Shown here: one piece after another, positions 1 to 11,767 of the stretch | How positions within the stretch are numbered: position 1 is the stretch's first letter | How the letters are laid out: the number at the start of each line of letters is the position of its first letter | NCBI GenBank assembly: GCA_043810925.1 | Contig: JBDRNT010000185.1 | Location: forward strand, 1-11,767 | Length of the DNA stretch: 11,767 nucleotides | Source: Candidatus Eiseniibacteriota bacterium | GTDB taxonomy: Bacteria > Arandabacterota > Arandabacteria > Arandabacterales > Arandabacteraceae | Direction of reading: 5' to 3' | Translations under genes and position numbers: made by a program | The notes under the pieces: model-generated | Databases searched by the model: none | Told to the model about the DNA's origin: nothing | Seen by the model: the letters and a program-made list of their open reading frames with translations, nothing else

Positions 1-1175
1 ACTCCCTGGTTGTCCGACGGATTTAGCCAGAGCATCCGATGGAAAATGTGCTCCGCCTCGTCAAAGCGTCCAAGACGCCATAGACACAGACCATAGCCGT
101 GCATGCAGCGCAGAAACGGGCGGTTGTCGATATGGCCCCACGGCAGCACGCCGTCAAAGTCGTCTCCCAGGGATAGCTCGCCGATGCGCAGACCGACTTC
201 ATAATGTCGAATGGCATCTTGTGGACGGTGATCAAAGACGAGATTGCCCAGATGCGAATGGGCATCAAGGCCGCGAAGATCCGCCCGGCACAGTTCCATC
301 AAGATCTTTGCCGCCTCTGCCCGCTCGCCGGCATCTTTGAGATCGTTGGACCGAGTGATGGGATCACTAGAAGGATCGTCAGGGTCCTCACCGGGCGACA
401 CCTGCTCCATCTCGAACATGGGGCGGGGTCCACGAGCGATAATCGGCTTGGCCCATTCCTCGATGGGTTCGTCTTCTTCCCCCCAGTACTCCTGTTGGGG
501 ATACCACATGCCCATATCCTCAAGTCCCAGGGGCACCAGACCGAGGGCCTTCACGTCAATTCGGGTCGATTGAATCTCTCCGGAGAGATACGGATGACCC
601 GCATAACGCCAGTGTTTTCGTGGCCTGACGGTGACAATCGCGCCAGGCACCGCGTCCCAGTGGCGACCCGCCCGCAATGTAATCCCCCGGTCACTTCCCA
701 ACAAGCGGCACCGGACGGCCCGCTGCTTGACCGAGAGGGCCACCAGATCGACCGGTTTGCTCAGATCGAGGTCGTCGTCAGTGGCCTTGTGTTGCCGCTT
801 ATGTCGGGAAGGACCAAGCACTTCAGCAGGAAAAGGATCGAGGTTGAGCCACTTGCGGTAGGCGGCGATGTGCCGTGCACCTGCCAAAGCCCGGGGAAAC
901 ACGACCTCGGAGACCGCAACTACGTGTTCGGAACCGTCTTCGCGGCGGCATCTTGCCGTCAGCCCACGTCGCTCGTTGCCGTCGTAGTCAACATCGATCA
1001 CCGAAACCGGTTCCCCGATGACGAAGCCATCGGCCGGCAGCTCAACGTTGTCCCCGAAGGCCTGTAGGAAAGCCCAGAGCTTCTCATCATCACCGTATGC
1101 GTCGACAGTGATCTCCTCGATCATATCGTCCAACGTGTCGAGTTCCTTATTCCCTTTAGGGCTTCGTGGGTTCAT
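1..1175 (-). CDS. TPR-containing protein with N-terminal CcbP-like acidic domain (3'-partial, >=391 aa, runs off window)
   Basis: Missing from the ORF track because no stop lies in the window. My manual translation from ATG 1175 is open to position 3: MNPRSPKGNKELDTLDDMIEEITVDAYGDDEKLWAF...LDAHSHLGNL...AIRHYEVGLRIG...LPWGHIDNRPFLRCMHGYGLCLWRLGRFDEAEHIFHRMLWLNPSDNQG. The N-terminal EEITVDAYGDDE...YRKW resembles the CcbP calcium-binding family and the C-terminus has a TPR-like pattern. It starts 3 nt after the upstream stop codon. Confidence 0.85.
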   Translation of the reverse strand, partial: MNPRSPKGNKELDTLDDMIEEITVDAYGDDEKLWAFLQAFGDNVELPADGFVIGEPVSVIDVDYDGNERRGLTARCRREDGSEHVVAVSEVVFPRALAGARHIAAYRKWLNLDPFPAEVLGPSRHKRQHKATDDDLDLSKPVDLVALSVKQRAVRCRLLGSDRGITLRAGRHWDAVPGAIVTVRPRKHWRYAGHPYLSGEIQSTRIDVKALGLVPLGLEDMGMWYPQQEYWGEEDEPIEEWAKPIIARGPRPMFEMEQVSPGEDPDDPSSDPITRSNDLKDAGERAEAAKILMELCRADLRGLDAHSHLGNLVFDHRPQDAIRHYEVGLRIGELSLGDDFDGVLPWGHIDNRPFLRCMHGYGLCLWRLGRFDEAEHIFHRMLWLNPSDNQG

Positions 1176-1178
1176 CTT

Positions 1179-2333
1179 CTATTTATCCTCCCAGATACCG
1201 GCTTTCACAAGGCGTTGAATCAACGCCTTGCGCCGCATGTGGTCGGCCATGGATTCTTTCATTTCTTCTTGAAAGCGCTTTGTCTTCTTTTGGAGAGCAT
1301 AGGCGTCGGATATGTCGATAAGGGCGCGGCAGGCTTCATCATAGGCCCGGCCCGATCCGCGCGCGACAGTCTTCTGAACCGACTTCCAGGCCTTCGGAAA
1401 ATCGCTGGACAGGTTCTTCAGATATACCTCGCGCTCCTTGCGGCGCTTGATCTCCCGCCGCTTACGGTCGCGTTTTAGTATTTGTATGCGGATTTGTTGC
1501 GCATTCTCGGTATTTTTGCGCAGTTCTCCCACCGTGCGCCGGGGCGCTTCGGACCTGTCGTTTCGCAGGCCGCGCTGCCATGCCGCGAACCGGTTCTTGA
1601 TCGACTGTTCGGCCAGCTGCCCCTTGCCCTCCAGCAGTTGTTTCAGGACCGCCGTCACCACATCCCGGGGCAAGGCATCGATCCATCCATCCAAGTCCTT
1701 TTGTGAAATATCCTCGCCCTCAGCAGCCGGACTGCCCGCGCCGGCACCTGCCAGCAAGTCCGGGTCAACCTCTAGGAACTCCACCAGCGCCTGTTGAGCC
1801 GCCGTCAAACTTCCCAGGCCGGTAATGGATATAGGCTCCATCTCATCTTCATCCATCATTTCCCCGGTTACGGCCACCAGCCACCCGATGTAAAGACTGC
1901 GCATATCCCCGCGCAGCAATTCATCCCGCACCGGGGCCAGACGCGCCATCCAGCCACGGCCGTCCTCTATGGCGAAGCGATCATAATTTCCCGACTCCTC
2001 CAGACTCCAGGTAATGACCCAATGGGTTTTGGTAGCCTTGAAATCCAACATGTAAGGCACGGCCATGGTTTTCGCCGACTCTTCGGGCAATGCCTCAATG
2101 GGCAGACGCACCATGAAAACGGCCGTCATCCAGTTGGCTACATAGACGTGGGCGTCGAAACAGCGCTGCATCAAGTTGTCGGGATCGCCCTTGAAATCGC
2201 CCCAATCGTATACGTTGGCAAAACTGACGGGTGTTATCGTGGCCCGCGTTGAAAGCGCGCGCAGCTCTGCCATCTCATTTTTTGTCAATGGCTTATCAAT
2301 AGCGAGGAATTCGTAGTATTGGTATTCACTCAT
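1179..2333 (-). CDS. Conserved hypothetical protein (MSEYQYYEF-type), 384 aa
   Basis: Long ORF whose N-terminus (MSEYQYYEFLAIDKPL...LRALSTRATIT...Y.WGDFKGDP...FDAHVYVANW) I recognise from a widespread uncharacterised family. Basic, helical C-terminus. Tightly coupled to the downstream gene. Confidence 0.88.
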   Translation of the reverse strand: MSEYQYYEFLAIDKPLTKNEMAELRALSTRATITPVSFANVYDWGDFKGDPDNLMQRCFDAHVYVANWMTAVFMVRLPIEALPEESAKTMAVPYMLDFKATKTHWVITWSLEESGNYDRFAIEDGRGWMARLAPVRDELLRGDMRSLYIGWLVAVTGEMMDEDEMEPISITGLGSLTAAQQALVEFLEVDPDLLAGAGAGSPAAEGEDISQKDLDGWIDALPRDVVTAVLKQLLEGKGQLAEQSIKNRFAAWQRGLRNDRSEAPRRTVGELRKNTENAQQIRIQILKRDRKRREIKRRKEREVYLKNLSSDFPKAWKSVQKTVARGSGRAYDEACRALIDISDAYALQKKTKRFQEEMKESMADHMRRKALIQRLVKAGIWEDK

Positions 2334-2378
2334 GATCCATTTTTCCCGGCAGTTGCTGCAAAAAACGCAACAGTTGCC

Positions 2379-2387
2379 ATTCTATCA
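2379..2387 (-). promoter_or_regulatory. Candidate extended -10 promoter (TGaTAGAAT) for the 384-aa gene
   Basis: The minus strand reads ggTGaTAGAATgg about 45 nt upstream of ATG 2333. No convincing -35. Confidence 0.35.
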
Positions 2388-2426
2388 CCTCCATTAGAAA
2401 CCGTGGATCATGGACCAGGAACAAAC

Positions 2427-2455
2427 AACTTGGTCACTTGTCCACTGACCAAGTT
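2427..2455. repeat. Perfect 10-bp inverted repeat (terminator of fic, or an operator)
   Basis: AACTTGGTCA-N9-TGACCAAGTT. On the minus strand it is followed by GTTTGTT and lies about 60 nt downstream of the fic stop. Confidence 0.6.
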
Positions 2456-2513
2456 CATCGATATACATATTTCTTTGGCACCAATGTTGTTATTACCCAA
2501 TTCGTTACCCATT

Positions 2514-3581
2514 TCATTCGACATTACCCAATTGCCACCTGGCGGTTTTTTGCCACCGGGCGTTCTGGCCGCGTCCAAGGCATTCAACCTGATCTTTCGC
2601 CCGCAAGTTTTTCAGGACACGGCGGATCATATCCACGCTGACGTTCGGGTACCTGTTTTGAAGTTCGGCCACGCTGAAAGGACCGAGAGTACTGTCGATG
2701 GCGTGAAGAATTAGACCTGTTTTCTCGCCCTTGGGACTCTGAAGTTGGCCGAGGCGTTGCTCGAATTCCCGATATGCCATCTTGATGATGGACAGAATGT
2801 AATTGATATATGGCCAGGGGTCATGCTTGCCCTCATGCCAGCCCTGGGAGCTTTGCTCCAGGGTTTCGTAATACCGGTCCTTGTTCTGTTCGATGAGGCG
2901 CTCCAGGCTGATATAGCGACCGACCTCGAACCCCAGGCGGTAGCATTGCATGAGCAGAAGCAGCCTTGAAACACGACCGTTGCCGTCACGAAAAGGATGG
3001 ATGCACAGAAAATCCAGGTTGAAGGCTGCCAAAAGGACAAGCGGCGGGACTTTGCGATCCTTGATGGCATTGTCGTACAGCTCGACCAGATCCTTCGTGC
3101 AGCTCGGCGTGTCCTTCGCTGGAACAGTCTTGAAGCGGACCCGCGACCTGCCGTCCGGAAACCTTTCGATAATGTCGCCGTCTTTCTCCTTGTATTTTCC
3201 GGCATCCCAAATCTCCCCACGTGTCATACGGTGGAGTTGTAAAACGGTTTCTTCCGATACAGGGATCTTCGCACCCTGCTCATGAATCCATGTCAGGGCC
3301 TGCCGGTACCCCCGGACTTCCTCCTCATCACGATCCCGCAGGAGCGGCTCGTCGAAGACGATGGTGGCGATTCGAGATTGATCGACCTCCACGCCCTCGA
3401 TCCGGTTGGACGATACAGCGCTTTCAATGAGGGCGTGCTCCCGGAGAACCTTGAGACGCTGCGGCGATTGGCGGGTGAACAATTCCTGCTTTCCCCGCGC
3501 CTCACCAAGGTCAGCAAGGTACCAGGATGCAGCGGCCGGCACGGATTCAAACTTGCGAAAAAAAAGCCGCAGGGTCATCAT
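2514..3581 (-). CDS. Fic family protein (class II, autoinhibited AMPylase) with probable C-terminal winged helix, 355 aa
   Basis: Canonical Fic motif HPFRDGNGRVSR. N-terminal inhibitory motif (S/T)xxxE(G/N) = SNRIEG. The C-terminal segment FSVAELQNRYPNVSVDMIRRVLKNL is wHTH-like. RBS GGAGGGG lies upstream of the ATG. Confidence 0.95.
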   Translation of the reverse strand: MMTLRLFFRKFESVPAAASWYLADLGEARGKQELFTRQSPQRLKVLREHALIESAVSSNRIEGVEVDQSRIATIVFDEPLLRDRDEEEVRGYRQALTWIHEQGAKIPVSEETVLQLHRMTRGEIWDAGKYKEKDGDIIERFPDGRSRVRFKTVPAKDTPSCTKDLVELYDNAIKDRKVPPLVLLAAFNLDFLCIHPFRDGNGRVSRLLLLMQCYRLGFEVGRYISLERLIEQNKDRYYETLEQSSQGWHEGKHDPWPYINYILSIIKMAYREFEQRLGQLQSPKGEKTGLILHAIDSTLGPFSVAELQNRYPNVSVDMIRRVLKNLRAKDQVECLGRGQNARWQKTARWQLGNVE

Positions 3582-3667
3582 GGCTTTTCCCCTCCGTATG
3601 GCACACTACCCTCCTTTACTGTCATTGGCCAGGTCATGCCTGCCTGTGCCGTGCCCGTCATGGCGAC

Positions 3668-4066
3668 AGGAGTTCCCCCGCTTTCACGGACACCTGAGCA
3701 CTTGCGATCATGCTGCATGATTCGACCCTCTTGATCTCATAACTGATCGGTGACTCATAGTCCAGCGCGGAATGGCGTCTGTGAGGATTGTAGAAGCCCT
3801 CGATGAAGTCGAAGACGGCCATCCTTGCCTCCCTCTGGGCTCTGAACCGCTCACGGCTGAGGCACTCGCACTCTAAGGTGGCGAAGAACGACTCGCACAT
3901 GGCATTGTCGAAGCAGTCCCCCACCGAGCCCATCGAGGGCCGCACCCCGGCCTTGACGGCAACGCTTCCCGAAGGCAATCGAGGTATACTGCGAGCCCTG
4001 GTCCGAGTGATGGATCACCCCATCGGGCCGCCGGTGCCACAAAGCCATCTCAAGGGCCCAGAGCAC
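3668..4066 (-). mobile_element. IS3-family remnant: frameshifted 3' part of orfB (DDE integrase core) plus terminal inverted repeat
   Basis: Frame A gives VLWALEMALWHRRPDGVIHHSDQGSQYTSIAFGKRCR. After a frameshift at about 3951-3956, frame B gives AGVRPSMGSVGDCFDNAMCESFFATLECE...IEGFYNPHRRHSALDYESP. An IS3-type end AGGAGTTCCCCCGCTTTCACGGACAC lies at 3668-3693, with the usual terminal TG reading AG. Confidence 0.92.
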
Positions 4067-4426
4067 TATTGAGCCACGCATAAGTAATGTCTCATTTCAA
4101 GCGCAAAGATAGGGGTGATGCCTTGAGGAAGGAGCGGAGCAAGAGTTGATCGTCGGCGATATCCCGGGTATGACGCTCTGCACGTAGACAGAGCTCTTCG
4201 ACATCGCGAGCGGCATAGTTGGCCAAGGGGTTCATCTTCAGATAGGCCCAGAAAGCCTCGACCGGATTCAACTCAGGGGCATACGGAGGCAGGAAGGCTG
4301 AATGCACGGAGTGATTGCGGCGATGGATCTTCGCCCATGCGGATCGATGCACGCTCAGCCGGTCCCACACGATGAGGATCGGGTTGCCGAGTTGACGCCG
4401 GAGTTGACGAAGGAAACTGAGCAGGT
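4067..4426 (-). mobile_element. IS630-family remnant (C-terminal DDE region and right end), inserted at a TA within the IS3 orfB
   Basis: Translation gives LLSFLRQLRRQLGNPILIVWDRLSVH...FLPPYAPELNPVEAFWAYLK, the IS630/Tc1 signature, with the stop at 4092. It is followed by the end sequence ACATTACTTATGCGTGGCTCAA-TA abutting IS3 coding sequence. The 5' part is missing. Confidence 0.9.
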
Positions 4427-4448
4427 TGGAGTTGCCCCGGTTTGACGG
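4427..4448 (+). mobile_element. Isolated IS3-family terminal repeat
   Basis: TGGAGTTGCCCCGGTTTGACGG matches 3668-3689 at 18/22 positions in direct orientation and begins with the IS3-typical TG. It sits where the IS630 coding similarity appears to stop. Confidence 0.7.
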
Positions 4449-4499
4449 CTGGCAAGCGATTCAGATAAGGCCTAGAAGGTTCCGTGATAAACATGAGGT

Positions 4500-4781
4500 C
4501 TAAACGAAGGGTGTTCTGAATTTGCATCCCCAGTCCTCAAGATCGAATCCGATCTGGTGTGTTTCCTCATTGAACCCCAACTCCTTGCAGAGATCTGATA
4601 GCGATCCATCCCTGGCCACGCTCTTGTCAAGAAGCCATCGGCCCCTCATTACTCCATCGTCGTCTACTTCCTCGCGGTAGTCTATGGTATGTCCACGGTA
4701 GAGCATGGGCCCAGGCCAATAGACAACATCGTTATCAGAAGCTGTTCGCCGTATGTGTCCACTCTTGTTCGGTTCTGCCAT
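4500..4781 (-). CDS. Small acidic hypothetical protein, 93 aa
   Basis: ATG preceded by GGAGG (4792-4796). Extended -10 TGcTATACT at 4846-4854. Globular-looking composition, no recognisable family. Confidence 0.65.
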   Translation of the reverse strand: MAEPNKSGHIRRTASDNDVVYWPGPMLYRGHTIDYREEVDDDGVMRGRWLLDKSVARDGSLSDLCKELGFNEETHQIGFDLEDWGCKFRTPFV

Positions 4782-4810
4782 CGGTTAGCTACCTCCGTGG
4801 TTTGCGTTTG

Positions 4811-4854
4811 CCCTGCCCGCAGGACCCTGCCCTTAGGACCTGCACAGTATAGCA
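4811..4854 (-). promoter_or_regulatory. Extended -10 promoter and tandem 14-bp direct repeat upstream of the 93-aa ORF
   Basis: TGCTATACT on the minus strand (4846-4854). Tandem repeat CCCTGCCCgcAGGA / CCCTGCCCttAGGA (4811-4838), followed by a partial third copy CCTGC. Confidence 0.5.
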
Positions 4855-4867
4855 TGGGCGATGCAGG

Positions 4868-4900
4868 AAAGAACCCCCCGAACTTGTTACAGTTCAAGGG
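4868..4900 (-). terminator. Hairpin resembling an intrinsic terminator, downstream of the tRNA fragment
   Basis: Minus-strand RNA CCCUUGAACU-GUAACA-AGUUCGGGGG forms a 10-bp stem with two G-U pairs that work only on this strand, followed by GUUCUUU. Confidence 0.55.
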
Positions 4901-4907
4901 CTTAGTT

Positions 4908-4951
4908 TGGCAGCGGGGCTGGATTTGAACCAGCGACCTTTGGGTTATGAG
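4908..4951 (-). mobile_element. Attachment site: 3' half of tRNA-Met(CAT), initiator type; not an intact tRNA
   Basis: The minus strand reads CTCATAACCCAAAGGTCGCTGGTTCAAATCCAGCCCCGCTGCCA: anticodon loop CTCATAA, T-arm GCTGG-TTCAAAT-CCAGC and a CCA end. No D-arm or 5' acceptor strand lies upstream. A fragment starting at the anticodon loop is typical of tyrosine-integrase att sites. Confidence 0.9.
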
Positions 4952-5182
4952 TGTGGTGGGGTGCAAAAACAAGAGAAGACACCAGGGAACAAGAGGGATG
5001 TAACTGAGAGTGAGTTCTGCAGTTTCGGGAATGTCGTTTCTCTGATGTTCTCTCGTCTTCTACTCGATTGCTGCTTGCTTTGTTAGAAGAACATTAACAG
5101 GCCGGTGGGTAGCGGTAGTCCACGTCTATGTGGGTGTGATAGAGTATGGATAGGTGGTATCGCTGACGGCGTAGGTCATACG

Positions 5183-5393
5183 CTTTCCCGGGACGGATGC
5201 CTGAAGGTGAATATGCATTTGTCCACTGAAGATACACGTGAGAAGATAGATCAATGGCGTGTGGAGTACAAAGAGTTCCGACCCCGCAGGTCGCTCGCTG
5301 GTCTGACTCCCAGGGAGTTCACTGAGAGGACCGCCGCCAAACAAGAAAGCGCATCCCTCTGGCCAGTCATCGTCCAGTTTCAAGGGGTAACGA
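5183..5393 (+). pseudogene. Degenerate IS3-family transposase C-terminus with probable right end
   Basis: SRDGCLKVNMHLSTEDTREKIDQWRVEYKEFRPRRSLAGLTPREF is a decayed form of the IS3 orfB tail (RDECLN..WF.SL.DAR.KIE.WR..YN..RPHSSLG..TP.EF). GTCCAGTTTCAAGGGGTAACG at about 5372-5392 resembles a terminal IR. Confidence 0.8.
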
Positions 5394-5412
5394 AACTCCT
5401 GCCGTCGACGTC

Positions 5413-7080
5413 TTACCGCAGGCAGTACCTTCCGGGAGCTATTATGCTATCGGGGTCGATCACGCGCTTGATCTTGGACACCAGGTCCCAGTATGTGGTG
5501 CCGGCTTGTGTAATCAAGTGCATATGGTCGATGCCGACTCGATAAGGCACGAAGCCCTGCTGCCTGCCGGTCTCAAAAAGCGCACGATAGCATGCCTTTG
5601 CGCGCCGCGTCTCGTCCGGATCCTCACGATCGAAGAGCAGCGGCACCGTGGAGTCGAAGCACCTGTGGGAGAGGCTGGTGAGCGTTATGAGCGGCTCCAT
5701 CCTATGCTTGATGCAGATCGACTTCACGGTGTCAACGTACCGTCTCACCAGGTCGGGCTTCATCGGTATGAGCGGGGAATACCAGATGATGCCGCAACCA
5801 TCGGTCGCGGGATTCATGGGCCGGCCGCTGGCAGGTCGTCTCCCGCTTTTCCAATAGCAGAGACTGAGAGCTGTCTCCGACGGCGCCCCCTCGGCCACCT
5901 TGAAAGCCTCATCCACGTTAGCGATCTGTTGCTTGAGAGTCCGGGTCAGGCGGTCGGGAACGAGCGCCAGCAGGCGGCGCAGCAGGTCTATTCTGGTGCG
6001 TGAGAAGAATAGATGCCTTCTGGCTACGGCCTTGGTACGCTTCCCTATCAAGGCCTTAGCTGCGCTGACCAACCGTTTGTCTCCATAGAGGATTCCTCCC
6101 ACGGTCCAGGGGCCGACGTAGTTCTTCCTGCTAAGATCGTTCACCAGGGCCTCCGGCATCACCTCACCAACCGGCACGCTGCCCATGGGATAGGCCTCGG
6201 CCATGGAAAGCACCCGTCGGTCGTTCATAAGGTTGATGGACCCGCTTATGTTGCCGATCCGCTTGAGGATGTCCTGAACGGCCATCACGGCCTCTTCGAG
6301 ATCGGCATCCCGCTTGAGGGTGAAGAGAAACCCCTCTGTGGTTTCGGGGATCGGTGCCAGGGCTACGGTCATCTCGGTCACGATTCCGAAGTTGCCCTGG
6401 GAGAAAAGACCGTCAAGGTAGGGCCCAATGCCCCACTTGAAGACCTGGTCTGCGGTCTCGCCACCGAGTGAAGATAAGGCCGGGTGGTAGATGCTTCCAT
6501 CGGGAAGGACGGCTTCGAGCGATGTCACGGCTCCAAAGTGATCCACATAAGGCGTCACCCCGTAGCCCCGCTCCAAGGCATTGCCTATGAGGCTGCAGTC
6601 CGGACCCGCACCATGTACGGGCACGAGGTAGGGCGCTCCTCGCGCATCCAGGTAGTCCCGGAGTTGCCTTGGTGTGACGCCCGGCTGGACGGTCACCACG
6701 CCTAGGTCCTCGTCGAAGGCGACTATCGCATTCATCCGCGAAAGATCAACCACAACGCAGTCATCTGTGACCGGGCTTGCAGCCCCGTAGCCCCAGTTGT
6801 GACCTCTGCTTACAGGATAGAGCGGGATTCGGTGCTTGCCGGCAATCCGCACTAGCTCGGATACTTCACGCGCACTTGCGGGCCTTATGACTGCCAGCAC
6901 TTTGCGCGCTGTGGCAGTCTCATTGGAGGCGTATTGCTCCAAGGCATCCTGCTCTATGTCCACCGCCTCCCGGCCGAGTGCACGTCGCCATTCAGCGGCT
7001 GCATTGGCGAATTGAGTAGGGTTCGTATCGATCGCTGGCAACGCCGATGCCGTATTGGTTGCCACAGGGCTACGAGACAT
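5413..7080 (-). CDS. FAD-binding oxidoreductase, VAO/p-cresol methylhydroxylase family (FeeG/CndG-like candidate oxidative decarboxylase), 555 aa
   Basis: Motifs YPVSRGHNWGYG, VDLSRMN, VQPGVT, SLIGNALERGYGVTPY, QGNFGIVT, PYR and C-terminal IDPDSIIAPGRY. Start reassigned to ATG 7080, which has RBS GGGAGGT and overlaps the radical SAM gene by 11 nt. Confidence 0.92.
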   Translation of the reverse strand: MSRSPVATNTASALPAIDTNPTQFANAAAEWRRALGREAVDIEQDALEQYASNETATARKVLAVIRPASAREVSELVRIAGKHRIPLYPVSRGHNWGYGAASPVTDDCVVVDLSRMNAIVAFDEDLGVVTVQPGVTPRQLRDYLDARGAPYLVPVHGAGPDCSLIGNALERGYGVTPYVDHFGAVTSLEAVLPDGSIYHPALSSLGGETADQVFKWGIGPYLDGLFSQGNFGIVTEMTVALAPIPETTEGFLFTLKRDADLEEAVMAVQDILKRIGNISGSINLMNDRRVLSMAEAYPMGSVPVGEVMPEALVNDLSRKNYVGPWTVGGILYGDKRLVSAAKALIGKRTKAVARRHLFFSRTRIDLLRRLLALVPDRLTRTLKQQIANVDEAFKVAEGAPSETALSLCYWKSGRRPASGRPMNPATDGCGIIWYSPLIPMKPDLVRRYVDTVKSICIKHRMEPLITLTSLSHRCFDSTVPLLFDREDPDETRRAKACYRALFETGRQQGFVPYRVGIDHMHLITQAGTTYWDLVSKIKRVIDPDSIIAPGRYCLR

Positions 7081-8716
7081 GGCACACCTCCCTTTCCTCA
7101 AAGATAGGTCTAAACATCTGGTAGATCGAGTCGGCATTGTGATCACTGATAACGGTGATGCCGCTTTTGACGATATTGTCCCTGGTTTTGAGCGTGGCCG
7201 TGATCTTGGTAGCAGGCAGGACGGCATGCGGATTCTCGGAGTACCGGAGCGTAGGTGTCCCCACTTCCGAGAACATCCTTAGCACCTGATCGTTCGCCTG
7301 CTTCCAGTCCATTGTGCTATGGGACCAGGTGTCAGTTCCCCCGGTGATGCCGTATCTCCTCCTGTTCCCGGGTGAGGCGATCGGCGTTAGCGGGCTAAGC
7401 AGGAAGGCAAAGGGGTAATAACGATGGACGGGATAGCTGACGTCTGGGTAGGAGTTGAGGAGATCGATCGTCTTGGCAACCGAGTCCTCGGTTTCACCGG
7501 GAAACCCGACTATCACGGTTGATGTTGTGCTTATAAGATGCTTGCTCAGAAAGTGGACAGCCTTTAAGTTCTGATCTCTGGTTGTCTCCTTGTTCATGTT
7601 CTTGAGAATGCCATTGTCGCCGGATTCTGTTCCCAGAGCGCAGACGAAGCAGCCTGCCTTCGCCAGCATCTCGACGTTGTCCTCTGTGATTGCATCCGTC
7701 CTCACAAATGCACCCCATTTGAAATCAAGCCCGTTCTCGATAATGCCCTTGCACAGCTGCTTGATCCTTGACGGCGTAGTGAAGAGGTTGTCGTCCGTGA
7801 ATTCGACAGGCTTGCCGGGATACACATCCTGGATAGTCTTCAGCTCTTCGATCACGCACTCTATCGGTCTGGACTGCACGCGGTGCAATCCCCAGAAGTC
7901 ACAGAAAGCGCACCTGAACGGACACCCCATGCCTGCCTTTACAGGAATGGCATTGCCTATGATGCTCTCCGGGACCCTGTCCCAGGATATGGCGTGTTGA
8001 TCGAAGGTTGAGGGCTCCCGAACCCTCTTGGTGAACACCAGATGGTTGCCTTTCCTGTAGGCGATGTTGGGAGTGCACCTGTAGTCCTCACCATTCTTGA
8101 TCTTCCGCACCAACCTGAGCAAGGTGAGCTCGCCGCACTCCTCAATCACCAACGCATCAACACGGTTGTCAGTCGAGGCATCGAAGAAAAAGTTGTTGCT
8201 TTTGACCGGTTCCATGTCGAAACCCTCCAGATAGCCCTGCTTGAAGAGTGTGTATGTCTTGTAGCTCTTAAGCACCTTGATGCCACCAGCGAGGATCACC
8301 GAGCCGGGCGATAGCTCGCGTGCAGCCTGCGCAATCGCGATGACCTCTGAGGTGTGACACATGAACGTAGTTGATATGGCAACCACCCTTGGCTTGGCTG
8401 CCATAAGTCGCTTGAACTTGTCTTGTTCGAGCAGGAAGTAGTTCACAGCTTCTGTCCTGATCCCATACTTGGTCAGGAAGTCATACAGGTAGATCGTGTT
8501 GAGAGACCTGGAGACGAGGCGGGATTTATTCTGCTCGGCATATTGCTTCTCAGCAAGGTCGAGATCGCCGGCCTTGTCGACCAGACACTTGAGGAAATCA
8601 ACGGTTGCCAGGTGGCCGTTATGGTGCAAACGCATCTTGTTGAGTGTTTCCGACGTGCCACCTGCTACTTCCGTAAGCGAGTATCCTCCTACGATTAGAA
8701 CATCTATGTCGCTCAT
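7070..8716 (-). CDS. Cobalamin-binding radical SAM enzyme (class B methyltransferase-like, PhpK-like clade), 548 aa
   Basis: CxxxCxxC motif GCPFRCAFC. N-terminal B12-binding-like segment VVAISTTF...VILAGG. Class B features FTDDNL, LGTESG and VGFPGET, plus a C-terminal YGITG...WSHSTMD. RBS GAGGAGG. Confidence 0.93.
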   Translation of the reverse strand: MSDIDVLIVGGYSLTEVAGGTSETLNKMRLHHNGHLATVDFLKCLVDKAGDLDLAEKQYAEQNKSRLVSRSLNTIYLYDFLTKYGIRTEAVNYFLLEQDKFKRLMAAKPRVVAISTTFMCHTSEVIAIAQAARELSPGSVILAGGIKVLKSYKTYTLFKQGYLEGFDMEPVKSNNFFFDASTDNRVDALVIEECGELTLLRLVRKIKNGEDYRCTPNIAYRKGNHLVFTKRVREPSTFDQHAISWDRVPESIIGNAIPVKAGMGCPFRCAFCDFWGLHRVQSRPIECVIEELKTIQDVYPGKPVEFTDDNLFTTPSRIKQLCKGIIENGLDFKWGAFVRTDAITEDNVEMLAKAGCFVCALGTESGDNGILKNMNKETTRDQNLKAVHFLSKHLISTTSTVIVGFPGETEDSVAKTIDLLNSYPDVSYPVHRYYPFAFLLSPLTPIASPGNRRRYGITGGTDTWSHSTMDWKQANDQVLRMFSEVGTPTLRYSENPHAVLPATKITATLKTRDNIVKSGITVISDHNADSIYQMFRPIFEEREVCHVS

Positions 8717-8733
8717 GGCTTCCTCCTCAGTTT

Positions 8734-9657
8734 CTAAGTGTTCGCGAACGGGCGCTGGCTGGCGTCCTGATCTGCCTTCTTCCTTTCACAGCGCTGTTGT
8801 CCCACCGCACAAGCAACCTCAATGCACTGGGGCACGGAAGAGGCCTGCGCGTGCGGAGCCGGGAGATTCCTTGCTGCATGGCTTATGAATAAATCCGGCT
8901 CTTCCCGGAAGAAGCATATGCCCCCGGTAGCCGCATAGGTCCTGGCCATTAACGCGAGCCTGGGGACCACAGATCTGGGAATGTTCGTTACCGAGCCCAC
9001 GAGACACGATGAACTGGTCCCTATCTTCAGGAAGTCACCGTCTTCGATCCCCGCCACGGGGCGGAAGCCATAGAGACCGTAGAACTTCTTGCAAGGCGAA
9101 TCACAGCACCATACGGCGTGCTCGAAATGATGGTGAAAAGCCAGGATCGCAATGGCCGATTCAACCATATGTCTTGCGAGTTTGAGTGATCTGAATCTGG
9201 CATCCAGCACGAACCGGCTCACTTCGACAAGGTGCTCACCGCGCGATCTGATCGCATCATAGAGCGCAGTCATGACGTGGATGTTCGGCACATAGTCCAT
9301 GAGCGGGAGTGGATTAGGAGAACTCATCTGCGTCATGTGGCGGAGGCCTGGCACCTGTTCGAGGAGTCGATCGAGATCGCTTCGCGCGGGCGGTTCGCGA
9401 TCTTCCACCACCCTTAGATATCCAATGGGGTAGTGGCCGTCGGGGCAAACATTGAACAAGCCGAAATGGTGCGATCGCAGGTCATAGCTGTTGACGTCAA
9501 TGCCATAGTCGTTTTCGGGCACAAGGTCTCCGAGCCCGGCGTCTCTATATTCCCTGTAGCGCAGCTCGAAGAGCCTTCGAAGCTCGTCCATGTCTGCGGC
9601 TTCTCTGAATACCGAGTAGCTGCTGTCGTCCCTCTTTCGATCGTCTTCAGTCGGCAT
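8734..9657 (-). CDS. GNAT-fold acyltransferase of the LuxI/FeeM (N-acyl amino acid synthase) superfamily, about 307 aa
   Basis: LFELRYREY, GIDVNSYD, IGYLRVV, LPLM, VEVSRFVL and KFYGLYGF match the R...E.D.YD...R...E.SRF pattern of LuxI/FeeM enzymes. The insertion between the LR and E.SRF motifs is FeeM-like. Start reassigned to ATG 9657, with AGGAG 8 nt upstream. Confidence 0.82.
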   Translation of the reverse strand: MPTEDDRKRDDSSYSVFREAADMDELRRLFELRYREYRDAGLGDLVPENDYGIDVNSYDLRSHHFGLFNVCPDGHYPIGYLRVVEDREPPARSDLDRLLEQVPGLRHMTQMSSPNPLPLMDYVPNIHVMTALYDAIRSRGEHLVEVSRFVLDARFRSLKLARHMVESAIAILAFHHHFEHAVWCCDSPCKKFYGLYGFRPVAGIEDGDFLKIGTSSSCLVGSVTNIPRSVVPRLALMARTYAATGGICFFREEPDLFISHAARNLPAPHAQASSVPQCIEVACAVGQQRCERKKADQDASQRPFANT

Positions 9658-9796
9658 CTTCTCATCTCCTCTGCTGTTGTCGTCTCTACTACTTTGAACG
9701 AGGGACAAGTGACGGATTCGGAGGCTGGACTCTAAGATAAACCGATGCTTGGCAGGGCTGCGTATCGGGTGGCGTCACGCACAGCACTGTTTTGGT

Positions 9797-9827
9797 TTGA
9801 CAGGCCTCTCCTAACCTGTTGTATAAT
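9797..9827 (+). promoter_or_regulatory. Sigma70-type promoter for the ECF sigma gene: perfect TTGACA and TATAAT with a 19-bp spacer
   Basis: TTGACA at 9797-9802, TATAAT at 9822-9827. Dyad ACAGG-N10-CCTGT spans 9800-9819. Confidence 0.7.
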
Positions 9828-9882
9828 GGCGCAGTATGGAACGGGTGCCTGTGTGGGATGCCGATCTCAGAGGGTTGCGAAA

Positions 9883-10503
9883 TTGAGCGAGGAATCCTGG
9901 CCTGCCTTCTTGGATATGCTCGAAAGCGATCCCAAGGCTGCCTTTGCCGCATTCTACCGTTTGGCAATGGCAACACTGTCGCTTGCTCCCCCCAGACAGA
10001 TGCGCGGCCTGAGCCAGGAGGATTGCCAGGATCTCATCCACGAGGTGGTCTTTCACTGTGTCAGGGACGATTTCCGAGTTCTGCGGCGGTATGTTGACAT
10101 GGGCAAGCCTTTCGTGGCCTGGCTGTACACCATTGCTCACCACAAGTGCTTGGATTACTTGCGAAGCCACGACATCAAGGTCCAGGTTGTGTCTATCCAT
10201 GAAAATCCGGAGGGTAAGGGACTCGAGAACGTGCTTGCTGATCCGGCCAACGGTCCTGATAAGCGTTCCGAGGACGCCGACCTCGTCGCGATCGTCAAGA
10301 AAGCTATGGGCCAGCTTGGGGAACGCTGCCGGTTGCTCCTCGAGATGGCGGCCGACGAGTTCATGCCAAAGGAAATGGCTGCAGTCTTGGGGCTATCCCC
10401 GGACCAGAACAAGAAAATATCGGACGACTTAAGATATTGCCGGAAACGGCTTAAGCAGCTCCTTTCCGAGGCAGGCTTTGATATGGGATTTTTCACGGGG
10501 TGA
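9883..10503 (+). CDS. ECF-type RNA polymerase sigma factor, about 206 aa
   Basis: Region 2 EDCQDLIHEVVF...FVAWLYTIAHHKCLDYLR and region 4 AMGQLGERCRLLL...PKEMAAVLGL...YCRKRLKQLL. Start reassigned to TTG 9883 (GAGGG upstream) because the track's start at 9745 lies upstream of the promoter. Confidence 0.93.
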   Translation: MSEESWPAFLDMLESDPKAAFAAFYRLAMATLSLAPPRQMRGLSQEDCQDLIHEVVFHCVRDDFRVLRRYVDMGKPFVAWLYTIAHHKCLDYLRSHDIKVQVVSIHENPEGKGLENVLADPANGPDKRSEDADLVAIVKKAMGQLGERCRLLLEMAADEFMPKEMAAVLGLSPDQNKKISDDLRYCRKRLKQLLSEAGFDMGFFTG

Positions 10504-10666
10504 CAGATTGGACTTGAGGCTGATCGACGGTGTGAGACGCAGACTAGATAAAGGGCAGATAATGTTCCGAAATTATGCGGCCTCATCGTTAGTAAGTGTG
10601 GCAAGGATTGTGAACGTTGCTCCCCACCGGATACCGGGTGGGCTCAAAGCGAGGTGGATAGCATAA

Positions 10667-11704
10667 GTGTCGGATACACCGGATACAGCCAACAGGGGTA
10701 ATGACTCCTCAAACGAAGATGCGGTTCTGAATAGGCTGATACGGATGAGCCGGAGATCAAGAGAAGAGAAGTTCGTGCGCCCCGACGAGGAGACGATCAC
10801 GGCATATCTCATGGGGACAGCGACTGCCGCTCAGAAGAGTGTAGTCATGGAAGCCTTGGAGAGGTCATCGGCGTTTCGGCGAGAGCTCCTCGCCATGGCG
10901 GGGGACATGCAAACGCTCTCTGTGGATCAGCTGGAAGAGATCCGCAAGAGATCCCAGTTGATCAGGCCTCCCTCATATGAGGAGTTCTTGGCAAGCAGAG
11001 GGGATACTGCTGCGCGGCATGGAGATACTCTAACGCTGTGGGCCAGACTGGTGAGGTGGCGTATCCCCCAACTATATGTTCCCATTGCAGTTGCTGCAGC
11101 TGTTATCGTTCTGGCAATCGTCAAGACCGGCATGCTCCCAGTCACGCGGAAGCCGATGGAGAGCCGCGTGCCCGGTGTTGCAGTAGGGCCAGACAGCACT
11201 CCACAGGTAATTGAGTTGGCCGAAGCTACGCTTGTTGAACGGGGAATCGAGCCGGGGTTACTAATATCCAATGTCACCCGCGGGGCGGCGGCACATGCGG
11301 CTGAGAAGGCTTACGACACTCCCAAAGAGGCAGCGATGGCAGCCTTCCTGTCAATGCTCACATATGACTACGGTAGCGGCAGGTTCGCTTTTTGGCCGCC
11401 TCCTGCCGGGCCGACCCCGACGGGTCACTACCGGCCGACATCCCTCATCCTTGTCAGTGAGGCCGGCCAGGAGATCCAGCGCGTTATCGCGAAGATACCG
11501 GGTGGGGGCCCGGAAGGGGATGGCAAGCGACTGGAAGCCTGGGCTATCACGTTCCCATCGCGTGATCTATACCGAATCGAGCTCCAGGAAGATAGCACCA
11601 GGGTCCTGTGGACGCCCGAAATGGGTGACACTGCCTGCATCGCCCTGGTCGCTCCCGCAGACAGTGGTTACAAGGTGGTTGCATCGGAATTAAGACTGCG
11701 TTAG
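10667..11704 (+). CDS. Putative membrane-anchored anti-sigma factor, 345 aa
   Basis: Lies directly downstream of the ECF gene. N-terminal RPDEETITAYLMGTATAAQKSVVMEALERSSAFRRELL is a ZAS/zf-HC2-like helix pattern. Single TM segment LYVPIAVAAAVIVLAIV, then a Pro-rich linker and a beta-rich C-terminal domain. GTG start with GAGGTG RBS. Confidence 0.8.
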   Translation: MSDTPDTANRGNDSSNEDAVLNRLIRMSRRSREEKFVRPDEETITAYLMGTATAAQKSVVMEALERSSAFRRELLAMAGDMQTLSVDQLEEIRKRSQLIRPPSYEEFLASRGDTAARHGDTLTLWARLVRWRIPQLYVPIAVAAAVIVLAIVKTGMLPVTRKPMESRVPGVAVGPDSTPQVIELAEATLVERGIEPGLLISNVTRGAAAHAAEKAYDTPKEAAMAAFLSMLTYDYGSGRFAFWPPPAGPTPTGHYRPTSLILVSEAGQEIQRVIAKIPGGGPEGDGKRLEAWAITFPSRDLYRIELQEDSTRVLWTPEMGDTACIALVAPADSGYKVVASELRLR

Positions 11705-11767
11705 ACTCATCACGTGTGGTCCGCAATAATCCTTAACAGCAGGGCAGGGACTAAGTCGCGGCTCGGC

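Follow-up and report, generated by a model that had tools for sequence, protein, structure and literature searches.

The window, by which we mean the whole 11,767-nt contig analysed here (C185, from the genome G000), contains five genes in its list of open reading frames (ORFs): a synthase, a radical SAM enzyme and a flavoprotein on the minus strand, and a sigma factor and an anti-sigma factor on the plus strand (Table 1). All five lie as described in an earlier note on this DNA, spacings included. The enzyme genes form a tight operon, with a gap of 17 nt between the synthase and radical SAM genes (8717-8733) and an overlap of 11 nt between the radical SAM and flavoprotein genes (7070-7080), and the shared divergent region towards the sigma gene, previously put at about 225 bp, measures 225 bp (9658-9882). 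The start codons chosen agree with the N-termini of homologues in alignment, tblastn and BLASTP. No LuxR-type domain was found in the 17 window ORFs scanned, as the earlier note had stated, and neither Rfam at gathering thresholds, cobalamin riboswitch included, nor a tRNA scan of the window returned a match. The contig stops 63 bases past the anti-sigma gene; two DNA runs (shares 0.16 and 0.12) yielded three short contigs within 11263-11596, and the contig end was not reached. At 11.8 kb the contig is short, and, as part of a binned genome, it may be mis-binned.

Table 1. Genes, candidate promoters and anti-sigma domains of the window
Feature	Position	Strand	Details
Flavoprotein	5413-7080	-	ATG at 7080; 555 aa; mechanical ORF extends to 7227
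Radical SAM gene	7070-8716	-	548 aa
Synthase	8734-9657	-	ATG at 9657; 307 aa; mechanical ORF extends to 9708
Candidate ECF-type operon promoter	9696-9722	-	TCCGAA-N16-CGTTC; ends 38 nt before synthase ATG
ECF sigma	9883-10503	+	TTG at 9883; 206 aa; mechanical ORF begins at 9745
Candidate ECF-type anti-sigma promoter	10566-10591	+	TCCGAA-N15-CGTTA; in the 163-nt sigma/anti-sigma gap
Anti-sigma	10667-11704	+	345 aa
Anti-sigma domain	residues ~36-109		AF2 model
Transmembrane helix of anti-sigma	within residues 125-155		AF2 model
Outer domain of anti-sigma	residues 183-345		AF2 model

Profile scores uphold the families assigned earlier to the synthase, the radical SAM enzyme, the flavoprotein and the ECF sigma. 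The synthase exceeds the 27-bit cut-off of the Pfam family FeeM (PF21926; 35.6 bits, E = 9.6e-9), with a match over residues 150-220 only, and its match to Acetyltransf_5 is borderline. It belongs to a rare clade of 14 clusters (90% identity) among 5.8 billion proteins, and PF21926 is recorded in the precomputed column for 12 of these. The closest neighbours in the Atlas are FeeM-domain proteins and entries named 'long chain N-acyltyrosine synthase' (0.94-0.96), whereas a search for Autoind_synth (PF00765) gave no match at E ≤ 0.01 and a search of solved structures with the clade profile none at E ≤ 0.1. The synthase thus appears to be a remote relative of FeeM, and its putative amino-acid substrate is read solely from the partner flavoenzyme. 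An identity as a PEP-CTERM/exosortase-linked acyltransferase was considered and rejected (TIGR03694, 20.5 bits; cut-off 112).

The flavoprotein contains a FAD_binding_4 domain (97.8 bits). Its matches among solved structures include 9fge (E = 2.6e-78) and p-cresol methylhydroxylase (1dii, E = 1.2e-63), followed by eugenol oxidase (~1e-49 to 1e-51) and vanillyl-alcohol oxidase (~1e-42). The other VAO-family enzymes listed match at 5e-14 or weaker, so that the 4-phenol oxidases surpass them by 28 to 64 orders of magnitude. Tyr98, Tyr513 and Arg514 of the flavoprotein align with Tyr95, Tyr473 and Arg474 of 1dii, which we take, like their equivalents, to be the residues that bind the phenolate. 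By sequence comparison, the protein is placed in the 4-phenol-oxidising VAO/PCMH subgroup as a predicted FeeG/CndG-like oxidase or dehydrogenase. FeeG and CndG, the latter from chondrochloren biosynthesis, are described in the pertinent parts of two reports as members of this subgroup that decarboxylate N-substituted tyrosine (PMC11350588, PMC11959600).

The third enzyme carries a Radical_SAM domain (70 bits) with a CxxxCxxC motif at residues 265-272. Its B12-binding domain (PF02310) is weak, with E = 7.6e-4 and a score of 19.7 bits, under the cut-off of 32.1, and the same domain is carried by many of its orthologues according to the precomputed column. Among the curated NCBIfam families, the PhpK/BcpD P-methyltransferases (TIGR04479) are the best and a full-length match (residues 22-487), but the score of 275.1 bits falls far short of the 600-bit cut-off for family membership. 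We therefore describe the protein as a putative, distant PhpK-like methyltransferase of class B, the cobalamin type. The substrate that PhpK methylates is an N-acetylated analogue of an amino acid. Because the window shows no phosphonate genes, C-methylation by the window enzyme is more likely than P-methylation.

Since the flavoprotein falls in the 4-phenol subgroup and is accompanied by a PhpK-like methylase, the product of the operon is likely to be a methylated, side-chain-oxidised N-acyl-tyrosine derivative. The operon would then constitute a minimal pathway of the fee kind. A fatty acyl group would be attached by the FeeM-type synthase to the amino nitrogen of an aromatic amino acid, most likely tyrosine; oxidation of the tyrosyl side chain via a quinone methide would fall to the FeeG/CndG-like flavoenzyme, with oxidative decarboxylation to an enamide, desaturation or hydroxylation as possible outcomes; and the radical SAM enzyme would contribute a methyl group. 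The window contains no dedicated genes for an acyl carrier protein or for acyl activation. For the enzymes, the closest described system is the fee cluster from environmental DNA (FeeM plus FeeG), a likeness set by family profile, subgroup and descriptions rather than by direct alignment with FeeM and FeeG. The window operon differs from it in having three genes only, in adding a class B radical SAM enzyme and in being wired to an ECF sigma. Pathways with an SfmM2-like methyltransferase, a ThiF/TcdA-like enzyme and a nitroreductase employ other tailoring enzymes than the VAO/PCMH and radical SAM pair found here.

Two other readings of the chemistry have to be weighed. LuxI and FeeM have a fold in common, and AHL-synthase clusters do appear in the Atlas list, albeit at rank 22 and below (0.92), so that the synthase might in principle make acyl-homoserine lactones and have its LuxR partner elsewhere. 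We regard this as barely credible, because the protein passes the FeeM threshold and lacks an Autoind_synth match, and because its partner enzymes indicate a phenolic substrate. On the same profile results, the earlier framing of the locus as a LuxR-less circuit, in the sense of quorum sensing, finds no support; FeeM-type enzymes are not known to be normally paired with LuxR. Chemistry other than that of an N-acyl-tyrosine lipid, with the flavoenzyme and the radical SAM enzyme acting on a free 4-alkylphenol or a peptide, or with the synthase acylating another amine, is a more serious though still unlikely alternative. It would accord with the partial FeeM match and with the close 4-phenol oxidase relatives, which by their names act on small lignin-type phenols. 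Against it speak the tight coupling of the three genes, the conservation of their order across phyla and the absence of a p-cresol methylhydroxylase-type cytochrome subunit from the window ORFs scanned, as well as the precedent for a FeeM and FeeG pairing in the pertinent parts of PMC11350588 and PMC11959600.

The regulatory half of the locus begins with a sigma factor that matches TIGR02937 (sigma70-ECF; cut-off 42.9) with 53.9 bits over residues 83-239 of the long ORF, and Sigma70_r2 with 27 bits against 24. It possesses the sigma-2 and sigma-4 regions only and passes TIGR02937, the combination by which we define an ECF sigma. No further copy of either the sigma or the anti-sigma was found in G000. 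In the window, and likewise in a Krumholzibacteriia genome of another phylum (L002), the operon and the anti-sigma gene are each preceded by a directional motif, T[TC]CGAA-N15/16-CGTT[AC]; the motif is located 38-61 nt before the synthase start in both genomes, and the operon-promoter motif recurs with identical spacing before the L002 synthase. The sigma/anti-sigma gap contains the motif in L002 (at 17612) and also in the locus L021 (at 1396). In the window, L002 and a further locus, L006, there are seven motif sites in total against 0.22 expected from first-order Markov simulations, of which 0 of 300 reached seven or more, an enrichment that is optimistic because the pattern was chosen after seeing the sites. 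When the pattern is reduced to 9 bases, the three loci have 2, 4 and 1 sites, respectively, where 0.35, 1.00 and 0.16 are expected. All seven sites are intergenic, aimed at the next gene and end 38-75 nt before its start. Genome-wide, G000 has 19 matches, 15 of them inside long ORFs; the remaining four are intergenic and correctly oriented, two on the window contig and two on the contig C134.

On the basis of sigma orthologues beside the synthase clade and of the ECF-like motif upstream, transcription of the operon probably depends on the ECF sigma, as the earlier note had supposed. The freed sigma would transcribe from T[TC]CGAA-N15/16-CGTT[AC] promoters: one candidate would serve the divergent three-gene operon, a second the anti-sigma gene, thereby providing negative feedback, and others probably type-IX-secretion-style surface proteins on C134. 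The sigma gene itself has no TCCGAA/CGTT motif upstream in the window, L002 or L006. TTGACA and TATAAT boxes can be recognized by eye before it, and reading by the housekeeping sigma is weakly suggested, given that the boxes are separated by a 19-nt spacer and that a consensus sigma-70 scan calls no promoter upstream of this gene. The sigma, the anti-sigma and the promoter set are defined by sequence and are amenable to reporter fusions.

The co-occurrence of these genes was followed in other genomes, a check proposed in the earlier note, and a sigma orthologue adjoins the synthase in three of four synthase-clade loci, namely the window, L002 and L006. In L002, the synthase, radical SAM and flavoprotein genes occur in the same order (40%, 55% and 62% identity, respectively), with the radical SAM orthologue directly following the synthase, and the sigma (51%) and anti-sigma (36%) are encoded ~2.7 kb downstream of the enzyme genes. 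In L006, two synthase paralogues are arranged divergently to the sigma orthologue (a fragment, 44%). Close to the synthase relative in L007 there is no sigma; it has a sigma-54-type promoter and a GAF/sigma-54 activator instead. Clusters of synthase homologues and of radical SAM homologues agree in the lengths of their longest contigs (7774, 9520, 11403 and 47593). Within the phylum of the window, the synthase was detected in only one of 18 genomes, as was the anti-sigma, namely in G000 itself, and transposase remnants flank the five genes. This distribution, the linkage in L002 and L006 and the flanking remnants indicate that the five genes travel as a unit, and the island is rare and horizontally acquired. 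The pairing of the synthase with the sigma/anti-sigma genes is not obligate, since the phylum-wide search for the synthase gave no match in genomes such as G176 and G059, in which close relatives of the sigma/anti-sigma pair or of the anti-sigma occur.

The anti-sigma has no match in Pfam or NCBIfam. Its AF2 model from a 71-sequence alignment reached a pLDDT of 82.4 (56 for a 6-sequence version), and the top three structural matches of the anti-sigma domain among 48,161 chains are RsiW (Z = 6.2), RslA (5.8) and MucA (5.4), although values below 8 are within the chance range for helical bundles. Residues 31-95 contain neither His nor Cys and hence none of the zinc ligands of a ZAS motif (HxxxCxxC). 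The protein has a single hydrophobic helix, and in 12 of the 13 loci that were fetched from other genomes a sigma orthologue is encoded immediately upstream of the anti-sigma homologue, two features of a class I anti-sigma. In the model, the outer domain consists of a small α/β part and an FnIII-like sandwich (Z ~5); neither TPR nor CHAT is present in the 345 residues. As a single-pass protein, the anti-sigma is predicted to bind the ECF sigma and keep it at the membrane.

An autoinduction loop, in which the exported acyl-amide is bound by the outer domain of the anti-sigma and frees the sigma, was put forward in the earlier note. The joint inheritance of the synthase operon with the sigma/anti-sigma pair would suit it, as would an outer domain to which no function is assigned. 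The family of the anti-sigma, however, greatly exceeds the synthase clade in size (346 clusters at 50% identity versus 14 at 90%), a FeeM-like gene occurs in only two of the 13 fetched sigma/anti-sigma loci whereas CHAT occurs in nine, and an FnIII-like fold, though matched here at a Z of only ~5, is one that we associate with protein contacts more than with lipid pockets. Family size and predicted fold thus argue against the proposal, and we consider it distinctly unlikely. A neighbourhood that is coincidental, with the operon transcribed independently of this sigma, appears highly unlikely: the sigma-54-type wiring of the L007 relative and the genomes that have the regulators and gave no synthase match would be explained by it, but not the linkage in three of four loci in three different arrangements, nor a directional motif common to two phyla at identical spacing.

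What fits better than autoinduction is the proteolytic part of the damage or proteolytic cue that had been offered as its alternative. The nine loci with a CHAT profile match include L047, in which a 1120-aa fusion unites an anti-sigma domain, a transmembrane helix, TPR and CHAT; in the other four fetched loci, no CHAT gene lies in the stretch examined. A His and a Cys, a candidate catalytic dyad, are invariant in all eight aligned CHAT proteins, and N-terminal export signals are apparent by eye in the five with clear starts. The releasing signal would most probably be a cut in the outer part of the anti-sigma, made by an exported TPR-CHAT caspase-like protease of the kind that usually neighbours this sigma/anti-sigma family. 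The window itself has no TPR-CHAT gene, and we would expect one immediately past the end of the contig; C134 begins with a 46-residue CHAT tail, and our guess is that it follows the window contig.

For the regulators, the closest described system is DdvS/DdvA of Myxococcus xanthus. There, as in the window, an ECF sigma goes with a single-pass anti-sigma, and the three-helix domain with which DdvA binds its sigma at the N-terminus has a predicted counterpart here. In the sections of PMC11506125 devoted to it, DdvA is studied experimentally, its periplasmic caspase-like TPR-CHAT is proposed to perform the site-1 protease step before cleavage by RseP, and DdvA-like proteins are reported only from Myxococcota and one Comamonas. 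The window anti-sigma differs from DdvA in that its outer region extends for only ~190 residues beyond the membrane helix and in that its anti-sigma domain is devoid of zinc ligands. The fused TPR-CHAT architecture of DdvA is shared by the L047 relative only, whereas most relatives have TPR-CHAT as an exported protein of its own. The narrow distribution of DdvA-like proteins contrasts with the occurrence of the window's family in other phyla, and the regulon of DdvS/DdvA, CBASS/CRISPR defence, with the lipid operon and surface proteins predicted here. The ECF54 group resembles the window's sigma/anti-sigma family in its CHAT neighbours, a comparison made by neighbourhood description; the part of PMC8999054 dealing with this group describes conserved CHAT-domain proteins and the lack of an anti-sigma, while the window has one. 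The earlier statement that no system of this exact layout had been described holds only in part, as the enzymes resemble the fee cluster (FeeM plus FeeG) and the regulators DdvS/DdvA.

Gene content, family assignments, conserved linkage and the recurrence of the motif are observed here, and from them we infer the substrate and product, the use of the motif by the sigma, the binding of the sigma by the anti-sigma and any proteolysis. On the basis of these comparisons, we propose that the five-gene island is a self-regulated biosynthetic unit that combines sigma control, fee-like chemistry and a TPR-CHAT input, a reading for which we judge the case to be evenly balanced. A wider view is possible but tentative: the window may show one end of a widespread, undescribed family of three-part envelope signalling systems, in which an exported TPR-CHAT caspase-like protease cuts a small, split-DdvA anti-sigma and the freed ECF sigma switches on a surface programme from TCCGAA/CGTT promoters, here type-IX-secretion-style proteins and a methylated, oxidised N-acyl-tyrosine lipid. 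If so, this lipid, a new one, might serve at the surface or as a signal, its pathway would be the first sigma-controlled one for an N-acyl amino acid, and the cascade would represent a non-CRISPR relative of the protease/anti-sigma/sigma logic of type III-E systems. From the union of a FeeM/FeeG-type pair with a radical SAM methylase of class B, a new member of the bioactive N-acyl-tyrosine lipids is predicted, and the three enzyme genes are small enough for direct expression, so that the enzymology can be tested. A TPR-CHAT protease made as a separate protein in other phyla would widen an idea so far described only for the fused DdvA, that of a periplasmic caspase-like TPR-CHAT as first protease in anti-sigma signalling, to a family of ~346 clusters. 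This anti-sigma family also occurs in at least one genome of a 401-genome Acidobacteriota sample, in which five candidates per genome were scored.

The five genes that the earlier note had grouped into a signalling module, together with their spacings (a 17-nt gap, an 11-nt overlap and a divergent region of 225 bp), were all reproduced in an ORF listing, with gene starts chosen by homologue N-termini. The window is one entire contig (C185) of the binned genome G000, which comprises 3.85 Mb in 185 contigs at 91.7% completeness. Fragments of transposase genes suggest that the island is bordered by an insertion-sequence graveyard, and the neighbouring Fic-domain protein is possibly an adenylyltransferase. 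Within the window's phylum, the synthase and the anti-sigma factor each occur in 1 of 18 genomes, each time G000 itself, and the five-gene module has the appearance of a unit gained by horizontal transfer.

Genes and gene fragments located in the window
Feature	Coordinates	Strand	Remarks
Unassigned ORF, 391 aa	3-1175	(-)	Weak TPR matches; runs off contig; precedes Fic-domain gene
Unassigned ORF, 384 aa	1179-2333	(-)	Precedes Fic-domain gene
Fic-domain protein, 355 aa	2514-3581	(-)	Fic, 58.6 bits
Transposase gene fragments (rve_3/rve_2, DDE_3, rve_3/IS3)	3658-3978, 4092-4370, 5105-5545	(-), (-), (+)	Just downstream of flavoprotein gene; third remnant at about 5105-5320
Flavoprotein	5413-7080	(-)	ORF listing
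Radical SAM enzyme	7070-8716	(-)	ORF listing
Synthase	8734-9657	(-)	ORF listing
Sigma factor	9883-10503	(+)	ORF listing
Anti-sigma factor	10667-11704	(+)	ORF listing

Scans of public genome and metagenome collections yielded three close synthase relatives with genomic context (loci L002, L006 and L007). L002, from Krumholzibacteriia, keeps the window's gene order of synthase, radical SAM enzyme and flavoprotein, and a sigma orthologue (51% identity) and an anti-sigma factor (36%) are encoded on the same strand about 2.7 kb downstream of these enzyme genes. In L006, two synthase paralogues and an ICMT-type methyltransferase are encoded divergently from the sigma orthologue (44%). With the window included, sigma and synthase are linked in three of four loci, in three different arrangements. 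The remaining locus, L007, has no sigma gene within 3.4 kb of upstream context; there, a GAF/sigma-54 activator gene (448-2040(+)) lies near the synthase relative, and a sigma-54-type box, TGGCAC-N5-TTG (3233-3246(+); 1 match versus 0.07 expected), has a short ORF and the synthase relative behind it, which we regard as an alternative regulatory wiring of the synthase clade. Homologues of the synthase and of the radical SAM enzyme have four identical longest-contig sizes in common, suggesting that they reside on the same contigs.

Reading of the upstream regions revealed the promoter-like motif T[TC]CGAA-N15/16-CGTT[AC], which precedes the synthase operon in both the window and L002 with 16-nt spacing, and recurs between the sigma and anti-sigma genes, which are unusually far apart, in the window, in L002 and in a further locus, L021. 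It is also found in L002 before the genes of two secreted proteins without known function and of a 995-residue protein whose tail is of type-IX-secretion style, and in L006 before small ORFs and the synthases. All sites in the window, L002 and L006 are intergenic, and each faces the gene that follows and ends 38-75 nt short of the start. They number 7 versus 0.22 in first-order Markov simulations, none of 300 of which reached 7, and a reduced pattern gave 2, 4 and 1 sites versus 0.35, 1.00 and 0.16 expected in the window, L002 and L006, respectively; these enrichment numbers are optimistic, because the pattern was picked after the sites had been seen. Even so, chance does not easily account for a motif of identical spacing and position in two phyla. 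Genome-wide, G000 contains 19 pattern matches, 15 of them inside long ORFs, and the four that are intergenic and correctly oriented comprise two on the window contig and two on another contig, C134. No motif was found upstream of the sigma gene itself, which suggests that the sigma factor would induce its own inhibitor rather than itself. The L002 interval 8364-9765(+), between a motif site and the synthase gene, encodes two secreted proteins of about 217 and 207 aa without family match (signal peptides by eye) that have no counterpart in the window.

On the basis of this linkage and the common motif, we propose that the sigma factor probably drives the operon, and in this respect the circuit envisaged in the earlier note has good support by the standards of computational evidence. 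Its interpretation as LuxR-less quorum sensing with autoinduction is not supported. At 13 sigma/anti-sigma loci from other genomes (window not counted), the sigma orthologue is directly upstream of the anti-sigma gene in 12 and 9 contain a CHAT-domain gene, whereas FeeM-like genes occur in only 2 (L002 and L034); the partner conserved with the anti-sigma family is thus the protease rather than the lipid operon. The association of an exported caspase-like protease with the family as a whole lends specific support to the other cue considered at the time, a proteolytic one perceived through the outer domain of the anti-sigma factor.

The anti-sigma factor has 5 relatives by word-based search and 346 by profile search of 1.84 billion representatives, 219 of them at E <= 1e-10, and its family is present in 11 of 208 genomes of the phylum of L002. 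In a model computed from a 71-sequence alignment (pLDDT 82), residues 36-109 match anti-sigma domains best, namely RsiW (Z 6.2), RslA (5.8) and MucA (5.4), with modest scores, and the outer domain shows a likewise modest resemblance to an FnIII-type sandwich (Z about 5). No zinc ligands were found in the anti-sigma domain.

Immediately downstream of its anti-sigma gene, L002 carries two TPR-CHAT genes. At L047 (G214:C429), the gene directly 3' of the sigma orthologue (3328-6690(+)) encodes a 1120-aa fusion of an anti-sigma domain (2-64), a membrane helix (93-126), TPR and a C-terminal CHAT domain (783-1118). Eight aligned CHAT proteins have an invariant His and Cys, a candidate catalytic dyad, and the five with clear starts display signal-peptide or lipoprotein-like N-termini by eye. 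The closest known system on the regulatory side is DdvS/DdvA of Myxococcus, in which DdvA is described as carrying a fused periplasmic TPR-CHAT part proposed to self-cleave before RseP acts (PMC11506125). According to the authors of that account, DdvA-like proteins are found only in Myxococcota and one Comamonas (PMC11506125); the L047 fusion has a DdvA-like architecture but comes from outside Myxococcota. For the ECF54 group, a review mentions CHAT proteins nearby and states that there is no anti-sigma factor (PMC8999054). TPR-CHAT may provide the input to the sigma pair, a reading that we hold tentatively and stop a little short of endorsing.

Several further features of these loci were observed. 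At L034 (G102:C1), a 451-aa receiver/FeeM-like fusion (9811-11166(-)) is encoded directly upstream of the sigma/anti-sigma pair, and a second receiver protein, an FHA histidine kinase and a Ser/Thr kinase with TPR repeats are found in the vicinity. In L002, the interval from the biosynthetic genes to the sigma gene includes a 112-aa ORF (15571-15909(+)) whose sole match is to the C-terminal end of the CHAT domain (59 bits); it probably represents a gene remnant. Third among the best NCBIfam matches of the window's sigma factor is the type III-E CRISPR-associated RpoE-like sigma NF041236, at a score too weak for membership (42.3 bits, cut-off 100); the match is notable because the type III-E CRISPR system also uses a TPR-CHAT protease.

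As to the enzymes, the synthase exceeds the Pfam threshold for FeeM, and the same scan gave no LuxI-type match; its clade is rare (14 clusters among 5.8 billion proteins). Its Atlas neighbours, language-model placements that serve as leads only, are FeeM-domain clusters and one 'long chain N-acyltyrosine synthase' cluster. The flavoprotein matches solved 4-phenol-oxidising VAO/PCMH enzymes at E values of 1e-42 to 1e-78, versus 5e-14 or weaker for the other VAO-family members listed, and belongs to this narrower group. In alignment with p-cresol methylhydroxylase, its Tyr98, Tyr513 and Arg514 correspond to Tyr95, Tyr473 and Arg474, the residues that hold the phenolate. The 4-phenol-oxidising subgroup, as delimited in review, includes FeeG and CndG, described as converting N-substituted tyrosine by oxidative decarboxylation into a product of styryl type, which for fee and hyellamide is an enamide (PMC11350588; PMC11959600). 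The pairing of a FeeM-like with a FeeG-like enzyme thus has a described precedent and suggests that the amino acid acylated is tyrosine. The radical SAM enzyme contains a CxxxCxxC motif and has a full-length match to the PhpK family (275 bits, below the cut-off of 600); it is a distant relative, probably a C-methylase.

The operon product would be a methylated, side-chain-oxidised N-acyl-tyrosine derivative, and we lean slightly towards its derivation from N-acyl-tyrosine. The nearest known system on the enzyme side is the fee cluster. N-acyl tyrosines bearing dehydro and C-methyl modifications do occur in nature, the stieleriacines being one example (PMC7293339; PMC12479983), but the tailoring enzymes that make them are unlike those of the window operon. 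At L006 (922-3264(+)), two tandem synthase paralogues and then an ICMT/PEMT-type membrane methyltransferase are encoded behind the motif, divergent from the sigma orthologue; the product of these genes might differ from that of the window and be an N-acyl amino acid methyl ester.

The anti-sigma stop codon is followed by 63 more bases before the window ends, and public contigs placed on this end gave no extension; in L002, 58 bases separate the stop codon from the first TPR-CHAT gene. G000 encodes five TPR-CHAT paralogues. At its start, the G000 contig C134 (L043, 1-13499) encodes the 46 C-terminal residues of one of these CHAT proteins, followed by a motif site at 877(+) and three large surface proteins that end in FlgD_ig or Por_Secre_tail domains (1195-8819). 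A TPR-CHAT gene (9488-12685) comes after these type-IX-style proteins, and a small lipoprotein-like ORF has a second motif site, at 13247(-), in front of it. That C134 continues the window contig is a guess; it may be part of the same regulon as the window locus.
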